Source: Alphaproteobacteria bacterium (lineage in GTDB: Bacteria; Pseudomonadota; Alphaproteobacteria; UBA828). From it: a stretch of DNA of 64,000 nucleotides. The notes below the pieces were generated by a model. That model was not told the origin of the DNA. It worked only from the letters and a program-made list of their open reading frames with translations, and searched no databases. This document shows, piece after piece, positions 1 through 64,000 of the stretch. Position 1 is the stretch's first letter. Each line of letters starts with the position of its first letter. Made by a program: the position numbers and the translations under genes. The stretch lies in contig CAXXVO010000007.1 in the NCBI GenBank assembly GCA_963422645.2, forward strand, positions 480,001 to 544,000. The letters are read 5' to 3'.

Positions 1-458
1 CGCCACGGCCGCTTGGACCACGTGTAGTCGAGCAGGCGGATCTCGCCGCCGGGCCTCACGATCCGCCCGAGCTCTTCGAGCGCCGCCTGCTGCCGATCCG
101 GCTTCAGAACACAGAAGACGAAGCTCGCGACCACGGCGTCGAAGCTTGAGTCGGCGAAGCCGGTCCGCAGCACGTCCATCGCCGCAAGCGGCACGTCCCT
201 GCCGAGCGCATCGCGCCGTGCGCGGGCCTGCGCCAGCATCGCCTGCGAGAGATCGATGCCGACCACCTGAGCCCCGGTGGGATAGTAGGGGACATTGCGG
301 CCGGTCCCGACGCCGGCGTCCAGAATCCGCCCCGTGAGCCCGGCGAAGAGCGCACCCCGGATCGGCGCGTAGCGCTTGCGCTCGAACGACCCGTCGAGAA
401 AGTCGTAGAAAGGCGCGATGCGCCGATAGACCCCGCGCGCGTCGCCGGCAGTGTTCAC
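1..458 (-). CDS. Class I SAM-dependent methyltransferase (3' end runs off the window)
   Basis: Manual translation from GTG at 458: MNTAGDARGVYRRIAPFYDFLD...RILDAGVGTGRN...VVGIDLSQAML; SAM-binding motif I and acidic motif II. Absent from the ORF track because the stop is outside the window. Confidence 0.85.
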   Translation of the reverse strand, partial: MNTAGDARGVYRRIAPFYDFLDGSFERKRYAPIRGALFAGLTGRILDAGVGTGRNVPYYPTGAQVVGIDLSQAMLAQARARRDALGRDVPLAAMDVLRTGFADSSFDAVVASFVFCVLKPDRQQAALEELGRIVRPGGEIRLLDYTWSKRPW

Positions 459-482
459 GGCGAGTGCCGGCGCGGCACAGCG

Positions 483-1364
483 CTACTCCCGTGCGCGCAC
501 CGTCGCCGCGTAGTCCGCCATCAAGGTCCGGGTAACGGGACCGACCTGAAAATTATGGTCGTCGATGGCGCCGACCGGCGTGACCTCGGCGGCGGTGCCG
601 GTGAGGAAGATCTCGTCGCTCTTCGCAATCTCCTCGGGCATGACGGCGCGCTCCACCACTTCGTAGCCGCGCTTTCCCGCAAGCTCGATGACCGTGCGCC
701 GGGTGATTCCATCGAGGAAGCAATCCGGCGTCGGCGTGTGGATGACTCCGTCCTGGACGAGGAAAATGTTGGCGCCCGTGGCTTCGGAAACCTGCCCGCG
801 CCAGTCGAGCATGAGCGCGTCGTGGCAGCCTTCCCTCTCTGCTTCGTGCTTGCTGAGAGTGCAGATCATATAGAGACCGGCGCACTTCGCCGTCACCGGC
901 GCTGTGTCCGGCGCGGGCCGGCGCCAGCGCGCTGTCTTAAGCTTGATGCCTCGCGTGACCGCATCCTCGCCGAAATAGGCCGGCCACGCCCAGGCGGCGA
1001 TGGCCACGTGAATCGTGTTGTGCTGCGCCGAGACGCCCATCATCTCGGCCCCTCGCCAGGCCACCGGCCGCACGTAGCCGTCGCCGAGGCCGTGCGCCGC
1101 GACGACCTCATTCGAAGCTTCGACCAGAACCTCCAGGCTGTAGGGTATCTCGAAGCCCAGGTCGTGGGCGGAATTGAGGAGACGCTGAGTGTGCTCCTCC
1201 ACCTTGAAGATGCGCCCGTCGTAGACCCGCTCGCCTTCGAACACGCAGCTCGCATAGTGCAGGCCGTGGCTCAGCACGTGCAGCTTCGCGTCGCGCCACG
1301 GCACGAGCGCGCCGTTGTACCAGATGACTCCGTCGCGATCGTCGTAGGGGATGAGGTCGGCCAT
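483..1364 (-). CDS. ilvE: Branched-chain amino acid aminotransferase (PLP fold IV)
   Basis: HGLHYASCVFEG, YVRP, AKCAGLY, EATGANIF, LDGITR and GTAAEVTP motifs; start trimmed to MADLIPYDDRDG. Confidence 0.93.
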   Translation of the reverse strand: MADLIPYDDRDGVIWYNGALVPWRDAKLHVLSHGLHYASCVFEGERVYDGRIFKVEEHTQRLLNSAHDLGFEIPYSLEVLVEASNEVVAAHGLGDGYVRPVAWRGAEMMGVSAQHNTIHVAIAAWAWPAYFGEDAVTRGIKLKTARWRRPAPDTAPVTAKCAGLYMICTLSKHEAEREGCHDALMLDWRGQVSEATGANIFLVQDGVIHTPTPDCFLDGITRRTVIELAGKRGYEVVERAVMPEEIAKSDEIFLTGTAAEVTPVGAIDDHNFQVGPVTRTLMADYAATVRARE

Positions 1365-1428
1365 GGTGCTCACGGATGGTCGGCGGGTGGGAAGAAAGCT
1401 GTTGCGCTCCCTATCATCGGCCTGCATA

Positions 1429-1449
1429 TAAGTCAACGTGACTGACGTA
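1429..1449. promoter_or_regulatory. Imperfect palindrome over the MarR start; putative operator and -35 for the divergent ilvE
   Basis: TAAGTCAAC-GTG-ACTGACGTA; reads TTGACT on the minus strand. Function is inferred. Confidence 0.4.
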
Positions 1450-1920
1450 AAGGCCGGGCCGAATCCCCTTTATCTGCGTGAAGACCAGCTTCACGAGGCG
1501 ATGGAGCTGCTCTTCTTCGCCTACCGGGATTTCACGACCGAATGCGATACGATCCTCGAGTCGTACGGTTTTGGGCGCGCGCATCACCGGGTCGTTTATT
1601 TCGTTGGCCGCAATCCGGACATCTCCGTCACGGCATTGCTGGAAATTCTGAGAATCACCAAGCAGAGCCTGTCGCGGGTGCTTGGCCCGCTGGTGAGAGA
1701 GGGATTCGTGACGACCAGACAAGACCCTGCCGACGGGCGCCGCCGGTTGCTCGCCCTCACGGCGAAAGGCCGAAGTTTGGAGAGCCGCCTGTCCGCGACC
1801 CAGCGCGCCCGCATCGCCAAGGCTTACCGCAGCGCAGGCGGCGTCGCCGTGGAAGGATATCGGGAGGTGTTGATGGGAATCATCGACGAGGCTGATCGGC
1901 GCCGCTTCGACCGGCCCTGA
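1438..1920 (+). CDS. MarR-family transcriptional regulator (PetP-like)
   Basis: ELLFFAYRDFT...GRAHHR...ITKQSLSRVL...DGRRRLLALT winged helix; sits between ilvE and ompR/envZ-like genes. Confidence 0.9.
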   Translation: MTDVKAGPNPLYLREDQLHEAMELLFFAYRDFTTECDTILESYGFGRAHHRVVYFVGRNPDISVTALLEILRITKQSLSRVLGPLVREGFVTTRQDPADGRRRLLALTAKGRSLESRLSATQRARIAKAYRSAGGVAVEGYREVLMGIIDEADRRRFDRP

Positions 1921-1965
1921 GGCTGGCGGGTCGAATTGGCCTGTCCGGCGAGGGACGATGCGTCG

Positions 1966-2700
1966 ATGAAGGGCGAGAGCGCGGCAACCGTCACCCCCCA
2001 CCGGGAGGCACCGCCGGCCGAGGCGGAGCACATCCTGATGGTGGACGACGACGACCGCCTGCGCACATTGCTCGGCCGCTATCTTCGGGATAACGGCTAC
2101 CTCGTCTCCACCGCGAGCACCGCCGCCGAGGCGCGGGCCAAGCTCGACGGCATGACCTTCGACCTGATCGTGCTCGACGTGATGATGCCGGGCGAATCGG
2201 GCGTCGAGTTCACGCGCGGGCTGCGTCGCTCCGACACGGTTCCGGTCTTGCTGCTCACGGCCATGGCCGAGCCGGAAGACCGCATCACCGGGCTGGAGAG
2301 CGGTGCGGACGACTACTTGACCAAGCCCTTCGAGCCGCGCGAGCTGCTGCTGCGCGTTGCCACCATCCTGCGGCGCACGGCCGCGACGCCCCCCGCGACG
2401 CCCGAGACCTGCATCGTAATGGGGGAGGCTCGGTATTTTCCGGCGCGGGATCAGCTCCTGCGGGGCGACGATCCGGTGCGGCTGACCACGGCCGAGGCCG
2501 ACCTCCTCCGCGTCTTCGCCGCCAATCCGGGAGAGACGATGAGCCGGCACGTGCTGGGCGAGCGCCTCGGCGGCGGCGCCTCGCGCCGCGCGATCGACGT
2601 TCAAATCGCCCGGCTGAGGCGCAAGATCGAGCCGGAACCCCAAAATCCTCGTTACCTGCAGACCGTCTGGGGCCGGGGCTATGTGCTGCGAGCCGACTGA
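1966..2700 (+). CDS. OmpR-family response regulator
   Basis: Receiver (VDDD, LDVMMPG, GADDYLTKPF) plus winged helix (IDVQIARLRRKIE, LQTVWGRGY); start may be 1936. Confidence 0.92.
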   Translation: MKGESAATVTPHREAPPAEAEHILMVDDDDRLRTLLGRYLRDNGYLVSTASTAAEARAKLDGMTFDLIVLDVMMPGESGVEFTRGLRRSDTVPVLLLTAMAEPEDRITGLESGADDYLTKPFEPRELLLRVATILRRTAATPPATPETCIVMGEARYFPARDQLLRGDDPVRLTTAEADLLRVFAANPGETMSRHVLGERLGGGASRRAIDVQIARLRRKIEPEPQNPRYLQTVWGRGYVLRAD

Positions 2701-2730
2701 GCTGCGGCGTCCGCCAGGGAAGCGTGCGCC

Positions 2731-4059
2731 GTGAACCCGCTGCGGAGATTCCTGCCGCGCGGCCTCTTCTGGCGGGCCTTCCTGATCATGTTCATTCCAC
2801 TGATCCTGGTTCAAGCGACGGTGGTCTACATCTTCTTCGAACGTCACTGGGACACGGTGAGCCACCAGCTGGCGCTGGATGTCAGTGGCGATGTCCTCTC
2901 CATCATGCGTATGGCCGATGGCGTGACGGATCCCGCAGAGCGCGCCCGGATCGACGAGATCGCCCGGCGGGAAATGCAGTTCGGTGTCGTCTTCGAGGAT
3001 GGCGCAGTACTGCCTGACGAAGCTCCGCCGCAGAGCAGTGGCATCTCTTACGAAATGCTGCACCGGCAGCTCGACCGCCGCATCGGAGCCTCCTACCATC
3101 TCGATAGCAACTTGCCCAACAAGGGGATGACAATTCGGGTCCAGCGCCCCGATGGTGTGTTGACCCTGATCACGACGACCAGGCGCACGCGGGAATCGAC
3201 TACAGTCCTGCCCTTCCTGTGGATGGCAGGGATGGCGCTATTGGTTACGACGATCGCCGTCATGTTTCTGCGTAACCAGGTTCGTCCGATCAGGCGGCTG
3301 GCAGCCGCTGCCGACGCGCTGGGCAAGGGCCGGCCAGTGACCGACCTCAAACCCGCGGGCGCGTCCGAGGTTCGTCTCGCGGGCGCCGCCTTCCTGGAGA
3401 TGCAGGGGCGGATTCAGCGCCAGATCACGCAGCGCACCGAGATGCTGGCCGGGGTCTCTCACGATCTTCGCACTCCGCTCACCCGGGTGAGGCTGCAGCT
3501 CGCCATGTTGGCCGATTCGCACCCGGACTCGCGGGCCGAGATTGGTGAATCCGAGCAGGACCTGCTGCTCATGGAACACATGATCGACGAATACATGGCC
3601 TTCGCCCGGGGTCAGGGCGCGGAGGCGCCGGTCAGCACCGACCTCGCCGAGATCATCGACGATGTCACCGCCGATGCCCGCAGCAAGGGCAGCCCGATCA
3701 CTCTTGAGCTCGAGCGACCCCTGGTCATGGCGCTCCGGCCGAACGCCATCCGCCGCTGCCTCACCAATCTGGTCGAGAACGCCGTGCATCATGGCAGACA
3801 GGTCGCGATCAGCGCCGTGCGCCGGGATGACGTCGTCTCGATCGCGGTCGAGGACGACGGGCCGGGCATTCCCGAGGACCAGCGGGAAGAGGTGTTCAAG
3901 CCCTTCTTCCGGCTCGATGACGCGCGCAACCCGCGCACCGGCGGCGCCGGCCTCGGCCTCGCGATCGCGCGCGACGTCGCCCGCGGGCATGGCGGCGAAA
4001 TCCGCATGAGCGGAGCCTCGCTCGGCGGCCTGCGCGCCGAGCTCCGACTACCGGTCTAG
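2731..4059 (+). CDS. EnvZ-like sensor histidine kinase
   Basis: Two TM segments, HAMP, H-box SHDLRTPLTR, N-box NLVENA, DDGPGI and GLGLAI. Confidence 0.92.
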   Translation: MNPLRRFLPRGLFWRAFLIMFIPLILVQATVVYIFFERHWDTVSHQLALDVSGDVLSIMRMADGVTDPAERARIDEIARREMQFGVVFEDGAVLPDEAPPQSSGISYEMLHRQLDRRIGASYHLDSNLPNKGMTIRVQRPDGVLTLITTTRRTRESTTVLPFLWMAGMALLVTTIAVMFLRNQVRPIRRLAAAADALGKGRPVTDLKPAGASEVRLAGAAFLEMQGRIQRQITQRTEMLAGVSHDLRTPLTRVRLQLAMLADSHPDSRAEIGESEQDLLLMEHMIDEYMAFARGQGAEAPVSTDLAEIIDDVTADARSKGSPITLELERPLVMALRPNAIRRCLTNLVENAVHHGRQVAISAVRRDDVVSIAVEDDGPGIPEDQREEVFKPFFRLDDARNPRTGGAGLGLAIARDVARGHGGEIRMSGASLGGLRAELRLPV

Positions 4060-4068
4060 GTTAGGAAC

Positions 4069-4713
4069 CTAACCGGCTTCTGCAGGCTGGGTGTCGCGCC
4101 ACTCGCGTCTTGGCGCGAGACGGCAGAGCGCGCGCGTCATTCGGTCGAGGCGCTTGAGCCTGCGGTCGAGCACGGCCATGGTGCGCGCCATGTCTTCGCT
4201 GTTGTCCCGGAGCCAGACCGGGAGCATGGAGAGATAAAGCGCACAGAGCGCCTTGACTCGGAGCCTGCCCTGCAGGCCCGCGCTGCTCAAATCGGCGGCT
4301 TCGAGCATCCAGCGCATCGAACGCCGCAGCGTCAGCGGGCCGCACAGGATCGCTTCGGGGTTCGACGGGCAGCTTCGCAGGATCGCGCCTACCCCATCCT
4401 TGTTGGCATTGAGAAGATCGAAGCGCTTCATGAGCACATCGAACAGACGCTCTGTGGCCGGTCGCCCCGCCATCTCGGGGTCCCGCGCGGCCAGAACCTC
4501 GCGGTCGATCGCCGCCGCATAGGCCGCGACGATAGCGTGTTTGGCCGCGAACTCTGCTCGCATCTCAGCCAGGGAGACCCCGGCCGCCTCGGCGATGTCG
4601 CCGAGCCCAACCCGCGCCCAGCCTCGGCTCGCGGCCAAAGCCAGAGCACTCTCGATGATGGTCTGGGACGCGTCCTTGCGCTTGCCGGCCCCCGCTGCAG
4701 CTTTCCTCGGCAT
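4069..4713 (-). CDS. TetR/AcrR-family regulator
   Basis: N-terminal HTH (IIESALALAASRGW..VGLGDIAEAAGVS); ERLFDVLMKRFD. Confidence 0.8.
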   Translation of the reverse strand: MPRKAAAGAGKRKDASQTIIESALALAASRGWARVGLGDIAEAAGVSLAEMRAEFAAKHAIVAAYAAAIDREVLAARDPEMAGRPATERLFDVLMKRFDLLNANKDGVGAILRSCPSNPEAILCGPLTLRRSMRWMLEAADLSSAGLQGRLRVKALCALYLSMLPVWLRDNSEDMARTMAVLDRRLKRLDRMTRALCRLAPRREWRDTQPAEAG

Positions 4714-4796
4714 GGTCCTGCGCCTCGTCGCCGTCTCCAGTGCCTGAAGTGTAGGCCGCCCGAAATCCGGGGGTCAACGCGCTCTCTGTGGGCCAC

Positions 4797-5618
4797 CTAC
4801 GACGGGGCGAGGGCGCGCCCTCGCTCGGTGGCGGCGCGAACCGCGCGGGTCATGAGGGGGCTGAGCCCCTCCGCCGCCATCAGGACCGAGAGCGCGGCCT
4901 CGGTGGTGCCGCCGGGACTGGTCACGTTGCGGCGAAGCTGGGCGGCGTCGTCCTGTGCCTGAGCAAGCAGGGCACCGGCGCCGCTCACCGTGCGCTCGGC
5001 CAACAAGCGCGCGAGATCCGCGGACAGTCCGGCTTCGACCGCGGCCTCGGCCAGGCATTCCGCGAGCAGGAAGACGTAGGCCGGGCCGCTGCCGGAGACC
5101 GCTGTCACCGCATCCATGTGGTACTCGTCGTCGATCCAGGCGACGGCGCCCACGGCCTCCAGCAATCCCTCGCAGAGCGCCCGCTGATCGCGGTTTGCGG
5201 CTGAATTGGCCCAGGCGACGGTCATGCCCTCGCCAATGGCGGCCGGCGTATTGGGCATGGCACGAACGATGGCAACCTCGCCGAGATCCCGCGCCAGCAG
5301 GGAGGAGGGCCAGCCGGCGGCGATGGAAAGATGCACACAGTCCGCGCCGCCGAAGCCCGCGTACTGGGGCACGACCTCCGCCATGACTTGCGGCTTGACC
5401 GCAAAGACGATCGCCGCGGGCTCGAGCGTGGCGGGCAAGGCGGCGTGCTCGGCCACGCGTTCCGCCCCGAGCGGAGCGAGGCGCGCGGCCACGCCGTCGT
5501 CGGGCTCGACGATGCGGAGTTGGGCTGCATCCAGCGGCCCGCGCAGCCACCCGGCCGCGAGCGCGCCGCCCATCCTGCCGCCGCCGACCAGGACGATAGG
5601 GCCGGAAGACATTGCCAT
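4797..5618 (-). CDS. proC: Pyrroline-5-carboxylate reductase
   Basis: GGGRMGGA, FAVKPQ, SIAAG, RAMPNTPA, AVSGSGPAY, VTSPGGTT. Confidence 0.95.
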   Translation of the reverse strand: MAMSSGPIVLVGGGRMGGALAAGWLRGPLDAAQLRIVEPDDGVAARLAPLGAERVAEHAALPATLEPAAIVFAVKPQVMAEVVPQYAGFGGADCVHLSIAAGWPSSLLARDLGEVAIVRAMPNTPAAIGEGMTVAWANSAANRDQRALCEGLLEAVGAVAWIDDEYHMDAVTAVSGSGPAYVFLLAECLAEAAVEAGLSADLARLLAERTVSGAGALLAQAQDDAAQLRRNVTSPGGTTEAALSVLMAAEGLSPLMTRAVRAATERGRALAPS

Positions 5619-6121
5619 CAGGCGTTCCCTCGCGGTTCCATGAGCGCCGCCCCGAAGGCTTCCTCGGGCGCGAGGCCCGCCTGGACCACTTGCTGGAACG
5701 CCGGATAGAAGCGCTCGCACTCGGCGACGCCCACGGTCACAACCTCGACGATCTGGGAGTCCTCCACGCCCTGGGTGCCGCGCAGCAGGAGCGCGTGGCG
5801 CCACGTCGGCTGGCCTTCCTCGGCCCAGAGATCGAAGTGGCCGATCCACAGGCTTTCGTTGATCAGGTTGACCAGGGCGCCGACCGCCGGCCGGCAGCCA
5901 GCGGGGATGCCCATGTCGAATCCGCTGGCAAAGTGCAGGACGTCGAGATCCGAGCGGTAGGCGAACCAGAGCTGGTAATCGCACCAGCCTCCGGCGAGCG
6001 AGCCGGTGATGTCCTCGTCGCCCATGCGCTCGAACGAGAGCCGGCTCGCCATCATCACCCGCTCGACCGCGTCGAGCGCGTCGCACGAAAGGCGCTCCGG
6101 TTCCACAAGCGACACCGCCAT
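5618..6121 (-). CDS. YbjN-domain protein
   Basis: MAVSLVEPERL...GGWCDYQL...INESLWIGHFDLW...CERFYPAFQ..ALMEPRGNA; typical neighbour of proC in alphaproteobacteria. Confidence 0.8.
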   Translation of the reverse strand: MAVSLVEPERLSCDALDAVERVMMASRLSFERMGDEDITGSLAGGWCDYQLWFAYRSDLDVLHFASGFDMGIPAGCRPAVGALVNLINESLWIGHFDLWAEEGQPTWRHALLLRGTQGVEDSQIVEVVTVGVAECERFYPAFQQVVQAGLAPEEAFGAALMEPRGNA

Positions 6122-6267
6122 CTCATCGCCCCGTCGTAGTGCCGGCACAGGCGGCAGGCGCCGATGCCTACCACATGTGACGCTAACCACAATAAGGTGC
6201 GATGGCGAGAGAAAAAAACCCAAAATGTTGCGTTTTGCGTGTATCCGATGGCGTTGGCGCCCCAGCC

Positions 6268-6825
6268 CTAATTGGGAAGCTGCGGTGCCGCCCCCTCCGG
6301 CAGGGGGACGCGATGCTCGTTCAGCGTCATCGCGATCATCGCGTAGTAGCCATTCAGCGCCGTGAGCTCGACCACACCCGCCGGGGCCAGCAGCGCGAGC
6401 GCCTTGTCGTAGGTCTCGTCGCTCACGACACGGTTCATTTGCAGCTCGCAAGTGAAGTCGTAGACCGTCACCTCGTCCTCTGCCGAGAGCGGCGGCGGGC
6501 GCCGGTGCTTGATCGCCTCGATCACCGCCTCCGGCAGGCCGGCGCGCGCCGCTTCGGGCGCGTGCCAGTGCCATTCGTACTGGCACGACCAGTGGCGGGC
6601 GACCGCCAGGATCGCGAGCTCGCTGAGCCTGGGCTCCAGGCTGGTCTGGTAGCGCAACAGGGCGCCCAGCGCCTGCACACGGTCCGCAAGCTCGGCGTTG
6701 TGCAGGAATGCCATGAAGAGCTCGGGCACCGTGCCGCGCGGGCCGCTCGCGATCGCGTCGTAGACGCGGCGCTGGTCCGCCGACAGGCTCTCGACGCTGG
6801 GCCGCGGCAGGCGGGTTGCGGTCAT
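6268..6825 (-). CDS. Carboxymuconolactone decarboxylase/AhpD-family protein
   Basis: [22 protein letters not shown] motif. Confidence 0.8.
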
Positions 6826-7322
6826 GCCGCTCCCTGCCCCTCTTGGGCGGCTTCGCGCTCGGCAATCGGCGGCACGAATTGCAGGTCGGTGTCCCAGGGG
6901 AAGAAGATCCAGGTGTCCTGGCTGACCTCGGTGACGAAGGTGTGCGCCTCGCTCCGGCCCGCGGGCTTGGCATAGACGCAGGCGAAGTGGGCCTTGGGCA
7001 GCATCTCGCGCACGATGCGGGCCGTGGCCCCAGTATCGGCGAGATCGTCAACGATCAGGACCCCCTCGCCGTCGCCTTCGACCGGCTTCAGGACATGCGC
7101 CGAGCGCTGGTCCTGGTGGTCGTAGGAGGAGATGCAGACGGTGTCGATCAAGCGGATGTCCAACTCGCGGGCGACGATCGTCGCCGGCACCAGCCCGCCC
7201 CGGGTGACCGCGACGATACTCTGCCAAGGGCCGAGCTCCGCCAGCCGCCAGGCGAGCGCGCGGGCGTCTCGATGAAGTTGATCCCACGATACGGGGAAGC
7301 CTTTTGCATATCCTTCCGTCAT
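6822..7322 (-). CDS. gpt: Xanthine phosphoribosyltransferase
   Basis: [25 protein letters not shown] motif [19 protein letters not shown]. Confidence 0.92.
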
Positions 7323-7417
7323 CTCCTGCACCGTCCTGAGCCGTTTTCCTGCCGGCGCCATGCAAGCGGACATCGCGCGGTTGGGCAAGGGGTCGCGCCG
7401 GAGGGCGCGCAGAAACA

Positions 7418-7493
7418 TGAGTGGAGCCGGAAGGCGCCGTATCATGAGCAGAGCCGGAAGGCGCGCGAACTTCTGAGTGGAGCCAGAAAGCGC
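7418..7493. repeat. Three imperfect 20-bp direct repeats in the gpt/coxD divergent intergenic region
   Basis: TGAGTGGAGCCGGAAGGCGC (7418), TGAGCAGAGCCGGAAGGCGC (7445), TGAGTGGAGCCAGAAAGCGC (7474). Confidence 0.8.
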
Positions 7494-7535
7494 GCCGCCT
7501 TTCGATCCCTGCCCGATCCGGGTAAGAAACGACGC

Positions 7536-8444
7536 ATGGTCGACCACGTACGCGCGCTGCCGGGCAGCGAAATCGAGACGCGGGCGCTCCTCGAGGAGAG
7601 ACGCTATGTCGCGGACGACGCGCTGGTCAAGACCCTCTACCTGAGCTTCGCCCTCGGTCGCCCGCTGCTCTTGGAGGGCGAGGCCGGCTGCGGCAAGACC
7701 CAGCTCGCCGCGACCTTGGCCGAAACGCTCGGCCGCCGCCTGCTGCGCCTGCAGTGCCACGAGGGCCTCGACTCGGCCGCCGCCGTCTACGAGTGGAACT
7801 ACGCCGCCCAGATGCTCGCGATTCGGCTGGCCGAGCGCGGCGGGACCGAGCGCGATGCCTTGGCGGAGGACATCTTCGGCGAGCGCTTCCTGGTCAAGCG
7901 CCCGCTGCTCACGGCGCTCGAGCCCGATCCCCTTGGGCCCCCGGTCCTGCTGATCGACGAGCTCGACCGCGCCGATGCCCCCTTCGAGGCCTACCTGCTG
8001 GAGGTGCTCTCCGAGTTTCAGGTGAGCGTGCCCGAGATGGGCAGGGTGACCGCCGCCGAGCGACCTATCGTCGTCATCACATCGAACCGCACGCGCGAGG
8101 TGCACGACGCCCTCAAGCGGCGCTGCCTCTACCACTGGGTCGACTATCCCGATGCCGCGCACGAGAAGGCGATCCTGCGCGCACGCCTGCCGGGGATCGA
8201 GCAACGGTTGAGCGACAACATCGCCGCCTTCATCGAGCGCATGCAGAAAGCCGATCTCTCCACGGTGCCCGCGCTCGGCGAGGTGATCGCGTGGTCGAGC
8301 GCCGTGGTCCAGCTCGATCGGATCGAGCTCGACCCCGAGACCATCCGGGCCAATCTCGAGCGCCTGCTGGCCTACCAACGGGGCCTCGCTGAGGCCAGCG
8401 GCCGTGCCCCGGCGGGGCCCCACCAGCCAGGGCAAGGGCCGTGA
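7536..8444 (+). CDS. MoxR/CoxD-family AAA+ ATPase
   Basis: Walker [18 protein letters not shown], Walker [27 protein letters not shown]. Confidence 0.9.
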
Positions 8445-9655
8445 CGGTCTGGCAACAGACGGTCGAGCACGAGGCGGGCGGCACGCTCGCCTACAACGTC
8501 ATGCACTTCGTGCGCGGCCTGCGCGGCGCCGGCCTGCCGGCGGGGCCCGGCAAGACCATCGAGGCGGTGCGCGCCGTCGAAGCGGTCGATCCCATCCGCC
8601 GCAGCGATCTCTACTGGGCGCTCCACGCGGTCCTTGTCGAGCGACGCGATCAGCACGACCTCTTCGACCAGGCGTTTCGGCTCTTCTGGCGTGAAATCCG
8701 GATGGAGAGCGCGGTCCAGGGACCGGTCATGGGGTCCGACAAACTGCCCCAGCCGGAGGCGCCGCCGGCGAGCCGCCGGGCGAGCGAGGCCATCACCCCG
8801 CGCCTGCCGGAGGAAGAGGAAAACCAGGAAAACGTCGAGATCGAGCTCGACGCGGTGCTCACCTTCTCGCCCCAGGAGGTGCTGCAGGAGATGGACTTCG
8901 AGGACATGTCGGCGGACGAGCTGGCCGAGGCGAAGCGGGCGATCGCGGCGCTGCGGTTGCCGATCAAGCCGGTGCCGACGCGGCGCTTCCGGCCCGACCC
9001 GCTGGGCCGGCGCATCGACATGCGGGCCACGCTCCGCGCGAGCCTGCGCTCCAGCGGCGACATGATGCCGCTCAAGCGCCGCTCCCGCGCCGAGCGGCTG
9101 CCGGCACTGGTGGTGCTGTGCGACGTGTCGGGCTCCATGAGCCGTTATTCGCGCATGTTCCTGCACTTCGTCCACGCCGTGACCAACGACCGCGACCGGG
9201 TGCACAGCTTCCTCTTCGGCACCCGGCTCACCAACATCACGCGCCATCTCCGGCACCGCGACGTGGACGTCGCCGTCGGCCGCTCGAGCGGCGCCGTGCG
9301 CGACTGGTCCGGCGGCACGCGCATCGGCCCCTGCCTCAAGGAGTTCAACCATTTCTGGTCCAGGCGCGTGCTCGCCCAGGGCGCGCTGGTGCTGCTGATC
9401 ACCGACGGGCTCGACCGCGACGATCTCGGCATCCTGCAGGCCGAGGTGGAGCGGCTGCACAAGTCCTGCCGCCGCCTGATCTGGCTCAACCCGCTGCTCC
9501 GCTACGAGGGCTTCAAGCCCGAGGCCGGCGGGGTGCGCACGATCCTGCCGCACATCGACGAGTTCCGGCCGGTCCACAACATAGCCAGCCTGACGGACAT
9601 CGCCGCCGCACTGAGCGAGCCGATGGCCGCCGACCCGAGTGCCGCCTGGGCCTGA
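8441..9655 (+). CDS. CoxE-like VWA domain protein
   Basis: [34 protein letters not shown]; GTGA overlap with the ATPase gene. Confidence 0.9.
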
Positions 9656-9755
9656 GCCGGACCGCGGGCCGCCGCGACGGCAGCCCGCGGCACGTCCAAC
9701 ACGACTTTCGTCCATGGGCGCGAGCATACGATGCGGGCGCAGCACAAATTTTGAG

Positions 9756-9821
9756 GTGGGATTCGCGGGATAAGTGGGATTTAAGTGGGATAAGTGGGAT
9801 AAGTGGGATTTTGCGGGATAC
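9756..9821. repeat. Seven tandem GYGGGAT units with 9-11 bp period
   Basis: GTGGGATTC GCGGGATAA GTGGGATTTAA GTGGGATAA GTGGGATAA GTGGGATTTT GCGGGATAC. Confidence 0.9.
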
Positions 9822-9980
9822 AGTCCTGCAAGCCTGCAGAGAGAGCACCCTCATCCCGTCCACCGCCATCCATCCGTTCACGCCTGCGCTTCATGACACG
9901 ATGCTGACGCGCCCGGCGCGCGCCGTGCAGCGCACCATAGTCCAGGCTAAGATCGGCGCCGGAACAAGGGACGGGGAGCC

Positions 9981-10736
9981 ATGAAGCTCGAAGGCAAGGT
10001 CGCTATCGTCACCGGCTCATCGCGCGGCATCGGCGCCTGCATCGCGCGCCGCTACGGGCGGGAGGGCGCCACCCTTGCCGTGGTCGGCAACACCAGGCGG
10101 GAGCGCGCCGAGGCGGTGGTGGCCGAGATCGAGGCCGCCGGCGGCAGGGCCCAGGCCTTCATGGCCGACGTCGGCGTGGTCGCCGACTGCGAGCGCCTGG
10201 GGCGGGAGGTGATCGACGCCTTCGGCACGGTGGACATCCTGGTGAACAACGCCGGCATCTTCACGCCAATGCCGATCGAAGAAGTCACGGAGGAGAACTG
10301 GGACGCCCAGCACGCGCTCAACCTCAAGGGCGCATTCTTCATGACCAAGGCGGTCGTGCCCACCATGAAGGCCAAGGGCGCCGGCAAGATCGTCAACATC
10401 TCCTCCATCGCAGGCTGCGGCGGGTTCCCGAACTCCAGCGCCTACTGCGCGACGAAGGGCGGCCTCACCAACATGACCAGGGCGCTCTGCCTGGAGCTCG
10501 CGGGCGATGGCATTAACGTCAACACGCTCTCGCCCGGCAACATCCAGACCGACATGAACGCCGCGTTCCGCGCGGATCCGGAATACGACGCGCGCCAGGT
10601 GGAACTCACGCCCGCCGGCATCGGCCACATGGACCCGGAGCAGCTCACCGGCGCCGCCGTCTTCCTCGCGTCTGCCGATTCGGACTCGGTCCACGGCGCG
10701 GACCTCCTGGTGGACAACGGCTGGGCCGCCTGGTAG
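9981..10736 (+). CDS. Short-chain dehydrogenase/reductase
   Basis: TGSSRGIG, NNAG, YCATK. Confidence 0.92.
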   Translation: MKLEGKVAIVTGSSRGIGACIARRYGREGATLAVVGNTRRERAEAVVAEIEAAGGRAQAFMADVGVVADCERLGREVIDAFGTVDILVNNAGIFTPMPIEEVTEENWDAQHALNLKGAFFMTKAVVPTMKAKGAGKIVNISSIAGCGGFPNSSAYCATKGGLTNMTRALCLELAGDGINVNTLSPGNIQTDMNAAFRADPEYDARQVELTPAGIGHMDPEQLTGAAVFLASADSDSVHGADLLVDNGWAAW

Positions 10737-10758
10737 CGGCGCGGGAACCGAACAACCC

Positions 10759-11556
<798 letters not shown>

Positions 11557-11593
11557 AACAAGCGCTACCGTTCGGAACTGCCGGGCCCCGGCG

Positions 11594-12694
11594 TCACTCG
11601 GATCGGAATTCTTCGTGTTGAGGGTGGAAGAGGACCTTCCCTTCCCCATCGAAGAGCAGGCAGTGCTCGGGGTTTGGCGCCGCATGGAGCCGGTCGCCGA
11701 CCCGGCCCGCGAAGCCGGGCTCGACCAGAGCGTGCAGCTTGTTCCGCTCGTTGTCCTCCAGAATCACCACCGATTCCCGCCCCAGGTGCTCGACGGCGAA
11801 GACGGTGACCGGAATCGCGGCCTCCGTGGCATCGGCTTGAATGTGCAGATGCTGCGGCCGGACTCCCAGGGTTGCCGGCCCGACGGCACCGACGGGCGTT
11901 CCCGGCACGAATGCGAAGTCCTTGGCGACGAAGGGAGTCCGGCCTTCCTCCGCGACGATCTCGCCTGCGATCAGGTTCATCGGGGGCGAGCCCACGAAGC
12001 CGGCGACGAAGAGCGTGGCCGGGCGGTTGTAGATCTCGTCCGGCGTGCCGATCTGCTCCAGCCGCCCTTCGTTCATGACCGCAATGCGGTCTCCCATGGT
12101 CATCGCCTCCACCTGATCGTGGGTGACGACGGCCATGGTGGTGCCCAGGCGCTTCTGCAGGTTGACCAGCTCGGCGCGGAGCGTGAGGCGGAGCCCGGCG
12201 TCGAGGGCTGCGAGCGGCTCGTCGAGAAGGAACGCCGTCGGCTGGCGGACAATGGCCTTGGCGGTGGCCACCCGCTGGCGCTCGCCGCCGGAGAGCTGGC
12301 TCGGCAGCTTGTCGAGCAGAGCGTCGATGCCGAGGATCGACGATGCCTCGTCGATCCGCCGGTTCGTCTCGCCCCGATCCAGCCTTTGCTTGGCGAGGCT
12401 GGTGCGGATGTTCTGCCGCGCCGTCATGTGCGGGTAGAGCAGCGACGACTGGAACACCATCGCGATGTTGCGCTGGTGCGGCGAGGCCGCGGTGACGTCC
12501 TCGTCGTCGAACAGGATTCGCCCGGAGGTCGGCATCTCCAGGCCGGCGATGCAGTTGAGCGTCGTCGTCTTGCCGCAGCCGGATGGTCCCAGCAGCACCA
12601 GGAGCTCGCCGTTCTCGATCGTCAGATCGAGCTCGCGCACGGCGACGTGGCGATGGAAGGTTTTATGCAGGCGATCGATCTGGATGCGGGACAT
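11594..12694 (-). CDS. Carbohydrate ABC transporter ATP-binding protein (MalK-like)
   Basis: GPSGCGKT, LSGGERQR, LLDEP, VTHDQVEAM, FVAGFVGSPPMN. Confidence 0.93.
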   Translation of the reverse strand: MSRIQIDRLHKTFHRHVAVRELDLTIENGELLVLLGPSGCGKTTTLNCIAGLEMPTSGRILFDDEDVTAASPHQRNIAMVFQSSLLYPHMTARQNIRTSLAKQRLDRGETNRRIDEASSILGIDALLDKLPSQLSGGERQRVATAKAIVRQPTAFLLDEPLAALDAGLRLTLRAELVNLQKRLGTTMAVVTHDQVEAMTMGDRIAVMNEGRLEQIGTPDEIYNRPATLFVAGFVGSPPMNLIAGEIVAEEGRTPFVAKDFAFVPGTPVGAVGPATLGVRPQHLHIQADATEAAIPVTVFAVEHLGRESVVILEDNERNKLHALVEPGFAGRVGDRLHAAPNPEHCLLFDGEGKVLFHPQHEEFRSE

Positions 12695-12697
12695 GGC

Positions 12698-13564
12698 TCA
12701 ACGGACCGGGTCGACGAGGTTCATTTCGGCAATATGCCGCTGCAGGAAGAACGCGACCAGTGCCGGCGGCACCATGGTCAGCATCACCGCTGCTGCGAGA
12801 TGGGACGCCTCCGGATGCTGGAAGAGGAAGCCGGAAACGGCGGTGGGCAGGGTATTGGCGGTGGTGCCGTTCACCAGAAACAGCGCGTAGGTGTACTCGT
12901 TCCAGGAGAACAGAAAAGCGATGACCGCCGCCACCGCGACGCCGCTCCGCCCCAGCGGCACGATGATCTTGAGGAAGGTCTCGAAGCGCGAGAACCCGTC
13001 GATCCGGGCCAATCGCTCCACGTCCGGTAGATTACGGAAGTAGCCAATCAGCATCCAGGTCACGAAGGGAATGGTGATCGTGAGGGTGACGATGATGAGG
13101 CCGATCAGCGTCCCGGAGAGCCCGAGCTGCACGTACATGGCGTAGAAGGGGATGAGCGTCGAGACCGGCGGCAGCGCGACCGCCAACAGGATCGCGAACA
13201 GGAGCTTGTTCTTGTGGGGGAAGTCGAGGCGCGCGAAGACGTAGGCGAGCGGCAGCACCACCACAAGCGTTACCAGCGTGACGACAGCCGACACGATGAG
13301 GCTGTTGTAGAACCCGCGGATGATCTGATTGGCCTGGCCCGAGCCGCGGCGGACGAGCCCATCGGCCATTTCGTACTCGAAGCCGAAGATGTTGAAGAAG
13401 GCGGCGGGCGTCGGCTCCAGGGGGTAGAGCGGCGGCGGAAAGCGCGCGATCTCGCCAGGCGTCAGCAGGGAGTTCTTCAGGAACCAGTAGATCGGCAGCA
13501 GGGTCCAGATCAGGACCACCGCCAGCGCGAGCCACGACCAGATCGAGGAGAGGCGAATTCTCAT
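12698..13564 (-). CDS. Carbohydrate ABC transporter permease (MalG-like)
   Basis: MRIRLSSIWSW...; EAA-like loop ERLARIDG; FLFSWNEY. Confidence 0.88.
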   Translation of the reverse strand: MRIRLSSIWSWLALAVVLIWTLLPIYWFLKNSLLTPGEIARFPPPLYPLEPTPAAFFNIFGFEYEMADGLVRRGSGQANQIIRGFYNSLIVSAVVTLVTLVVVLPLAYVFARLDFPHKNKLLFAILLAVALPPVSTLIPFYAMYVQLGLSGTLIGLIIVTLTITIPFVTWMLIGYFRNLPDVERLARIDGFSRFETFLKIIVPLGRSGVAVAAVIAFLFSWNEYTYALFLVNGTTANTLPTAVSGFLFQHPEASHLAAAVMLTMVPPALVAFFLQRHIAEMNLVDPVR

Positions 13565-14460
13565 ATCGACCTCGCCTCCCGCCGGCCCCACAGGAAGTAG
13601 AGCAGCAGCGTGGTGCCCAGGATCAGGCCGAGCAGCATGAACGACATGGCCGCGCCGTAGCCGAGGTCGAGGTCTTTGAAGCTCTCCTTGTAGATGCGGT
13701 AGGTCAGCGTCGCCGATGCCGTGCCCGGCCCGCCGCCGGAGAGCACGAAGATGAAGTCGAAGAGCTTCATCGAGAGCACGGTCGTGATGCAGGTGAAGAC
13801 GAAGATCGTGAAACGAAGCGGCGGCAGGGTGACGTTCAAAAAGGTCTCGAACCGCGACATGCGGTCGATGGCGGCGAGGTCGTAAAGCCGGCTCGGGATG
13901 GTCTTGAGGTTGGCCAGCAGGAAGAAGGCGACCAGCGGCGCCATGTTCCACGCGTTGCCGACCGCCAGGACCTCGATCACCCAGGCGCGGTTGACCACGT
14001 TCACCGCCTCCTCGATCCCGAGCGCATAGGCAATGGCGGTGCCGATGCCCGTCTGCCCCTTGGCCATGTAGGAGAAGATGACCCCGGTGCCGTAGAGAGA
14101 GATGCACCAGGGGAGGATCACGATGGTGCGCACCAGACCGGCGAAGCGGAACTTGCGGTTGAGCACCAGGGCGATCAGAAGACCGGCCACCATCGCCAGC
14201 GCGACCGATTCGAGGGTGAACCGGACCGTGATCCAGAGCGACTTCTTGAACTTCCGGTCGTCTATGACGTCGGAGAAATTTTCGGCGCCGACGAAGGTCG
14301 CCTTGTAGCCTCCGAAGAAGCTGATCTCGTGAAGGCTCATCCAGAGCGCGTAGCCCAGCGGATAGGCGACCACCAGGACGAGAAAAACCAGAACCGGTAG
14401 CGCGAGCAGCAGAGAGAACTGAAAGTTCGTCAGCTCGGCAGTGCGCTTTGCGGCGCTCAT
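13561..14460 (-). CDS. Carbohydrate ABC transporter permease (MalF-like)
   Basis: FVGAENF, LYDLAAID, ITLPPL-like motif, GYGAAMS. Confidence 0.88.
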   Translation of the reverse strand: MSAAKRTAELTNFQFSLLLALPVLVFLVLVVAYPLGYALWMSLHEISFFGGYKATFVGAENFSDVIDDRKFKKSLWITVRFTLESVALAMVAGLLIALVLNRKFRFAGLVRTIVILPWCISLYGTGVIFSYMAKGQTGIGTAIAYALGIEEAVNVVNRAWVIEVLAVGNAWNMAPLVAFFLLANLKTIPSRLYDLAAIDRMSRFETFLNVTLPPLRFTIFVFTCITTVLSMKLFDFIFVLSGGGPGTASATLTYRIYKESFKDLDLGYGAAMSFMLLGLILGTTLLLYFLWGRREARSI

Positions 14461-14478
14461 CGCGGCAAGAAGGCCGGA

Positions 14479-14510
14479 CCGGCGGGCGGGCTCACCGAGC
14501 CGCCCGCCGG
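14479..14510. other. Intercistronic GC-rich stem-loop between binding-protein and permease genes
   Basis: CCGGCGGGCGG(G)CTC-ACC-GAGCCGCCCGCCGG; no U-tract, so probably an mRNA-stabilising or attenuating hairpin. Confidence 0.6.
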
Positions 14511-14520
14511 CTGCTTGGCG

Positions 14521-15855
14521 CTAGAGGCCGTACTTCTTGTTCAGATCGACGATCTCCTCGTTGATCGCCTCGATGGTCTCGACGATGTCGCCATCGTCCT
14601 GCAGGTACTCCTGCAGCGTCTCCTTGAGCCAGCTATTGAACTCCTCGGCCCAGACGACGCTCCAGACGCCCTTCGGATAGGGCGTGGCGGCGTAGACCTC
14701 GAGCACTGCTGCAATGTCCTGCTCGCGCGCGAGGGCGTTCCTCATCCGCTCGGCCGCCGCCTCGCTCTCCATCACCGACCTGTAGCCGGAGAAGAGCATG
14801 GATTCCTGCATCCAGCGGTTGCCGACGAAGACGTTGCCGGTCTGGTCCTGGTAGCCGTACCAGCTCGCGAAGCGCTTGACGTCGTCGGTGTGGCCGTCGC
14901 CCCGCTCCCGGCTCGTCATCAGGTAGACGGCGGAATCGAGCAGGCCCCAGCTCTGACCCTGATAGGGCAGGAGGCTGGCGTGGCCGGCGATCTGCGAGCG
15001 GTCCTCGCGGTTGAAGGTCTCCAGATCGTAAAGCTGCTGCGGGCTGAAGACGTAGCGCCCCGAGGCATAGGCATCGATGTAGGAACTCTCGTTGTAGGTC
15101 AGCACTTCTTCCGGCACCAGAGCGTCGTTCCAGATGCGCTTCCAGTCCTCGAGCGTCTTGTAGGCCGGGCCGTCGGGATCGGTGGTCAGCAGCGGTTCAT
15201 GGGTATCGGGATGCGCGACCTCGCCGCCCCGGTTCATCACCTCGAAGTTGAACCCCCAGGAGATGCCGTACCACTCGTTGATCCAGTGCGGCAGGAGGGG
15301 TTGGTCGACGCCCTTCTCCCGAATTTCGTAGAGCTGGTCGTAGAGCTCATCCCAGTTCGCAGGGAAGTCCGCGTCGGTGTAGCCGAGCTCGTAATACGCC
15401 TTGAGGTTGACGTGCATCACTCCGCGAGTGCTGACGAAATAGGAGAGCCCCAGCAGCTGACCCTTGTAGGACCAGGCATCGAGGATGTTGGGGTACATGT
15501 CCGCCTTGATCGCATCGATGTTCGGCAGAGCCTCGGCCGGCATGATCCAACCACCGTCGAAATAGCGGCCGGCCTGGGACGGGTTGGCGTAGAGCACGTC
15601 AAGCTCTGCACCCGCCATCAGGTTCTGCTCCATGATCGCCGGGTAGTCGCCGGTGACGGTCGCGTAATCGACATTGCCGCCCTGCTCACCGTTATAGCGA
15701 TCGACATTGTCCTGCACGATGTCGGTCTTGTACTGCCAGCCGCGGAAGAACACCGTCTCCTCGCTTTGGGCCTCGAGGCCGCCTTGGGCGAGCGCGGTGC
15801 CGCTCACAAGCATGAGCGCCCCTGTGACTGCCAGTGCTGTTGCGCGGAGCTTCAT
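14521..15855 (-). CDS. ABC transporter extracellular solute-binding protein (family 1)
   Basis: Signal peptide MKLRATALAVTGALMLVSGTALAQ; AGGGGAG RBS; first gene of the operon. Confidence 0.85.
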   Translation of the reverse strand: MKLRATALAVTGALMLVSGTALAQGGLEAQSEETVFFRGWQYKTDIVQDNVDRYNGEQGGNVDYATVTGDYPAIMEQNLMAGAELDVLYANPSQAGRYFDGGWIMPAEALPNIDAIKADMYPNILDAWSYKGQLLGLSYFVSTRGVMHVNLKAYYELGYTDADFPANWDELYDQLYEIREKGVDQPLLPHWINEWYGISWGFNFEVMNRGGEVAHPDTHEPLLTTDPDGPAYKTLEDWKRIWNDALVPEEVLTYNESSYIDAYASGRYVFSPQQLYDLETFNREDRSQIAGHASLLPYQGQSWGLLDSAVYLMTSRERGDGHTDDVKRFASWYGYQDQTGNVFVGNRWMQESMLFSGYRSVMESEAAAERMRNALAREQDIAAVLEVYAATPYPKGVWSVVWAEEFNSWLKETLQEYLQDDGDIVETIEAINEEIVDLNKKYGL

Positions 15856-16050
15856 TAACCAATCTCCCCTTTCGCCAATGATTTGATGGCTTGGTCCGTC
15901 CAATTCGACTTCGCGATCGCGAAGTCCCGCTCTGACGCGGATACTAGCGCGGGCGGAAGATATCATCGGCGTCAGGACGCATACAAGGTGCCGACAAGGC
16001 GGCCCAAACGAGGCCCTCGTCCAGGCCGCGAGCGTGGTCAGAATTTTCGG

Positions 16051-17457
16051 CTATGGCGTCGGGCCGGTCATCTTGGTGGGATCGATCCAGCGCTCGAAGT
16101 CGGCATCGCTCACCACGCCGAGGGCGAGCGCGGCGTCCTTCAGCGTCGTGCCATCGGCGTGGGCCTTCTTCGCCACCTTGGCGGCATTGTCGTAGCCGAT
16201 GTGGGGGTTGAGCGCGGTCACCAGCATCAGCGATTCGTGCAGCAGCTGGTCGATGCGCGCGCGATTCGGCTCGATGCCGGCGACGCAGTTGTCGGTGAAG
16301 CTGCGGGCGCCGTCGCCGATTAGACGGATCGACTGGAGCAGGTTGTAGATCATCACCGGCTTGAACACGTTGAGCTCGAAGTGGCCGTTGGCGCCGCCCA
16401 CGGATATGGCGACGTGATTGCCCATGACCTGGGCCGCGACCATGGTGAGCGCCTCGGCCTGGGTCGGGTTGACCTTGCCCGGCATGATCGAGGAGCCGGG
16501 CTCGTTGGCCGGCAATTCCAGCTCGCCGAGCCCGCAGCGCGGGCCCGACGCCAGCAGCCGGATGTCGTTCGCGATCTTCATCAGGCTTGCGGCGACGGTG
16601 TTGAGCGCGCCCGACATCTCGACCACAGCATCGTTGGCAGCGATGGCCTCGAACTTGTTCTCGGCGGTGCGGAAGGGGAGGCCGGTGAGCGCCGCCACCT
16701 CGGCCGCGAAGCGCGCATCGAAGCCCGCCTTGGTGTTGAGCCCGGTGCCGACGGCGGTGCCGCCCTGGGCGAGCGCACAGAGCCTGGGCAGCGCCCCGCG
16801 CACGCGCTCGATCCCGTATTCGACCTGCGTCGCGTAGCCGGAGAACTCCTGGCCGAGGGTGAGCGGCGTCGCATCCTGCAGGTGAGTCCGGCCGATCTTC
16901 ACGATCTCGGCGAAGGCTTCGGACTTCGCGGCGAGCGCGCCCTGCAGGTGCTCCAGCGCCGGCAGCAGCAGGTGGTGGCACTGCTCCACGGCGGCGATGT
17001 GCATCGCAGTCGGAAAGGTGTCGTTGGAGGACTGGCTGCGGTTGACGTGGTCGTTGGGATGGACCGGGGTTTTTTGGCCCATCGGCTGACCCACAATCTC
17101 GCACGCCCGGTTGGCGATCACCTCGTTGGCGTTCATGTTGCTCTGGGTGCCCGAGCCGGTCTGCCAGACGACGAGGGGGAAGTGATCGTCGAGCTTGCCG
17201 CCGATCACCTCGCCGGCCGCCTCGTCGATCGCCGCGCCGACCTCAGGGTCGAGCGAACCGGCCTCGACGTTCACCCGCGCCGCCGCCTGCTTGATGATGC
17301 CGAGCGCGCGGATCAGCGGCGCCGGCATGCGTTCACCGCCGATCCTGAAGTTCTGCAGGCTGCGCTGGGTCTGAGCGCCCCAATAGGCGTCGGCCGGCAC
17401 GTCGATCACGCCGATCGAGTCCGTCTCGCGCCGAGTTTCCGCCGATGTGTCGGTCAT
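16051..17457 (-). CDS. fumC: Fumarate hydratase class II
   Basis: [43 protein letters not shown]. Confidence 0.97.
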
Positions 17458-17527
17458 GGCCGTGCCCTCTCCGGTTGCGGGCCTCCTTTACCACGCCGGC
17501 GGCCTGCGGCGCGCGCCCTCGTGTCGC

Positions 17528-19000
17528 TCACTCGGGGGATGTCTCTGAAGAAAGACCCCGCGCCGTCTCGACGATGAGCGCCCAGGCTCTCTCGACATGC
17601 GGGCGGCGGGTCGCGGACGAGCCGACTGCAAGGCGCAGCACGAGCCGGTCGTCGAGCCGGGTGTGGGTGAGATAGAGCACGCCGGATTCGTTGAGCCGGT
17701 TCATCAGGGCCTCGTTGAACGCATCGCCCGCGCGGTGGCGAAAGCATACCAACCCGACCGAAACCGGGGCCGCCAGCTCGAAATCCGCATTCTCCTCCAC
17801 CTGCGCGGCAAAGCGGTCGGCCAACACGACACAGTGCCGCACATGGGCGCGCAGACCCTCCGCGCCGTAATGGCGGATCACGAACCAGAGCTTGAGCGCG
17901 CGGAAGCGGCGGCCGAGCGGGATCTGCCAGTCGCGGTAGTCGATCACCGCGCCGGATTCCGTCGCGCGGTTGCGCAGGTACTCCGGGAGCACGCTCAGCG
18001 CCTGGATCAGCGAGGCCCGGTCGGCGACCCAGAAGCAGCTGCAATCGAAGTTGGTGAGCAGCCACTTGTGCGGGTTGAAGGTGTAGCTGTCGGCATGCTC
18101 CAGCCCGTCGATGAGGCCCCGGTGTTCCGGGCAGATGGTGGCGCTGCCGGCGTGCGCGGCATCGACGTGGAGCCAGATGCCCTCGCGGCGGCAGAGCTCG
18201 CCGATGGCGCGGAGCTGATCCACGGCGCCGGAGGAGGTGGTGCCCACGGTCGCGCACACCATGGCGGGCACCGCACTGGCCGCGCGATCCGCGGCGATCG
18301 CGGCCTCCAGAGAGTCGACCCGCATGGCATGGCATTCGTCGGCATCGACGAGCCGAAGGCTGTCGCGCCCCAGGCCCGCGATCTTCACTCCCTTCTCGAT
18401 GGAGGAGTGAGCGTGCCGGGAGGTGTAGACCGCGAGCTGATGCCCCTCAGCGCCCCCCGGGCCGCGGCCGGCACCATGCTCGTTGACCGCACCGGCGCTC
18501 GCGCGCTCGCGCGCCGCAATGAGCGCGGTGAGCGTGCTGCTCGACGCGCTGTCCTGGATCACGCCGCCGCCGGCCGTGCTCGACCGGTAGCCCTCCGGCA
18601 GCCCGCACAGATCGACCAGCCAGTCGAGCACATGGGTCTCGAGCTCGGTGCACGCCGGGCTCGTCGCCCAGAGCATGCCCTGCACCCCGAGCCCGGAAGA
18701 GAGCAGATCGCCCAAGATCGAGGGGCCGGAGGCGTTGGCCGGGAAGTAGGCGTAGAAGTTGGGCGACTGCCAATGGGTGAGCCCGGGGAGGACGATCTCG
18801 TCGATGTCGCGCAGCATGTCGGCGAAGGGCTCGCCCTGCTCGGGCGCGGCGCGCGGCAGGCGCGCACGAACCGATCCGGGCTCAGCCTGGGAGAGCACGG
18901 GATACTGCTCCACCTCCTCCATGTAGCGGGCGATGCGTTCGATGAGCGCGGTTCCGCAGCGGCGAAACTCGTCAGGCGTCATGTGCGGAGCTTGGTCCAT
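17528..19000 (-). CDS. Aromatic-L-amino-acid (DOPA/tyrosine/tryptophan-type) decarboxylase, PLP group II
   Basis: PGLTHWQSP, WATSPACTELE, HVDAAHAG, PLP lysine in NPHKW, DYRDWQIPLGRRFRALKLW. Confidence 0.9.
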   Translation of the reverse strand: MDQAPHMTPDEFRRCGTALIERIARYMEEVEQYPVLSQAEPGSVRARLPRAAPEQGEPFADMLRDIDEIVLPGLTHWQSPNFYAYFPANASGPSILGDLLSSGLGVQGMLWATSPACTELETHVLDWLVDLCGLPEGYRSSTAGGGVIQDSASSSTLTALIAARERASAGAVNEHGAGRGPGGAEGHQLAVYTSRHAHSSIEKGVKIAGLGRDSLRLVDADECHAMRVDSLEAAIAADRAASAVPAMVCATVGTTSSGAVDQLRAIGELCRREGIWLHVDAAHAGSATICPEHRGLIDGLEHADSYTFNPHKWLLTNFDCSCFWVADRASLIQALSVLPEYLRNRATESGAVIDYRDWQIPLGRRFRALKLWFVIRHYGAEGLRAHVRHCVVLADRFAAQVEENADFELAAPVSVGLVCFRHRAGDAFNEALMNRLNESGVLYLTHTRLDDRLVLRLAVGSSATRRPHVERAWALIVETARGLSSETSPE

Positions 19001-19223
19001 CAGGAAGCCCTTCCCCTTGACCGCGGTGGCTGGGTCGCCACTCGGGCACGATGATGACCTAGTGGCGCCCGGCTCGCGGTGCAATTGCGCGCGCACCGGG
19101 GTCACGCCCAAGTGAAGCCAGTTGACGCAGGGTGATACGAAGCGCAAGGGCATGGAGGATTTGGCGGGTGACCACAGCCTTACTATCCTCGCGCCGTCAT
19201 TATAGGGAGCCCAGGAGCCCGCC

Positions 19224-19997
19224 ATGGCGAGCGAGACCCCACAGGCCGTGATGGTCACTGGCGCCGGCCGTAGCATCGGCCGCGCCGTTGCCGAGCGCTT
19301 CCACGCCGCCGGCGCCCGCGTCCACATCTGCTGCGTCACCGATGAGAGCTTGGACGACGTGCTCGGCGCGAATCCCGGCATGTCCGGCAGCATCGCGGAC
19401 GTGGGCTCGGCGAAGGCGGTCGCGCGCTGGTTCGAGGAGGGGCTCACGGCGCTCGGGGGGCTCGACGTGCTGGTGAACAACGCCGGCATCAGCGGCCCGC
19501 GCGCACCGGTAGAGGAGATCGACGACGACGAGTGGCACCGGGTGATCGACGTCAACCTCAACGGCATGTTCCACTGCATCAAGCGGGCGGTCCCGGTGAT
19601 GAAGGCGCAAGGCTCGGGCGCGATCATCAACATCTCGAGCGCGTCCACCCGGGTCGGGATGCCGCTCAGGACCTCCTACATCACAACCAAGTGCGCCGTG
19701 GACGGCATGACCATGAACCTCGCGCGCGAGCTTGGCCCCGCCGGCATCCGCTGCAACGCCATCCTGCCCGGCATCATCGACAATCCGCGTGGGCGGCGCC
19801 TGATCACGCACCTCGCGAGGGAGCGAGAGCAGACGGTCGAGGAGGCGCACGAGCGCTACGTGAGCTTCATTTCCACGCGTTCGCTGATCAGCTGCGAGGA
19901 GGTCGCCGACGCCGCGTTCTTCCTGGCGCAGGATTCGGCGCGGAACATCACCGGGCAGCTGATCGGGGTCTGCGGCAACCTGGAGTGGGAGGAGTAG
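19224..19997 (+). CDS. Short-chain dehydrogenase/reductase
   Basis: TGAGRSIG, NNAGISGP, YITTK. Confidence 0.9.
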   Translation: MASETPQAVMVTGAGRSIGRAVAERFHAAGARVHICCVTDESLDDVLGANPGMSGSIADVGSAKAVARWFEEGLTALGGLDVLVNNAGISGPRAPVEEIDDDEWHRVIDVNLNGMFHCIKRAVPVMKAQGSGAIINISSASTRVGMPLRTSYITTKCAVDGMTMNLARELGPAGIRCNAILPGIIDNPRGRRLITHLAREREQTVEEAHERYVSFISTRSLISCEEVADAAFFLAQDSARNITGQLIGVCGNLEWEE

Positions 19998-20591
19998 CTA
20001 CTTCTTGCGGAACCGGTCGAGCGCGACGACTTTTTCGCCGCCCGCCTCTGTCGAGACCTCCCCGCCTGCCTCTGTCGCGACGTCTCCGCTCGCCTCTGTA
20101 GAGACCTCTGCGCTTTCCTCCGGCAAATCCTCCGGGTCCGGCACCACCTTCTCGCCGTTCGCCTTGGGCGCGTCCTCTTGGGAGACCGCCGCCGGAGCCT
20201 GACGCGGCTTTGCGCCGGCCTTCTTGGCCAGCTCTTGCGCCTGCCCGAACTGCAGGCCGAACTTGATCGACGGATCGGCGTAGCTGGCGAGCGCCGCGAA
20301 GGGCACGACGATGCGGTGGCCGACCTTGTTGAATGTCAGCGTCACGGAGAAGGAGTCGTCCTCGACCTCCAGGCCCCAAAATTGGTGCTGAAGCACGATC
20401 GTCAGCTCGTCCGGGTAGCGCGTGCGCAGGAAATCCGGCACCTCGACGCCAGGCGCGGCGGTCTTGAAGGTGATGTAGGCGTGGTGGGTGCCGGGCCAGC
20501 CCTCCGCTGCGACACGGCGGAGCGCCTCTCGAACCACCGAACGCAGGCCGTTTTCGACCAGTGCGCTGTAGCCGATGAGATCCTTGCTCAT
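19998..20591 (-). CDS. sspB: Alphaproteobacterial SspB, ClpXP adaptor for tmRNA-tagged proteins
   Basis: HHAYITFKT, YPDELTIVLQHQFW, YADPSIKFGLQF, tail VVALDRFRKK; directly downstream of ssrA. Confidence 0.9.
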   Translation of the reverse strand: MSKDLIGYSALVENGLRSVVREALRRVAAEGWPGTHHAYITFKTAAPGVEVPDFLRTRYPDELTIVLQHQFWGLEVEDDSFSVTLTFNKVGHRIVVPFAALASYADPSIKFGLQFGQAQELAKKAGAKPRQAPAAVSQEDAPKANGEKVVPDPEDLPEESAEVSTEASGDVATEAGGEVSTEAGGEKVVALDRFRKK

Positions 20592-20719
20592 TCCCGCGTC
20601 CGTGCCCGCCCGCTCAAGCGGGTCTTCCGTTGCCCGACGCCCCAAACCACGCTGGTCTGGCGACACTGGTTAGCTTAGCCCGGATGCCTCGCCACGGTCA
20701 CGGCCCCATCGGGATTTCC

Positions 20720-21010
20720 GGGTTAGCGGGGGGCTTCTGTTGCCCGGCGCCCCCCAAGCCGCGCTTACCTAGCGATGCTAGGCAGCGAGTGCGACTTCAT
20801 TGTCATTCGCACCTAAGAGTTGGCCCGATAACGGCGGTACCATGCCGGGCGAAAACCACACCTTTACCACGCACGTCGATCCTGGTTCGCCCCCGCAACT
20901 TGAGCCGTCGGCCCGATGGGTGGTGGAGGCGCCGGGTACTGCCCCCGGGTCCGCAACGCTTATTCCGAGCAGCGTTTATCGCCATAGTCGACGGTCGCCC
21001 GCCGACCCCG
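20720..21010 (-). ncRNA. ssrA: Two-piece circularly permuted tmRNA; tag (A)ANDNEVALAA
   Basis: Minus strand: T-arm and acceptor GGACCCGGGGGCAGTACCCGGCGCCTCCACCA ending at 20921, a 26-nt intervening segment, then GGGGGCGAACCAGGATCGAC from 20894; tag frame 20810-20778. Outer limits approximate. Confidence 0.93.
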
Positions 21011-21131
21011 ACAATATAGGTGCTAACGGCGCGCATTGGAAGCGCTTGCCGCACCTCTGCACGCGACTGCGGGACGGGGTATAATCGCAACGCGGATTGC
21101 CGCCTGAAATCACCGGAGATACCCCTCGCCC

Positions 21132-22175
21132 ATGCCGATCGACGACCAAGAGCGGGCGGAGATCGAGGCCCAACGCGCTGCCTCGCACGAAACAAGGCGC
21201 GCCACGGTGCCGGCCCTGGAGTCGATCCTCGACGAGCGCTTCGACGTGCTCGACCACGGCTTCGTCCGCGTGATCGACTACATGGGCGACGATTCCGCCA
21301 TCGTGCAGGCGGCGCGGGTCTCCTACGGCGCGGGCACGCGGCACGTGCGGAAGGACCGCGCGCTGATCCGCTACCTCCTGCGCCATCGCCACACCACACC
21401 CTTCGAGATGTGCGAGCTCAAGCTGCACATCAAGGCGCCGATCTTCGTCGCCCGGCAGTGGCTTCGCCACCGCACCGCCAGCGTCAACGAGTACTCCGCA
21501 CGCTATTCCAAGTTGGATCGAGAGTTCTATGTGCCGGACGTGGAGCACCTCCAATCCGTCCTGGAGGAGCAAGTCGGTCGTCGGCGGGCTAGCACTAGCG
21601 GCATGGACGACTTGTTTACCGTGAACTCGTCGGTAACGGAGCCCCTGGCGCTCGCTGCCCAGTCCAGCACCAACAAGCAAGGTCGGGATGATGTACTGAC
21701 GGGCGACGAAGCCAAGCAAGCACTTTCCGCCATCAATTGGATTTCCAAGAACGCGTACGGCATCTATCGGAGCCTGCTCAACGAGAACAAGAGAGGCAAC
21801 ACGAAGGACCCCAATCATGTGGGGCTCGCCCGCGAGCTCGCGCGCGCGGCGCTGCCGGTCAATTACTACACCCAGTTCTACTGGAAGATCGACCTGCACA
21901 ACCTGCTGCACTTCCTGTCACTGCGGGCCGATGCCCACGCCCAGTACGAAATCCGCGCCTATGCCGACGTAATTCTCGACAAGATCGTCGCGAACTGGGT
22001 GCCAGAGACTTACCAAGCCTTCCAGGACTACATGATGAAGGCCGCGTTGCTCTCCGCGAACTCGCTCGCCGCGATCAGGAGGATGCTGGCAGGCGACTCG
22101 TTTGATCAGGCGACGCGCGACCTCCCCGAGCGCGAGCAGCGCGAGCTCAAGGAGATGCTGGACCACGAGCCTTAG
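21132..22175 (+). CDS. thyX: FAD-dependent thymidylate synthase
   Basis: HTTPFE, RQWLRHRTASVNEYSARY, ARELAR, DLHNLLHFLSLR, HAQYEIR. Confidence 0.96.
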   Translation: MPIDDQERAEIEAQRAASHETRRATVPALESILDERFDVLDHGFVRVIDYMGDDSAIVQAARVSYGAGTRHVRKDRALIRYLLRHRHTTPFEMCELKLHIKAPIFVARQWLRHRTASVNEYSARYSKLDREFYVPDVEHLQSVLEEQVGRRRASTSGMDDLFTVNSSVTEPLALAAQSSTNKQGRDDVLTGDEAKQALSAINWISKNAYGIYRSLLNENKRGNTKDPNHVGLARELARAALPVNYYTQFYWKIDLHNLLHFLSLRADAHAQYEIRAYADVILDKIVANWVPETYQAFQDYMMKAALLSANSLAAIRRMLAGDSFDQATRDLPEREQRELKEMLDHEP

Positions 22176-22194
22176 ACAGACTTTCTTACCTACC

Positions 22195-23463
22195 TCACCG
22201 CTTGTCCTGCGATGCGGTGAGCGGCACCAGGAGGGCGGCGGAAACCACCAGGGCGAGCCACCAGTTCTGCCACGTGCCATGCGCCACGGAGGCAACAGCC
22301 AAGGCAGCGACGAAGAGGGACTGCCCGAACCTCCGCTTCTGGCCGCTTGCACCGTCGAGCCGCATCGCAATGAGCCACAGCAGCGCCAGCGCGATCACCG
22401 CGCCGACGGCGCCGAGCTCCAGCATGATCTGCAGCGGCGCGCTGTGCGGATGCAATGCCGCGAGTTCGCGACCCGTGCTGCCGAGGTCCGGGTAAAGCGC
22501 CTGCAGGTGTCGGGAGCCGTCGAAGCCCCATCCGAGTGCGGGTCTCTCGGCGATCCGCCGAACCGAGAACTCCCATATCTCGATGCGATGTTGGGCCGAT
22601 GCAGCCAGCCAATCGGCCCGGTGCCACCCGTGACGGTGCATCTCGCGTGCGGCGAAGGGCATGGCGACGAACGCCACCACGCTCGCGGCAAGCGTGACCG
22701 CAAGCCCCGCCTTGCTGTGCCCGAGAGCCAAAAACAAGGTGGCAACACCTGCGACGAGGCCAAGGGTCGCCGCCGCACTCTCAAGGAAGAGAGAGGCGAT
22801 GGCCAACGCGACGGGAAGTGCGAGTGCCGTCCAGCGAAGGCCTCTGGCCCAGAGCAAGGCTGTCACGGGCCAGACGATCAGCGCCAGAGCAATCGCGCCC
22901 CGATTGAACCAGACCGCTTCCCGACCGGCCACGGCCGTCTTGAATACGCGAAGCATCGGGTAATCGAGCCCGATCTCCACGGCCATGAGAGCAAGGCTCA
23001 CACCGAACCCGGCGACCAGCCATTGGCCGATGCGTTTCCTCGCCGCGTCGTCCAACGCGGCCACGATGGGGAATAGCACCAGGCCCGTCGCGAGAATCAC
23101 GGCGACGCGGAGCGCGAGCACGAGAGAGCGGACGCTGTCCTCGCTCCAGGCGGAGGCGATCGCGCACCAAACGACGAGAAGGGCCAGGAAGATCGCAATC
23201 CGCCAGTCGGGAACCGGAAAGCGGCGCTGGGCCCACCAGTGGATCAGAAGGGCGAGGCCCGCCGCAAGCAGCAGGATCGCCACGGTGCCCTTGGGCGCCA
23301 CGACGCCGACGATCGGCAGCAGCGCGGCGAAGGCGCAAAACACCCCGGTCAGGAGCGCCCGCGGCCGGCTCAGGAGCCGCGTTCCGGCGCGCTCGCGGCT
23401 GCTACTCAGCGCAAGCGGTGGCGCGTCTCGGCTGATGGTCGAAAATCGATCGCCGCGCGGCAT
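22195..23463 (-). CDS. O-antigen ligase (Wzy_C/WaaL)-like membrane protein
   Basis: Multiple TM helices; HRIEIWEF, PALGWGFDGSR, LHPHSAPLQIMLELG. Start uncertain. Confidence 0.75.
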   Translation of the reverse strand: MPRGDRFSTISRDAPPLALSSSRERAGTRLLSRPRALLTGVFCAFAALLPIVGVVAPKGTVAILLLAAGLALLIHWWAQRRFPVPDWRIAIFLALLVVWCAIASAWSEDSVRSLVLALRVAVILATGLVLFPIVAALDDAARKRIGQWLVAGFGVSLALMAVEIGLDYPMLRVFKTAVAGREAVWFNRGAIALALIVWPVTALLWARGLRWTALALPVALAIASLFLESAAATLGLVAGVATLFLALGHSKAGLAVTLAASVVAFVAMPFAAREMHRHGWHRADWLAASAQHRIEIWEFSVRRIAERPALGWGFDGSRHLQALYPDLGSTGRELAALHPHSAPLQIMLELGAVGAVIALALLWLIAMRLDGASGQKRRFGQSLFVAALAVASVAHGTWQNWWLALVVSAALLVPLTASQDKR

Positions 23464-23521
23464 AGGAAAAACGTGTTCACATGATGGAAGTCTTCGGATC
23501 GTCGCGGTTATTGCGTTGTGA

Positions 23522-23986
23522 TTACGATGCGTCGCGCCAGCGCTTGGCAGCGCGGTCGTCCGCGGCACGCGCCTCGACCCAGCGCTCGCCGTCGGCAGTC
23601 TCCTCGCGCTTCCAGAACGGCGCCTTGGTCTTGAGCCAGTCGATGAGGAAGGCGCAGGCATCGAGCGCGGCGCGGCGGTGGGCTGCCGCGGTCACCACGA
23701 GCACGATCCGATCGCCCGGCTCGAGCCGCCCGTAGCGGTGGACGATCAGCGAGGCGGTGAGGTCCCAGCGCCGGCATGCCTCGGCCTCGATATCCGAGAG
23801 CTGCTTCTCGGTCATCGCCGGGTAGTGCTCCAGCGTCATCGCGGTAACCGCGTCGCCGGCGCCCTTGGGCGCGTCGGCGCGGGTGATGCCGACGAAGGAC
23901 GCAACGGCGCCGACGTCGTCCCTGCCCTCCGAGAGCGCCTCGATCTCGGCGCCGATATCGAAGTCCTCGCGCTGGACGCGGATCAT
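23522..23986 (-). CDS. moaE: Molybdopterin synthase catalytic subunit
   Basis: LEHYPAM, HRYGRL, DWLKTKAPFWKRE. Confidence 0.95.
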   Translation of the reverse strand: MIRVQREDFDIGAEIEALSEGRDDVGAVASFVGITRADAPKGAGDAVTAMTLEHYPAMTEKQLSDIEAEACRRWDLTASLIVHRYGRLEPGDRIVLVVTAAAHRRAALDACAFLIDWLKTKAPFWKREETADGERWVEARAADDRAAKRWRDAS

Positions 23987-24243
23987 GGCCGGGCTCCGCC
24001 TGTCACAGGCGGGAAGAGCGCGACCTCGTCGCCATCGGCGACCACGTGGTCCGGCGCGGCGAACTCCTGGTTGACCGCGACGCGGACCACCGACAGGTCT
24101 TCGAGAGCCTGGGCATAGCCGCCGCCCCGGCTCCGCAGCCAGTCGAGCAACGCCGCCACCGTCTGCACATCGGCGGGAAGCGCGATCTCCTCCGAATCGC
24201 GGCCGATCCGCTCCCGCACCCAGGCGAAATAAAGCAATGTCAT
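23983..24243 (-). CDS. moaD: Molybdopterin synthase sulfur carrier
   Basis: LLYFAWVRE...VAVNQ...GDEVALFPPVTGG followed by ARP. Confidence 0.93.
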   Translation of the reverse strand: MTLLYFAWVRERIGRDSEEIALPADVQTVAALLDWLRSRGGGYAQALEDLSVVRVAVNQEFAAPDHVVADGDEVALFPPVTGGARP

Positions 24244-25496
24244 CGGTACATCTCGTTGAATGGGAGAAAGTCCACCATCGTGCCTGCGCTGAGTGTGGTG
24301 AGTTCTTCCGGCAGCTCGATCAACCCGTCGGCGAACACCGCCGACGTGAGGATCCCGGCCCCGTCACGGGCGAATTTCTCCGCCCCGAGCGTTCCGTCCG
24401 GCTGCGTCGAGAGCCGCGCGCGCAGCCATTCGCGGCGCCCCCGCTTCTTCTTATAGTCGAAGCCCGCCGGCACCCGATAGTGCGCGGGCTCCACCTCGGT
24501 GCAGCCGCCGAGCCGCAGGATCAACGGGCGCGCGAAGCGCAGGAAGGTGACCATGACGGCCACCGGGTTGCCGGGCAGCCCGATGAAGGCTACGCGCCCG
24601 ACCTGGCCGAGCGCGATGGGCCGCCCGGGGCGAATGGCGAGGCGCCAGAAGTGAAGATGGCCGAGGGCCTCCACCGCCGCCTTGACGTGGTCCTCGTCGC
24701 CGGTCGACATCCCGCCGGAGGTGAGCAGCAGATCGTGGTCGCGGCTCCGCTCGGCCAGCGCGTCGGTAATCGCGTCGAGCTTGTCGGGCAGGATGCCCAT
24801 GTCGGTGACGGCACAGCCCAGCCGCTCCGCAAGGCCGGCGATGACATAGCGGTTGGAATCGTAGATGCCGCCTTCGCCGAGTGCCGCGCCCGGCTCATAG
24901 ACCTCGTCGCCGGTGGAAAAGATCGCCACCCTGAGCCGCCGGAAGACCGTGAGCTCGGTCCGTCCAATGGAGGCTGCAAGGCCCACATCCTGCGGCCTGA
25001 GCGCCCGGCCGGCGGTGAGGATGGTCGTGCCGGGTGCGATGTCTTCCCCCACGCGCCTGCGGTTGGCACCGCGCTTGATCCCGGGCGGCACGATGACCGC
25101 ATCACCGTCCTCGCGGCAGTCCTCCTGCATCAGCACGGTGTCGGGACCGGGCGGCATCGGGGCGCCGGTGAAGACCCGGATCGCCTCGCCCCTCTCGGCG
25201 GGCCGCCCGAGGGGGTGCCCGGCCGCAGCCCGCCCGGTGCAGGGGAGGCGCGTGTCGTCTGCGGCATTGAGGTCGTCGAAGAAGACCGCGTAGCCGTCGA
25301 CCGCGGCATTGTCGTGCGGCGGCACCGCGCGTTCCGAGACCACGGTCTCCGCCAGGATGCGCCCGTTCGCAGCCTTCAGGCCCTCGGTCTCGGTCTCGGC
25401 GATGGGATGGACGACGCTCTCAAGCTGCGCGAGCGCATCCGCCGCCGGAGTCAGCGCGCCGCCAAAGGCGAAGCAGTCGTCGCTAAGCTGTGCCAT
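24240..25496 (-). CDS. moeA: Molybdopterin molybdotransferase
   Basis: MAQLSDDCFA, AVDGYA, IFSTGDE, TSGGMSTGDED, GLPGNP. Confidence 0.95.
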   Translation of the reverse strand: MAQLSDDCFAFGGALTPAADALAQLESVVHPIAETETEGLKAANGRILAETVVSERAVPPHDNAAVDGYAVFFDDLNAADDTRLPCTGRAAAGHPLGRPAERGEAIRVFTGAPMPPGPDTVLMQEDCREDGDAVIVPPGIKRGANRRRVGEDIAPGTTILTAGRALRPQDVGLAASIGRTELTVFRRLRVAIFSTGDEVYEPGAALGEGGIYDSNRYVIAGLAERLGCAVTDMGILPDKLDAITDALAERSRDHDLLLTSGGMSTGDEDHVKAAVEALGHLHFWRLAIRPGRPIALGQVGRVAFIGLPGNPVAVMVTFLRFARPLILRLGGCTEVEPAHYRVPAGFDYKKKRGRREWLRARLSTQPDGTLGAEKFARDGAGILTSAVFADGLIELPEELTTLSAGTMVDFLPFNEMYR

Positions 25497-26031
25497 GGGC
25501 CAACATCGCTTCGTTGCTTCTGGCGACGGCGCAATGCGCCACCACGAACGCGGCGATCGCATCCACGTCGTCGACATCGAACACCGGGACCGCGCGCCCG
25601 AGCGAGGCCGCGGCCGGCACCGGCCGGTCGCTCGCGATGGCGACCACGGTGGGGTCCGCGGCAGCAAGCAGCGGCGCCTCGTCCGCGCCGCGGCGCACCT
25701 CGATCTTGTCGTGGCCGCCCCGCTTGTAGCCCTCGATCAGCACGAGATCGGCCGGCTTCATTTGCTCGAGCAGCCGGTCCAGCGGCGGCTCGCCGTCGTC
25801 GCCCGTTTCGCGGAGATGGGCGAAGCGGTCGGGTGCCGCCAGCACGATGTCGCGGGCGCCGGCGGCGCGCCACGCCTGGGCGGGATGCCCCTCCGGCAGC
25901 AGATCGAATCCGTGGTGGGCATGCTTCACGGTGGCCACGCGCAGGCCGCGCGACCGCAGCTGCGGCAGCAGCCGGCAAACCAGCGTGGTCTTGCCGCTGT
26001 CGCTCAGCCCCGTGACCCCGAACCGCTGCAC
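25483..26031 (-). CDS. mobB: Molybdopterin-guanine dinucleotide biosynthesis protein B
   Basis: GLSDSGKTT, VKHAHHGFD, DLVLIEGYK. Confidence 0.92.
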   Translation of the reverse strand: MQRFGVTGLSDSGKTTLVCRLLPQLRSRGLRVATVKHAHHGFDLLPEGHPAQAWRAAGARDIVLAAPDRFAHLRETGDDGEPPLDRLLEQMKPADLVLIEGYKRGGHDKIEVRRGADEAPLLAAADPTVVAIASDRPVPAAASLGRAVPVFDVDDVDAIAAFVVAHCAVARSNEAMLAHGTA

Positions 26032-26682
26032 CTAGTCCTCCCGCTTGGGGCGCGCGGCGCGCAGGCCGCGCACGCTTGCCCGAACATAGCCGATCGCGCT
26101 GGCCCAGGTCAGCACCACTGCGAGCCATAACAGCCCTTCACCGGCGTTGGCGAGGCCTGCGCCTGCGGCCTCGGGCAGCCAGGGCGCGATGGCCGGAGCC
26201 AGCAGCAGCAGGGCGATGGCGGCCATCTGCGCGGCGGTCTTCCACTTGGCGAGCGGCTGGACCGGGAGCGCCACCTTGCCGACGAGCGCCTCCCTGAGTC
26301 CCGAGATCAGGAACTCGCGCAAGAGGATCGCCACCACGGCGATCACCGGCGCGCGCCCGTCGGCGGCCAGCATGACGAGCGCTGCCGCGACCAGGAGCTT
26401 GTCGGCGATGGGATCGAGGATGCGGCCCAGCAGCGAATGCTGATCGAGCCTGCGGGCCAGCCAGCCATCGACAAAATCGCTGAGGGCCGCCACGGCGAAG
26501 ACCGCGAAGCCGAGCCAGAGCCCGCTCGCACTGGCAATGAAGAACGAACCGACGAGCACGGGAACCATGACGATGCGCAGCCCCGTGACCGCGTTGGGCC
26601 AGCTTGCCACACGCAGGGGATCGGCCTCCGACACGGACTCCGAGGCCCCGGCGCCGTCAGCGATCGGCGCGGAAATGGTCAT
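26032..26682 (-). CDS. pgsA: CDP-diacylglycerol--glycerol-3-phosphate 3-phosphatidyltransferase
   Basis: PNAVTGLR, DFVDGWLARR..G.ILDPIADK, REFLISGLRE; follows uvrC. Confidence 0.92.
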   Translation of the reverse strand: MTISAPIADGAGASESVSEADPLRVASWPNAVTGLRIVMVPVLVGSFFIASASGLWLGFAVFAVAALSDFVDGWLARRLDQHSLLGRILDPIADKLLVAAALVMLAADGRAPVIAVVAILLREFLISGLREALVGKVALPVQPLAKWKTAAQMAAIALLLLAPAIAPWLPEAAGAGLANAGEGLLWLAVVLTWASAIGYVRASVRGLRAARPKRED

Positions 26683-28591
26683 GGATCGCGCCCGCGACCG
26701 CGCTCGATATGCCGTCGACGGTCTCGAGATCGGCGAGGCCTGCCTGGCTCACCCCCCGCGCCGAGCCGAAGCGGTGGAGCAGCGCCTTCTTGCGGCGGGG
26801 GCCGACTCCCGGAATCTCGTCGAGCGCCGAGCGGGCGCGCGACTTGGCGCGCTTGGCCCGATGGGTGCCGATGGCGAAGCGATGCGCCTCGTCCCGCAGG
26901 CGTTGCAGGAAGTAGAGCAGCGGGTCGCGCGCGCCGAGCGAGATCGGCGGCTTGTCAGGAAGGAAGATGCGCTCGCGGCCGGCGTTGCGCTCGGGCCCCT
27001 TGGCGATCGCCGCGACCGCGAGATTGGCGATGCCGAGATCGTCGAATACGCGCCGCGCCTCGCCGAGCTGGCCGGCGCCGCCGTCGATCAGCACCAGGTC
27101 CGGCCACGATTCACCGGCACGGCTGGGGTCCTCCTTGATCAGGCGGGAGAAGCGGCGGGTAAGCACCTCGCGCATCATGGCGTAATCGTCGCCGGGCGCG
27201 GCCGGCTCCGGCGCCGCCGTCGCGCGAATCGTGAACTTGCGATAGCCGTTCTTGATGAAGCCCTCCGGCCCCGCGACGATCAGGCTGCCGACCGCATCGG
27301 TGCCCGAGATGTGGCTGTTGTCGTAGACCTCGATCCGGTCGGGGGCGCTCTCCAGCCCTAATTCTTGAGCCAGGGTCTCCAACAGGCGCCGCTGCGCCGT
27401 GCTTTCGCCGAGCCTGCGGGCGAGCGCCTCCCGCGCATTGCGCTCGGCATCCTCGATCAGCTTGCGCTTCTCGCCACGTAGCGGGCGATGGAGTTTGACC
27501 CGTCGCTCAGCCTTGAGCGTGAGCGCCTCGGCGATCAGGGGAGCCTCCGCCAGGGACCGGTTCACCATGACCAGCGGCGGCGCCTCCCGCGCGCTGTAGA
27601 ACTGCCCGATGAAGGCACGGAGGATGGCGTCCGTCGGCTCGTCCGCCGCGTGGCGCGGGAAGAATGCCCGGTTGCCGTAGTTCTGCCCGGAGCGGAAGAA
27701 GAAGACCTGCACGCAGGCTTGGCCAGCCTCCTCGTGAATGGCGACGACATCGGCATCGCCCATGGAGGGCAGGTTGATACCCTGGCGCATCTGGATATGG
27801 GCGAGAGCCTTGATGCGGTCGCGGTAAGCCGCGGCGGTCTCGAATTCGAGCGCATCGCTCGCCGCGGTCATCCGATCGGTGAGCCGGCGCTGGACCTCCC
27901 GGCTGCGCCCGGCGAGGAAGGCCCGCGCCTCCTCCACCAGCCCGTCGTAGTCGGTCTTGCTGATGCGGCCGACGCAGGGCGCGGTGCAGCGCTTGATCTG
28001 GTACTGCAGGCAGGGCCGGGTGCGGCCTTCCAGCACCGAATCCGAGCACGAGCGCAAGGGAAACGCGCGCTGGAGCGCGTTGATCGTGAGGTCCACGGCG
28101 CCGGCCGAGGCGAAGGGGCCGAAGTAGTCCCCCTGCCCGCTCTTGGCGCCGCGATATTTCGTGATCTGCGGCCAGACGTGGCCCCGGCGGAGCAGGATGT
28201 AGGGGAACGACTTGTCGTCCCGAAGCAGGATGTTGTAGTGCGGCTTGAGCCGCTTGATCAGGTTGCTTTCGAGCAGCAGCGCCTCGACCTCGCCCTCGGT
28301 CGTGATTACCTCGACCGATGCCGTGGCTGCGATCATGCGCTGCAGGCGGACGGAGAGCGTGCGGACGTTGACGTAAGTTGCGACGCGCTTCTTCAGGCTC
28401 TTGGCCTTGCCGACGTAGAGGGGCTTCTCGTGCCGGTCGCGCATGCAGTAGACGCCGGCGCCCGCCGGCATTGTCCCCAGCGCCGCGCGCAGCACCGCGA
28501 CGCCGCGTTCGAGCGAGACGCCGGGGTCGGCAAGCGCCGCCGCATCGTCCGTGACGGACGTGGTCGGCCGCTCGATCTGCACGTCCACCAT
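26657..28591 (-). CDS. uvrC: Excinuclease ABC subunit C
   Basis: GIY-YIG (GVY..LYVGKAK), CLQYQIKRC, IEVYDNSH, IDGG, RDEAHRFA, HhH. Confidence 0.97.
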   Translation of the reverse strand: MVDVQIERPTTSVTDDAAALADPGVSLERGVAVLRAALGTMPAGAGVYCMRDRHEKPLYVGKAKSLKKRVATYVNVRTLSVRLQRMIAATASVEVITTEGEVEALLLESNLIKRLKPHYNILLRDDKSFPYILLRRGHVWPQITKYRGAKSGQGDYFGPFASAGAVDLTINALQRAFPLRSCSDSVLEGRTRPCLQYQIKRCTAPCVGRISKTDYDGLVEEARAFLAGRSREVQRRLTDRMTAASDALEFETAAAYRDRIKALAHIQMRQGINLPSMGDADVVAIHEEAGQACVQVFFFRSGQNYGNRAFFPRHAADEPTDAILRAFIGQFYSAREAPPLVMVNRSLAEAPLIAEALTLKAERRVKLHRPLRGEKRKLIEDAERNAREALARRLGESTAQRRLLETLAQELGLESAPDRIEVYDNSHISGTDAVGSLIVAGPEGFIKNGYRKFTIRATAAPEPAAPGDDYAMMREVLTRRFSRLIKEDPSRAGESWPDLVLIDGGAGQLGEARRVFDDLGIANLAVAAIAKGPERNAGRERIFLPDKPPISLGARDPLLYFLQRLRDEAHRFAIGTHRAKRAKSRARSALDEIPGVGPRRKKALLHRFGSARGVSQAGLADLETVDGISSAVAGAIHDHFRADR

Positions 28592-28837
28592 CGCGTCGTC
28601 CGCCTGATGCGCCGCTAGGCCTGAGAGATAGTCCCTGCCCCGCAGCCCGTCAACGCGCGGACCGTCGACGGCGCAGCATCACGCCATTTGATTGGCGTAT
28701 CGTGCTGATCGGCGCGCAACCGAAGCGTCGAACAGCGCCCGGCCTCGCCAAGCAGCTACCACCTGGTGAGGGCGCATCGATTCACCGAGCGCCCTCACCC
28801 TAGTTCCGGCCGAGGTCTGGCCCTGCCGGCCAACTCC

Positions 28838-30025
28838 CTACTGTATCGGGGTCCAGGTGCCGTCGTCTCCAACGCCGTTGAGGGAGTAGACGCCGGCCAC
28901 GTCGCCGCTCTCGTCGAACTCGATGGCGCCGGAAGCGCCCTCGTAGTTGATGTCCTCGCCGGCCGCGATGGCTTCCTTGGCCTTGGCCCACTCGCCGGGG
29001 CGAATGACCGTGCCGGGGGCGTTAGCGACCTCGCGAAGCGCCGCCGAGATCATGCCGCGATCGGCCGAACCCGCCTTCTCGATCGCGAGCGCGGCGAGGA
29101 AGGCGATATCGTAGCCGTGGGCGACGAAGGGGGCGCCCGCGTTTTCGAAGGCGGCGGCGAAGGCCTGGTACGACGCGTTCTCGGTGTCGGACGCGGGCTG
29201 CGAGAGCATGATGTTGCCGCGCAGGTTGTCGGCGCCGATCTGCTCGATAACGGAGTTGTCCATCATGCCGTCCGCCCCGAGGAACTTGCCGAAGAGCGCG
29301 TTCTCCAGGCTGTTGCGCAGGATGGTGATGCCGCTCCCGCCGAAGTAGGCGAAGAGTGCCAGTCCTTCCGCCTCGCCGGCCGCGAGCGTCGCGAGTTCGG
29401 CGCGGTACGATGCCTTGTTCGGCTCGTGCGCCTGGTTGCCGGTGATCGTGCCGCCGAGCTTGGTGAAGGCGGCCGCGAACACGCCGGCAAGGCCGGAGTT
29501 GTAATCGTCGTTGGAGTAAGTGACCGCGAGCTTGCGGTAGCCGTGCTCCCAGGCGAGCTCGGCGAGGGAGCGTCCCTGGTAGGCGTCGGAGGGCGCGACC
29601 CGGAACACAAGGTCGTTGTCGTCGAGCTCCGATATCGAGGGCGCAGTCGCGGTGTCGGAAATCATCACCACGCCCGCCGGAATGGTGACGGACTGGGCCA
29701 TGCCGTTGGTGGCGCCCGAGCAGTTTGGGCCGATGACCGCCACTGCCTGCTCGACGTTGACGAGCTTCGCGCCCGCATCGACCGCGGCCTTCGGGTCACA
29801 CTGCGAATCGCCCTGCACGAGCCGGTAGGTGTCCCCGCCGAGCAGGCCGCCCTGCTCGTTCACGTGGCTCGCGGCGAGGTTGCGGGCGTCGACGATATCT
29901 ACCACCAGCTCCGCGATGGGGCCGGTAACGCCCGCGGCGGAGCCCACACTGATTTCACCCGCGCTGGCGGCGGCGCCGTTCAGGGCGAGCGCGCCCGCAG
30001 CGACGGCTATCATCATTCTCTTCAT
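28838..30025 (-). CDS. Liv-type ABC transporter substrate-binding protein
   Basis: Signal peptide MKRMMIAVAAG; DSQCDP, VFRVAPSDAYQG, INYEGASG. Confidence 0.88.
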   Translation of the reverse strand: MKRMMIAVAAGALALNGAAASAGEISVGSAAGVTGPIAELVVDIVDARNLAASHVNEQGGLLGGDTYRLVQGDSQCDPKAAVDAGAKLVNVEQAVAVIGPNCSGATNGMAQSVTIPAGVVMISDTATAPSISELDDNDLVFRVAPSDAYQGRSLAELAWEHGYRKLAVTYSNDDYNSGLAGVFAAAFTKLGGTITGNQAHEPNKASYRAELATLAAGEAEGLALFAYFGGSGITILRNSLENALFGKFLGADGMMDNSVIEQIGADNLRGNIMLSQPASDTENASYQAFAAAFENAGAPFVAHGYDIAFLAALAIEKAGSADRGMISAALREVANAPGTVIRPGEWAKAKEAIAAGEDINYEGASGAIEFDESGDVAGVYSLNGVGDDGTWTPIQ

Positions 30026-30990
30026 GGCGGTTGCTCCCTGTTTGGGGATGAAGGAGCGGTGCGGAAGCGGCGCTCGCGGAAGATGCCGTCCGGGTAACGC
30101 TGCAGGATGAACTGCAATGCAAGGCCCACGAGAAATATCCGCAAGTAAGCCGACTTGACCGCCCACTCCGGGGGTAATCGCGCAATCAGTATCTCGGCTG
30201 CCGACCAGATAGTCCAGATCAGGATGGCACCGAAGATCGCACCCCGATTGTTCGCAGAGCCCCCGACGACGAGCATGACCCAGACCAGGAAGGTGGCGGA
30301 GATCGGCTCTGCCGCGTTCGGCTCGATGAACTTGATGTGGTGCGCCATCAACGCCCCGCCGAGGCCCATGAGAGCACCGCCGAGGACAAAGGCTTCGATG
30401 CGCAAGCGCTCGACGTTCTTTCCCGCAGCGCGCGCCGCCGCCTCGTTTTCGCGGATCGCGGCCATCACCCGTCCCCAGGGGGAGCGCCGCGCCCGTTCCA
30501 GCAGGACGTAGAGCGCGGCGACCACCGCGAAGACCAGCAGCAGCATCCCGACATGGTTCCACGGCTCGGGGTAGTGCTCGAAGGGCTTGGGGATGAGGGA
30601 GATCCCGCGCGGGCCGTTGGTCGCCCACACTTCGTTCTTGAGGACGAGCCGGAAGATCTCGGCGATTCCGAGGGTGGCGATCGCGAGGTAGTCGGCGCGA
30701 AGCCGAATGCAGATTCGCCCCACGCCCCAGGCGATGATCGCGCTCGTGATCATCGCGGCGACCAAGCCCGCCGCCGGCGACAGGCCGAAGCCGCCCAGGT
30801 GCCGCTCGGAGGCAGCGGAGGTCACGATGGCGGAGGTGTAGGCGCCGATCGCGAAGAAGCCCGCCACCCCGGCGTTGAAGAGCCCCGTGAAGCCCCACTG
30901 GATGTTGAGCCCGAGCGTGAGCACCGCGTAGATCCCGCCCATCGTGAGCAGGAACACGGCGTAGAGGAAGATGCCGTAGAGCTGTTCCAT
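30022..30990 (-). CDS. Liv-type ABC permease (LivM-like)
   Basis: LGLNIQWGFTG, RLRADYLAIATLG, AIRENE. Confidence 0.9.
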   Translation of the reverse strand: MEQLYGIFLYAVFLLTMGGIYAVLTLGLNIQWGFTGLFNAGVAGFFAIGAYTSAIVTSAASERHLGGFGLSPAAGLVAAMITSAIIAWGVGRICIRLRADYLAIATLGIAEIFRLVLKNEVWATNGPRGISLIPKPFEHYPEPWNHVGMLLLVFAVVAALYVLLERARRSPWGRVMAAIRENEAAARAAGKNVERLRIEAFVLGGALMGLGGALMAHHIKFIEPNAAEPISATFLVWVMLVVGGSANNRGAIFGAILIWTIWSAAEILIARLPPEWAVKSAYLRIFLVGLALQFILQRYPDGIFRERRFRTAPSSPNREQPP

Positions 30991-31056
30991 CTACGCGGCC
31001 CCTCTCTTCCGCGAGGAGTGTGCGCCGTGCGCTATGAGCATCGACCCCGTCATCGT

Positions 31057-31947
31057 CTAGAACACCCGACCCCGGAAGAGCCCGCTCGGCCGCCAGATCA
31101 GGATCGCGACCATGATCGCGAAGGCCACTCCGGTCTTGTAGCCCGGCGGGACGAGGGCGTCGGTGCCGATCCACGGGTAGGTGGAAAGCTCCTCGACGAG
31201 GCCGATCACCAGCCCCCCCGCCATCGCGCCGTAGGGCCGCCCGATTCCCCCAAGCAGGGCGGCGGCGAAGATCGGCAGCAGCAGCTTGAAGCCCAGCTGC
31301 GATTCGATGTGGGTGTCGTAGGCGAGGAAGACCCCGGCCGCGGCCGCAAGCCCCGCGCCGACGATCCAGGTGGTGAGGATCACCCGCTCGGTATCGATGC
31401 CGGTGAGCCGGGCGAGGTCGGGCGAGTCGGCCATTGCGCGCATCGCCTTGCCGGCCCGGCTACGGGTGAGCAGCAGGTGCACAGCCAGCATCAGGACCAG
31501 GGCGGCGCCGACGATGGTGACACGCTTGGGGAAGACGCGCAGCGCGTCGAAGAATATCCAGGGAAGTTGGATACCCGGACCGAAGGATTGGAGCTTCGCG
31601 CCCCAGATGAGCTGCACGAGAGAGCGCACCATCAACATCAGCCCGAAGGAGGAAATCACGAGGATGATGGTCGAGCCGTGGCGGAGAGGCCGGAAGAAGA
31701 GCCGATCCAGGCCGAGCACCGCGAGTGCGGTAAGCGCCATCGCCAGGGGAAGGACGGCGAAGGGGTGCCAGCCGGTGAAGGAGGCGAGCGAGAGGGCGAT
31801 GAAGGCGCCGAGCGTCATCGTCTCCCCGTGCGCGAAGTTCGCAAAGCGCAGGATCCCGAAGGTGAGGGTCACGCCGATCGCGCCGAGCGCGTAGATGCTG
31901 CCGAGCACCAGGCCCGGAATCAGGTAGAAGTTGAGGAACTCGATCAC
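31057..31947 (-). CDS. Liv-type ABC permease (LivH-like)
   Basis: GSIYALGAIG, NFAHGE, GKAMRA, LGGIG. Confidence 0.9.
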   Translation of the reverse strand: MIEFLNFYLIPGLVLGSIYALGAIGVTLTFGILRFANFAHGETMTLGAFIALSLASFTGWHPFAVLPLAMALTALAVLGLDRLFFRPLRHGSTIILVISSFGLMLMVRSLVQLIWGAKLQSFGPGIQLPWIFFDALRVFPKRVTIVGAALVLMLAVHLLLTRSRAGKAMRAMADSPDLARLTGIDTERVILTTWIVGAGLAAAAGVFLAYDTHIESQLGFKLLLPIFAAALLGGIGRPYGAMAGGLVIGLVEELSTYPWIGTDALVPPGYKTGVAFAIMVAILIWRPSGLFRGRVF

Positions 31948-32747
31948 GGTGCGCCCGCCCCCGGCGCGGGACCGCCTTCACCCGCGTCCGTGTCGTCGCC
32001 GCGCCCGCCCAGGAACATCGCACCCACCGCGGGGTCTGCGAGAAGCGCGGCGCCGCTGCCGTCCAGGCGGTTGCGTCCGTCGACGAGGATGTAGCCGCGA
32101 TCAGCGATGCCGAGGGCCTGGCGCGCGTTCTGCTCCACCATGAGGACGGGGACGCCGCGCGTGTTGATCTCCCGCACCACGCGGAAGATGTCGCCGCGGA
32201 AGCGCGGAGAGAGCCCTGCGGTCGGCTCGTCCAGGAGGAGCACGACCGGCTCCACCATCAGCGCCTTGGCGATCGCCACCATCTGGCGCTGGCCGCCCGA
32301 GAGGTATCCGGCGGGGCTGCGGCGGCGCTCCGCGAGCGGCGGAAAGAGCTCGTACATCTCCTGCATGCGGGGGCGGAAGTCGTCGCGGCGGATGTAGGCC
32401 CCCATCTCCAGGTTCTCGTTCACGGTGAGGTTGGGGAACACGTTGGCGGTCTGGGGGACGTAGCACACGCCCTGGCGCACCACCCGATCGGGGGCGGTAC
32501 CGGTGATGTCCCGGCCCTGGAGGCTCACCCGCCCGCCTGCGAGCTCAAGGCGCCCGAGAACCGCGTTCATCACCGTGGACTTGCCCGCCCCGTTGGGGCC
32601 GACGAGCACGACGATTTCGCCCGCACCGACGCTGACCGAAACTTCGTGAATGATCTCGGCCCCGCCGTAGCCCCCGGTCACGCGCTCGAGCGCGAGCACC
32701 GGCGCTCCCGCCCCCTCTTGCGGCGTTCCGCTGCCTGCCTCGCTCAC
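31944..32747 (-). CDS. Liv-type ABC ATP-binding protein (LivF-like)
   Basis: GPNGAGKST, LSGGQRQM, LLDEPTAGL, MVEQNA; GTG start overlaps the upstream stop. Confidence 0.9.
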   Translation of the reverse strand: MSEAGSGTPQEGAGAPVLALERVTGGYGGAEIIHEVSVSVGAGEIVVLVGPNGAGKSTVMNAVLGRLELAGGRVSLQGRDITGTAPDRVVRQGVCYVPQTANVFPNLTVNENLEMGAYIRRDDFRPRMQEMYELFPPLAERRRSPAGYLSGGQRQMVAIAKALMVEPVVLLLDEPTAGLSPRFRGDIFRVVREINTRGVPVLMVEQNARQALGIADRGYILVDGRNRLDGSGAALLADPAVGAMFLGGRGDDTDAGEGGPAPGAGAP

Positions 32748-33607
32748 GGAGCGGACCCTCCCCCATCTGCTCCCGCCGCGGGTTTGGGGCCGGCATGACC
32801 CTCGTCCTCGTCTCCGCCGAGATAGGCGTCGAGCACCCGCGGGTCCCGACGCACCTGCTCCATGGGACCGTCGGTGAGAACCGCGCCCTGCGAGAGCACG
32901 ATAACCCGCTCGCAGAGCGAAGCGATGAAGTCCATGTCGTGCTCGATGACGACGAAGGTGTAGCCACGCTCTCGGTTGAGCTCCAGGATCATCTCCCGCA
33001 GGCGGACGAGCAGGGTCGGGTTGACCCCCGCCCCTGGTTCGTCGAGGAGCACGAGACGGGGCGAGGTCATCATCGCCCGGCCGAGCTCGAGCAGCTTCTT
33101 CTGGCCGCCCGAGAGGTTCATCGCGAGCTCGTCGCGCAGATCCCACAGGGTGAGGAAGCGTAGCGCGTCCTCAGCCCTCTCGCGTACCTCGCGTTCGCGC
33201 CGGGCGACCGCGCCTGGCGCGAGCCACACCGGCCACAGGCGCTCTCCGGGCTGGGCGGCAGGCACTGCCATCAGGTTCTCGAGCACCGTGAGGCGGCCGA
33301 ACTCGTGCGGAATCTGGAAGGTGCGCACGATGCCTCGGTGGAAGAGCCGGTGAGTCGGGAGGCCCGTGATGTCCTCGCCGTCGAAGAGAATCCGGCCCGC
33401 GCTTGGAGGCAGCGCCCCCGCCACCATACTGAAGATGGTGGTCTTGCCCGCGCCGTTCGGCCCGATCATCCCGGTAATGCGGCCTGCCTCGATCGTGAAG
33501 GAGCAGCGGTCCACTGCGGTCAGGCCGCCGAAGCGGCGGGTCAGACCCTCGACTGCGAGAATCGGCGCCGGCGAACGGCCGGGCTCGGGCTGCGGGGCGG
33601 TATTCAT
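32744..33607 (-). CDS. Liv-type ABC ATP-binding protein (LivG-like)
   Basis: FGGLTAV, GPNGAGKTT, RTFQ, IEHDM, DAYLG. Confidence 0.9.
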   Translation of the reverse strand: MNTAPQPEPGRSPAPILAVEGLTRRFGGLTAVDRCSFTIEAGRITGMIGPNGAGKTTIFSMVAGALPPSAGRILFDGEDITGLPTHRLFHRGIVRTFQIPHEFGRLTVLENLMAVPAAQPGERLWPVWLAPGAVARREREVRERAEDALRFLTLWDLRDELAMNLSGGQKKLLELGRAMMTSPRLVLLDEPGAGVNPTLLVRLREMILELNRERGYTFVVIEHDMDFIASLCERVIVLSQGAVLTDGPMEQVRRDPRVLDAYLGGDEDEGHAGPKPAAGADGGGSAP

Positions 33608-33740
33608 GACGAGGCCAATGGTAGCCTGCTTGCTTCGATGGGCGCGCAAGGAAAAACTCGGAAATGATAACGCCTGGATACCCCGGCGGGGCTACAATGA
33701 TCAGGACTGGCCGGGGCAACGCGCGGCGAGGGGAGTTGCG

Positions 33741-34919
33741 TTGAACGACGAATCGAGCCCGGATGCGGTCCGGGAGGCCGGAGTGCGAGGTGGGGCGACA
33801 CCGGACTGCGCTCCGGGTGGCACGGCACGGGCCGAGCTGCTCCTGCCGAGTCGCGACCTGCACGCAGATCTCGCCTTCTTCCGCGAACGGCTGGGCTTCC
33901 GTCTCGATTCCATCTTTCCCGCCGACGACCCCGCGCAGGCGGTGCTGTCGGGCCACGGTGTGCGCATCCGGCTCGAACGCGGCGGCGCCGAAGCCCCCGG
34001 CGCGATCCGGCTGCACTGCGAGGACCCGGGCGCATTCGGAGATGGCGAGCGGGAGCTCCACGCCCCCAACGGCACCCGCATCGAGCTTCGGGACCTCCAA
34101 CCCCGCTTGCAGCGCCCGCTCACCCGCCACGCGCTGGTGGTCCAGCGCCAGGACGCGAAGGGCGGCGCGTGGGTGGTGGGCCGCGCCGGCATGCATTACC
34201 GGGACCTCATTCCGGGGCGCCTCGGCGGGGCGATCATCGCCTCGCACATCCGCATCCCGGAGGCGGGACCGGTGCCCGACGACGTGCACTACCACATCGC
34301 GGCATTCCAGCTCATCTACTGCTACCGGGGCTGGGTGGACCTCGTGTACGAGGACCAGGGTCCGCCCTTCCGCCTCGAAGCCGGGGACTGCCTCATTCAG
34401 CCCCCGCAGATCCGCCACCGGGTGCTCGAGTCCTCCGCCGGCCTGGAAGTGATCGAGATTGCGGTGCCGGCGGAGCACCTCACCGCGCTCGATCACGCGC
34501 TGGAGCTTCCCACCGGCCAGTTGCGTCCGGATCGTGACTTCGGCGGCCAGCGCTTCTGCCGCCACTTGGCGCGCGACGCGGTCTGGAACCCGGCCCGCCT
34601 TCCCGGGTTTTCCGCCTGCGACACCGGAATCGCCGCCGCCACCGGCGGGGTGGCGAGCGCGCAAGTCGCGAGACGCACTGACGGCGGCGGCGACGCTGCG
34701 GACACCAGCCATGACGCGGACATCCTCTTCACCTTCGTCCTGGAAGGCGGAATGACACTGCGCGTGCCGGCGCGCGAGACCTGCGCGCTTCGGGCGGGAG
34801 ACGCCTTCGTGCTGCCGCCGGGCCTTCGCAACGCCTATGAGCGCTGCACGGACGACCTCGAGTTGCTGGAGGTATCCCTGCCCGGCGCCTTCGTCACGAC
34901 CATCCACCAAGACCCTTGA
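33741..34919 (+). CDS. VOC-like N-terminal domain plus tandem cupin domain protein
   Basis: FFRERLGFRLDSIFPADDP; GRAGMHYRDLIP, VHYH..FQLIY, IQPPQIRHRV; second cupin HDADILFTFVLEG. TTG start after GGGGAG inferred. Confidence 0.75.
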   Translation: MNDESSPDAVREAGVRGGATPDCAPGGTARAELLLPSRDLHADLAFFRERLGFRLDSIFPADDPAQAVLSGHGVRIRLERGGAEAPGAIRLHCEDPGAFGDGERELHAPNGTRIELRDLQPRLQRPLTRHALVVQRQDAKGGAWVVGRAGMHYRDLIPGRLGGAIIASHIRIPEAGPVPDDVHYHIAAFQLIYCYRGWVDLVYEDQGPPFRLEAGDCLIQPPQIRHRVLESSAGLEVIEIAVPAEHLTALDHALELPTGQLRPDRDFGGQRFCRHLARDAVWNPARLPGFSACDTGIAAATGGVASAQVARRTDGGGDAADTSHDADILFTFVLEGGMTLRVPARETCALRAGDAFVLPPGLRNAYERCTDDLELLEVSLPGAFVTTIHQDP

Positions 34920-34934
34920 CGGGAACTTTCGGCG

Positions 34935-35088
34935 CTAGAGCGCGTCCGTTCTTGACGGACGCGCGACAGGCCGCGACCGCGGCCCGCCGCTTAGCGGCGC
35001 CCTCGCGCGCCCGCGCGCGTATCCTCGCGACGCGGAGGCGCCGGCCGTAGGCCGGCTGCCGTGAGCGACAAAGAAGCAGAGCGTTTCC
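34935..35088. repeat. Multi-hairpin palindromic intergenic element at the left edge of the IS cluster
   Basis: Starts CTAGAG; perfect 10-bp stem GCGCGTCCGT/ACGGACGCGC (34940-34964); further stems GCCGC/GCGGC and GCCGGCC/GGCCGGC. Confidence 0.5.
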
Positions 35089-35225
35089 GTGTAGAGATCC
35101 AATTACGAGACTTCATCGTGATAGAGGATGATTCAATTTTCGTAACTACCCAGGTACCCCAATCCTGAGTTGAGGACGGTGATTATGGCGGCGGCCGCGG
35201 CCTGGTTCTGCCACCGCGATTGGTT

Positions 35226-35285
35226 CTTGACCTCATAGAGTTGCGGGACTATGGACTGCTCTCTCGCGTGACGGGAGCGGTCCAT
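35226..35285 (+). promoter_or_regulatory. Internal sigma70-type promoter and RBS/start-sequestering hairpin for the methyltransferase-transposase pair
   Basis: CTTGAC-N17-CTATGG (35226-35254); ATGGACTGCTCTC (35251-35263) pairs with GGGAGCGGTCCAT (35273-35285). Confidence 0.65.
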
Positions 35286-35949
35286 GGGGTATTTCGGCTC
35301 GAAGGCGACAGCAGGTCTGTGCCAAGCGCTGATTGCGCTGATGCCGCCGCACTCCGTCTACATCGAAAGCCACCTTGGGGGCGGGGCGCTGATGAAGCGC
35401 AAGCCGCCGGCCGTGCGTTCGATCGGCATCGACCGCGATGCGCAGGCGCTCGAGGCCTTCGTCTGCGACTACCCGGTCGATCTGGTTCACGGCTGTGCCC
35501 ATGACTTCCTGGCCTCGTTCCCGTTCCTGGGCCCGGAGCTGGTTTACAGCGATCCGCCCTATCTGCACGCGACCCGCCGCTCGGCGCAGCGCTACCGCTT
35601 CGAGTACGAGGAGGCCGGCCACGTCGCGCTTCTCGCGCTGCTCAAGGCTCTGCCCTGCCAGGTCATGATCTCGGGCCATCCGTCGGCGCTCTATGACGAG
35701 GTGCTGGCGGGATGGCGCCGGCTGGCGCTGCAGGTCACGACCCAGGGTCTGGTGCGAACCGAGGTCGTCTGGTTCAACTACGCCCCCGACCGGATGCATT
35801 GGGCCAGCCACGCAGGCCGGAACTTCACCGACCGCCAGCGCATCAAGCGCAAGGCAGCCAACTGGGGCCGGCGCTACCAGGCCTTGCCGCCGGGCGAACG
35901 CCTCGCCGTGCTCGCCGCCATGATGGCCGTCGAGGCCGAAGACACGTGA
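35284..35949 (+). CDS. Compact Dam-like (D12/alpha class) N6-adenine DNA methyltransferase
   Basis: MGYFGSK (motif X), YIESHLGGG (motif I), IGIDRD, VYSDPPY (motif IV), VMISG, RTEVVWFNY. Confidence 0.88.
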   Translation: MGYFGSKATAGLCQALIALMPPHSVYIESHLGGGALMKRKPPAVRSIGIDRDAQALEAFVCDYPVDLVHGCAHDFLASFPFLGPELVYSDPPYLHATRRSAQRYRFEYEEAGHVALLALLKALPCQVMISGHPSALYDEVLAGWRRLALQVTTQGLVRTEVVWFNYAPDRMHWASHAGRNFTDRQRIKRKAANWGRRYQALPPGERLAVLAAMMAVEAEDT

Positions 35950-37484
35950 CGGTGTCGCACTGGCACGAAGACCTCGCCGCCCGTAACGAGGCCTTCTGCT
36001 GCCTGAAGGAGCTTCTCGAGCCATCATCCCTCGCAACCACTGTCGTCGTTGCCGTCCGGGAATGGGGGCAGGGGCTGCTGCGATCAGCCACCGCGCTCGC
36101 CCGGGAAAATGCCGCACTCGAGCAGGAGAACGCGGCCCTGCGCGAGCGCATCGCCGAACTCGAGCGCAGCGCGGCCCTCAACAGCACCACAAGCAGCAAG
36201 CCCCCCGCCAGCGACGGGCTCAAGAAGAAAAGCGGAGCCCAGAGGCGCACCCAAAGCCAGCGCGGAAAGTCCGGCGGGCCCAGTGGCGGCCAGCCCGGCC
36301 ACAAGGGAACCACCCTCGCGCGGAGCGACAGCCCGGACCGTGTCGTCGATCACCACCCCTCCACCTGTTCCGGCTGTGGCGTCGAGCTCTCGGACGCCGA
36401 CCGGCAAGGCGCGCCCGCCTGTCGGCAGGTCTTCGACGTACCCGAGCCGCAGCCTCTCGAGGTCACCGAACACCGCGCCCATCGCTGCCTCTGCGGCGCA
36501 TGCGGCACGCTGACACGAGCCGCCTTCCCGCCGGGCGTCACCGCCCCGGTCCAGTACGGCCCTCGCATCACCGCTTGGGTGAGTTACCTGCTGTACGCCC
36601 AGTTCGTGCCCGAGAAGCGTCTGGCCGAACTCATGAGCGACATCTTCGCGGTGTCCATCTCCACTGCCACGATCGCCGCCATGGGCCGGCGCACAGCGCA
36701 GCGCTTCGAGGGCTTCCTCGACCATGTCGCCGATCTGATCCGCACGCAGGCGCCGGTCAAGCACCTCGACGAGACCGGCCTGCGTATCGCCGCCCGTACC
36801 CGCTGGCTCCATGTGCTGTGCACCCCGTTGCTCACCGTCCTGCGCATCGGCGAGGGACGCGGCGATGTCGAAAAGAACCTGAAAGGCATCCTCGTCCACG
36901 ACGACTTCGCCCCCTACTTCACCATCAAGGGCGTCCGCCACGGCGCCTGCAACGCACATCACCTGCGCGAACTCCAGGCCCTGATCGACATCGAGAAGGA
37001 GGAATGGGCGGCGAGCATGCACCGCCTGCTTCAGCGCGCGCGCAGGGCCGCCCGCTTCGCCCGTGAGAAAGACCGTCAAGTCCCCGCCTCCCTGGTGGCC
37101 CGCATCTCAAGGGCATGGGACCGTATCCTCGAAGAAGCCATCGCCTTCCATGAGGCCCAACCGCCGCTCCAGATCGCAAAGCGAGGGCGAAAGAAACGCC
37201 GCATCGGCCACAACCTCGCGCGCCGCCTTCAAAAGCATAAGGAGGGCTGCCTGCGCTTCCTCACCGACCTGCGCACGCCGTTCACGAATAACGAGGCGGA
37301 GCGTGACATCCGTATGAACAAAGTGCATGAGAAGATCTCAGGCGGCTTCCGCTCCCTGCAAGGCGCCTGCAACTTCGCCGGAATGCGCAGCGTCATCGTC
37401 ACCGCTCGAAAGCAAGGCTGGAACATCCTGCAAATCCTGGCGCACCCGGAACCGATGCAGCTGATCCCTATACTGCGCTCCTGA
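35946..37484 (+). CDS. IS66-family transposase
   Basis: Coiled coil, NSTTSSKPPASDG, CSGCG Zn finger, APVQYGP, HLDETG, CNAHHLREL, FTNNEAERDIRM; GTGA overlap with the methyltransferase stop. Confidence 0.93.
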   Translation: MTVSHWHEDLAARNEAFCCLKELLEPSSLATTVVVAVREWGQGLLRSATALARENAALEQENAALRERIAELERSAALNSTTSSKPPASDGLKKKSGAQRRTQSQRGKSGGPSGGQPGHKGTTLARSDSPDRVVDHHPSTCSGCGVELSDADRQGAPACRQVFDVPEPQPLEVTEHRAHRCLCGACGTLTRAAFPPGVTAPVQYGPRITAWVSYLLYAQFVPEKRLAELMSDIFAVSISTATIAAMGRRTAQRFEGFLDHVADLIRTQAPVKHLDETGLRIAARTRWLHVLCTPLLTVLRIGEGRGDVEKNLKGILVHDDFAPYFTIKGVRHGACNAHHLRELQALIDIEKEEWAASMHRLLQRARRAARFAREKDRQVPASLVARISRAWDRILEEAIAFHEAQPPLQIAKRGRKKRRIGHNLARRLQKHKEGCLRFLTDLRTPFTNNEAERDIRMNKVHEKISGGFRSLQGACNFAGMRSVIVTARKQGWNILQILAHPEPMQLIPILRS

Positions 37485-37864
37485 ACTTCTCCGGCTCATC
37501 CTGAGTATCGCTGTCCTCTCATCTTGTTCGCGACGCGGCGTTCATCATCCTCTCGCGCTCAAGAGAGTAGGCACCCCCGCGGCGTGGGGGCGTTGACGCA
37601 AAAGGAACTGGCTTGTTCCATAAGAGAGAGGGGGTACCTGGGCAGTTACCAATTTTCGATGGTCATACGTTACGATGTTGTTTTAACAGGTGATAGTTGG
37701 TATGTCGACTGTTTAGATAGGATTTTTGTAACTGCCCAGGTTCTTGCTGTGAAAATTCTCTGGGATTCGGCACAACGCTACCCACGCGACGCCCGTGTGC
37801 TCCTCTGGGGTCGCCGGGTTTCACAGCTCACGATGCCCCTCTTGCGGACTGCGACCGGTAAGCT

Positions 37865-38887
37865 CAGACTTCCTGACCTCGTGATGCTGGCTGTTCTGGG
37901 CAGCGTGCCGGGAACTCCTTGAATTCTGATACATTTCGGTTGTTTCAGGCGGTTTTTCGCTGGGTGTCGCGCCCGAGGTCTGATAGTATAATTTGATACC
38001 AATTGCACGGTCTCAACCATGCCCAGTACCCTCCCAATGTGCCCTCCAGAGGCGGTCTCGATCGGCAACAGCTGCTTCGCCGTCCTGATCTCGGACGACA
38101 CCTTCACCTACTTTTCCAACCTCATTCCCTTTGACAGCCACGCCGCCGATGACCGCACGGCCATGCTCTTGCGGATCGGCCGCCTCGCGGCGATCAGCGC
38201 GGTCTCGCCGCAGGAACTGGCTGACGCTTTCGCTGTCTCGCGCGCGACGGTGCAGCGCGCACGACGGCGCTACCTGGCCGAGGGCGAAGCGGGGTTCATG
38301 AAGCCCCGGCGCGGTCGCGGGCCGTCGGTGTTCACTCCGGAGTTGGCGGAGAAGGCGACGGCGTTGCTGGCATCGGGCCTGAGCGGCTCTGCGGCGGCCC
38401 GGGTTCTCGGCGTGTCAGCGCCATCGGTCAACAAGTGGCGCCGTCAGGGACTGATCGGCAACACGGAGGCGGATGGGGAGCCCGGACGCTCAGCGCTGGC
38501 TGCGCCGCCTGACGCGGGTGCGGCTCCTGAAGGCCGTGTCGATGAAGAGAGTACCGGTGCCCCGGGGCCGGAGACGGCGCCGGGGCTGGAAGCGCAGCCG
38601 CAAACGGATCGCAGCGCGCGCGATCGGCGGGACCGGCAGGCGCCGATGGGGCGTGCGACTTGCGATGTTCCGGCTCGGGTTCTGGCCAGTTGTGGCCTCC
38701 TGCGGGTCCACATTCTTGGCCTCGCAAACGACGCCTGCGACCGTTGGATCGATGCGGTTCTGAGCGACCTGAACGCCACCGAAACGGTCTTCCCCGGCAC
38801 CCGTCTGCGCATAGTCTACGACATCGACGGGGCCTCGGAATCCGCGCGGCTCGTGTCACCTAAAATCAGCAGAGGTCAGGAAGTCTG
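37865..38887 (+). mobile_element. Internally deleted non-autonomous IS of unclassified family
   Basis: Perfect 16-bp TIR CAGACTTCCTGACCTC / GAGGTCAGGAAGTCTG; 5-bp duplication AAGCT (37860-37864, 38888-38892); the empty site is visible in IS66 copy 2 (GGTAAGCTACCCCG near 40781). Confidence 0.9.
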
Positions 38888-38888
38888 A
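38019..38888 (+). pseudogene. Internally deleted transposase: two HTH motifs plus the extreme C-terminus, no catalytic core seen
   Basis: ELADAFAVSRATVQRARRRY and AAARVLGVSAPSVNKW; LNATETVFPGTRLRIVY..GQEV runs through the right TIR, and the stop TGA uses the first target base. Confidence 0.7.
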
Positions 38889-39023
38889 AGCTACCCCGAT
38901 GTGGCCCGAAGTCCGCCCGCGCGACGGGCACCGATTTTCATTCTATGGGGTGGTCCAGCACGGCGTCGACCATGATCGTTTATGAGAATGGCTCCGCTGT
39001 TGGAGAACCCGTGCCAGGTGAGC

Positions 39024-40529
39024 TTACGCGCACTTGACGGTGGCGATGAGCCGATCCGATGGGCTGGTCAGGGCTTCGATGATATTCCAGCCCTGCTTTC
39101 TGGCGGTGGTGATGACGCTGCGCAGGATGGCGAAGTTCTCGGCCCCCTGCGCGGACCGGAAGCCCCCGGAGATCTTCTGGCGCAGCTTCATCATCCGAAG
39201 GTCGCGCTCGGCCTCGTTGTTCGTGAACCCGACCTCGAGGTCGATCAGGAACCGGAGCACCGCGCATTTGTGGTCGCGCAGCCTCAAGGCCGGATTGTGA
39301 CCGATCCTTCGCTTCCGGCGCTTCTTCCTCTTGCCAGGCGAGAACGGTGGTTGGCTCTCGTGAAAGGCCAGCGCATCGGCGATGATCTCGTCGTATCGGC
39401 GCTCGATCAGCGCCACAAGCCTCGCCGGAACGGCGATATCCTTGTCCAGCGCGATGCGGGCGGCGCGATTGGCTCGGCGCAGGAGCTGCTGCATCCGCCG
39501 GGCCCAAGCCTCCCCTTCGATGTCCACCAGCGCCTGCAACTCCCGCAGGTGATGGGCGTTGCACAGGCCGTGCTCCACCCCTTCCATCGCGAAGTACGGC
39601 TTCCAGTGATCGTGCACGACGATGCCGGAGACACCCGAGAGCAGGGCGCCGCGCTTGCCGCTGACCCGGTACGCCGCCAGCAGCGGCGTGCAGATCACAT
39701 GAAGCCACTGCGTCTGACCGCCGATCCGCAAGCCGGTCTCGTCCATGTGTTTCACCCGCGCCGTGCCCGCCGCCAGGTCCTGTATGTGCAAGGCCGCGTC
39801 CCGCAGCCGCTCGGCCGCCCTCTCGCTCATCGTCGCCAACGTCGCAGCCGTCACCGGCGCGCCGAAGAGCTCGGCCATCACCTGCGACAGCCGATCCTCC
39901 GGCAGGAAGTGAGCGTGCTGAAGGTAGACCGCCACCCCGGCAATGCGCGGGCCGTACTGCACCGGCGCCGACACCCCGTCGGGGAACGCCGCCCGGGTCA
40001 CCGTCCCGCAATGCCCGCAGCACTTGGCATGCGCCCGGTGCTCGGTCACCTCCAGGGGGCTCGGCTCGGGCAGATCGAACACCTGGCGGGCGACGGGCGT
40101 TCCCGCCCTGGCCGCGTCCGAAAGCGGCGAACCGCATCCCTTGCAGGAAGCCGGGACGTGATCCTTCACCCGATCCGGGTGATCGGCGCGGCGCAGCGTC
40201 TTGCCCTTGTGGCCGGGCTGGCCACCGGGCTTGCGGCCCGATTTGCCGCGCAGGCTTCGGGTTCGCCGCTTCGAATTCGGCTTCCTCAGCCCATCGCTCG
40301 AAGGCGGCTTGCCGCTGTTGCCGCTGTTGAGGCCGAGACGGCGCTCCAACTCCTCGATGCGCTCGACGAGACGCGCGACTTGCTCTTCCAGCCGCGCGTT
40401 CTGCTGCCGAAGCCAGGCATTTTCCTCCCGAAGCCGGGCGTTCTCCTCCTCCAGGCGGGCGATCTTCTGCGCGGGCGTTTCGGGCGCTGCTCCCGTCGAA
40501 GGGCCGCGCGGCGACTCGGGATTGCTCAT
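39024..40529 (-). CDS. IS66-family transposase (open frame; HNPAL where the other two read HNLA)
   Basis: NSGNSGKPPSSDG, CKGCG, HMDETG, CNAHHLREL, FTNNEAERDLRM. Confidence 0.92.
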   Translation of the reverse strand: MSNPESPRGPSTGAAPETPAQKIARLEEENARLREENAWLRQQNARLEEQVARLVERIEELERRLGLNSGNSGKPPSSDGLRKPNSKRRTRSLRGKSGRKPGGQPGHKGKTLRRADHPDRVKDHVPASCKGCGSPLSDAARAGTPVARQVFDLPEPSPLEVTEHRAHAKCCGHCGTVTRAAFPDGVSAPVQYGPRIAGVAVYLQHAHFLPEDRLSQVMAELFGAPVTAATLATMSERAAERLRDAALHIQDLAAGTARVKHMDETGLRIGGQTQWLHVICTPLLAAYRVSGKRGALLSGVSGIVVHDHWKPYFAMEGVEHGLCNAHHLRELQALVDIEGEAWARRMQQLLRRANRAARIALDKDIAVPARLVALIERRYDEIIADALAFHESQPPFSPGKRKKRRKRRIGHNPALRLRDHKCAVLRFLIDLEVGFTNNEAERDLRMMKLRQKISGGFRSAQGAENFAILRSVITTARKQGWNIIEALTSPSDRLIATVKCA

Positions 40530-40651
40530 GTCGTTGTTGAGTCATTTCCCGAAATTCCCGTCAAGCCCTTTCCACCAACTCCGAACGAGAAACGCCTCAA
40601 TCCACTGGCCCAAAATGACAAATCAGACGACCTGGGCAGTTACCATTTAAG

Positions 40652-42540
40652 GTAACTGCCCAGGTTCTTGCTGTGAAAATTCTCTGGGATTCGGCACAAC
40701 GCTACCCACGCGACGCCCGTGTGCTCCTCTGGGGTCGCCGGGTTTCACAGCTCACGATGCCCCTCTTGCGGACTGCGACCGGTAAGCTACCCCGATGTGG
40801 CCCGAAGTCCGCCCGCGCGACGGGCACCGATTTTCATTCTATGGGGTGGTCCAGCACGGCGTCGACCATGATCGTTTATGAGAATGGCTCCGCTGTTGGA
40901 GAACCCGTGCCAGGTGAGCTTACGCGCACTTGACGGTGGCGATGAGCCGATCCGATGGGCTGGTCAGGGCTTCGATGATATTCCAGCCCTGCTTTCTGGC
41001 GGTGGTGATGACGCTGCGCAGGATGGCGAAGTTCTCGGCCCCCTGCGCGGACCGGAAGCCCCCGGAGATCTTCTGGCGCAGCTTCATCATCCGAAGGTCG
41101 CGCTCGGCCTCGTTGTTCGTGAACCCGACCTCGAGGTCGATCAGGAACCGGAGCACCGCGCATTTGTGGTCGCGCAGCCTCAAGGCCAGATTGTGACCGA
41201 TCCTTCGCTTCCGGCGCTTCTTCCTCTTGCCAGGCGAGAACGGTGGTTGGCTCTCGTGAAAGGCCAGCGCATCGGCGATGATCTCGTCGTATCGGCGCTC
41301 GATCAGCGCCACAAGCCTCGCCGGAACGGCGATATCCTTGTCCAGCGCGATGCGGGCGGCGCGATTGGCTCGGCGCAGGAGCTGCTGCATCCGCCGGGCC
41401 CAAGCCTCCCCTTCGATGTCCACCAGCGCCTGCAACTCCCGCAGGTGATGGGCGTTGCACAGGCCGTGCTCCACCCCTTCCATCGCGAAGTACGGCTTCC
41501 AGTGATCGTGCACGACGATGCCGGAGACACCCGAGAGCAGGGCGCCGCGCTTGCCGCTGACCCGGTACGCCGCCAGCAGCGGCGTGCAGATCACATGAAG
41601 CCACTGCGTCTGACCGCCGATCCGCAAGCCGGTCTCGTCCATGTGTTTCACCCGCGCCGTGCCCGCCGCCAGGTCCTGTATGTGCAAGGCCGCGTCCCGC
41701 AAGCCGCTCGGCCGCCCTCTCGCTCATCGTCGCCAACGTCGCAGCCGTCACCGGCGCGCCGAAGAGCTCGGCCATCACCTGCGACAGCCGATCCTCCGGC
41801 AGGAAGTGAGCGTGCTGAAGGTAGACCGCCACCCCGGCAATGCGCGGGCCGTACTGCACCGGCGCCGACACCCCGTCGGGGAACGCCGCCCGGGTCACCG
41901 TCCCGCAATGCCCGCAGCACTTGGCATGCGCCCGGTGCTCGGTCACCTCCAGGGGGCTCGGCTCGGGCAGATCGAACACCTGGCGGGCGACGGGCGTTCC
42001 CGCCCTGGCCGCGTCCGAAAGCGGCGAACCGCATCCCTTGCAGGAAGCCGGGACGTGATCCTTCACCCGATCCGGGTGATCGGCGCGGCGCAGCGTCTTG
42101 CCCTTGTGGCCGGGCTGGCCACCGGGCTTGCGGCCCGATTTGCCGCGCAGGCTTCGGGTTCGCCGCTTCGAATTCGGCTTCCTCAGCCCATCGCTCGAAG
42201 GCGGCTTGCCGCTGTTGCCGCTGTTGAGGCCGAGACGGCGCTCCAACTCCTCGATGCGCTCGACGAGACGCGCGACTTGCTCTTCCAGCCGCGCGTTCTG
42301 CTGCCGAAGCCAGGCATTTTCCTCCCGAAGCCGGGCGTTCTCCTCCTCCAGGCGGGCGATCTTCTGCGCGGGCGTTTCGGGCGCTGCTCCCGTCGAAGGG
42401 CCGCGCGGCGACTCGGGATTGCTCATGTCGTTGTTGAGTCATTTCCCGAAATTCCCGTCAAGCCCTTTCCACCAACTCCGAACGAGAAACGCCTCAATCC
42501 ACTGGCCCAAAATGACAAATCAGACGACCTGGGCAGTTAC
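40652..42540 (-). mobile_element. IS66-family element, copy 2 of the tandem dimer
   Basis: Same ends as copy 1; separated from it by CATTTAAG (40644-40651); right flank GGATTTTT (42541-42548). Confidence 0.92.
40920..42426 (-). pseudogene. IS66-family transposase, frameshifted
   Basis: One extra A at 41701-41702 (CCGCAAGCCG versus CCGCAGCCG in copy 1) splits the ORF; could be a sequencing error. Confidence 0.85.
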
Positions 42541-42749
42541 GGATTTTTTAGAACGTATAGGACAGAATTTATTTCGGGGAGACAGTTGCATTGGGGTGTC
42601 AGATGAGTGCGTGTGAGAGTATGGCCGACGTGGGTTATGGTATCCAATGGATAGGTGCCATTTGATATATATTTGGGAATTCTTACGATTTCGGTCGAAT
42701 TTGAGGGTAATCTATACGGTATTGGGACGACGGACGACGGGGCACGGAC

Positions 42750-43070
42750 ATGGCGGGTCCGGGGGGCGAGAAGCGGAAGCGGCGCTGCGTGATGGCGACC
42801 GATGCGGAGTGGTCGCGGATGCGCGGGAAGGCGCAGGAGGAAGGGACGTCGTGCTCGGAATTCATCGTGCGGCGCTGCCTGGCCGACGGGACGCCCGCCG
42901 CGCAGGCGCCCGCCTTGCAGGTGCCTGAGCTGCGCCACATTGCGCGCTCGGTGCTGGCGCTGGGGGATATGGAGCGGCTGCGGTCGATCGGGGAGGGCTC
43001 CGAGGGGGACTGGAACGCGGCGCTCGAGCGGGCCGATCGCTGGCTTGACGGAGAGACCTCTCTGGGGTGA
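42750..43070 (+). CDS. Putative ribbon-helix-helix (MobC/NikA-like) protein 1
   Basis: KRRCVMATDAEWSRMRGKAQEEGTSCSEFIVRRCL fits a strand-helix-G-S-S-helix pattern. Confidence 0.6.
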   Translation: MAGPGGEKRKRRCVMATDAEWSRMRGKAQEEGTSCSEFIVRRCLADGTPAAQAPALQVPELRHIARSVLALGDMERLRSIGEGSEGDWNAALERADRWLDGETSLG

Positions 43071-43083
43071 TCGGTAGGGCGCG

Positions 43084-43413
43084 GTGAGACTCGCGAAGCA
43101 GCGCGGCATCCACTGCACGCCGGAGAAGTGGGAGCGGATCCGGCGGCGCGCCCGGAAGAACAACGAGACGATCTCGCGCTTCGGCGAGCTCTGCTGCCGG
43201 CGCGCGGCGGAAGCGTTGGGCGCGCCACCGTCAGTGCCGCCGGGCCATCCGCTGGCGCTGCCCGAGGACGACCAGCGGCGCCTGCTGGCGCACAGTCTTG
43301 CGGTGCAGCGCAGGACACGTGTTTCGATCCGGGCGCCGGGGGGAGAGCGCGTCGACCTGCCGCTCGACGCGGTGATCCGCTTCCTGCTGCTGTGCGAGGA
43401 GGAGGGCAATTGA
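43084..43413 (+). CDS. Putative ribbon-helix-helix protein 2
   Basis: KQRGIHCTPEKWERIRRRARKNNETISRFGELCC. Confidence 0.55.
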   Translation: MRLAKQRGIHCTPEKWERIRRRARKNNETISRFGELCCRRAAEALGAPPSVPPGHPLALPEDDQRRLLAHSLAVQRRTRVSIRAPGGERVDLPLDAVIRFLLLCEEEGN

Positions 43414-43862
43414 GCAAGCCGAGAAAGAAGCCGCCCGCGCGCAAGGAGTCGCGCGGGAGGACGTACACGATCTCGTGCACCGACGAGCAGTGGGCGGCGA
43501 TTCAGGACGGAGCGGAGCGGGCCGGCAAGAATGTCTCGACGTGGTTCGTCGAGTGCGCGCTGACCGTGGACCCATGGCCCAGGAAGCACCGCCGGCTGGT
43601 GCTGAACGAGAGGGAGCAGCGCCGCCACGCGCGGGCGGTGGCGGTGAGCGCCCGGAACCTCGGCGCGGACGAGGCGGACGGAGCCGGCGATGTTGGGGCC
43701 GAACTCAGGGCGCTCATGGCCGCGCGGCTGCGCGGGATGGACCGGCGCGGCCGGCGCGAGAACGCGCTGGCGCTGCTGCGCCGGGCGTTCGGCGACGATG
43801 CGGCGCAAACCGTCACCGCGGCGTTCATACCGGACGCGCTGTTGAGCGGCGTGGAAAAGTGA
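43410..43862 (+). CDS. Putative ribbon-helix-helix protein 3, 3' end replaced by the IS21 left end
   Basis: TTG start overlapping the previous TGA, after GGAGGAGG; RTYTISCTDEQWAAIQDGAERAGKNVSTWFVECAL; last residues LSGVEK* are IS21-derived. Confidence 0.6.
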   Translation: MSKPRKKPPARKESRGRTYTISCTDEQWAAIQDGAERAGKNVSTWFVECALTVDPWPRKHRRLVLNEREQRRHARAVAVSARNLGADEADGAGDVGAELRALMAARLRGMDRRGRRENALALLRRAFGDDAAQTVTAAFIPDALLSGVEK

Positions 43863-44025
43863 CCCCCTATTGGAGATGCCGTAATGGGGCTTGGCGCCGG
43901 CGTGCAGCGTCTCGGCCTGTCGCGATGACGGCGAATCGGTTGTCGTTGCCCTTACACGCGTAGCGTGTTCACGGGGTCTTGCCGCAAGGCGCGCCCCAAT
44001 TCCTCTGGAGGAAAGGGCAACGACA

Positions 44026-45066
44026 ATGGACGTCTGTATCGGGCTGGATGTATCGCTGGCAAGCACGGCGGTTTGCGTTCTCGACGAGAAGGGCAAGATC
44101 GCGACCGAGGCGCAGGTCGCCAGCACGCCTGAAGCGCTGGTTGGGTTCCTGCACAAGCTGCCGCACGAGATCACCGCGATCGGTCTCGAGGCCGGTCCCT
44201 TGTCCCACTGGTTGCACAAGGGAATGACCGACGCCGGCTTCGAGGCCGTGTTGATGGAGACCCGGCAGGTAAAGGGTGCGCTGAAGGCCATGCCGATCAA
44301 GACCGATCGCCGGGACGCCGAGGGCATCGCACGGCTGTTGCTGATGGGGTGGTTTCGGCCGGTGCACTGCAAGTCGGTGTCATCGCAAGAGATGCGAGCC
44401 CTCCTGACCTCGCGCAAGTCCGTGCTGGACGCGATCATCCGCCTGGAGGTCTCGCTGCGCGGCGTCCTGCGTAACTTTGGCCTGAAGCTGGGCCTGATCT
44501 CGAAGGGCCGCTATGAGGCCCGAGTGCGGGAGTTGGTCGCCGGCAACGCGATGCTGGAAGCGGCAGCCGAACCGATCCTGGGCGCGCGGGCGGCCCTGCG
44601 CCGCGAGTTCGCCGAGCTGGAGAAGCTGGTCCGCACTCTGGCAAGGCAAGACAGGGCATGCCGCCTGTTGATGACCATGCCGGGCGTGGGGCATGTCATA
44701 GCCCTGACCTTCAAGTCCGCGATCGACGACCCGGAGCGGTTCCGAAGATCGAAGGATGTCGGCCCCTGGGTAGGGCTGACGCCGGCGCGGGAGCAGTCCG
44801 GGGAGAGGGATATTGTCGGCCGGATCACCAAGGCCGGCGATGCCGGTCTGCGCGCGGCTCTTTACCAAGCCGCAACGGTGATGCTGAACCGCACAGGGCC
44901 GAACTGGCTGAAGGCTTGGGCGCTACGTTTGGCGAAGCACAGGGGCAAGAAGCGCGCGACCGTTGCCTTGGCCCGGCGCATCGGTGTTGTGCTTCACCGA
45001 ATGTGGCGGGATGGAACCGAGTTCCGCTTTACGCGCGAGGAAGCGATGGCGCTTCGGACGGCATAG
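44026..45066 (+). CDS. IS110-family DEDD recombinase/transposase
   Basis: GLDVS, GLEAG, KTDRRDA (DEDD); MPGVG; GLTPAREQSG with the catalytic serine; ALARR. Confidence 0.95.
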   Translation: MDVCIGLDVSLASTAVCVLDEKGKIATEAQVASTPEALVGFLHKLPHEITAIGLEAGPLSHWLHKGMTDAGFEAVLMETRQVKGALKAMPIKTDRRDAEGIARLLLMGWFRPVHCKSVSSQEMRALLTSRKSVLDAIIRLEVSLRGVLRNFGLKLGLISKGRYEARVRELVAGNAMLEAAAEPILGARAALRREFAELEKLVRTLARQDRACRLLMTMPGVGHVIALTFKSAIDDPERFRRSKDVGPWVGLTPAREQSGERDIVGRITKAGDAGLRAALYQAATVMLNRTGPNWLKAWALRLAKHRGKKRATVALARRIGVVLHRMWRDGTEFRFTREEAMALRTA

Positions 45067-45480
45067 GCGCGGCTGCATCCCATCGGCAGTCAGCGAGGAG
45101 AGGAGGAAAGAGCCGCGCCTGAAGGTGGGCGAGCCACCAACGTCCCCTCGCCGGGACGCGGTCCCCGATGATGCACGTGGGCCCACTTGTTTGCCGAACC
45201 GGCCTGTCGTGTTCGAGCACGCTGTGGAGATAGGCACTCGGGAACCGATTTGGACTGGGCATGATGTTGGCAGCCGATGCGCTGACCACGGACAGAAGCG
45301 AGAACCCGGCGAAGGACACAAGACGTTGAGCAAGCGCGAGATCGATACGGTCGGCCCCATTGCACCTGACACCGGCAACCTCCTCCGCGCCTCACCCGGC
45401 GCCTCATAGCCAGGCCGAAGGAGCCCCTACACCACGCCAGGAAAACAACTGATTGGCGCGACAATGATCTATTGAAAATC
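45067..45480 (+). ncRNA. Putative bridge/seek RNA region of IS110 copy 1
   Basis: Target guides GGGCCCACT (45179-45187) and TGGAG (45225-45229); donor guides GGCAT (45258-45262) and ACAGAAG (45292-45298); each pair lies in an internal loop. Transcript limits unknown. Confidence 0.8.
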
Positions 45481-45534
45481 GAGCTTGACGGGAAACGCCC
45501 CATTACAGAAGTGGGCCCCTGGGGTCGGACAGTT

Positions 45535-46329
45535 TCATGCGGCGGTTTTGACCGGGGTGCGGGGTTGTTTCTCCTCGAAGCGGTTGGGGCTCAGGTATCC
45601 GAGGGCGGAGTGTAGGCGTCTCTCGTTGTAGCTGTCGATGAAGCGGGGCAGGTGCTCCGCCACGTCTTCCGCGCTCTCGAGGGCCATGGGATAGACGCCC
45701 TCGACCTTCAGGGTCTTCATGAAGCTTTCCATCATGGCGTTGTCGTAGGGGTTGCCGCGCCGGCCCATCGAGCCGACCAGGCCGTGTTCGTCGAGCAGGG
45801 CCCGGTAGGCCTGGGCGGCGTATTGCGAGCCCCTGTCGGAGTGGTGGATGCAGCCGGGTGGCGGGTTGCGGCCCTCGATCGCCGTCGCCAGCGCCGCAAG
45901 GGTTAGCCGGGCATCGATCCGCCGGCCGAGGGCGTAGCCCACGATGCGCCGCGACCACGCATCCATGATCGCCGCCAGATAGACGAAGCCGCCCAGGATC
46001 GCGATGTAGGTCAGATCGGCGACCCAGAGCTGGTTCGGACCATCGACATCGCGCTCCCTGGAGCGGTCCGGGAAGACGGGCTCGTCGTGGTCGCTGTCGG
46101 TGGTGGCGACGAAGCGGCGCCGGCAGGGCGGATGCAGCGCGTGCTCGCGCATCAGGCGCTTGATCTTCTTGTGGTTCACCACCCAGCCGCGATGCCTCAG
46201 CGCCGCCTGCATGCGCCGCCAGCCGTAGGCTTCGAACTCATCCTTGATCGCGTGCATGGCCTCCACCAGCGCGGTGTCGTCTGCCGAGCCCTTGGGCTTG
46301 TCGTAGTAAGTAGAATGCGCGATCCCCAT
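45535..46329 (-). CDS. IS3-family transposase OrfB (DDE integrase core)
   Basis: YGWRRM, WVADLTY, HHSDRGSQY, YDNAMMESF, YNERRLHSALGY. Confidence 0.93.
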   Translation of the reverse strand: MGIAHSTYYDKPKGSADDTALVEAMHAIKDEFEAYGWRRMQAALRHRGWVVNHKKIKRLMREHALHPPCRRRFVATTDSDHDEPVFPDRSRERDVDGPNQLWVADLTYIAILGGFVYLAAIMDAWSRRIVGYALGRRIDARLTLAALATAIEGRNPPPGCIHHSDRGSQYAAQAYRALLDEHGLVGSMGRRGNPYDNAMMESFMKTLKVEGVYPMALESAEDVAEHLPRFIDSYNERRLHSALGYLSPNRFEEKQPRTPVKTAA

Positions 46330-46688
46330 CAGTCGGCATCCTTCGGCGACGGAGAGGCCTTGGGGCCGGTGATGACGGACATGGGCGCGTTTCTCGGCCG
46401 GCGTCCTTGCCGCTGAGCCCCCTTTAGAAACTCGAGCTCCAGGGCCTGCTTGCCGACCAGGCGCTCGAGCGCCGCGATCCGGGCCTCGTATTCCTGGATC
46501 GTGTCGGCCGCCTCGGCGTCCTCGTCGAAGGCGCCGGCCTCGTACTTGTCCACCCAGATCCGGATCAGGGTGCGGGAGAGCTCGTGCCGACGGGCCAGGC
46601 CGTGCAGCGTCTCGCCGGCGAGATACTCCTGAACGACCTGGCGCTTGAACGCGATGCCGTGGGTGCGGTGGGTTCGGTGCTTTGCCAT
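46329..46688 (-). CDS. IS3-family OrfA (HTH plus leucine zipper)
   Basis: FKRQVVQEY..LARRHELSRTLIRIW; LERLVGKQALELEFLKGA; candidate -1 slippery site AAAGGGG near 46419-46425. Confidence 0.9.
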   Translation of the reverse strand: MAKHRTHRTHGIAFKRQVVQEYLAGETLHGLARRHELSRTLIRIWVDKYEAGAFDEDAEAADTIQEYEARIAALERLVGKQALELEFLKGAQRQGRRPRNAPMSVITGPKASPSPKDAD

Positions 46689-46792
46689 GGGCGTCGATCC
46701 TTCGAATGCCCGGTGCACCGGTCAAATAAATTCAAGCCACCTGTCCGGCCCCAGGGGCCCACTTCTGTAATGGGGCGTTTCCCGTCAAGCTC

Positions 46793-47206
46793 GATTTTCA
46801 ATAGATCATTGTCGCGCCAATCAGTTGTTTTCCTGGCGTGGTGTAGGGGCTCCTTCGGCCTGGCTATGAGGCGCCGGGTGAGGCGCGGAGGAGGTTGCCG
46901 GTGTCAGGTGCAATGGGGCCGACCGTATCGATCTCGCGCTTGCTCAACGTCTTGTGTCCTTCGCCGGGTTCTCGCTTCTGTCCGTGGTCAGCGCATCGGC
47001 TGCCAACATCATGCCCAGTCCAAATCGGTTCCCGAGTGCCTATCTCCACAGCGTGCTCGAACACGACAGGCCGGTTCGGCAAACAAGTGGGCCCACGTGC
47101 ATCATCGGGGACCGCGTCCCGGCGAGGGGACGTTGGTGGCTCGCCCACCTTCAGGCGCGGCTCTTTCCTCCTCTCCTCGCTGACTGCCGATGGGATGCAG
47201 CCGCGC
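46793..47206 (-). ncRNA. Putative bridge/seek RNA region of IS110 copy 2
   Basis: Mirror of copy 1; target guide at 47086-47094. Confidence 0.8.
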
Positions 47207-48247
47207 CTATGCCGTCCGAAGCGCCATCGCTTCCTCGCGCGTAAAGCGGAACTCGGTTCCATCCCGCCACATTCGGTGAAGCACAACACCGATGCGCCGG
47301 GCCAAGGCAACGGTCGCGCGCTTCTTGCCCCTGTGCTTCGCCAAACGTAGCGCCCAAGCCTTCAGCCAGTTCGGCCCTGTGCGGTTCAGCATCACCGTTG
47401 CGGCTTGGTAAAGAGCCGCGCGCAGACCGGCATCGCCGGCCTTGGTGATCCGGCCGACAATATCCCTCTCCCCGGACTGCTCCCGCGCCGGCGTCAGCCC
47501 TACCCAGGGGCCGACATCCTTCGATCTTCGGAACCGCTCCGGGTCGTCGATCGCGGACTTGAAGGTCAGGGCTATGACATGCCCCACGCCCGGCATGGTC
47601 ATCAACAGGCGGCATGCCCTGTCTTGCCTTGCCAGAGTGCGGACCAGCTTCTCCAGCTCGGCGAACTCGCGGCGCAGGGCCGCCCGCGCGCCCAGGATCG
47701 GTTCGGCTGCCGCTTCCAGCATCGCGTTGCCGGCGACCAACTCCCGCACTCGGGCCTCATAGCGGCCCTTCGAGATCAGGCCCAGCTTCAGGCCAAAGTT
47801 ACGCAGGACGCCGCGCAGCGAGACCTCCAGGCGGATGATCGCGTCCAGCACGGACTTGCGCGAGGTCAGGAGGGCTCGCATCTCTTGCGATGACACCGAC
47901 TTGCAGTGCACCGGCCGAAACCACCCCATCAGCAACAGCCGTGCGATGCCCTCGGCGTCCCGGCGATCGGTCTTGATCGGCATGGCCTTCAGCGCACCCT
48001 TTACCTGCCGGGTCTCCATCAACACGGCCTCGAAGCCGGCGTCGGTCATTCCCTTGTGCAACCAGTGGGACAAGGGACCGGCCTCGAGACCGATCGCGGT
48101 GATCTCGTGCGGCAGCTTGTGCAGGAACCCAACCAGCGCTTCAGGCGTGCTGGCGACCTGCGCCTCGGTCGCGATCTTGCCCTTCTCGTCGAGAACGCAA
48201 ACCGCCGTGCTTGCCAGCGATACATCCAGCCCGATACAGACGTCCAT
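47207..48247 (-). CDS. IS110-family DEDD recombinase/transposase
   Basis: Protein identical to 44026-45066. Confidence 0.95.
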   Translation of the reverse strand: MDVCIGLDVSLASTAVCVLDEKGKIATEAQVASTPEALVGFLHKLPHEITAIGLEAGPLSHWLHKGMTDAGFEAVLMETRQVKGALKAMPIKTDRRDAEGIARLLLMGWFRPVHCKSVSSQEMRALLTSRKSVLDAIIRLEVSLRGVLRNFGLKLGLISKGRYEARVRELVAGNAMLEAAAEPILGARAALRREFAELEKLVRTLARQDRACRLLMTMPGVGHVIALTFKSAIDDPERFRRSKDVGPWVGLTPAREQSGERDIVGRITKAGDAGLRAALYQAATVMLNRTGPNWLKAWALRLAKHRGKKRATVALARRIGVVLHRMWRDGTEFRFTREEAMALRTA

Positions 48248-48493
48248 TGTCGTTGCCCTTTCCTCCAGAGGAATTGGGGCGCGCCTTGCGGCAAGACCCC
48301 GTGAACACGCTACGCGTGTAAGGGCAACGACAACCGATTCGCCGTCATCGCGACAGGCCGAGACGCTGCACGCCGGCGCCAAGCCCCATTACGGCATCTC
48401 CATATTGGGGGTGATCGGCGTCCAAAATTGCCCCCCCCTGGATTTGTGTCCATGAACACACCTCGTCGTTTGGACGGACGAGGTGGGGGGGAG

Positions 48494-49402
48494 ATGCTGG
48501 TTGTGGAAACGATCGCGAAGATCCGTCGGGATCGTCTGGTGAAGGGCGTTCCGATCAAGAAGCTCGCCCGGGATTTGAGGGTTTCCAAGAACACGATACG
48601 CAAGGTGGTTCGGGGCGATGCGACCTCGCACAGCTACGCGCGCAAGATCCAGCCGATGCCGAAGCTTGGGCCGTGGGTCGACGAGCTCGAGCGCCAGCTG
48701 GAGGCCAACGAGAAGAAGAAGCGCCGGGATCGCCTGTCCCTGCTGCAGATCCATGAGGACCTTGGCGAGCTGGGCTACAAGGGCGGCTATGATGCGGTCC
48801 GGCGCTACGCCAAGGCGTGGCGGCGCCGGCGCCGTCTGTTATCGCCGTCGCAGGCCTATGTGCCGCTGATCTTCGACCCTGGCGAGGCCTACCAGTTCGA
48901 CTGGAGCCATGAGTACGCGCGTCTGGCGGGTGCGACGACCAAGGTGAAGGCGGCGCACATGCGGCTCTGCCACAGCCGGATGTATCTGGTCCAGATCTTT
49001 CCCCGCGAGAGCCAGGAGATGGTGTTCGAGGCACATGAACGTGCCTTCCGCCTCTTCGGCGGGGTCTGCCGGCGGGGCATCTACGACAACATGAAGACGG
49101 CGGTGAACACGATCTTCGTCGGCAAGAAGCGGGACTACAACCGCCGCTTCCAGGAGATGTGTTCGCACCATCTGATCGAGCCTGTGGCGTGCACGCCAGG
49201 GGCGAGCTGGGAGAAGGGGCAGGTTGAGAAGCAGGTGGGAGACCTTCGTGGGCGTCTGTTCGCGCGCAGCCCGCGGGGCCGCTCCTACGCCGAGATCAAC
49301 GAGTGGCTGATGGATCGGTGCATAGAGGAGGCCAAGAAGCAGCCGCATCCGACGATCCCGGGCAAAACGGCGCGAAGATGGAAACAAAAAGGAGTGGAGT
49401 GA
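48494..49402 (+). pseudogene. istA: IS21-family transposase IstA, C-terminally truncated
   Basis: MLVVETIAKIRR HTH, PGEAYQFDWS, IYDNMKTAV, WEKGQVE; the sequence turns non-IstA-like after HPTIPGKT (about 49370). Confidence 0.85.
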
Positions 49403-49959
49403 GTCATGGGATGGGGTGGGTTGCTTTGGTTCCTGATTAAGCGTGATATTACTGGTAGTTGTGGATTGGTGCAAGAGGATTGTGGTGGTGGTGGGCTGAT
49501 GTAAGAGAGGGGAGTCTTGGAGGGGTGAGTTGCATTCTGGGAAGTAAATACGTATGTCTGAGTAGATGGATCTGTCTGAGTGGAGGGCATGCGGTGGATT
49601 TGCGTTTGGATAGAAGCGATAAGGCGCTGAGCTGGAGAGACGTATCGGGATGGGGATGGGTTATTTGCATTATAAGGGGTGGTGCAGGTGATTTTGACAA
49701 GAATGCGGGTCCGGTGAGCTGCGTCAGGCTTGGCTGCAAGGTTCTCGGGGCGCAATCATGAGCCGCAGGCCGGCGGAGCGCCGCACCCAGCACGCGGTCA
49801 TGGCGACGGTGAGCGCGCGCGGTCTTTCAGCGGGGATCGGGGCCTGATCCGCTCGGATTTGTTGAGGTTTTGGGGCGGGTGCCCCTCGGCGAACTTGCAA
49901 GAAGTTCGCCGGGGGGCTTTGTCTCGTGGTGACGGTCACAATCGCCAGAGACGGCCCCA

Positions 49960-50577
49960 ATGTCGCACAACATTTTCCGCCACTCCATGCTTTGCAACGC
50001 CCTGGTCTGGGCCTGGCTGCGCGAGGTCGATGAGGCCGAGGCGGCGCGCTGCCGCGAGGCGGGCTGCCGACACTGCCCCGGCAAGCTGCACAGCGCGACG
50101 TATCCGCGCAAGCCGTACGGTCTGGCAGCCGAGTTGAGGGAAGAGGGCACGCGGCGGTTCAGCTTCTGCTGCGCGGATTGCCGCCTGCGAGCGACCCCAC
50201 CATCGGTACGATTCTTCGGGCGCCGCTTTTATCTGGGCGCCCTGTTCGTTCTGTTGAGTGCACTGGTTCTGAGAGGCGGGGTGCGGTTGCAGACGATCAA
50301 GCGGAAGTGGGGGGTCTCGGTCGCCACACTGCGCCGCTGGCGGAAGTGGTGGCTGGAGGCGTTCCCGGCGACGGAGCCCTGGGGAGCGAAGCGTGGCGAA
50401 CTGGTGATGCCACCCGAGGAGGTGCCGCTGCTCTTCGTGCTGCGGCAGATGCGGGGCGGACGCTTCGGTGAGCGTCTGTTCCTGAGCCTGATCTGGTTCA
50501 AGCCGTGGACGGGCTATTGCGGGCTCGGCGATGGCTCGGCGCCGCCCGCAGAAAGTGTTCCTGTCACGCCCGGATAG
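49960..50577 (+). CDS. Cys-rich, HTH-containing accessory protein upstream of an IS481-like transposase
   Basis: CREAGCRHC..LH...YPRKP, FSFCCADC, TPPSVRFFGRR, GVSVATLRRWRKWW. Confidence 0.65.
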   Translation: MSHNIFRHSMLCNALVWAWLREVDEAEAARCREAGCRHCPGKLHSATYPRKPYGLAAELREEGTRRFSFCCADCRLRATPPSVRFFGRRFYLGALFVLLSALVLRGGVRLQTIKRKWGVSVATLRRWRKWWLEAFPATEPWGAKRGELVMPPEEVPLLFVLRQMRGGRFGERLFLSLIWFKPWTGYCGLGDGSAPPAESVPVTPG

Positions 50578-50626
50578 GGCGTTCTACATGGGCATCTCTC
50601 CGATGCGGCGAGGGAGGGATGCCGGA

Positions 50627-51440
50627 ATGGACAAGGACGACGCAGGCGCCAGGCGCGAGAAGTGGGCCCGGCTGCGCTTTGCGGTGGTGGGGCCGCTTCT
50701 GGCTTCACCGCCGCCTGCAGGCCAGCTGGGGGCCGAGTTCGAGCGTCTGTCGCAGCGCGACTGGGAGCACCCGTCGGGCAAGGGGCCGGTGCGCTTTGCG
50801 GCCTCGACGATCGAGCGCTGGTACTACCGGGCGCGGGCAGAGGAGCAGGACCCGGTCAAGGCGCTGCGCCGGAAGCCTCGGACCGACGTCGGCCGCGAGC
50901 GGTCCATGTCGGCGGGGCTGATCGCGGCGCTGCGCGAGCAGTACCGGGTCCATCCCTCGTGGGCGGCGCAGCTCCACTACGAGACCCTCAAGGCTCATGT
51001 TGCGACCCATCCCGAGCTCGGCCCGATGCCGTCCTACGCGACGCTGACGCGGGCGATGCGCAATCGCGGCCTGGTGCGCGAGCGCCCCAGGAAGTGGCAC
51101 GAGGGTGAGGACAAGCCGGCGGTCGAAGCCCGCGAGGTCCTTAGCTACGAGGTGTCTCGCAGTCACGCGCTGTGGCACGGGGACTTCCACCACGGCAAGC
51201 GCCGCGTGCTGACGGCGTCGGGCGAATGGCAGACGCCCATCCTGCTCGGCTTCCTCGACGACCACTCCAGGCTTGGCTGCCACCTGCAGTGGTACCTGGA
51301 GGAGACCGCCGAGGTCTTCGTCCACGGGCTCTGTCAGGCCTTCATGAAGAGGGACTTGCCCAGGTCCCTGCTGACCGACAACGGCGGGCCGATGACGGCG
51401 GGCGAGGTCGAGGAGGGCTTGCACCGCCTCGGCATCGTGG
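50627..51440 (+). pseudogene. IS481-like DDE transposase, truncated before the third catalytic residue
   Basis: WARLRFAVVGPLL, STIERWYY, LWHGDFHHG, LDDHSR, LTDNG; joined at 51441 to a foreign IS end. Confidence 0.8.
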
Positions 51441-51550
51441 GGGCGCGACACCCAGCGAAAAACCGCCTGAAACAACCGAAATGTATCAGAATTCAAGGAG
51501 TTCCCGGCACGCTGCCCAGAACAGCCAGCATCACGAGGTCAGGAAGTCTG
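51441..51550 (-). mobile_element. Isolated 110-bp left end of the element at 37865
   Basis: Reverse complement of 37865-37974, including the TIR. Confidence 0.9.
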
Positions 51551-51841
51551 AGATTACAGTGCCAGTCGGCGTCGAGCCCGCTTGCCGAACAACAGCGTGA
51601 CGCCCATCGCGGGACTCGAGGCCTGAATGCGGCCCGATCGTACCGGGCTCCCACGCCACTTCGCCTTGTGGGACTCCATTCATTCTGCTAAATTCCACAT
51701 CATGGCAGTGAACTGTCATCAATTGATGTTGTTCGCAACGCAACTTCTACCGAACTGTCGATCCGAAAAACAGGCAGACTAAGATAAGAACAACCACACT
51801 GCGTTGCTCGCTTAACGACAAGAATTTCGGGGAGGCTAGCA

Positions 51842-52990
51842 ATGAACATTGGGAAAAGGAAGAATGTACTGGTCGCCGGTCTGTTGGCGGTTTCCGCAAC
51901 AATGCTTGCGTTTTCTTCGGATAGTGGAGCTGAAGAATCGAGCTTGACGCCAGAACTCAGGGCTGAACTTCAGGCGTTGATAGACAGCTACCGGGGCGAG
52001 CCGGAGTTCGAGGCACCGGGAGATCCGATCGACATCAAGGCCGCTCTCGGCGGCAAGTTGATCTATGGAATCTCGGTGACGAGTGCCAATCCCTTTACCG
52101 AGGGTATTTACTCCAGCATCCGCGAACTCGAACCGATCATCGGCTTCGAGTTCAAGGACTGGCAGAATCAGGGATCGCTGGCCGAGCACCAGCGGGGGAT
52201 CAGCCAGGCCATCACCGATGGTGCTGCGATCATCGATCTTACCGGGGGCTCGGACCCGCGGCTCTTGGGTCCTCAACTTGCGGAAGCTCGCGAAGCGGGA
52301 ATCAAGGTGATGGATTCTCACGCGTCCGGCCTGACCCAGGGTATCTCGGCCAATGTCGACGCGACAGTGGGAGCGCCCTACGAAGTGTGTGGCCTCCTGC
52401 AAGCGGCATATACCGCGTTGCACTCCGAGGGCAATGCGCATGTGCTGATCATCAAGTCCGACGAGATCACGGGATCGCCGGTTCAGACCAAGGCTATCGT
52501 GGACGGGCTGGATAAGTACTGCCCGAACTGCAAGGTCTCGATTGCGAACGCGACCGTGGCGCAATGGGCGACGACAGTGCCTGCCGCGGTGCGGGGCGCG
52601 ATGTTGGCCGACCCGGAGCTGAACTACATCCTGCCGCTCTACGATCCGGAAACGCCCTACATCGTTCCGGTCCTCAGGCAATTGGCGGATCCCGGTACGG
52701 TTCACGTCGTCACCTATGCGGGGACGCCGTCGGTTCTCGATGAGATTGCCAAAGGCGACTACGTCCTGATGGATGTGGGCGAGAGCAACAAGCACATCGG
52801 ACTGTCACTCATTGACCTGGCCGCGCGACTCATGCTCGGTGAAGAAAGGCCCTCGGTCGATAGGAAGATACCGATGCGCATTTGGGATTCTTCGAACGTG
52901 GCCGAAGGCGGTACTCCCGCAGCGTACGGCGTTGGCTATGGGGATAAGGTCAGGCAAGGGTTCTTCAAGCTGTGGGGCCTCGAAGAATAA
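51842..52990 (+). CDS. Rbs-type ABC substrate-binding protein
   Basis: Signal peptide, periplasmic binding protein type 1 features (ANPF, YCPNC), GGGGAGG RBS. Confidence 0.8.
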   Translation: MNIGKRKNVLVAGLLAVSATMLAFSSDSGAEESSLTPELRAELQALIDSYRGEPEFEAPGDPIDIKAALGGKLIYGISVTSANPFTEGIYSSIRELEPIIGFEFKDWQNQGSLAEHQRGISQAITDGAAIIDLTGGSDPRLLGPQLAEAREAGIKVMDSHASGLTQGISANVDATVGAPYEVCGLLQAAYTALHSEGNAHVLIIKSDEITGSPVQTKAIVDGLDKYCPNCKVSIANATVAQWATTVPAAVRGAMLADPELNYILPLYDPETPYIVPVLRQLADPGTVHVVTYAGTPSVLDEIAKGDYVLMDVGESNKHIGLSLIDLAARLMLGEERPSVDRKIPMRIWDSSNVAEGGTPAAYGVGYGDKVRQGFFKLWGLEE

Positions 52991-53032
52991 GCCCTAAGGC
53001 TTTGGTAAGGCGACCGATCGAGAATATCGGTC

Positions 53033-54610
53033 GTGGCTGTGGCTTCTGAAGTAGCGCTGGGGATCGAGAGTCTATCCAAGACGTTCGGAACAAACACCGT
53101 TCTCCGTGACGTTGGATTGGACCTCATCCCCGGCCAAATTCACGGTTTGCTCGGCGCGAACGGGTCGGGGAAGTCGACCCTCATAAGAATTCTATCCGGC
53201 TATCACGAGCCAGATCCCGGGGCGTCTGCCACGCTGTGGGGCTCGTCGCTCACCTTTCCCCTCAAACCGGGAGAGGCGCGCGGCCTTGGTTTGAGCTTCG
53301 TTCATCAGGACAAGGCCCTCATCCCGGAAATATCGATCCTGGAAAATCTCTTCGTGTCCGAAATCGCGTCGGGAAGGCGGAAGCAGTCGCGGAAGCAAAT
53401 GGCCCGCGCGACCAAGGAGATTCTGCAGCGATACGCGATCAACAATCGACCTGAGGATCCGGTGGCCACCCTGAGCCTGGGCGATCGCGCGCTGATCGCG
53501 ATAGCCAGGGCCATCAGGGAAGTATCGGGGCCGGACTCCGATGACCGCCGCGTATTGATTCTGGATGAGCCGACGGCGGCCATGAGTCTCGACGAGAAGC
53601 GCGATCTCTACCGAACCTTCGCCTCGCTTGCCGAGGCCGGACACGCGCTGATGCTCGTCTCCCATGACCTGGACGAGATCATGGAAGTGACCAGCGTCGC
53701 GACGGTCCTGCGCGATGGCGAGGCTGTCGGCACGGTCGAGACGGCGTCGACGGAGCCGTCCGAGATCGTGAGAATGATTGTGGGGCACAGTCTCGACAAG
53801 TCCGGGCCAAGAGCGGCCCGCTCGGTTGTAGAACCCCGCCTGATCGTCGCAAGTCTGAGCGCGTCCGGATTGGATGACGTTTCCTTCGAGGCGAGGGCTG
53901 GCGAGATCATCGGAGTCGCCGGGCTCGTCGGCTCCGGCTACGCCGACGTCAACGAAACCCTGTTCGGGCTGAAGGAAGACGCGTCGGGGGAGATCACTGT
54001 CGAAGGGCAACGCGCCGATCTCAAGCGTCACAAGCCCGACAGCGCGGTCAGGATGGGAATGGGCCTCGTTCCTCTCGAGCGGGACAAGGCCGGTATAGCG
54101 CTCGAACTCTCGGTAACCGACAATCTTACGGTCCAGCTTCTCAAGCCTCGCGCACGCGTAAATCCGTGGATCTCGCGACCCAAGCTCGGGGCGGCTGCCC
54201 GGGACACGGTTGCGCGATACGGGATCATAACGCCGGCCATGAACGCCCTGCTCAAGACGCTGAGCGGCGGAAACCGGCAGAAAGTCCTGGTCGCCAAGTG
54301 GCTCGCAGCGGGAAAGCGCGTTCTCTTGCTGGACGAGCCGACGCAGGCGGTGGACATCGCGGCGCATGAGGACATCCTGGACCTGCTCGACGCGTTCGCG
54401 AGCGACGGCGGCACTGTCCTCATCGCAAGCTCGGACTGGGAACAATTGGCCGAGATTTGCAACAGGGTTCTCGTCTTCGGCGGCGGCACCATACGGGCGG
54501 AGTTGAGCGGAGAAGGCGTGAACAAACGCTCCATCGGAGAGGCCTGCTACGAATGGGGATCTCGGGTGGCTTCAATGAACCGTCCGGTCCAAGCGGGCCT
54601 TTCGGCATGA
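53033..54610 (+). CDS. Rbs-type ABC ATP-binding protein (two NBDs)
   Basis: GANGSGKST, ILDEPT, VSHDL, LSGGNRQKV. Confidence 0.92.
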   Translation: MAVASEVALGIESLSKTFGTNTVLRDVGLDLIPGQIHGLLGANGSGKSTLIRILSGYHEPDPGASATLWGSSLTFPLKPGEARGLGLSFVHQDKALIPEISILENLFVSEIASGRRKQSRKQMARATKEILQRYAINNRPEDPVATLSLGDRALIAIARAIREVSGPDSDDRRVLILDEPTAAMSLDEKRDLYRTFASLAEAGHALMLVSHDLDEIMEVTSVATVLRDGEAVGTVETASTEPSEIVRMIVGHSLDKSGPRAARSVVEPRLIVASLSASGLDDVSFEARAGEIIGVAGLVGSGYADVNETLFGLKEDASGEITVEGQRADLKRHKPDSAVRMGMGLVPLERDKAGIALELSVTDNLTVQLLKPRARVNPWISRPKLGAAARDTVARYGIITPAMNALLKTLSGGNRQKVLVAKWLAAGKRVLLLDEPTQAVDIAAHEDILDLLDAFASDGGTVLIASSDWEQLAEICNRVLVFGGGTIRAELSGEGVNKRSIGEACYEWGSRVASMNRPVQAGLSA

Positions 54611-54644
54611 CCATGCCGATGCCCTCACGCGCAATGGTGCGACC

Positions 54645-55673
54645 GTGGAGGTAGCTCGGCTCGACTACGGCCAACTCTTGCGGCGGCTCTCGGTGCCGCT
54701 CTGTTTTTTAGCCATCATCATATTTTTCGGCGTCATGGCCCCCAACGCGTTTCTCGTTCCGAGGACGCTAACATCCATTCTGGCCTCCGCCGCGCCGATC
54801 GTCGTCCTCACCATCGCTACGGTGGTCACCCTTAGAGGCGGCGATTACGACCTGTCGGTAGCCGCCGCCATGACTCTGTCGAGCAATATCGTCGGTGTTC
54901 TCAACATAAAGTACGGCATGGACATCGGGCCGGCGATCGGGATTGCCATTGCAATGGCGGTCGCCGTGGGGCTGGTCAACGCTTTCTTCTGCATCTTGGT
55001 GGGTATCGACAGTTTCATTATGACATTGGGCATGGGAACAATCTTGGCCGGAATTGTACTATGGATTGGTAATTCGAACTCCTATACAGGCCTCTCCGAC
55101 TGGTTGGTGGTCCTGATAACCAATCGCGACATTGGTGGTCTGCCATTTAGCTTCTACATTGCGGTCGCAGTCTCGCTACTTGTCTGGCTCGTCTTTGAAT
55201 TCACGCCGGTGGGGCGTCAACACCTGTTTGTGGGTAAATCGAGAGAAGTCTCGAAGCTCAATGGTATCGCGGTCGGTCGGGTTCGGACGCTGTCTTTCGT
55301 GTCCTGCAGCGTTCTAGCCGCCGTTGCGGGCATCATGTATGCGGGCGCGGCTGGCGGCGTCGACCCTACGTCGGCGCTCACCATGCTTCTTCCCGCCTTC
55401 GCTGCGGCATTTCTCGGATCCACCACGATCATGCCGGGTCAGTTCAATCCCTGGGGTGCCTTCCTGTCCGTGTATTTTCTCGTCACCGGCATAACGGGGT
55501 TGGCCATCCTCGGATTGCCGACGTTCGTGCAAAGCTTCTTCTACGGCGGGGCACTCATCATCGCCGTGTCGCTTGCTCAATTGAGCAGAACCGGCGGCGG
55601 CAATTTGAGGCGGCGCATGCTGCGTGTCCGGCGCAGTCGCGGAGACGAGCCGACCGCCTCTTCTGGAGAATAG
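54645..55673 (+). CDS. Rbs-type ABC permease
   Basis: GDYDLSV, FIMTLG, AAAFLGST. Confidence 0.88.
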   Translation: MEVARLDYGQLLRRLSVPLCFLAIIIFFGVMAPNAFLVPRTLTSILASAAPIVVLTIATVVTLRGGDYDLSVAAAMTLSSNIVGVLNIKYGMDIGPAIGIAIAMAVAVGLVNAFFCILVGIDSFIMTLGMGTILAGIVLWIGNSNSYTGLSDWLVVLITNRDIGGLPFSFYIAVAVSLLVWLVFEFTPVGRQHLFVGKSREVSKLNGIAVGRVRTLSFVSCSVLAAVAGIMYAGAAGGVDPTSALTMLLPAFAAAFLGSTTIMPGQFNPWGAFLSVYFLVTGITGLAILGLPTFVQSFFYGGALIIAVSLAQLSRTGGGNLRRRMLRVRRSRGDEPTASSGE

Positions 55674-55712
55674 CCAGTTGAGAGTCGGCCTTCGACAAGA
55701 GGAATCGCAGCA

Positions 55713-57062
55713 ATGGCAATAGGCAACTCCGTCAAGGAGACTGAGCGCTATCTCGACGTGATCGAGCGCTTCAACCCCGAACTCAATGCGGTGCTGACCG
55801 TAACGCCGGAGATGGCGCTCGACATGGCGCACCAGGCCGACCGGGCCGCTGAGGACGGGGAGTGGCTGGGCCTGCTGCACGGCGTGCCAATGCTGGTGAA
55901 GGACTGCCTCAACGTTGCGGGCACCCGGACGACGTTCGGCTCGGGGATGTATCGCGACAACATCGCCAATGCTGATTCCGAAGTCGTCCGGCGGATCCGA
56001 GGGTCGGGCCCAGTCTTTCTCGGCAAGACGAACCTGCCAGAATTCTGCTACGGCGCGACCACCCACAACGTTCACTACGGCAATTGCGTGAACCCCTGGG
56101 ACACAACCCGCGTGCCCGGAGGCTCGAGCGGAGGCACCGCAGCGGCACTGGCGTCGGGCATGTGCCGGATCGCATTCGGGTCTGATACCGGCGGCTCGGT
56201 CCGGGGGCCATCGTCTCTTTGCGGCATCTCGGGCATCCGCCCGACCGTGGGCCGCATCCCCAACACCAATGCCCTGGCGCTCACGATCCACGCCGACACG
56301 ATCGGCATGATGGCGCGGACGGTGGCGGACGTGGCCAGGGGCTTTGCTGCGGTCGCTGGCTACGATCCGGACGATTCATTGAGCGAAGACGTGCCTGTCC
56401 TCAATTTTTTGCCGACCCTCAGGGACGGCATAGAGAACACGAGAGTCGGTATCCCGACCTCATTCTTCTTCGAGAATTGCGAGCCGGACGTTGTCGCGCG
56501 CGTCATGGAGGCCGCAAAGGTTATCGAAGCCTGCGGTGCCACCCTGGTCGACATCGACATCGAAGGCGCTGAAGAGGCGCGGGTGGCCACCGGCCCCACT
56601 ATGCTCGCGATGGACATGGCGGACATGCATCGCGACGGCCTGCAGAACCATCCGGAAGAGTACGGTGATGAGGTCTTGAGGCGCCTTCGCGCCGGCGAGC
56701 CATTCAAGGGAACGGACTACGCGCACGCGCTGAGAATTCTGATCCGGTGGAAGCACCAGTTCAAACGGGTTTTCCAGGATGTCGACATGCTGCTGACGCC
56801 GACCACGCCGATGGTTGCGCCGAAGTGGACGGACGCAGAGGACCTGCAGAGGGCGACCCATTCCATCCTGCGCAATTGCGTTGGCCTCGGCTACGCGGGC
56901 CTGCCCGGTCTCAACGTTCCTGTCGGCCTGGACTCGCAGGGCATGCCGGTCGGCATGCAGCTCGTGGCAAAGTGGTTCGACGAGCCGCTGCTGTTCCGCG
57001 CCGGCGTCGCCTACCAGGAGCGCACCGAGTTTCACAAGCTGAGACCGAAGCTCTCGGCATAA
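55713..57062 (+). CDS. Amidase-signature family enzyme
   Basis: LHGVPMLVKD, GKTNLPEF, PGGSSGG, GSDTGGSVR (Lys-Ser-Ser triad). Confidence 0.93.
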   Translation: MAIGNSVKETERYLDVIERFNPELNAVLTVTPEMALDMAHQADRAAEDGEWLGLLHGVPMLVKDCLNVAGTRTTFGSGMYRDNIANADSEVVRRIRGSGPVFLGKTNLPEFCYGATTHNVHYGNCVNPWDTTRVPGGSSGGTAAALASGMCRIAFGSDTGGSVRGPSSLCGISGIRPTVGRIPNTNALALTIHADTIGMMARTVADVARGFAAVAGYDPDDSLSEDVPVLNFLPTLRDGIENTRVGIPTSFFFENCEPDVVARVMEAAKVIEACGATLVDIDIEGAEEARVATGPTMLAMDMADMHRDGLQNHPEEYGDEVLRRLRAGEPFKGTDYAHALRILIRWKHQFKRVFQDVDMLLTPTTPMVAPKWTDAEDLQRATHSILRNCVGLGYAGLPGLNVPVGLDSQGMPVGMQLVAKWFDEPLLFRAGVAYQERTEFHKLRPKLSA

Positions 57063-57120
57063 ACTGCCAGGGCGGGAATCGTCAGCTCAGCACCCGGTTG
57101 TCTTGCTCTGGCCGTCTCGT

Positions 57121-58047
57121 TCAGAGTCCGACCTCTCCGCCCACCGTCTTGTTCGACCCGAACGGCACTCTCTTGCGGAAGTCCGCCGCCATCTCGGCGT
57201 GGGTCACCATCCTGACACCGCGATGCCGCAAAATATGGTCGATGAGCCGCTCCAGCGCCAACATGAGGTGCGGCTTGGCTGCAGCATCCGGGTGTAGCGC
57301 CAACGGGTAAATGGCGTAGTCGTGGTTGCGGTAAATCCAGTCGAAGTAGTCGATCCAAATCTGACCGAGTTGTTGACCCGTGATCCAACCGTGACTGTTG
57401 GGTGCGGTCTTGACGAACATCGTGGGCGGCGCGTCGTCCAAGTGCCAACTGAGAGGAATTTCGACGATGTCGACTTCTTCCCCCGCTATCCAAGGCTTCA
57501 TCCAATCAGCAGCATTCTTGGTATAGTCGATTTTTGTCCAGCTGTCTCCCGTCCGCAGATAGTAAGGGAAACAGTCTTCTTCCATCATGCTGAACTCGTG
57601 CGAAAAGCCGCGTTCTAGCAACAAATCTACAGTAATATTAGTGAATTCTGCCCACGGTGTCGCATACCCTTTGGGGTCCTTACCGGTCAAACCTCGACAA
57701 AGTTCGATACTCTTGTCGAGAACATCCCTCTCTTGCTCGGGGCTCATCGCGAGCGGGTTCTCGTGAGAATAGCCGTGCACGCCTATTTCGTGGCCGTCTT
57801 TTGCGATCATCTCGGCGGCTCTTGGAAAACTCTCTATCGAGTGCCCCGTGATATGCCACGTCGTCGTGATCCCGTAGCGCCTGAAGAACTCCAGCAGGCG
57901 TGGGACGCCGCGCTTTGCGGCAAAAACACCACGCGAAATATCACAGGGTGAGTCTGCGCCGCCAAACGAGCCGAGCCAAAGGGATACGGCATCGAAGTGA
58001 GGATTAAAACAAACCTGTATATCCTTATCCTTAAATTCCGTCGTCAT
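57121..58047 (-). CDS. Polysaccharide deacetylase family hydrolase (PuuE/HpPgdA-like)
   Basis: HFDAVSLWLGSFGG.DSPCDISRG, GVPRLL, HEIGVHGYSHE, WHLDD, ALHP; GAGGAGG RBS. Confidence 0.88.
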   Translation of the reverse strand: MTTEFKDKDIQVCFNPHFDAVSLWLGSFGGADSPCDISRGVFAAKRGVPRLLEFFRRYGITTTWHITGHSIESFPRAAEMIAKDGHEIGVHGYSHENPLAMSPEQERDVLDKSIELCRGLTGKDPKGYATPWAEFTNITVDLLLERGFSHEFSMMEEDCFPYYLRTGDSWTKIDYTKNAADWMKPWIAGEEVDIVEIPLSWHLDDAPPTMFVKTAPNSHGWITGQQLGQIWIDYFDWIYRNHDYAIYPLALHPDAAAKPHLMLALERLIDHILRHRGVRMVTHAEMAADFRKRVPFGSNKTVGGEVGL

Positions 58048-58464
58048 CGCATCCTCCTCAGCATTGATAACTTTCTTCAACGGCAACTCTAACGACGTAG
58101 GTGTAACCCGGCAAGGCTCAAGTCCAAACGCGCCGCTTGTGGCTGTTGGAACGCGCGATTTCGGAGGGCTCAGGGGCAGACTTAACCGTATCGGCCAACC
58201 GGCGATCGGCGAGGGGAATGTGGGGCTTCGCGCTGGCCGTGAGGGATGTCGGACGAGCCTTTCCGCCCACTGGTGACGTCGTCGTTCTGCCGGCGGCACC
58301 CACCTCCACTCATGGATGTACATCGTGAACGAGCGAGGCGCCCAGGGCCTGCGCTTGTTCGAGGAAACGCCGCTGCCTATGATTGCGGTGCCGGGACTGG
58401 ATGCGCGTTTGGCAACGGTCAACGACAAGAATGCGCGCGGGTCCGGCGGAACAAAGGGGAGGCT

Positions 58465-59592
58465 ATGGAAATGAGAAGATACTTGCGCAATGCGGCGCTT
58501 GGGGCTGCGGCACTGGCGTTTCTCGCGGGCGGCTTGGCGCCGGTGGGGTCCGCCACTGCGGATGAGAAGGTCAAGGTTTATGTGAGCCTGGGTTTCGAGG
58601 GCAACACCTGGATGGATGCGTCCACCAACCTGCTGAGCTCGATAGCAGGGACCATGGACTACAAGGACCGGGTGGATATCGAAATCCAGTCCGCGCGCGG
58701 CAATGCGCAGACCCAGATCCAGCAGATCAACGCGATGGTGCAGGCGGGTGCGCAAGTCATCGTCGCGTGGGCAATCTCGCCGACGGCGCTCAACCGCGCG
58801 ATCCGTAACGCGTGCCGGCGGGACGTGATCTTCATCACCTTCGACGCCCAGGTCACCGAGCCTTGCGCCCATCACGTCGGCATCAATCAGGATTGGGCCG
58901 GCGCGGGGCCGGCCGAATGGCTGGCAGAGGAGCTTGGCGGCAAGGGCAACATCGTCTTCATGGGTGGCATCCCCGGCAACATGGTCGACCTGCGGCGGAA
59001 TTCCGCGGCCAAGGCGGTGTTCGCCGATTTCACCGACATCACGATCATCGCCGACACGCCGAGCATGTGGAACAACGCCACAGCGAAGCAGAAGCTCACC
59101 GAGATCGTGGCGACCCACGGTTGGGACAAGATCGACGGGCTGTGGACCCAGACGGGCTGCTACGTCTTCACCCAGATGCAGGTGGACGAGGGCCGGGGCG
59201 ATCAGCTCAAGCCCTGCGCGGGCAACGGCACCAACGGTCACCGCGTGGCCCAGCTCGCGCCGGGAACGACCGAGGGCGCCTACGGGCTGCGCAGCGCCTC
59301 CATGGGCTCGCCGCCCTGGGCCGCGCCCTTTGCCTTCAAGCTCGCGATGGCGAAGTTCGACGGCGCCGTGATTCCGCGCGTCCACGAGATCCCGATGCCC
59401 CTGGTCACGCCGGGGCAGACGGAGCTCTGCGACACGGCGGACAAGGCCGAGCTCACCGCCAAGGAGTGGTCCTGCAATGCGGTGCCGCTCTCCGTCGCGC
59501 CCTCCAACTACTTCATCGACGTGTGGCATTCCGAAGTGCCCGAGCTGGACGTCTATTCCGCGCTCGAGGGCATGGTGCCCGACGGTAGCTGA
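58465..59592 (+). CDS. Rbs-type ABC substrate-binding protein
   Basis: Signal peptide; QIQQINAMVQAGA, FITFD, ELGGKGNIVFMGGIPG. Confidence 0.85.
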   Translation: MEMRRYLRNAALGAAALAFLAGGLAPVGSATADEKVKVYVSLGFEGNTWMDASTNLLSSIAGTMDYKDRVDIEIQSARGNAQTQIQQINAMVQAGAQVIVAWAISPTALNRAIRNACRRDVIFITFDAQVTEPCAHHVGINQDWAGAGPAEWLAEELGGKGNIVFMGGIPGNMVDLRRNSAAKAVFADFTDITIIADTPSMWNNATAKQKLTEIVATHGWDKIDGLWTQTGCYVFTQMQVDEGRGDQLKPCAGNGTNGHRVAQLAPGTTEGAYGLRSASMGSPPWAAPFAFKLAMAKFDGAVIPRVHEIPMPLVTPGQTELCDTADKAELTAKEWSCNAVPLSVAPSNYFIDVWHSEVPELDVYSALEGMVPDGS

Positions 59593-59723
59593 TCCCCACG
59601 GGCGAGCAACGGCTCTGAGTCGGGCCGGTCCCGGCAGGATCGGAGGCGTAAGGGGCGCGGCGCTGGCCGCTGCGCCCCCTTCTCCCGGCATGACCGGCCG
59701 GCGGCGGCGCGCAGAAGCCGGCC

Positions 59724-61247
59724 ATGAATGAGCAGGCGCCGGCGGTCGAGACCCGCGGCCTGAGCAAGGCGTTCGGCGCGACCGTCGCGCTCGACGACGT
59801 CTCGCTCGCCATTCCGCGCGGCGAGGTCCATGCGCTCCTCGGCGAGAACGGCGCGGGCAAGTCGACGCTGGTCAAGATCCTGAGCGGTCTCAGCCGGCCG
59901 GATGCCGGCGAGATCGCCCTCTTCGACAGCCCCGCACACATCCATACGCCGAAGGATTCTCACCGGCTCGGCATCCAGACCGCCTATCAGGAGATCTCGC
60001 TGGTCGGCGACCTCACGGTCGTGCAGAACATGCTGCTACCCTACGAGCCGACCGGCCCCAGCGGGCAAATCAGGCGGCGCGAGTCGGAGCGGCACGTGCG
60101 GCGCGCCCTCGCCGACCTCGGCCTCGACGATATCGATCTCCACGCCGAGGTGCGGACCCTGGCGCTGCCGACGCAGCAGAAGATCGAGATTGCGCGCGCC
60201 GTCTCTCGCAAGCCGCAGTTGCTGCTGCTGGACGAGCCCACCTCGTCCCTCTCCGGCAACGACGTGCAGTGGCTCGGCGCGCTCTTTGAGCGGCTGCGCG
60301 CGGAGGGGACCACCATCGTCTTCATCTCGCACCGGATGCCGGAGGTGCGCGACTTCTGCGACAGCCTGACGATCCTGCGCAACGGCCGCATGGTGGGGAG
60401 CTTCAGGTCCGACGAAATCTCCGACGACCGCATGATCGAGCTGGTGATCGGGCGCTCGCTCGCGGCGACCTTCCCGCCCAAGCCGGCGCAGCTGGCAAAG
60501 CGCGGCGAGGCGCCGATTCTGGCCGGCGATGGACTGGCCATCGAAGGCGGCGTGCAGGACTTCTCCTTCGACCTCTGGCCCGGCGAGATACTGGGCGTCG
60601 GCGGGCTGGAAGGCATGGGCCAGCGCGACCTCTTCCTCGCGCTCTTCGGCATGGTCGGGCTCAGTGCGGGCGACATCCGGATCGGCGGCCAGCGGGTGAC
60701 CCTGCGGACACCGAAGGACGCCGTGAACAGCCGCATCGGCATCAGCTTCGTGCCGGAGGACCGCAAGACCGAGGCGCTCTTCCTCGCGCTGACGGGGCGG
60801 GAGAACATCTCGCTTCCGATCATCGAGCGCTGCGTGCGCTTCGGCCTCGTGGACCTGGAGCAGGAAGCGCAGGCGGTGGGCCGGGCGCTCGACATGGTGC
60901 AGGTCGACCGGCGGGCGCTCTATAGCGCCTGCAACGTCTTCAGCGGCGGCAACCAGCAGAAGATCGCCATCGCCAAGTGGCTGCTCGCCGAGAGCCGCGT
61001 GCTGCTCATGTACGACCCGACGCGCGGGGTCGATGTCGGCACCAAGGCCGAGATCTACGCCCTCGTGCGGGCATACGCGGACGCCGGCGGGGCGGTGCTC
61101 TACTACTCCACCGACGTGCCGGAGCTCGTGAACCTCTGTGACTCCGTGATGGTGATCTACCGCGGCCGCAAGGCGGCCTCGCTCAGCGGGGCCGAGATCA
61201 CCGAGGCCAGCATCATGCGCGCGGCGCTCGGCGAGGGCTCCCGATGA
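59724..61247 (+). CDS. Rbs-type ABC ATP-binding protein
   Basis: GENGAGKST, LLDEPT, ISHRM, VPEDRK, SGGNQQK, DPTRGVDVG. Confidence 0.93.
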   Translation: MNEQAPAVETRGLSKAFGATVALDDVSLAIPRGEVHALLGENGAGKSTLVKILSGLSRPDAGEIALFDSPAHIHTPKDSHRLGIQTAYQEISLVGDLTVVQNMLLPYEPTGPSGQIRRRESERHVRRALADLGLDDIDLHAEVRTLALPTQQKIEIARAVSRKPQLLLLDEPTSSLSGNDVQWLGALFERLRAEGTTIVFISHRMPEVRDFCDSLTILRNGRMVGSFRSDEISDDRMIELVIGRSLAATFPPKPAQLAKRGEAPILAGDGLAIEGGVQDFSFDLWPGEILGVGGLEGMGQRDLFLALFGMVGLSAGDIRIGGQRVTLRTPKDAVNSRIGISFVPEDRKTEALFLALTGRENISLPIIERCVRFGLVDLEQEAQAVGRALDMVQVDRRALYSACNVFSGGNQQKIAIAKWLLAESRVLLMYDPTRGVDVGTKAEIYALVRAYADAGGAVLYYSTDVPELVNLCDSVMVIYRGRKAASLSGAEITEASIMRAALGEGSR

Positions 61248-63325
61248 CGCCGCTCGGCGCGCTACGCGCACCCTACCTGCCGCCCTTCAGCTGGTCGCGC
61301 CAGCGCGGCACGATCATCGCCATCGCCGTGTTCGCCGCCACGATGATCGCGCTGCAGCTCATCACCGGCCAGGGCATCGCCTATTTCGACATCAGTAGCA
61401 TCAGCGCGAGCGCCGCGACCCTCGCGCTCGCCGCCCTGGGCGAGACCATCGTCATCCTCGCCGGCGGGCTCGACCTCTCGGCCGGCGCCGTCATCTCGCT
61501 GGTTAACGTGGTTCTGGTCACCCAGCTCAGCGGCGCCGCCGATATGGGAACCGGCCTCTTCACCCTGGTTGCCCTCGTCATCGCGCTTGGCCTGGGTGCC
61601 GCCATCGGCGCGGTCAACGGCTTCCTCGTCGCCTACGTCCGCCTGCAGTCGATCGTGGTGACGCTCGCCACCATGTTCATCGCCCAGGGCGCGGCCCTGC
61701 TCGTGCTCAAGTTCCCCGGCGGCGAGATGCCGTGGGACTTCAGCCTGGTCTTCACCGGCGACGTCATCACCGAGGGGCTGCCGGCCCCGGTCGTCGTCCT
61801 TGCGGTCGCCATCCTGTTCTGGCTCATGCTCAAGAACACGCGGATCGGCACCGGCATCTACGCCATCGGCAGCGATGCGGGATCGGCCGAGGCCAACGGG
61901 GTCGACGTCCGCCGCACCCGCTTCCTCACCTTCACCTTCGCCGGCATGTGCTACGGCGCCGCCGGGCTCTTCATCACCGCCAACATGGGCGGCGGCGACC
62001 CGCTGATCGGCGCCAAGATGCTGCTGCAGATCTTCGCCGCCGTGGTAATCGGCGGCACGCTCATCGGCGGCGGCCGGGGCGGCGCCGTCGGCACGATCTT
62101 CGGCGCGTTGACGCTCACCGTCGTGGTCAACATCTTCCTCGTGCTCGGCGTGCGCACCTATTACACGCCGATCGTCGAGGGCGTGATCCTGCTCATTGCC
62201 GTGCTCGGCTTCTCCCTCGGCCGCGATTCGCCGGTGGTGGAGATCACGCGCTTCTGGCGAGCGACGCTGCGCGCGCTCAAGGAGTCATCGCTCCCCTCCA
62301 GGCTGCGGGTCGTGGGCGAGCCGATCCGCCTGAGTGGGTTGGACCCGCCGGCGGGTGGCGCCGGCGCGGCAACCGTCCCCTGGCTTGACCGGCACCGGGC
62401 GGTGCTGCGCTTCGCCGTGCCGGCCTACCTCATCTACCTCGTCATCCTGGGAATCACGATCGGCATCTTCGGCGGCGACTTCTCGCCGCTGGCCTACCTC
62501 AACGCCATGCTGATCCTGACCGCCTTCCTTGCGATCCTCGGCCTCGGCCAGGGCACGGTCATCATCACCGGCGGGCTCGACCTCTCGGTGCCATGGACCA
62601 TGACCTTCCCGGCGATCGTGGTCACCACGCTCTGCAACGGCGTCGATGCGCCGGCAGCGTGGGTGATCCCGGCGGCGCTCGGGATCGGGATCGCCATCGG
62701 CTTCCTTAACGGTATGACCATCGTCCTCTTCGGGCTCTCGCCGATCATCGTGACGCTGGCCATGAACGGGATCCTGGAGGGCGTGTCGCTGCTCTTCAGC
62801 TCGGGCGCACCCATCGGCAAGGCGCCGCCCTCGCTGGCCTGGTTCGTGACCGGGCGCATCGGCGGCATCGCGCCGATCGGCTGGTTCCTGATCGCCTTCG
62901 TCGTCGTCGCGACGCTTTACCTGAACAGGAGCGCGCCGGGACGGCGCATCTTCGCGGTCGGCAACAGCCAGCGCGTCAGCCGCCTCTCGGGCGTGCGGAT
63001 CGGCTTCCCCATCGTCGGCGCCTACGTGCTGAGCGGCTTCTGCTCGGCGTTGGTGGGCGTCTTCCTCGCAGGCTTCAGCGCCCAGGCGTTCTACGGCATG
63101 GGCGACCCCTACCTGCTCTCGTCCATCGCCGTGGTGGTGCTCGGCGGCACCCTCATCACCGGCGGCCGCGGTCACTATCTCGGCATCCTGGGCGGCGCAA
63201 TCCTCTTCACCGGCCTCGGCATCATGCTCTCCGGCACGGTCCTGCCCGAGGCCGTGCGCAACATCATCTACGGCCTCGTCGTCCTCGGCGCAATCGTCGC
63301 ACTCCGAGAGCGCACAAATGCATGA
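61244..63325 (+). CDS. Fused double Rbs-type ABC permease
   Basis: GGLDLS, IVTLA and V[IL]GGTLI.GGRG each occur twice within 693 aa. Confidence 0.88.
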   Translation: MTPLGALRAPYLPPFSWSRQRGTIIAIAVFAATMIALQLITGQGIAYFDISSISASAATLALAALGETIVILAGGLDLSAGAVISLVNVVLVTQLSGAADMGTGLFTLVALVIALGLGAAIGAVNGFLVAYVRLQSIVVTLATMFIAQGAALLVLKFPGGEMPWDFSLVFTGDVITEGLPAPVVVLAVAILFWLMLKNTRIGTGIYAIGSDAGSAEANGVDVRRTRFLTFTFAGMCYGAAGLFITANMGGGDPLIGAKMLLQIFAAVVIGGTLIGGGRGGAVGTIFGALTLTVVVNIFLVLGVRTYYTPIVEGVILLIAVLGFSLGRDSPVVEITRFWRATLRALKESSLPSRLRVVGEPIRLSGLDPPAGGAGAATVPWLDRHRAVLRFAVPAYLIYLVILGITIGIFGGDFSPLAYLNAMLILTAFLAILGLGQGTVIITGGLDLSVPWTMTFPAIVVTTLCNGVDAPAAWVIPAALGIGIAIGFLNGMTIVLFGLSPIIVTLAMNGILEGVSLLFSSGAPIGKAPPSLAWFVTGRIGGIAPIGWFLIAFVVVATLYLNRSAPGRRIFAVGNSQRVSRLSGVRIGFPIVGAYVLSGFCSALVGVFLAGFSAQAFYGMGDPYLLSSIAVVVLGGTLITGGRGHYLGILGGAILFTGLGIMLSGTVLPEAVRNIIYGLVVLGAIVALRERTNA

Positions 63326-63397
63326 CGCGCTCCGAGAGCGCGCGAGCGCCTGACGCTCCTCCGTCCGGTTCCCGCAGGCACCGAGGCTATGGCGCAG

Positions 63398-64000
63398 TCA
63401 GTGGGTGAAGCGCGTTTCGGTGTCTCCGGTGCCGAACTTGCGGCTCGCCTCGTCGCTCCATTCCTGACCGGACGCCTGGCTTGCGAATTTCTCTGACATG
63501 TAATCGCCGGCGGAGATCGGCGGGTACTTCACCGGCTGATCGGGCCCGTGGCAGGTCGGCAGACACTCGATCACCGCATCGTGGTTGGGCTCGACGAAGT
63601 GGCAAAACGAGAGGCGCCCGTTATCGGCGCCGGGCGGGTTGAGGACACGGTGCCGCGTTGAGCGCCACCGGTCGTTTGTCCAGCGCATCAGGAAGTCGCC
63701 GATGTTGACCACGAATGACCCGGCGATGGCCGGCACGTCCACCCAGGCACCGTCCGGGCCGCGCGCCTGCAGGCCGGCAGGCTTCTCCTCGATCAGGCAG
63801 ATCGTGAGGTTGTCGTAGTCCGAATGCTCGCCTGCACGAAGCTGACCCGCCTCGGGCGCCGCGCGCTGCTCTGGGTAATTCAGCACGCGCAGGATGCTGA
63901 ATCCCCGTTGGAGGCTGTCATCGAAATGGTCTTCGGGCAGATCGAAGGCGATCGCCGCGAGTCGGTGCAGGTGGTGACCCAGCTCTTCAAGGGCTTGGAA
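63398..64000 (-). CDS. Isopenicillin N synthase-family 2OG-Fe(II) oxygenase (5' end outside the window)
   Basis: LRVLNYP, RAGEHSDYD (HxD), VVNIGD..MRWTND..STRHRV, RLS. Confidence 0.88.
   Translation of the reverse strand, partial: FQALEELGHHLHRLAAIAFDLPEDHFDDSLQRGFSILRVLNYPEQRAAPEAGQLRAGEHSDYDNLTICLIEEKPAGLQARGPDGAWVDVPAIAGSFVVNIGDFLMRWTNDRWRSTRHRVLNPPGADNGRLSFCHFVEPNHDAVIECLPTCHGPDQPVKYPPISAGDYMSEKFASQASGQEWSDEASRKFGTGDTETRFTH

Follow-up and report, generated by a model that had tools for sequence, protein, structure and literature searches.

The window, by which the whole analysed stretch of 64,000 nucleotides is meant, contains an IS66-family element of 2508 bp at 35142–37649 with 19-bp inverted ends, in which 18 of the 19 bases match between the left end and the reverse complement of the right, and with an 8-bp duplication, CAATTTTC, on both sides. 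Only two ORFs lie inside the ends, one for a 221-aa DPPY protein and, following it, one for a 512-aa transposase whose GTG start at 35946 overlaps the stop of the small gene as GTGA; this start is supported by relatives, whose alignment begins at residue 1 of the transposase, directly after the small gene. An initial annotation of the locus had described a mobile element with terminal repeats, a target duplication and two overlapping genes, and that description stands. The features of the element and of its immediate neighbors are as follows.

35134–35141, no strand: left 8-bp target-site duplication, CAATTTTC, identical to 37650–37657
35142–35160, plus strand: left terminal inverted repeat, GTAACTACCCAGGTACCCC, read from the sequence
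35227–35255, plus strand: promoter-like site with embedded palindrome, conserved in IS66a-, IS66c-, IS66b/d- and IS701-borne genes
35258–35278, plus strand: short inverted repeat or hairpin, GCTCTC...GGGAGC, between the promoter and the start codon, over the likely ribosome-binding site
35284–35949, plus strand: small gene for a 221-aa protein assigned to the Upf31 family (translation, profiles, model, alignment with pJP4 upf31.0)
35946–37484, plus strand: 512-aa IS66-family DDE transposase (NF033517, Pfam, alignment of relatives)
37631–37649, minus strand: right terminal inverted repeat, whose reverse complement is GTAACTGCCCAGGTACCCC, read from the sequence
37650–37657, no strand: right 8-bp target-site duplication, CAATTTTC, read from the sequence
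37728–40643, minus strand: sibling IS66 element without the small gene, with its transposase at 40412–39060 and a 1027-bp insert at about 37865–38891
40652–42540, minus strand: second sibling copy without the small gene, 1889 bp, with the transposase split into two frames

Elements of the IS66 family have ends starting GTAA and an 8-bp target duplication; canonical members carry the accessory genes tnpA/tnpB upstream of the transposase, and ISBst12 has one ORF. The window element has a DDE transposase of the IS66 type (289.7 bits against the NCBIfam profile NF033517, cut-off 180; Pfam matches to DDE_Tnp_IS66, PF03050, at E 4.4e-41, to DUF6444 and, sub-threshold, to zf-IS66), ends starting GTAA and the 8-bp duplication. 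Among the ORFs within its ends tnpA/tnpB are absent, and since there are two ORFs only, the first of them Dam-like and without a Pfam match, the element fits the single-transposase (ISBst12-like) subgroup and not the canonical layout. It shares with that subgroup the transposase, the GTAA ends, the duplication and the lack of tnpA/tnpB, and differs from it by the addition, upstream, of a gene of the Upf31 family with a promoter of its own. Three sequencing runs presumed to be RNA gave one 166-nt contig (36850–37015, in one run), which has no bearing on expression or silence.

The window element represents a highly active insertion sequence of the IS66 family, of which it is one copy. Its own genome (5.9 Mb) holds 36 full-length copies at no less than 99.7% identity, 22 of them flanked by perfect 8-bp duplications that are all different, and the small gene is intact in 36/36. 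With a non-transposase gene inside the ends of every full-length copy, and likewise of the IS66c- and IS701-type units described below, the element ranks as a transporter IS. The concern that the pairing might be a single accidental capture is thereby laid to rest, and the additional copies with distinct duplications for which the initial annotation had proposed a search do exist. The two sibling elements on the minus strand have ends near-identical to those of the window element (GTAACTGCCCAGG...) and transposases 59–61% identical to its own; the small gene was not found by tblastn anywhere in 37700–42600, which covers both siblings, as had been noted earlier for the neighboring IS66. The sibling IS gives 89 alignments in the same genome that exceed 1700 bp and reach at least 99.2% identity, compared with 36 full-length copies of the cassette-bearing IS, so that spread does not require the cassette. 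This dispensability for the given transposase type favors the reading in which the gene is a neutral or host-serving passenger, picked up by chance and without a role in the element's own life, a reading that we nevertheless regard as very improbable in view of the distribution set out further below.

The small protein carries the motif LGGGA at residues 31–35 (an FxGxG-like cofactor loop) and the catalytic motif DPPY at 90–93. A family profile aligns with DpnM (E 1.9e-8) at positions 4–62 (DpnM 18–76) and 79–157 (DpnM 183–266); the alignment skips DpnM 77–182, and therefore about 105 DpnM residues, corresponding to the target-recognition domain, have no counterpart, in agreement with what had been remarked from the spacing of the motifs. 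In the predicted structure (pLDDT 89.8) the catalytic domain consists of uninterrupted alternating strands and helices over residues 25–164, with the inserted domain absent, and a Foldseek search with the model returned Dam and DpnM among the top matches; a basic two-helix domain, conserved in the family, occupies residues 181–219. Judged by profile and model, the protein is a Dam/DpnM-like Rossmann fold minus the target-recognition domain and plus a C-terminal two-helix domain. It resembles Dam and DpnM (D12-class, alpha-type N6-adenine methyltransferases) in that both catalytic Rossmann halves align, and differs from them in the missing target-recognition domain, in the extra C-terminal helical domain and in scores below the Pfam and NCBIfam cut-offs: no Pfam family was matched at E 0.01, and against the curated Dam profile TIGR00571 the protein scored 22.1 bits with a cut-off of 114.85, that of PF02086 likewise not being reached. 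It differs also in that its methylation activity is putative, none having been detected in one tested relative, Upf31, according to the accessible portion of the study concerned. A homodimer prediction for the small protein gave a score of 0.14 (mark 0.42), which speaks neither for nor against a dimer.

DPPY is kept in 137/147 family representatives, the SAM-loop glycine G32 in 125/126 sequences, E28 in 122/125 and an acidic residue (D or E) at position 50 in 133/137, and dN/dS lies between 0.08 and 0.28 in 16 pairs of small genes, which indicates purifying selection and speaks against the decay in homologues that had been considered at the outset. The family is large, with 3707 proteins at E ≤0.001 in one search and 5660 among 50%-identity representatives in another. 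Among 401 sampled genomes of the phylum to which the window belongs, its own genome included, only two others have a near-full-length member (44% and 47% identity), and five further genomes match residues 83–170 only, as ordinary Dam-type genes would.

Sequence comparison places the small protein in the Upf31 (upf31.0) family of IncP-1 plasmids. With Upf31 (pBP136, R751, pJP4) it has in common a length of about 220 aa, a Dam-like core lacking the target-recognition domain, the C-terminal two-helix domain, the motifs GxG, DPPY and RIKRK...W...ER, the location of the gene on a mobile element, and a promoter of its own with an inverted-repeat operator layout, i.e., a 5-N10-5 palindrome between and over the −35/−10 elements (TTGACC-n-CATAG-N10-CTATG, 35227–35253, in the window). 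Identity to pJP4 upf31.0 is 45%, with GxG, DPPY and the C-terminal RIKRK...W...ER invariant in the alignment, and by tblastn the protein is 46.7% identical to a product on a 41,268-bp Bordetella pertussis plasmid record, presumably pBP136; its closest experimentally tested relative is the Upf31 encoded by an IncP-1beta plasmid, with an identity of about 46%. The plasmid gene differs in that it lies by itself where the trb region ends, beside a recombinase gene and not before a transposase, and in its half-site, which is CATCG as opposed to CATAG in the IS; the IS-borne genes moreover form a clade of their own (SH-aLRT 100).

In the accessible part of the sole study testing Upf31, the protein represses its own promoter in a xylE reporter, a full-length hybrid R751/pBP136 Upf31 reducing upf31 promoter activity from 4.76 to 0.09 XylE units, and an inverted CAGCATCG repeat is proposed as the operator (bioRxiv 10.1101/2024.02.05.579024). 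The same portion of the preprint states that Dam activity was not found and that no methylation was detectable by SMRT in methylase-free E. coli, the vector for this negative test having been constructed with the PCR-amplified upf31 ORF, and it reports a link to KorB (bioRxiv 10.1101/2024.02.05.579024). In an IS this link has no counterpart. The inverted CAGCATCG repeat, as given in that portion, is present upstream of pJP4 upf31.0. Relatives of the cassette gene serve as regulators on conjugative plasmids.

The promoter-like site of the window consists of TTGACC (35227–35232), a 17-nt spacer and TATGGA (35250–35255), and the palindrome, CATAG (35234–35238), N10 and CTATG (35249–35253), lies between and over these −35/−10 elements. 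Of 104 distinct upstream regions, 78 have the strict motif TTGAC-n3-ATAG-N9-12-CTAT and 26 lack it; CATAG-N10-CTATG is perfect in 55, a symmetric variant, CGTAG..CTACG, occurs in 3, and about 10 have asymmetric half-sites. CTATG coincides in part with the −10 element, so that its conservation is to some extent that of the promoter, and only the CATAG half is clearly extra. The palindrome has 59 matches in the 5.9-Mb genome, all within copies of this IS, and no second copy was found in the element, its ends or the window with one mismatch allowed, for which reason the idea that the protein binds the IS ends was rejected. A simple sigma-70 scan of 35100–37700 called no site; it misses the window promoter because TATGGA ends in A, while the scan rule demands T at position 6. 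The plasmid upf31.0 upstream regions have the same layout with CATCG-N10-CGATG: TTGACA-n-CATCG-N10-CGATG stands at the corresponding place in three IncP plasmids and one chromosome, with the form TTGACA-G-CATCG-N10-CGATG upstream of upf31.0 in pJP4, pA1 and pLM159.2. CATAG-N10-CTATG itself lies upstream of a family gene in two other plasmids, and such a palindrome is absent at three of the nine plasmid or chromosomal family genes examined.

The conserved palindrome bears on the proposal of the initial annotation that the element is an epigenetic module that could shield transposition intermediates from restriction or change the host methylome with relaxed specificity. In this reading an orphan adenine methyltransferase of relaxed specificity modifies DNA broadly, so that the element or its vectors escape restriction or the methylome of the host is remodelled. 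Intact active-site motifs together with the missing target-recognition domain would suit such an enzyme, as would the plasmid-borne relatives, with 134 of the 196 plasmid records typed as conjugative, and the near-identical copies of the element in MAGs that bear the labels of different phyla. Such a broad enzyme would, however, have no need of a palindrome conserved in its own promoter, and 36 intact copies in one genome would presumably amount to a heavy load; Upf31, of the same architecture, represses its own promoter and, in what is accessible of the preprint, showed neither genome-wide SMRT methylation nor Dam activity. The proposal is accordingly not upheld, and we consider it improbable.

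A transposase starts just downstream of the small gene, on the same strand, in 143 of 157 scored loci (two scans), with a median gap of 3 nt for the IS66a type and 32 nt for the IS66c type; the labels of the MAGs concerned cover at least nine phyla. These transposases are mostly of IS66 type, from several distant lineages, and nine are of IS701 type. In IS66c-type units of 2.26–2.30 kb, GTAACTACTC ends enclose both genes, one unit having an 8-bp duplication, and distant IS66c-type elements begin with the same GTAACTAC as the left end in the window. An IS701-type unit of about 2781 bp (one lineage) has ends that share CTCGACTTTGTAC and enclose the small gene, and a 5-bp CTNAG duplication in 6/6 copies. 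The survey that had been suggested for capture by other IS families thus has a positive outcome. The IS66a and IS701 forms are 83.7% identical in nucleotides over 725 bp, their homology beginning 63 nt ahead of the start codon and ceasing 10 nt short of the gene end, and in the tree, in which the IS-borne genes are one clade, the two forms make up a subclade (99) nested among IS66c forms. By these sequence relations, promoter, operator and gene form a portable cassette that has passed among several IS66 lineages and entered elements of the IS701 family. Several findings speak against a passenger: the position and orientation directly upstream of the transposase are fixed, at least two transposase families have acquired the gene, all 36 copies are intact, and the association is long-lived (IS701 forms L072 and L092 differ by dS 0.68 at dN/dS 0.21).

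Apparent captures by IS630 (L068) and IS1634 (L147, L148) were rejected, since the IS66 left end is kept upstream of the small gene at these loci, which are therefore nested insertions; L120 and L147 retain an IS66c transposase fragment. GTAC was rejected as a common methylation target: it occurs as GGTACC in IS66a ends and as TGTACA in IS701 ends, and the IS66c ends (GTAACTACTCACCC) have none. A search of the literature turned up no IS66 or IS701 element described as carrying a gene of the Dam-like or Upf31-like kind; named examples may exist in ISfinder or TnPedia.

In the model that we favor, the Upf31-family protein would bind CATAG-N10-CTATG as a dimer and repress its own promoter, from which the small gene and the transposase would be co-transcribed; as the transposase follows directly and overlaps the small gene, the protein is proposed thereby to set transposase expression from inside the element. 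Self-repression by Upf31 and the lack of detectable methylation, both as given in the accessible part of the preprint, make a self-repressing cassette the preferred reading, and the promoter-with-palindrome layout common to the IS-borne genes and upf31.0 points to autoregulation of the small-gene/transposase unit. It is thus probable, if far from assured, that a portable self-repressing cassette with its own promoter drives transposase expression, the function of the IS protein being carried over by inference wholly from a relative about 46% identical.

It has to be noted that several observations run against self-repression. A pure DNA binder needs no intact active site, yet DPPY and the cofactor glycine are retained almost throughout (137/147 and 125/126); the strict motif is missing in a quarter of the upstream regions (26/104), and three of nine plasmid or chromosomal genes are without the palindrome; the sigma-70 scan calls no promoter in the window copy; and the sibling IS spreads without the cassette.

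The retained active site is accommodated by an alternative, "self-targeted" model, in which the protein is an active N6-adenine methyltransferase whose sole substrate is the A residues of its own CATAG half-sites. Methylation would then alter promoter use or repressor binding, and the hemimethylated operator left by replication would allow a burst of expression of the small gene and the transposase; both parts of this model we hold to be possible but doubtful. Consistent with it, the catalytic and cofactor motifs (DPPY, G32, E28, D/E50) are kept family-wide at a dN/dS of 0.08–0.28, and the half-sites present adenines in a symmetric context overlapping the −10 element. A 10-base palindromic site is, moreover, expected about four times per E. 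coli genome, too few for motif discovery, and the negative SMRT test, as described in the accessible text, used a vector built from the upf31 ORF PCR product; methylation confined to the own operator would explain why genome-wide assays of Upf31, to the extent reported there, were blank. On the other side, the sole experiment on a family member, as far as the available part of the report goes, found no methylation under its conditions, and the target-recognition domain is absent. The earlier idea that methylation regulates the ends of the element fails in its original form, the ends having no palindrome, and survives narrowly as methylation of the own operator. That at least two unrelated IS families share a portable epigenetic controller, a Dam-like enzyme without a target-recognition domain methylating only its own promoter palindrome, is correspondingly a tentative proposition.

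Both models have precedents. Host Dam controls transposition of IS10, IS50 and IS903, with a methylatable GATC over the −10 element of the transposase promoter; only under self-methylation would the present element be alike, a site over −10 coupling expression to replication, and it would still differ in encoding the enzyme itself, where those elements rely on the methylase of the host and on GATC. For self-repression, the DNA methyltransferases M.EcoRII, M.MspI and M.SsoII repress their own promoters, and IS1 InsA and IS911 OrfA are IS-encoded repressors; with these the small protein would have in common that a protein of methylase fold, or the product of a first IS ORF, binds close to its own promoter and limits expression of the gene downstream. 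The former differ from the small protein in being full enzymes of restriction-modification systems, and the latter in being helix-turn-helix, transposase-related proteins that do not form a separable cassette common to IS families.

Insertion sequences have few accessory genes, most of them unexplained, and here one cassette of promoter, operator and methylase-fold gene recurs before transposases, from a family of thousands of members. It is linked to Upf31, a plasmid protein named DNA methylase in databases and, in the accessible part of the sole study testing it, a self-repressor. "DNA adenine methylase" is probably a misleading name for the small-gene family, and a genome with many such IS, like the present one with its 36 gene copies, should not be counted as rich in orphan methylases. 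The common operator layout and the symmetric half-site change, CATAG/CATCG, constitute a natural protein/operator variant pair. Were methylation of the own operator to hold true, the element would have a replication-coupled transposase switch independent of host methylases, and the same device, with the co-varied half-site CATCG, would control IncP-1 backbone genes.

A further observation concerns the leader between the promoter and the start codon: of 24 loci tried, 21 leaders were folded, and most have a stem-loop directly after the promoter, with single folds individually weak (z +0.7 to −2.1) and stem sequences that differ between lineages.

The element at positions 35142-37649 of the window is an IS66-family insertion sequence (IS), the features of which, as read over 34900-37900, are the following.

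35142-37649: IS66-family unit of 2508 bp
Start of the unit: left terminal end GTAACTACCCAGGTACCCC, the right end being its inverted copy with one mismatch
Directly outside both ends of the unit: target duplication CAATTTTC
35227-35255: promoter-like site with palindrome
35284-35949, plus strand: ORF1, 221 aa when translated, residues 90-93 being DPPY
Plus strand, its GTG start overlapping the ORF1 stop (GTGA): ORF2, translated as a 512-aa protein

ORF2 is identified as an IS66-family transposase by NCBIfam NF033517 (289.7 bits; cut-off 180) and by Pfam DDE_Tnp_IS66 (E 4.4e-41), with DUF6444 also above its cut-off and zf-IS66 slightly below. The transposase, the ends and the duplication all place the element in the IS66 family, and canonical tnpA and tnpB are absent from it. 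ORF1 matched no Pfam family at E 0.01 and stayed below threshold against the Dam model TIGR00571 (22 bits; cut-off 114.85). Two neighbouring IS66 copies, 37728-40643 and 40652-42540 (hereafter the sibling IS), have ends almost equal to those of the studied element and a minus-strand transposase 59-61% identical to ORF2, and no copy of ORF1 was found in either. The initial annotation had described the ends, the 8-bp duplication, the two genes with their GTGA overlap and the neighbour devoid of ORF1, and it was correct on every item, since ends, duplication, reading frames and neighbours all check out.

A comparison of the 2508-bp unit with its own genome (5.9 Mb in 23 contigs; blastn, identity at least 95%) gave 104 alignments, 36 of which cover the whole unit. 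A perfect 8-bp duplication flanks 22 of these full copies; no two of the 22 duplications are alike, and all are rich in A+T, against a genomic G+C content of 67%. The copies without a duplication often have a flank in common with another copy, as is expected from recombination between copies. The transposase frame reaches the same stop in 28 of the 36; six are 2511-bp variants with no internal stop within the translated stretch, and two, of 2510 bp, are frameshifted. The element is a very active IS rather than a single accidental capture, a possibility that the initial annotation had kept in view and that is contradicted by 36 full copies, ORF1 being intact in every one. The sibling IS has 89 alignments longer than 1700 bp in the same genome, and ORF1 is therefore dispensable for the spread of such a transposase. 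Many partial copies of the studied IS are interrupted by other insertion sequences. The genome as a whole is very rich in ISs, with many copies nested in or truncated by one another.

One search returned 3707 relatives of the ORF1 protein at E ≤0.001, the best 120 of which are 70-100% identical to it and nearly all approximately 220 aa long; among 50%-identity cluster representatives, E 0.001 gave 5660 matches and E 1e-30 gave 563. A profile built from 31 members gave two-part matches to both DpnM (E 1.9e-8) and Dam of E. coli (E 1.3e-4), its positions 4-62 corresponding to DpnM 18-76 and 79-157 to DpnM 183-266, and the approximately 105 intervening DpnM residues, which have no counterpart in the ORF1 family, are the target-recognition domain of those enzymes. 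The ORF1 protein thus differs from Dam, whose curated thresholds it does not reach and whose target-recognition domain it lacks. Its AlphaFold model (pLDDT 89.8) has two long helices, 181-199 and 203-219, after a compact Rossmann domain, and for this model Foldseek listed Dam and DpnM among general methyltransferases. In a census of 150 representatives (40-92% identity), DPPY is kept in 137 of the 147 covering that position, the cofactor-loop glycine in 125 of 126 and the glutamate preceding it in 122 of 125, while dN/dS of the IS-borne small genes is 0.08-0.28 in 16 pairs. Judged from these alignments, the active-site and cofactor motifs of the family are not decayed, contrary to the decay in homologues that the initial annotation had named as fatal to its reading; that ORF1 is a neutral passenger gene we consider highly improbable. 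One database protein (P0128) runs from the N-terminal ~150 residues of the small protein into an IS66-transposase C-terminal motif, and looks like a deletion fusion inside such an IS.

Relatives of ORF1 are also carried by plasmids. A tblastn search of 72,556 plasmids found them in 196 records, all at below 60% identity, and 134 of the 196 were typed as conjugative. Among the matches are a 56% identical gene near transfer and stability genes of a Xanthomonas plasmid and upf31.0 of the IncP-1 plasmids, which on pJP4 closes the trb region. Upf31.0 of pJP4 aligns with ORF1 from end to end at 45% identity, and the GxG motif, DPPY and a C-terminal RIKRK...W...ER are kept between the two. Upf31 is the closest relative to have been tested, and by analogy it alters how ORF1 is to be read. 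According to the available part of the report on pBP136 Upf31 (bioRxiv 10.1101/2024.02.05.579024), the protein has no Dam activity, its expression in E. coli ER2796, a methylase-free strain, left no kinetic trace of modified bases, and it represses its own promoter, a full-length hybrid lowering XylE from 4.76 to 0.09 units. The same part names an inverted CAGCATCG repeat as the probable operator and presents the C-terminal domain as modelled by its authors as a dimerization domain.

A comparable control region precedes the IS-borne genes. Alignments of their upstream regions have one kept layout, TTGAC(A/C), one base, CATAG, ten bases, CTATG and then CT or GG, which reads as a -35 and a -10 element (TATGCT or TATGGA) separated by a 17-nt spacer; a 5-N10-5 palindrome overlies this spacer and the -10. 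Of the 104 distinct sequences upstream of these genes, 78 have the strict pattern TTGAC-n3-ATAG-N9-12-CTAT and 55 the perfect CATAG-N10-CTATG palindrome, and the half-sites are ten bases apart in 102 of the 103 that could be scored. Both arms are changed in three regions (CGTAG..CTACG), one more has TGTAG..CTACG, and about ten have a change in one arm only. It has to be borne in mind that, CTATG being partly the -10 element, only the CATAG arm clearly exceeds the needs of a promoter. All 59 CATAG-N10-CTATG sites of the 5.9-Mb genome lie inside a copy or fragment of the studied IS; the window has the palindrome once, against 0.44 expected with one mismatch allowed.

On the plasmids pJP4, pA1 and pLM159.2, TTGACA-G-CATCG-N10-CGATG-CT stands at an equal distance from upf31.0, with an additional CATCG-N10-CGATG farther upstream, and this CATCG form is the inverted repeat named as the probable Upf31 operator in the part of the preprint available (10.1101/2024.02.05.579024). 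A chromosomal relative (G337) has TTGACA-T-CATCG-N10-CGATG, and CATAG-N10-CTATG occurs once on the Xanthomonas plasmid and twice on a Shewanella plasmid; no comparable palindrome was found upstream of the Sphingobium, Vibrio and Acinetobacter relatives. The equal geometry and the symmetric one-base change of the half-sites are as would be expected of a co-evolving protein and operator, and by its architecture and candidate operator the small protein is best classed as a member of the Upf31 family. Between promoter and start codon (35258-35278) there is also a short stem-loop overlapping the likely ribosome-binding site, the stem of which varies by lineage (GCTCTC/GGGAGC, GATCC/GGATC, TCCGC/GCGGA) at a kept position; single folds are weak, and it could be a 5' hairpin of the mRNA or a second DNA site.

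The analysis establishes how the element is built, its mobility and spread, the selection acting on it and the conservation of its operator; its mode of action may be modelled on Upf31, the one family member for which self-repression is known. In the model that we favour, with a confidence somewhat better than even, the small protein would shut off its own promoter by binding the palindrome there, probably as a dimer formed through the C-terminal helices, thereby controlling a transposase presumably made from the same transcript. A common transcript would be the simplest source of the transposase because of the GTGA overlap in the IS66a form, which includes the studied element, and the median gap of 32 nt between small gene and transposase in the IS66c form. 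Such a cassette of promoter, operator and small gene would give the IS a built-in promoter independent of the insertion site, and a negative feedback rising with copy number. ISs with passenger genes and IS-encoded repressors are already known kinds; a full-text literature search, with ISfinder and TnPedia outside its scope, did not find a methylase-fold self-regulator with its own operator common to IS66, IS701 and conjugative plasmids.

The initial annotation had instead proposed an epigenetic module. Its broad form, a methylase of relaxed specificity, now appears improbable, Upf31 having given no base-modification signal in the part of the report available. The narrower idea, that the enzyme methylates solely the adenines of its own operator, stays alive because DPPY and the cofactor loop are kept; few residues in the family are better conserved, and a pure DNA binder needs neither. 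The null result is compatible with it, since the SMRT expression construct was, in the available part of the preprint (10.1101/2024.02.05.579024), made by cloning the PCR-amplified upf31 ORF, and a 10-base palindromic site is calculated to occur about four times per E. coli genome. We regard operator-only methylation as a serious though rather unlikely rival to autorepression.

The spread of the gene was surveyed at 80 loci from reference genomes and 80 from metagenomes, the same-strand downstream gene being scored. Three loci with a match shortened at the N-terminus (L079-L081), which also have an IS66a-type transposase downstream, were left out of the count. The remaining 157 are loci and not independent events, a few multi-copy genomes and short metagenome contigs being dominant.

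Table. Gene downstream of the small gene at 157 loci. Representatives of IS66a, IS66b, IS66d, the first IS701 lineage, IS630 and IS1634 score above the NCBIfam cut-off.
IS66c-type transposase (483 aa, 26-34% identity to ORF2; representative named by Pfam only, PF03050, E 1.6e-35): 73
IS66a-type transposase (ORF2-like): 58
IS701-family transposase, two lineages (the second named from a truncated protein, 159 bits against a cut-off of 170): 7 + 2
IS1634-family transposase: 3
IS66 lineage b transposase: 2
IS66 lineage d transposase: 1
IS630-family transposase: 1
No transposase: 4
Match too close to contig end: 6

The IS66c-type units are 2.26-2.30 kb long, with GTAACTACTC(A/G)CCC ends enclosing both genes, and a perfect 8-bp duplication flanks one of six that were inspected. 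Capture by different IS families, which the initial annotation had suggested looking for, is borne out by IS701: the first-lineage unit of ~2781 bp, found three times in one genome, twice in a second and once in a third, has CTCGACTTTGTAC common to its inverted ends, a 5-bp duplication of the form CTNAG in all six copies and an ORF1 relative inside the ends, 5' of the transposase, which makes the case solid. A 77% identical version of the entire unit in another genome (L092) indicates that the pairing is old and kept. The two loci of the second IS701 lineage (L139, L174) agree in a left segment as well as in the small gene and the transposase, and an IS66 end is absent from them. The apparent captures by IS630 and IS1634 were rejected, since these loci retain an IS66 left end 5' of the small gene, or part of an IS66 transposase 3' of it, which marks them as insertions within an IS66 element.

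A quick IQ-TREE search over 111 family proteins, with SH-aLRT support only, placed the IS-borne small genes in a single clade (100), which the Xanthomonas plasmid gene adjoins, the IncP-1 gene lying outside among more distant members. Nested among the IS66c forms is a subclade (99) uniting IS66a (87) with the first lineage of IS701 (93). Between IS66a and IS66c the small proteins are ~70% identical and the transposases ~30%, and the closest transposase relatives of ORF2 in its own genome are without the small gene. Nucleotide homology between IS66a and IS701 (83.7% over 725 bp) extends from 63 nt 5' of the start codon to 10 nt short of the gene end, and that between an IS66c form and a form of IS701b, the second lineage, takes in the small gene with 127 nt before and 84 nt after it; because both spans begin upstream of the gene, the unit exchanged is the small gene with its upstream control region.

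Near-identical whole elements (L013-L074) occur in metagenome-assembled genomes (MAGs) labelled as different phyla, possibly through binning errors, the small protein being 93% identical in a Tectimicrobiota, 88% in a Dehalococcoidia and 81% in a Binatia MAG; many Alphaproteobacteria MAGs have several to many copies each. On one metagenome contig (L159, 3501-4160) a 65% identical member stands 5' of a gene for the hexadecahaem cytochrome HmcA, with no transposase nearby and an AATAG-N10-CTATT palindrome still upstream.

In the window, the sibling pair (37719-42548) is arranged head to tail with a gap of exactly 8 bp (CATTTAAG, 40644-40651) and is flanked as a whole by the 8-mer GGATTTTT (37720-37727 and 42541-42548); it could be a tandem IS dimer or a product of recombination between copies. 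Another sibling copy, on contig C3, has CATTTAAG on both flanks. The first sibling IS contains a 1027-bp insert (37865-38891) with inverted ends CAGACTTCCTGACCTC and GAGGTCAGGAAGTCTG and a duplicated AAGCT, the 289-aa product of which has helix-turn-helix domains and a weak N-terminal match to IS630 transposases. The genome contains 7 near-full copies of this insert and yields 256 alignments with it, and its ends also interrupt many copies of the studied IS.

Follow-up and report, generated by a model that had tools for sequence, protein, structure and literature searches.

A nest of mobile elements in three tiers, an IS21-family element, then an IS3-family element, then an IS1111-group element, lies within the 64,000-nucleotide stretch of alphaproteobacterial DNA analyzed here (the window). 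The best explanation, in which we have high confidence, is that the innermost element, here called ISA, is RNA guided, is programmed for the terminal inverted repeat (TIR) of the IS3-family element, and inserted into both of its ends. The IS21-family element is referred to as IS-X. The features of the nest, with the basis of each in parentheses, are as follows.

43840 to 43867, plus strand: outer 28 nt of the left end of IS-X (IS21 family), IstA side, severed by the IS3 insertion (comparison with intact IS-X copies)
43868 to 43870, no strand: left-hand TAT of the 3-bp IS3 target duplication (a lone TAT here in intact IS-X copies)
43871 to 43875, plus strand: TGGAG, the 5-nt tip of one IS3 TIR, split from the remainder of the TIR (sequence)
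43876 to 45511, plus strand: ISA copy 1, IS1111 group, IS110 family, 1636 bp (junctions, genome copies)
44026 to 45066, plus strand: ISA transposase gene of copy 1, 346 aa (DEDD/RuvC-like domain and PF02371 domain)
45140 to 45319, plus strand: predicted seekRNA/bridge RNA in the 3' noncoding region of ISA copy 1 (RNAalifold consensus, seven relatives)
45158 to 45248, plus strand: target loop of the predicted RNA (RNAalifold consensus)
45179 to 45187, plus strand: putative top-strand guide GGGCCCACT, reverse complement of AG+TGGGCCC, i.e., core plus inner TIR (sequence match)
45225 to 45231, plus strand: putative bottom-strand guide TGGAG (outer 5 nt of the TIR), then AT (the two bases that open the ISA left end) (sequence match)
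45249 to 45302, plus strand: donor loop of the predicted RNA (RNAalifold consensus)
45258 to 45262, plus strand: GGCAT, reverse complement of the ISA left end ATGCC (sequence match)
45292 to 45298, plus strand: putative donor guide ACAGAAG, same as the ISA right end (sequence match)
45512 to 46761, minus strand: 1250-bp interior of the IS3-family element, including the inner TIR parts (sequence, domains)
45535 to 46416, minus strand: IS3 orfB (rve; NF033516)
46329 to 46691, minus strand: IS3 orfA (HTH_Tnp_1)
46762 to 48397, minus strand: ISA copy 2, with the same sequence as copy 1 (sequence comparison)
46954 to 47133, minus strand: predicted RNA of ISA copy 2 (identity with copy 1)
47207 to 48247, minus strand: transposase gene of ISA copy 2 (identity with copy 1)
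48398 to 48402, minus strand: CTCCA, the 5-nt tip of the other IS3 TIR (sequence)
48403 to 48405, no strand: right-hand TAT of the IS3 target duplication (sequence)
48406 to 49400, plus strand: rest of the IS-X copy, inner left end and 5' part of istA (copies elsewhere; Pfam rve)

The anatomy proposed in the first-pass annotation was confirmed. The two 1636-bp IS110 copies that it had described as apparently identical and facing each other are 100% identical, and they lie in a perfect inverted repeat with 1662-nt arms (43871 to 45532 and 46741 to 48402) that are 100% complementary around a 1208-nt spacer. Each arm consists of TGGAG, the 1636-bp ISA, and 21 nt from the start of the inner IS3 TIR. 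Excising both copies in silico restored, as claimed, an IS3 element of 1260 bp (5 + 1250 + 5) with the TIRs TGGAGTGGGCCCCTGGGG(T/C)CGGACA and with TAT flanking each side. The TIRs are 25 nt long and differ from each other at position 19 (T/C). ISA splits both at the same base, TGGAG^TGGGCCC, and has the same orientation with respect to the TIR in each case.

Elements of the IS3 family have TIRs that end in 5'-TG...CA-3' and make a short target duplication of 3 to 5 bp. The restored element has TGGAG...CTCCA ends with the TAT duplication, and a free copy (C5) is flanked by a GAT duplication. Its orfA encodes an HTH_Tnp_1 domain and its orfB an rve domain, the latter matching NF033516 (transpos_IS3) at 300.6 bits, and the two frames overlap and differ. 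This IS3 sits 28 bp inside the left end of IS-X, a distance that is uncertain by a few bases since the first 10 nt of the IS-X terminus in the window differ from the canonical sequence. Intact IS-X copies read ...GCGTGGAAAAGTGACCCCC-TAT-TGGGGGTGATCGGCGTCC... unbroken at this point. About 70 IS-X copies, counted as matches to one IS-X end, occur at other sites in this genome. The copy in the window keeps only the 5' part of istA (an open reading frame to 49402, with an rve domain) and is truncated near 49400, and an intact copy (L031) shows the istA-then-istB order of IS21 elements, with IstA scoring 285 bits against NF033546 and IstB 261 bits against NF038214.

ISA begins with ATGCC-GTAATGGGGC and ends with GCCCCATTAC-AGAAG. 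The AG preceding its left end repeats the AG at its right end (the core), and this 2-nt AG is all that flank and end have in common, with no true target duplication. Members of the IS1111 group have transposases of 330 to 350 aa with a GL-P----S(T)G motif, subterminal inverted repeats that are usually 11 to 13 bp, and terminal extensions of 7 bp on the left and 3 bp on the right (PMC11187229). The ISA transposase is 346 aa long and contains GLTPAREQSG. The subterminal repeat is perfect at 10 bp, one base below the usual IS1111 range, and the terminal extensions are 5 and 5 as drawn, or 7 and 3 if the repeated AG is counted with the left end. The noncoding sequence measures 445 nt downstream of the transposase gene (45067 to 45511), compared with 150 nt upstream (43876 to 44025). 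The protein matched PF01548 (DEDD_Tnp_IS110) at 61 bits in its N-terminal part and PF02371 at 84.4 bits in its C-terminal part, and scored 241 bits against NF033542, "IS110 family RNA-guided transposase" (cutoff, 140). As judged by these features, ISA belongs to the IS110 family and, within it, to the IS1111 group.

The specificity of ISA for the IS3 TIR, which the first-pass annotation had suggested from the two copies in the window, held across the assembly. All six near-identical copies have TGGAG at the left, and the four copies with an intact right end all adjoin TGGGCCCCTGGGG(T/C)CGG; none of the six near-identical copies in the assembly lies in an unrelated target. Free IS3 copies likewise begin as anticipated, with an uninterrupted TGGAGTGGGCCCC at three ends in this genome (both ends of a complete 93.6% copy, C5, and the left end of a 99% copy, C7) and at 20 of the 20 ends examined in relatives, namely those in related-genome loci that carry a TGGAG-like tip. 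Only four uninterrupted TGGAGTGGGCCC 12-mers are left in 5.9 Mb, three of which are free IS3 TIRs. The identical ISA right junction was found in the genomes of two other species and in seven metagenome loci, at both IS3 end types, and an ISA-type left junction, TGGAG^ATGCCG, is present in genome G010 (L016). ISA shows the fixed position and fixed orientation in the TIR of another mobile element that characterize TIR targeting. A relative of ISA, the L011 type, is located inside IS3 orfA, at the third codon.

ISA would owe this site specificity to a predicted RNA guide in its 3' noncoding region. GGGCCCACT and TGGAG flank a predicted internal loop and between them spell out the 12 nt at the tip of the IS3 TIR. 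The guide segments are the sole blocks of variable columns in an otherwise conserved stretch and lie on opposite sides of the predicted internal loop, the top-strand match being 5' of the bottom-strand match. Among seven distinct relatives, which differ in their flanks, the two variable segments matched their own target at 11 to 16 of 17 positions, with the lowest value (11 of 17) in L014, while the 42 non-own pairings gave a mean of 7.4 and a maximum of 10 of 17. ISA variants that are 88 to 95% identical keep both guides, the sole change being one base outside TGGAG (L029). The donor guide also covaries with the right end of the element, reading ACAGAAG in ISA versus ACGGAAG in relatives ending in ..ACGGAAG. 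In the consensus structure from seven relatives, 95.9% of cells were paired and compensatory pairs numbered only 2 of 70; single-sequence folding of the predicted RNA gave a z score of -0.38, and a search of Rfam gave no match to it. Independent backing for the predicted fold is thus slight. The match of the bottom-strand guide to the target is limited to 5 nt, and the top-strand guide alone cannot set orientation because GGGCCC is palindromic. The first-pass annotation did not include the predicted RNA guide.

RNA guides of this kind have been described as the seekRNA of IS1111 elements and the bridge RNA of IS110 elements (Siddiquee et al. 2024, PMC11187229; Durrant et al. 2024, PMC11208160). 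The IS1111 seekRNA comes from the long downstream noncoding region, with the top-strand match 5' (PMC11187229). The predicted guide layout of ISA is this published arrangement, with target guides for both strands as well as donor guides. As in the published systems, short top- and bottom-strand segments overlap at the core and a second loop matches the ends of the element, whereas the ISA system is known here purely from sequence prediction.

In our preferred reading, ISA would encode an RNA-guided DEDD recombinase/transposase whose RNA, encoded downstream of the transposase gene, would be made and used with its target loop set for TGG-AG-TGGGCCC, the 12 nt at the very tip of the TIR in one lineage of IS3-family elements. 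The IS3 element would have inserted earlier, 28 bp inside the IS21-family left end, and the two inner tiers each occupy recurrent, specific sites. Two separate insertions, presumably recent because the copies are 100% identical, would then have brought ISA to one and the same base in both TIRs; the pair faces inward because the IS3 TIRs are inverted at the two ends. Each insertion puts 1.6 kb between the 5-nt IS3 tip, which carries the terminal TG/CA, and the remainder of that TIR, and IS3 transposition should be blocked unless ISA leaves precisely.

Alternatively, transposition may have hit only one TIR, with the second ISA copy arriving by recombination or gene conversion, either between the two IS3 TIRs or between IS-X/IS3 nests at other loci of the genome. 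The window pair and the four other ISA copies are indeed all identical, and the genome is rich in repeats, with its 70 or so IS-X copies and another element in more than 100 copies. Moreover, three of the six ISA copies, the left copy in the window and those at C8 417733 and C3 194339, have the same IS-X/TAT/TGGAG context and may be nonindependent because IS-X/IS-X recombination could spread one insertion. We nevertheless regard copying as very unlikely. The TIRs are inverted, are only 25 nt long, and preserve their difference at position 19, and conversion would need to move 1.6 kb in inverted orientation. ISA also occurs at IS3 ends in other contexts (C18, C11, and IRR-type flanks), other genomes and metagenomes show it at both end types, and one mechanism, targeted insertion, accounts for all of its placements. 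It is exceedingly improbable that the inverted second copy is an assembler misjoin or a palindromic chimera, even though a perfect 1662-nt inverted repeat with a short center is the shape that chimeric long reads can give. That center is nonpalindromic and holds a complete IS3 with intact orfA and orfB, the TIRs differ at one base, the inner flanks differ, and stepwise removal gives the 1260-bp IS3 with its TAT duplication and then an unbroken IS-X end. The assembly (23 contigs) also resolves about 70 IS-X-end matches and more than 100 matches of another repeat. Support from other runs consists of contigs, none spanning the locus. They cross the left outer and left inner junctions with a shorter side of only 18 to 28 nt, below the 31-letter rule used for bridging, and a contig from run X15 joins 43873 to 45510, omitting exactly 1636 nt with a 2-nt ambiguity, an ISA-free form. 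Such contigs, which do not span the 1.6-kb repeat, back junctions only, and the long-range structure comes from the assembly alone; positions 46744 to 46980 received no contig in either X15 or X19.

The site might also be recognized directly by the transposase, or by a TIR-bound host or IS3 protein, with the matches in the noncoding region being incidental. The guide matches are short (9 and 5 nt), part of the target is the palindromic GGGCCC, and the guide RNA is so far a prediction read from the DNA. However, guide and target covary in seven relatives with transposase DNA sequences about 85% identical, the NCBIfam family is itself named as RNA guided, and experiments with four IS1111 elements and one IS110 element have demonstrated the RNA mechanism (PMC11187229). 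Recognition by protein is hardly credible in comparison with an RNA-guided ISA.

Whether targeting of an IS3 TIR had precedents was a question raised in the first-pass annotation, and insertion of IS1111-group elements into the TIRs of other elements proved to be already known, as is insertion of an IS110-family element into IS3 transposase genes. IS4321 and IS5075, of the IS1111 group, target the 38-bp TIRs of Tn21-family transposons (Partridge and Hall 2003, as cited in PMC11187229 and PMC11208160). Like them, ISA has subterminal inverted repeats and a fixed position and orientation in the TIR of another element; unlike them, it targets the TIR of an IS3-family element and not of a Tn3-family transposon, 5 bp from the tip, and the guide segments that spell its target are located here. 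In Pseudomonas putida H, IS1383 targets the inverted repeats of IS1384 (Muller, Lauf, and Herrmann, 2001; PMC11208160), IS1383 being of the IS110 family and IS1384 of the IS5 family (PMC5141477). As far as a title and a family table describe IS1383, ISA is likewise an IS110-family element specific for the inverted repeats of another insertion sequence, but its target family is IS3 and not IS5. ISA also resembles ISEc21, an IS110-family element specialized on IS3-family elements that is RNA guided, as is predicted for ISA, and the L011-type relative inside IS3 orfA adds to the likeness. In ISEc21, the noncoding region is upstream and the target is coding sequence, whereas in ISA, the noncoding region is downstream and the target is the tip of a TIR.

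With these observations, an IS3-family TIR joins the few transposon ends known to serve IS1111-group elements as safe landing sites. The choice of target can be read directly from ISA because the guide segments are identified, and its relatives, about 85% identical with different guides and including one that hits the start of orfA in this same IS3 lineage, therefore form a ready-made series for studying the natural retuning of guides. For annotation, the nest accounts for a 5.5-kb stretch that otherwise resembles scrambled transposase genes. Another question posed by the locus is whether, in genomes rich in IS elements, insertion sequences of this kind hold others in check. A more tentative idea, possible though on balance doubtful, is that the IS1111 lineages of this clade have had their guides retuned to different parts of one IS3 lineage and behave as "transposons of a transposon," both dedicated and reversible. 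If so, ISA at the TIR tip and the L011 type at the third codon of orfA would attack the same IS3 lineage, silencing it by uncoupling the cleavage tip from the binding site or by breaking orfA, and precise excision could release the IS3. There would then be a site-specific hierarchy running from IS21 type to IS3 type to IS1111 type, with most remaining IS3 ends occupied or decayed, and the locus would be a natural model of how one mobile element controls another through RNA guidance.

Positions 43871-48402 of the window form a perfect inverted repeat whose arms, 43871-45532 and 46741-48402, are 1,662 nt each, 100% complementary and separated by 1,208 nt. Each arm is made up of TGGAG, a 1,636-bp IS110-family element that we call ISA, and the next 21 nt. 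Between the arms lies most of an IS3-family element (the IS3), and the whole nest sits in an IS21-family element, IS-X.

Features of the ISA and IS3 nest (window coordinates)
43876-45511, plus strand: ISA copy 1, delimited from the sequence
46762-48397, minus strand: ISA copy 2, delimited from the sequence
44026-45066: ISA transposase gene (tnp), 346 aa, with a PF01548 DEDD domain and a C-terminal PF02371 domain
46329-46691, minus strand: IS3 orfA, HTH_Tnp_1
45535-46416, minus strand: IS3 orfB, rve; NF033516 transpos_IS3, 300.6 bits

When both ISA copies are excised in silico, an IS3 of 1,260 bp (5 + 1,250 + 5) is restored, with terminal inverted repeats (TIRs) of TGGAGTGGGCCCCTGGGG(T/C)CGGACA, TAT flanking both sides and both reading frames intact. 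The first-pass annotation had already described two 1,636-bp copies, a 1,260-bp IS3, these TIRs and the TAT duplication, and all of its figures were correct. Plasmid megablast yielded no named element, matching only distant IS110 (approximately 70 to 73%) and IS3 (approximately 74%) relatives.

ISA is a member of the IS1111 group, by criteria taken from the relevant parts of Siddiquee et al. 2024 (PMC11187229). There, transposases of the group have 330 to 350 amino acids and the motif GL-P----S(T)G; the ISA transposase, with 346 amino acids, lies inside that range, and its GLTPAREQSG fits the motif. The protein also scores 241 bits against the NCBIfam model NF033542 (IS110 family RNA-guided transposase; cut-off, 140). 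The subterminal inverted repeats at the ISA ends are 10 bp long and match perfectly (GTAATGGGGC / GCCCCATTAC), and the element has 445 nt of noncoding DNA downstream of tnp versus 150 nt upstream. Because AG is present twice, directly outside the left end and again at the right end, the insertion point can be written either as TGGAG^TGGGCCC or as TGG^AGTGGGCCC. Under the latter notation the terminal extensions of ISA become 7 and 3 bp, the lengths described for the IS1111 group (PMC11187229).

A BLAST search of the source assembly (G000; 5.9 Mb, 67% G+C, 23 contigs, with the window at C8:480001-544000) found six ISA copies at 99.9 to 100% identity, five of them at 100% and the copy on contig C3 at 99.877%. 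Two are those in the window, and the others lie on C18, on C11, at C8 417733 and at C3 194339, the last two being cut at ISA positions 1624 and 1630, respectively. TGGAG stands directly to the left of ISA in all six, and TGGGCCCCTGGGG(T/C)CGG stands to the right of all four copies with an intact right end. The unbroken target, TGGAGTGGGCCC, occurs four times in the genome versus 2.85 times expected from base composition. Three of these sites are free IS3 ends: a complete IS3 copy on C5 (93.6%) supplies two of them, one at each end, and the third is the left end of a copy on C7 (99%). The remaining site, on C6, is unrelated. Since four ISA copies have an intact right junction and three IS3 ends are free, ISA fills four of the seven perfect IS3-TIR targets in this genome. 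The IS3 remnants adjoining ISA are approximately 80 nt long at the C18 copy and 17 nt at the C11 copy, and two further ISA copies retain the TGGAG tip as their sole IS3 residue because the adjoining IS3 has been deleted. The two 3'-cut copies span C3 192710-194339 and C8 417733-419356. In the former, ..CGCCCCA is fused to ATA and the outer 28 nt of IS-X, which looks like a deletion of the IS3 and a second ISA via a short CCA overlap; the latter stops at position 1624 against unrelated DNA.

The choice of target can be read from the 3' noncoding region. We aligned ISA with ISB, a relative approximately 85% identical to it in the same genome that has the ends ATGCCGTAATGGGG...CCCCATTACGGAAG and the flanks ..TCAG^GTTC.., and found this region to be conserved save for two short blocks. 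The same pattern of two variable blocks is repeated across seven distinct relatives, all with different flanks.

Variable blocks of ISA (window coordinates)
45179-45187: first block, GGGCCCACT, the reverse complement of AG+TGGGCCC
45225-45231: second block, TGGAG + AT, the outer 5 nt of the TIR and then the first two ISA bases

Scored over 9 + 8 positions in the seven relatives, the blocks match their own targets at 11 to 16 of 17 positions, against a mean of 7.4 and a maximum of 10 for the 42 non-own pairings. In an RNAalifold consensus, the two blocks are predicted to face each other across an internal loop that is closed by a 17-pair stem and has a hairpin inside. A second predicted stem-loop follows, carrying GGCAT, the complement of the left end ATGCC, and ACAGAAG, which matches the right end; in relatives with the right end ..ACGGAAG the donor segment is likewise ACGGAAG. 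The guide order, with the top-strand match 5' of the bottom-strand match, is that published for IS1111 seekRNAs in the part of PMC11187229 that treats them, and the two-loop layout of the predicted RNA is that of the bridge RNA as presented in PMC11208160. Both guides are kept in ISA variants of 88 to 95% identity from other genomes and metagenomes. Support for the consensus fold is modest: 95.9% of its cells are paired versus 33 to 39% with the partners slid, in a fold that was derived from these same sequences, and only 2 of 70 pairs show a compensatory change. A single-sequence fold of 45140-45330 gave a z score of -0.38, and a search of 43800-45600 against Rfam (E <= 1) produced no bridge or seek RNA family match, the sole match being a chance snoRNA. 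Since the TIR core GGGCCC is a palindrome, the top-strand guide is part of a longer one of 10 nt, GTGGGCCCAC (window 45177-45186); it follows that the orientation of insertion must be set by the TGGAG guide together with the core. We are highly confident that the targeting mechanism is identified at the sequence level, with the RNA as a predicted component.

A right-junction scan covering one genome per species located the ISA junction in two additional genomes, L029 (a MAG with the label Alphaproteobacteria) and L030 (labelled Rhodospirillales), and the same scan of metagenome contigs gave seven loci, some of which are probably one element assembled repeatedly. Among the metagenome loci the ISA-type right end adjoins both IS3 end types, and the related genome G010 has, at L016, a left junction of the ISA type with TGGAG before it. 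Full-length relatives of approximately 85% identity are common across 40 related genomes; of those searched, G010 and G011 alone contained the 3' part specific to ISA. At loci retrieved from related genomes with the IS3 as the query, all 20 ends with a TGGAG-like tip are unbroken, and two more ends have divergent tips; free copies of this IS3 lineage therefore begin TGGAGTGGGCCCC. ISA is probably a rare and recent occupant of IS3 ends. The first-pass annotation had read ISA as site and orientation specific for the IS3 TIR and had proposed the flanks of other ISA copies and the starts of free IS3 copies as tests. The six left and four right flanks agree with that reading, as does the covariation of guide and target, and TGGAGTGGGCCCC indeed begins the free copies, at the 20 ends in relatives and at three ends in G000. 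Three metagenome contigs (L033, L035, and L037) hold a chimeric piece, TGGAG followed by a left-end-like ATGAC, the subterminal repeat and an inverted ISA right-end interior, that adjoins an ISA-type right end and an IS3 end and may be an outcome of recombination between ends. L035 was considered as an ISA copy with the wrong left flank and rejected, its guides being those of a different ISB-like element beside an ISA-type right-end remnant.

Other members of the clade, that is, ISA and relatives such as ISB, have other targets. An element approximately 85% identical to ISA in genome G004 (L011, 1501-3150) lies inside an IS3 relative, at ATGGCAAAG^CACCG, directly after the first three orfA codons; its joined flanks align at 90% with IS3 positions 1260-1015, and its guide blocks match its own site at 8 of 9 and 7 of 8 positions. 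The same left flank occurs in G013 (L020), and there is probably an insertion of this type at G035 C1 3252876. With ISA at the TIR and the L011 element in orfA, at least two clade lineages are therefore aimed at different parts of one IS3 lineage. The flanks of ISB are unique in G000, so not all clade members target an insertion sequence. At another G000 locus (L001, C8 626900-630500), two ISB copies follow each other head to tail: position 56 of the second, which is without its first 55 nt, is joined directly to the first copy's right end.

The outermost tier, IS-X, is 2,513 bp long, and one of its ends has approximately 70 BLAST matches in G000. An intact copy encodes IstA (285 bits) and IstB (261 bits), and its IstA-side end reads ...GCGTGGAAAAGTGACCCCC-TAT-TGGGGGTGATCGGCG... 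unbroken. It is precisely at this TAT, 28 bp in from the terminus, that the window copy of IS-X (43840-43870 and 48403-49400) is interrupted by the IS3 and the two ISA copies within it. The same TAT holds IS3-type ends in other IS-X copies (C8 417728 and C3 194344); at the opposite end of IS-X, further IS3-type ends occupy the corresponding GAT or GAC, which follows TGACCCC(C/T) (C5 89524-90783, both ends; C11 61103; C7 230783; and C18 202914). The IS3 is repeatedly found 28 bp inside either IS-X end, with a 3-bp duplication of TAT, GAT or GAC. In related genomes, approximately 8 of 20 IS3 ends, counted by eye, lie in such IS-X-like sequences, and this placement is a preference rather than a rule. 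The inner IS3 TIR (..GACCCCAGGGG.., other strand) resembles the IS-X site GACCCCCTATTGGGGG, a likeness that could be the source of the preference. An "empty site" on C5 was tried as the IS-X left end, and ORF and family calls assigned it to the IstB-side end. The left-flank ORF at 43128-43862 (244 aa) was likewise tried as IstB and rejected, Pfam giving only a sub-threshold NikA-like match (23.8 bits; cut-off, 27); it extends into the 28 outermost nt of IS-X, where it terminates, and it may be a gene cut by the IS-X insertion. An element that has more than 100 other matches in G000 occupies 38000-42540 as two neighboring copies, and an element with approximately 24 copies occupies 49810-51440, with an rve/HTH_32 ORF at 50531-51691; the region is an insertion-sequence pile-up in a very IS-rich genome.

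An assembly artefact is a very unlikely source of the double ISA. The run sequences placed on the nest are contigs, none of which bridges the whole of it, but the center of the nest is a complete, non-palindromic IS3, the two IS3 TIRs differ at one base, and stepwise removal restores the IS3 first and the IS-X end next. Some shared contexts could be the product of recombination and not of a second transposition, but recombination leaves unexplained the filled ends in different contexts and in other genomes. Recognition of the target by protein only conflicts with the way in which guide and target covary. Guided insertion of ISA into the IS3 TIRs remains our reading.

In IS3-family elements, the TIR tip is the place of cleavage and strand transfer, and the inner part is bound by the transposase. 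Each ISA insertion separates the 5-nt IS3 tip, in which the terminal TG/CA lies, from the other 20 nt of the TIR by 1,636 bp. With both ends split and tip and binding part held apart, the IS3 should therefore be immobile, and we infer that its occupation by ISA is reversible. One contig from run X15, which has the same organism label and comes from a different study, joins 43873 to 45510, skipping exactly 1,636 nt with a 2-nt ambiguity. Such a junction thus also exists in a form free of ISA. The contig has only 25 nt on its shorter side and could come from another IS-X/IS3 locus, and it is at most a hint of polymorphism or excision. No contig of X15 or of another run, X19, was placed on 46744-46980, and contig cover of the IS3 interior has gaps in run X1; the X1 gaps carry no weight. 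Several of the runs labelled sponge metagenome (X2-X9) hold 20 to 28% of the sampled words of the stretch, and X2, the one of these placed on the window, has ISA- and IS3-like contigs at 95 to 99% identity.

Targeting of TIRs by IS1111/IS110 elements is already known as a type. Tn21-family transposons are targeted at their TIRs by IS4321 and IS5075 (Partridge & Hall 2003, as cited in PMC11187229 and PMC11208160), and the IS110-family element IS1383 is directed at the inverted repeats of an IS5-family element, IS1384 (Muller et al. 2001, by its title in PMC11208160; families from PMC5141477). For ISEc21 the target is a conserved block of codons within transposase genes of the IS3 family, according to the passage on it in PMC11187229. 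Full-text literature searches yielded no report of an IS1111/IS110 element aimed at an IS3-family TIR, and an earlier record in ISfinder or TnPedia is possible. The IS3-family TIR is thus an additional target of a known type, and the locus is a clean, well-supported case of TIR targeting with a readable guide, in an unusually tidy three-tier nest.

What the first reader, a model, noticed from the sequence alone, without database searches (positions are those of the whole stretch)
45120..45320. Readable bridge/seek RNA whose guides match the IS3 end (target) and the element's own circle junction (donor)
Seen: after two small hairpins (GGTGG/CCACC, CGTCCC/GGGACG), a stem GTCCCCGA/TCGGGAAC encloses an internal loop. 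One side is GGGCCCACT (45179-45187), the exact reverse complement of target AGTGGGCCC; the other is TGGAG (45225-45229), the target left arm. The match stops at the IS3 tip, where the two flanks differ (CTAT versus AATA). A second loop carries GGCAT (45258-45262, reverse complement of left end ATGCC) and ACAGAAG (45292-45298, identical to the right end). Established: IS110 recombinases use bispecific ncRNAs, encoded 3' of the ORF in the IS1111 group. Inference: a natural guide/target/donor set with two observed insertion events, hence a candidate reprogrammable recombinase. The short 5-nt matches are individually weak; their joint arrangement is the evidence.
Basis: partly seen in the sequence, partly recalled or inferred. 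Interest (0 to 1): 0.9.

Follow-up and report, generated by a model that had tools for sequence, protein, structure and literature searches.

The report
Guide RNA of an IS1111-type element

Summary
Taken alone they are weak. A 9-nt target match arises in 281 of 5000 shuffles of the non-coding region, and a 7-nt donor match in 2177 of 5000. Comparison settles the question. The element (43876-45511, with an identical inverted copy at 46762-48397) is an IS1111-type insertion sequence. It sits 5 bp inside both terminal repeats of a 1260-bp IS3-family element, and the same genome holds empty TGGAG|TGGGCCCC sites. Across 54 elements from 52 public loci plus two from this genome, the scaffold at 45141-45309 is conserved and the variable blocks fall at the proposed guides. 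In 30 guide families each element's guides match its own flanks: mean longest match 6.4 and 5.6 nt, against 3.4 and 3.1 for other elements' flanks; 0 of 20000 permutations reach this. The 3' donor guide equals the last 7 nt of the right end in 62 of 66 elements, across four sequence states. Three helices are 96-99% paired with compensatory changes, and G·U outnumbers A·C 77 to 6, which points to a plus-strand RNA. No RNA was observed directly. Verdict: a real bispecific guide RNA, and a new member of a known kind.

The parts
43876..45511 (+). IS1111-type insertion sequence, copy 1 (1636 bp). The ends are ambiguous by the shared AG core and could equally be written 43874-45509.
   Evidence: 100% identical inverted copy; six 100% copies in the genome; ends fixed by flanks and empty sites
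46762..48397 (-). IS1111-type insertion sequence, copy 2, identical and inverted. Its guide-RNA region mirrors to about 46964-47132.
44026..45066 (+). DEDD/RuvC-type recombinase gene, 346 aa, with GLTPAREQSG
   Evidence: Pfam PF01548 and PF02371; NCBIfam NF033542 'IS110 family RNA-guided transposase', 241 bits against a cutoff of 140; translation
43881..43890 (+). left subterminal inverted repeat GTAATGGGGC, preceded by the extension ATGCC (AGATGCC if the core is counted)
45497..45506 (+). right subterminal inverted repeat GCCCCATTAC, followed by AGAAG (AGA plus the AG core)
45141..45158 (+). conserved 5' hairpin CGTCCC/GGGACG
   Evidence: five of its six pairs are 35-37 of 37 paired but nearly invariant, so there is no covariation to judge by; the sixth (outer) pair forms in 14 of 37 (helix 2)
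45160..45246 (+). target-binding module (87 nt): basal stem 45160-45174 with 45234-45246, an internal loop carrying both target guides, and inner hairpin 45189-45222
   Evidence: helix 3 is 99.2% paired with 4 pairs changed on both sides; helix 4 is 96.1% paired with 5 such pairs
45179..45187 (+). 5' target guide GGGCCCACT, complementary to the top strand of core plus right target (AG TGGGCCC)
   Evidence: most variable block of the alignment; own mean match 6.43 against 3.37 for other elements' flanks, 0 of 20000 permutations
45225..45229 (+). 3' target guide TGGAG, identical to left target plus core and so complementary to the bottom strand. It is followed by a conserved AT (45230-45231) that equals the first two bases of the left end.
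   Evidence: own mean match 5.57 against 3.10, 0 of 20000 permutations; AGAT conservation seen
45255..45309 (+). donor-binding module: inner hairpin 45268-45288, flanked by the two donor guides. The candidate basal stem 45255-45259 with 45305-45309 is uncertain.
   Evidence: helix 6 is 99.6% paired, with one pair AU to GC in 12 sequences; my full candidate stem closing the module (helix 5: this basal stem plus the ATGATG/CATCAT extension) is only 69.1% paired, while four of the five basal pairs themselves form in most sequences
45258..45262 (+). 5' donor guide GGCAT, complementary to the left end ATGCC
   Evidence: 56 of 62 scored elements are fully complementary. ATGCT goes with AGCAT in 3 elements and ATACC with AGTAT in 3.
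45292..45298 (+). 3' donor guide ACAGAAG, identical to the last 7 nt of the right end
   Evidence: 62 of 66 elements identical across four states: ACGGAAG, ACCGAAG, ACAGAAG, ATGGAAG. The in-genome variant B changes A to G at both places.
45485..45490 (+). TTGACG, a candidate -35 of a promoter completed only in the circle, 17 nt before GAAG|AT across the right-left joint
   Evidence: TTGA[CA] in 53 of 54 elements; spacer 17-18 nt in 46 of 54. That it is a promoter is an inference.
45512..46761 (-). body of the IS3-family element. Its outermost 5 bp are split off at 43871-43875 (TGGAG) and 48398-48402 (CTCCA). Its 3-bp target duplication TAT lies at 43868-43870 and 48403-48405.
   Evidence: rve and HTH_21 domains; intact 1260-bp copy with ends TGGAGTGGGCCCC on contig C5

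Best explanation
Window 45141-45309, inside the 445-nt 3' non-coding region of an IS1111-type insertion sequence, most likely encodes a bispecific guide RNA. Hall and Ataide's group call this a seekRNA; Durrant and colleagues call it a bridge RNA. It would be transcribed in the same sense as the recombinase gene.

Module 1 (45160-45246) is a stem enclosing an internal loop. The 5' side of the loop pairs with the top strand of AG+TGGGCCC, which is the core plus the right target. The 3' side pairs with the bottom strand of TGG+AG, the left target plus core. Module 2 (about 45255-45309) carries GGCAU, which pairs with the element's left end ATGCC, and ACAGAAG, which pairs with the bottom strand of the right end. 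Together these two guides read the circle junction ACAGAAG|ATGCC.

The 346-aa DEDD recombinase would use this RNA to bring the circular element and the target together and exchange strands at the shared AG. The programmed target is the terminal inverted repeat of an IS3-family element, 5 bp from its tip. Both ends of one IS3 copy are therefore occupied, in opposite orientations.

What is shown here: the guide-flank and guide-end covariation, the conserved helices, and the plus-strand signature. What is inferred from the family: that the molecule is RNA, that it binds the recombinase, that it is transcribed from a junction promoter, and the chemistry of strand exchange.
For: Family: Pfam PF01548 and PF02371 and NCBIfam NF033542. 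The subterminal repeats are GTAATGGGGC/GCCCCATTAC, and the non-coding stretch is about 150 nt on the 5' side and 445 nt on the 3' side.

Target: 4 of 4 full copies and 6 of 6 left ends carry the same flanks in the same orientation. Three empty IS3 ends read TGGAG|TGGGCCCC.

In-genome natural experiment: a variant that is 85% identical differs from the reference at 42 of 204 aligned positions. Fourteen of these fall in the 31 nt of guide blocks. Its new guides match its own flanks by 8 and 7 nt. Its right end and its donor guide both read ACGGAAG.

Family-wide test: in 30 guide families, the mean longest own match is 6.43 against 3.37 (sd 0.84) for the 5' guide and 5.57 against 3.10 (sd 0.93) for the 3' guide. 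None of 20000 permutations reaches either sum. Wrong-sense controls give 3.43 and 2.83.

Donor guides: the 3' guide equals the right end in 62 of 66 elements across four states. The 5' guide is fully complementary to the left end in 56 of 62 scored elements, with changes at matching positions in two clades.

Structure: helices 3, 4 and 6 are 99.2%, 96.1% and 99.6% paired, with 11 pairs changed on both sides. Sliding the 3' partners by 1-3 columns drops pairing from 87.5% to 29-37%. G·U cells number 77 against 6 A·C cells. Forcing the consensus pairs costs only 2.6 kcal/mol relative to the minimum-energy fold.

Sizes: the modules are 87 nt alone and about 150 nt together. These fit the short and long seekRNAs of ISEc11, ISKpn4 and ISPst6, listed as 82-86 and 148-154 nt in a table of PMC13604230.
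Against: No transcript of this element was seen. The RNA-library contigs that could be laid belong to relatives only 85-95% alike, and contigs cannot show RNA ends. Rfam 15 gives no match. Thermodynamic folding of the single sequence is no better than shuffles. No sigma-70-like promoter or terminator is found inside the integrated copy.

Six of 30 family representatives show only a background 3-nt match for the 5' guide, and 3 of 30 for the 3' guide. Examples are the right flanks of L012 and L030. Variant B's 5' guide fits its flank only if one base is offset from the core.

The base of the donor module is poorly supported: helix 5 is 69% paired. Donor-guide exceptions are L043/L044, L020 and L065 for the 3' guide, and L015, L017 and L042 for the 5' guide. 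Some of the covariation cells come from related sequences and are not independent events.
Confidence: 0.9

Rival explanations
1. Only the first module is an RNA guide, corresponding to the short seekRNA. The matches of 45258-45262 and 45292-45298 to the element's ends would then reflect a DNA-level feature, such as protein-recognised pseudo-ends or an internal half-site, and not a donor-binding RNA loop.
For: For ISEc11 the short 82-nt seekRNA alone sufficed for transposition, and the authors state that the role of the long RNA is not established (PMC11187229, sections 10 and 14). The basal stem of module 2 is weakly supported. The DNA copy of ACAGAAG does behave as a recombination site in one relative (L038).
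Against: A 7-nt identity kept through four sequence states in 62 of 66 elements, together with changes at the matching positions of the 5' guide and the left end in two clades. The inner hairpin between the two guides is conserved with compensatory changes and G·U pairs. Durrant et al. describe donor-complementary loops in IS1111-group bridge RNAs.
Confidence: 0.07
2. The guides act as single-stranded DNA and not as RNA, as the subterminal DNA guides of IS200/IS605 elements do.
For: Covariation between guide and target does not by itself distinguish RNA from DNA. G·T wobbles are also possible in DNA.
Against: The recombinase belongs to the family for which RNA co-purification and RNA-dependent recombination have been shown (PMC11187229 section 8; PMC11208160). 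It is a DEDD enzyme; as I recall, and no call shows it, IS200/IS605 elements use a different, HUH-type enzyme. The guides lie more than 200 nt from either end, not beside the cleavage sites.
Confidence: 0.02
3. The matches are chance similarities in a G+C-rich non-coding region.
For: Within the window alone the donor 7-mer and both 5-mers are at chance level, and the 9-mer is only marginal at 281 of 5000.
Against: 0 of 20000 permutations across 30 guide families, plus the donor covariation.
Confidence: 0.01

Closest known systems
seekRNAs of IS1111-family elements ISEc11, ISKpn4/ISPst6 and ISPa11 (Siddiquee et al. 2024, PMC11187229)
   Same: A DEDD recombinase of about 340 aa; subterminal inverted repeats with 7-nt and 3-nt extensions; a long non-coding region 3' of the gene; the top-strand complement lying 5' of the bottom-strand match; target matches that overlap at the insertion point; one insertion orientation; and related elements naturally retargeted by changes in the guide blocks only.
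   Different: The target differs: here it is the terminal repeat of an IS3-family element. The RNA here is predicted, not isolated. That paper assigns no role to the long RNA. Here the part downstream of the target module covaries with the element's own ends.
Bridge RNA of IS621 and other IS110-group elements (Durrant et al. 2024, PMC11208160; Hiraizumi et al. 2024, PMC11208158)
   Same: Two modules, each a stem, an internal loop with two guides and an inner hairpin, reading both strands of the target and of the circle junction around a shared core dinucleotide. The promoter is completed only in the circle.
   Different: The RNA lies in the right end, not the left. The order of guides is reversed: the right-target guide comes first. 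The core is AG, not CT. The subterminal repeats are long. The recombinase matches IS621 only over its C-terminal half (E 5e-12).
[quoted passage not shown]
   Same: An IS1111-type element whose specific target is the terminal inverted repeat of another mobile element, so that it can occupy both ends in opposite orientations.
   Different: The host element here is an IS3-family insertion sequence, not a Tn21-family transposon, and the target sequence is different. I did not read that paper.

Membership tests
IS1111 group of the IS110 family | DEDD (RuvC-like) recombinase with the C-terminal PF02371 domain, 330-350 aa | tested here: met
   PF01548 (E 1.5e-16) and PF02371 (E 7.4e-24); NF033542 at 241 bits against a cutoff of 140; 346 aa
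IS1111 group of the IS110 family | GL-P----S(t)G motif in the C-terminal domain (PMC11187229, section 6) | tested here: met
   GLTPAREQSG is present in the translation
IS1111 group of the IS110 family | Subterminal inverted repeats: usually 11-13 bp according to PMC11187229, 7-17 bp according to PMC11208160 | tested here: met
   10-bp perfect repeat GTAATGGGGC/GCCCCATTAC. This is inside Durrant's range and one base short of Siddiquee's usual range.
IS1111 group of the IS110 family | Asymmetric terminal extensions of 7 bp on the left and 3 bp on the right | tested here: met
   With the shared AG counted on the left, the extensions are AGATGCC (7) and AGA (3)
IS1111 group of the IS110 family | The longer non-coding region lies downstream of the recombinase gene | tested here: met
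   150 nt upstream (43876-44025) against 445 nt downstream (45067-45511)
IS1111 group of the IS110 family | Site- and orientation-specific insertion without target duplication | tested here: met
   6 of 6 left junctions and 4 of 4 right junctions are the same, in one orientation relative to the target. Joining the flanks gives the empty site exactly, apart from the shared AG.
seekRNA / bridge RNA | [quoted passage not shown] | tested here: met
   GGGCCCACT comes before TGGAG and they overlap at AG. Covariation with the flanks holds in 30 guide families.
seekRNA / bridge RNA | A second loop with guides for the element's own ends (the donor) | tested here: met
   62 of 66 for the 3' guide and 56 of 62 for the 5' guide. 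The loop's basal stem is inconclusive.
seekRNA / bridge RNA | Conserved secondary structure supported by compensatory changes | tested here: met
   Helices 3, 4 and 6
seekRNA / bridge RNA | The RNA is made and co-purifies with the recombinase | not testable with these tools
   Only contigs of relatives from RNA libraries could be laid
seekRNA / bridge RNA | Changing the guides changes the specificity | not testable with these tools
   Natural retargeting is seen, but no experiment was possible
Rfam families | A match to a curated covariance model | tested here: not met
   Two sub-threshold chance matches only, neither inside 45141-45309 (one in the recombinase gene, one on the opposite strand). 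Nothing reached the threshold of any of the 4227 families searched.

The most novel reading that the evidence does not exclude
In this IS1111 clade the 'long seekRNA', whose role the seekRNA paper left open, would be a full bispecific bridge RNA. Its second half reads the element's own ends beside the long subterminal repeats. The DNA that encodes the guides would itself be a half-site for the recombinase, producing elements with duplicated right ends. In addition, an RNA-guided IS is here programmed against the end repeats of another IS. It splits 5 bp off each tip, which could disable the host IS, a form of conflict between mobile elements.
Probability: 0.45. Interest if true: 0.5.

Novelty: new member of a known kind. 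Interest (0 to 1): 0.35.

Why it matters
It is a clean natural example of RNA-guided recombination. The set is complete: guides, occupied sites, empty sites and donor ends all lie in one genome. An 85%-identical sister element in the same genome is retargeted by changes concentrated in the guide blocks, and about 30 retargeted relatives exist elsewhere. This gives a ready comparative map of which positions are programmable in an IS1111-type scaffold, where experiments so far have concentrated on the target module. It also adds an IS3-family end repeat to the list of mobile-element ends targeted by IS1111-type elements. It does not reveal a new mechanism.

Tried and rejected
Single-sequence folding of the whole non-coding region (z +0.49) and of 45141-45312 (z +0.28) gave no signal and did not reproduce the conserved helices. 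The palindromic guide GTGGGCCCAC and the high G+C content mislead the minimum-energy fold.

The Rfam scan gave only two sub-threshold chance matches. The promoter and terminator scan of 43800-45600 found none.

Expression: the run search listed two RNA libraries holding 0.10 and 0.05 of the sampled words, and five unlabelled runs holding 0.95-0.98. Four runs were laid (X1, X2, X8, X9). They gave only contigs that are 85-95% alike, that is, from relatives, and X9 gave none. Several contigs stop resembling the window near 45318-45320. That is where relatives diverge in sequence; it is not evidence for an RNA end. I draw no conclusion on expression, habitat or absence from this.

My candidate stem closing the donor module (helix 5) is only 69% paired. 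An ATGATG/CATCAT extension of it holds only in some clades. I leave the base of that module open. RNAalifold also proposed a long-range CCG/CGG pairing (columns 33-35 with 197-199). It is invariant, conflicts with the first small hairpin, and is mismatched in the window's own sequence, so it is not adopted. The first small hairpin GGTGG/CCACC is 71% paired in a gappy part of the alignment, which is plausible but not firm.

The conserved AT after the 3' target guide could be a 'handshake'-type guide. The left end always begins with AT, so no covariation test is possible.

A plasmid search found only distant 'IS110 family transposase' annotations at 60-80% identity and no named IS. I could not consult ISfinder.

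Rows dropped: of the 80 loci, 15 gave no family-type ends with my script (L013, L014, L022, L029, L034, L039, L041, L048, L051, L052, L053, L071, L079, L080, L089). Twelve had flanks shorter than 12 nt and were used only for the donor counts. One (L044) duplicated L043. For the permutation test one representative per guide family was used, 30 of 54 elements. The family clustering was crude (a shared 6-mer) and lumped some unrelated guides. The right flanks of L036 and L038 are in fact duplicated element sequence; neither was a representative.

Full report
THE OBSERVATION. The window holds two 100% identical, inverted copies of a 1636-bp element, at 43876-45511 (+) and 46762-48397 (-). Each copy is bounded on the left by TGGAG and on the right by TGGGCCCC. 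Judged in this window alone, the matches are weak. In 5000 dinucleotide shuffles of the non-coding region, a match of 9 nt or more to the 24-nt target occurs 281 times, and a match of 7 nt or more to the donor junction 2177 times. Folding the single sequence does not help (z +0.49; z +0.28). Rfam has no matching family.

WHAT THE ELEMENT IS. The 346-aa ORF (44026-45066) carries the DEDD_Tnp_IS110 and Transposase_20 domains. It scores 241 bits against NCBIfam NF033542, 'IS110 family RNA-guided transposase', whose cutoff is 140. It contains GLTPAREQSG, the GL-P----S(t)G motif that Siddiquee et al. give for IS1111 transposases (PMC11187229, section 6).

The ends carry a perfect 10-bp subterminal inverted repeat, GTAATGGGGC/GCCCCATTAC. 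The dinucleotide AG is present both before the left end and at the right end. If AG is counted on the left, the terminal extensions are 7 and 3 nt, which is the IS1111 rule (section 4 of the same paper). The long non-coding region is downstream: 445 nt against 150 nt upstream. All sequence-level defining features of the IS1111 group are therefore met.

THE TARGET. The own genome holds six 100% copies, two of them truncated at the 3' end. All six left junctions read ...TGGAG|ATGCC. All four right junctions read ACAGAAG|TGGGCCCC. The motif TGGGCCCCTGGGG occurs 7 times. Four occurrences are preceded by the element. Three are preceded directly by TGGAG; these are empty sites at both ends of an intact 1260-bp IS3-family copy on C5 and at one end on C7. 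The 12-mer TGGAGTGGGCCC has one further empty occurrence, outside an IS3 end, on C6.

The target is therefore the terminal inverted repeat of an IS3-family element (rve and HTH_21 domains), 5 bp from its tip. In the window both repeats of one IS3 copy are occupied, which explains the inverted pair. The IS3 copy has its own 3-bp duplication, TAT.

The same genome holds a sister element, variant B, in three copies that are 85% identical over positions 1-1445, that is, up to window 45320. In the 204 aligned positions of 45113-45316 it differs from the reference at 42 places. Fourteen of these lie in the 31 nt of the four proposed guide blocks. Its blocks read TTTGAACC(C)T and GATCAG. Its flanks are ...GATCAG| and |GTTCAAATG, giving matches of 8 and 7 nt. 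The 5' guide fits only with a one-base offset from the core. Its right end reads ACGGAAG instead of ACAGAAG, and so does its donor guide.

A scan of one genome per prokaryote species found 189 relatives, of which the best 80 were kept (65-87% amino-acid identity). For 65 of these my script found family-type ends. Of those, 53 had at least 12 nt of flank on both sides, and 52 were non-redundant. Adding the window's element and variant B gives 54 elements. All have AG before a left end of ATGCC, ATGCT or ATACC, and a right end of the form NGAAG.

The region aligned to 45141-45309 is a conserved scaffold. Its highest-entropy columns fall at 45178-45186, at 45223-45227, in the loop of the inner hairpin, and at the single column 45294. 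I grouped the 54 elements into 30 guide families and took one representative of each. The longest exact match of the reverse-complemented 5' block to AG plus the element's own right flank averages 6.43 nt, against 3.37 (sd 0.84) for other elements' flanks. The 3' block against the own left flank averages 5.57 nt, against 3.10 (sd 0.93). None of 20000 permutations reached either observed sum (193 against a maximum of 131; 167 against a maximum of 120). The wrong-sense controls sit at background, 3.43 and 2.83.

Results against my reading: 6 of 30 representatives have only a 3-nt match for the 5' guide, and 3 of 30 for the 3' guide. The guides of some elements fit only one flank, for example L012 (4 and 3 nt) and L030 (3 and 3 nt). 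Such copies may sit in half-matching sites or next to later rearrangements.

DONOR GUIDES. Among 67 elements with both ends, the 7 nt at the position of 45292-45298 equal the last 7 nt of the right end in 62 of the 66 that could be scored. The states are ACGGAAG (39), ACCGAAG (11), ACAGAAG (10) and ATGGAAG (2). Four elements differ by one base (L043, L044, L020, L065), and one has a deletion (L086).

The 5 nt at 45258-45262 are the full complement of the left end in 56 of 62 scored elements. This includes a clade with ATGCT and AGCAT (3 elements). A clade with ATACC has AGTAT (3 elements), which is complementary at 4 of 5 positions including the changed one. Three elements are discordant. Two of them, L015 and L017, are compatible with wobble pairing; the third is L042. 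Five were not scored by my pattern but read GGCAT in the alignment. The window's element is an A-state member nested among G-state close relatives, so its A at both places is a paired change.

STRUCTURE AND STRAND. RNAalifold on 37 sequences and an explicit pair count support three helices. The second is an inner hairpin between the two target guides: 96.1% paired, 5 such pairs. The third is an inner hairpin between the two donor guides: 99.6% paired, with one pair AU to GC in 12 sequences.

The whole structure pairs in 87.5% of cells, against 29-37% when the partners are slid by 1-3 columns. None of 500 shuffles reaches it on four of the five measures. These controls do not remove relatedness. 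The 5' hairpin CGTCCC/GGGACG is almost invariant, so it cannot be judged. The candidate stem closing the donor module is weak at 69%.

In the three good helices G·U cells outnumber A·C cells 77 to 6, with 789 Watson-Crick cells and 16 others. This means the fold is specific to the plus strand, the sense of the recombinase gene. Forcing the consensus pairs on the window's sequence costs 2.6 kcal/mol (-60.9 against -63.5).

HOW IT MOST LIKELY WORKS. The following is by analogy with the family and is inference. The element excises as a circle. The joint ACAGAAG|ATGCC places a conserved TTGAC-type -35 box 17-18 nt before GAAG|AT. The box is present in 53 of 54 elements and the spacing holds in 46 of 54. 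That would drive transcription of the recombinase gene and the downstream RNA. No promoter is detectable within the integrated copy.

The RNA binds the recombinase. Module 1 pairs with both strands of the IS3 end around AG, and module 2 pairs with both strands of the circle junction around AG. Strands are then exchanged at AG. The guide order, with the top-strand complement first, is the one reported for IS1111-type seekRNAs and the reverse of IS621 (PMC11187229, section 9; PMC11208158, passages). The module sizes, 87 nt and about 150 nt, agree with the short and long RNAs measured for ISEc11, ISKpn4 and ISPst6 (table in PMC13604230).

COMPARISON WITH WHAT IS KNOWN. Durrant et al. predicted bridge RNAs in the right end of 93.0% of IS1111-group elements in ISfinder. 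They described target-, donor- and core-complementary loops for three of them (PMC11208160, passages). Siddiquee et al. showed seekRNA co-purification, necessity and reprogramming for four IS1111 members. They left the role of the long RNA open (sections 8, 10 and 14). An IS1111-type element targeting the end repeats of another mobile element has a precedent in IS4321/IS5075. I know this only from the title in reference lists.

This finding is thus a correct identification of a new member of a known kind. What it adds is modest: clear covariation evidence for the donor module in an IS1111 clade, a large natural series of retargeted relatives, and a new class of target. I did not search the literature specifically for IS1111-type elements in IS3 ends, so I make no claim that this is unpublished. 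My two literature searches concerned seekRNA, bridge RNA and IS1111.

LIMITS. No RNA was observed. Supplements were closed and ISfinder was not available. The counts of covarying cells include related sequences, so the number of independent events is smaller than the number of cells.

Noticed in passing
L038:about 3926-4096 and L036:about 3925-4114 (right ends at locus offsets 3921/4081 and 3920/4099): Two relatives carry a tandem duplication of their last 160 nt (L038) or 179 nt (L036), so each has two right ends. In L038 the duplicated segment starts directly after the internal ACAGAAG, which is the DNA copy of the 3' donor guide. In L036 it starts directly after an internal CAAAG that resembles its left target. 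Both look like recombination at half-matching sites inside the element.
   Followed up: partly
G000:C8:627091-630310 (own genome, outside the window; loci L008, L009): Variant B occurs as a tandem pair. A full copy is followed directly by a second copy that lacks its first 55 nt. The outer flanks (..GGAGTTCAG and GTTCCTCGACC..) together make one plausible target.
   Followed up: partly
G000:C3:192710-194339 and G000:C8:417733-419356 (own genome): Two 100% identical copies are truncated 6 and 12 nt before the right end. The C3 copy is joined to ..AATAGGGGGTCACTTTTCCAC, the reverse complement of the window's left flank. This looks like a deletion across a structure like the window's (IS copy, IS3, inverted IS copy) at a short CCA homology.
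   Followed up: no
window 43840-43870 and 48403-48460; G000:C5:89480-89523 and 90784-90830: The IS3-family copies themselves sit in similar sequences..TGACCCCC(N)AT on one side and (N)ATCGGCG..CAAAATTG..CCCCCC on the other. The window's right side continues into an rve-domain gene (48428-49402; only the rve domain is shown). By recall its N-terminal sequence looks like IstA of IS21-type elements; this was not tested. The IS3 element may itself prefer the end repeats of a third mobile element, giving a three-level nest.
   Followed up: no
window 45230-45231: The 3' target guide is followed by AT in nearly all of the 37 aligned elements (AGAT). AT is also the first two bases of the left end. This is reminiscent of the 'handshake guides' of IS621, but it is invariant and so untestable by covariation.
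   Followed up: partly
window 43128-43862: An ORF with a weak NikA-like (mobilisation protein) match at 23.8 bits, below Pfam's cutoff of 27, ends at the left flank. The region may be plasmid- or island-derived.
   Followed up: no
window 40000-40299 and 41897-42196: A 300-nt direct repeat at 100% identity, spaced 1897 nt apart, lies upstream of the finding.
   Followed up: no
G000:C6:185901 (minus strand): One unoccupied perfect 12-nt target, TGGAGTGGGCCC, lies outside any IS3 end. Perfect guide matches are therefore not always occupied.
   Followed up: no
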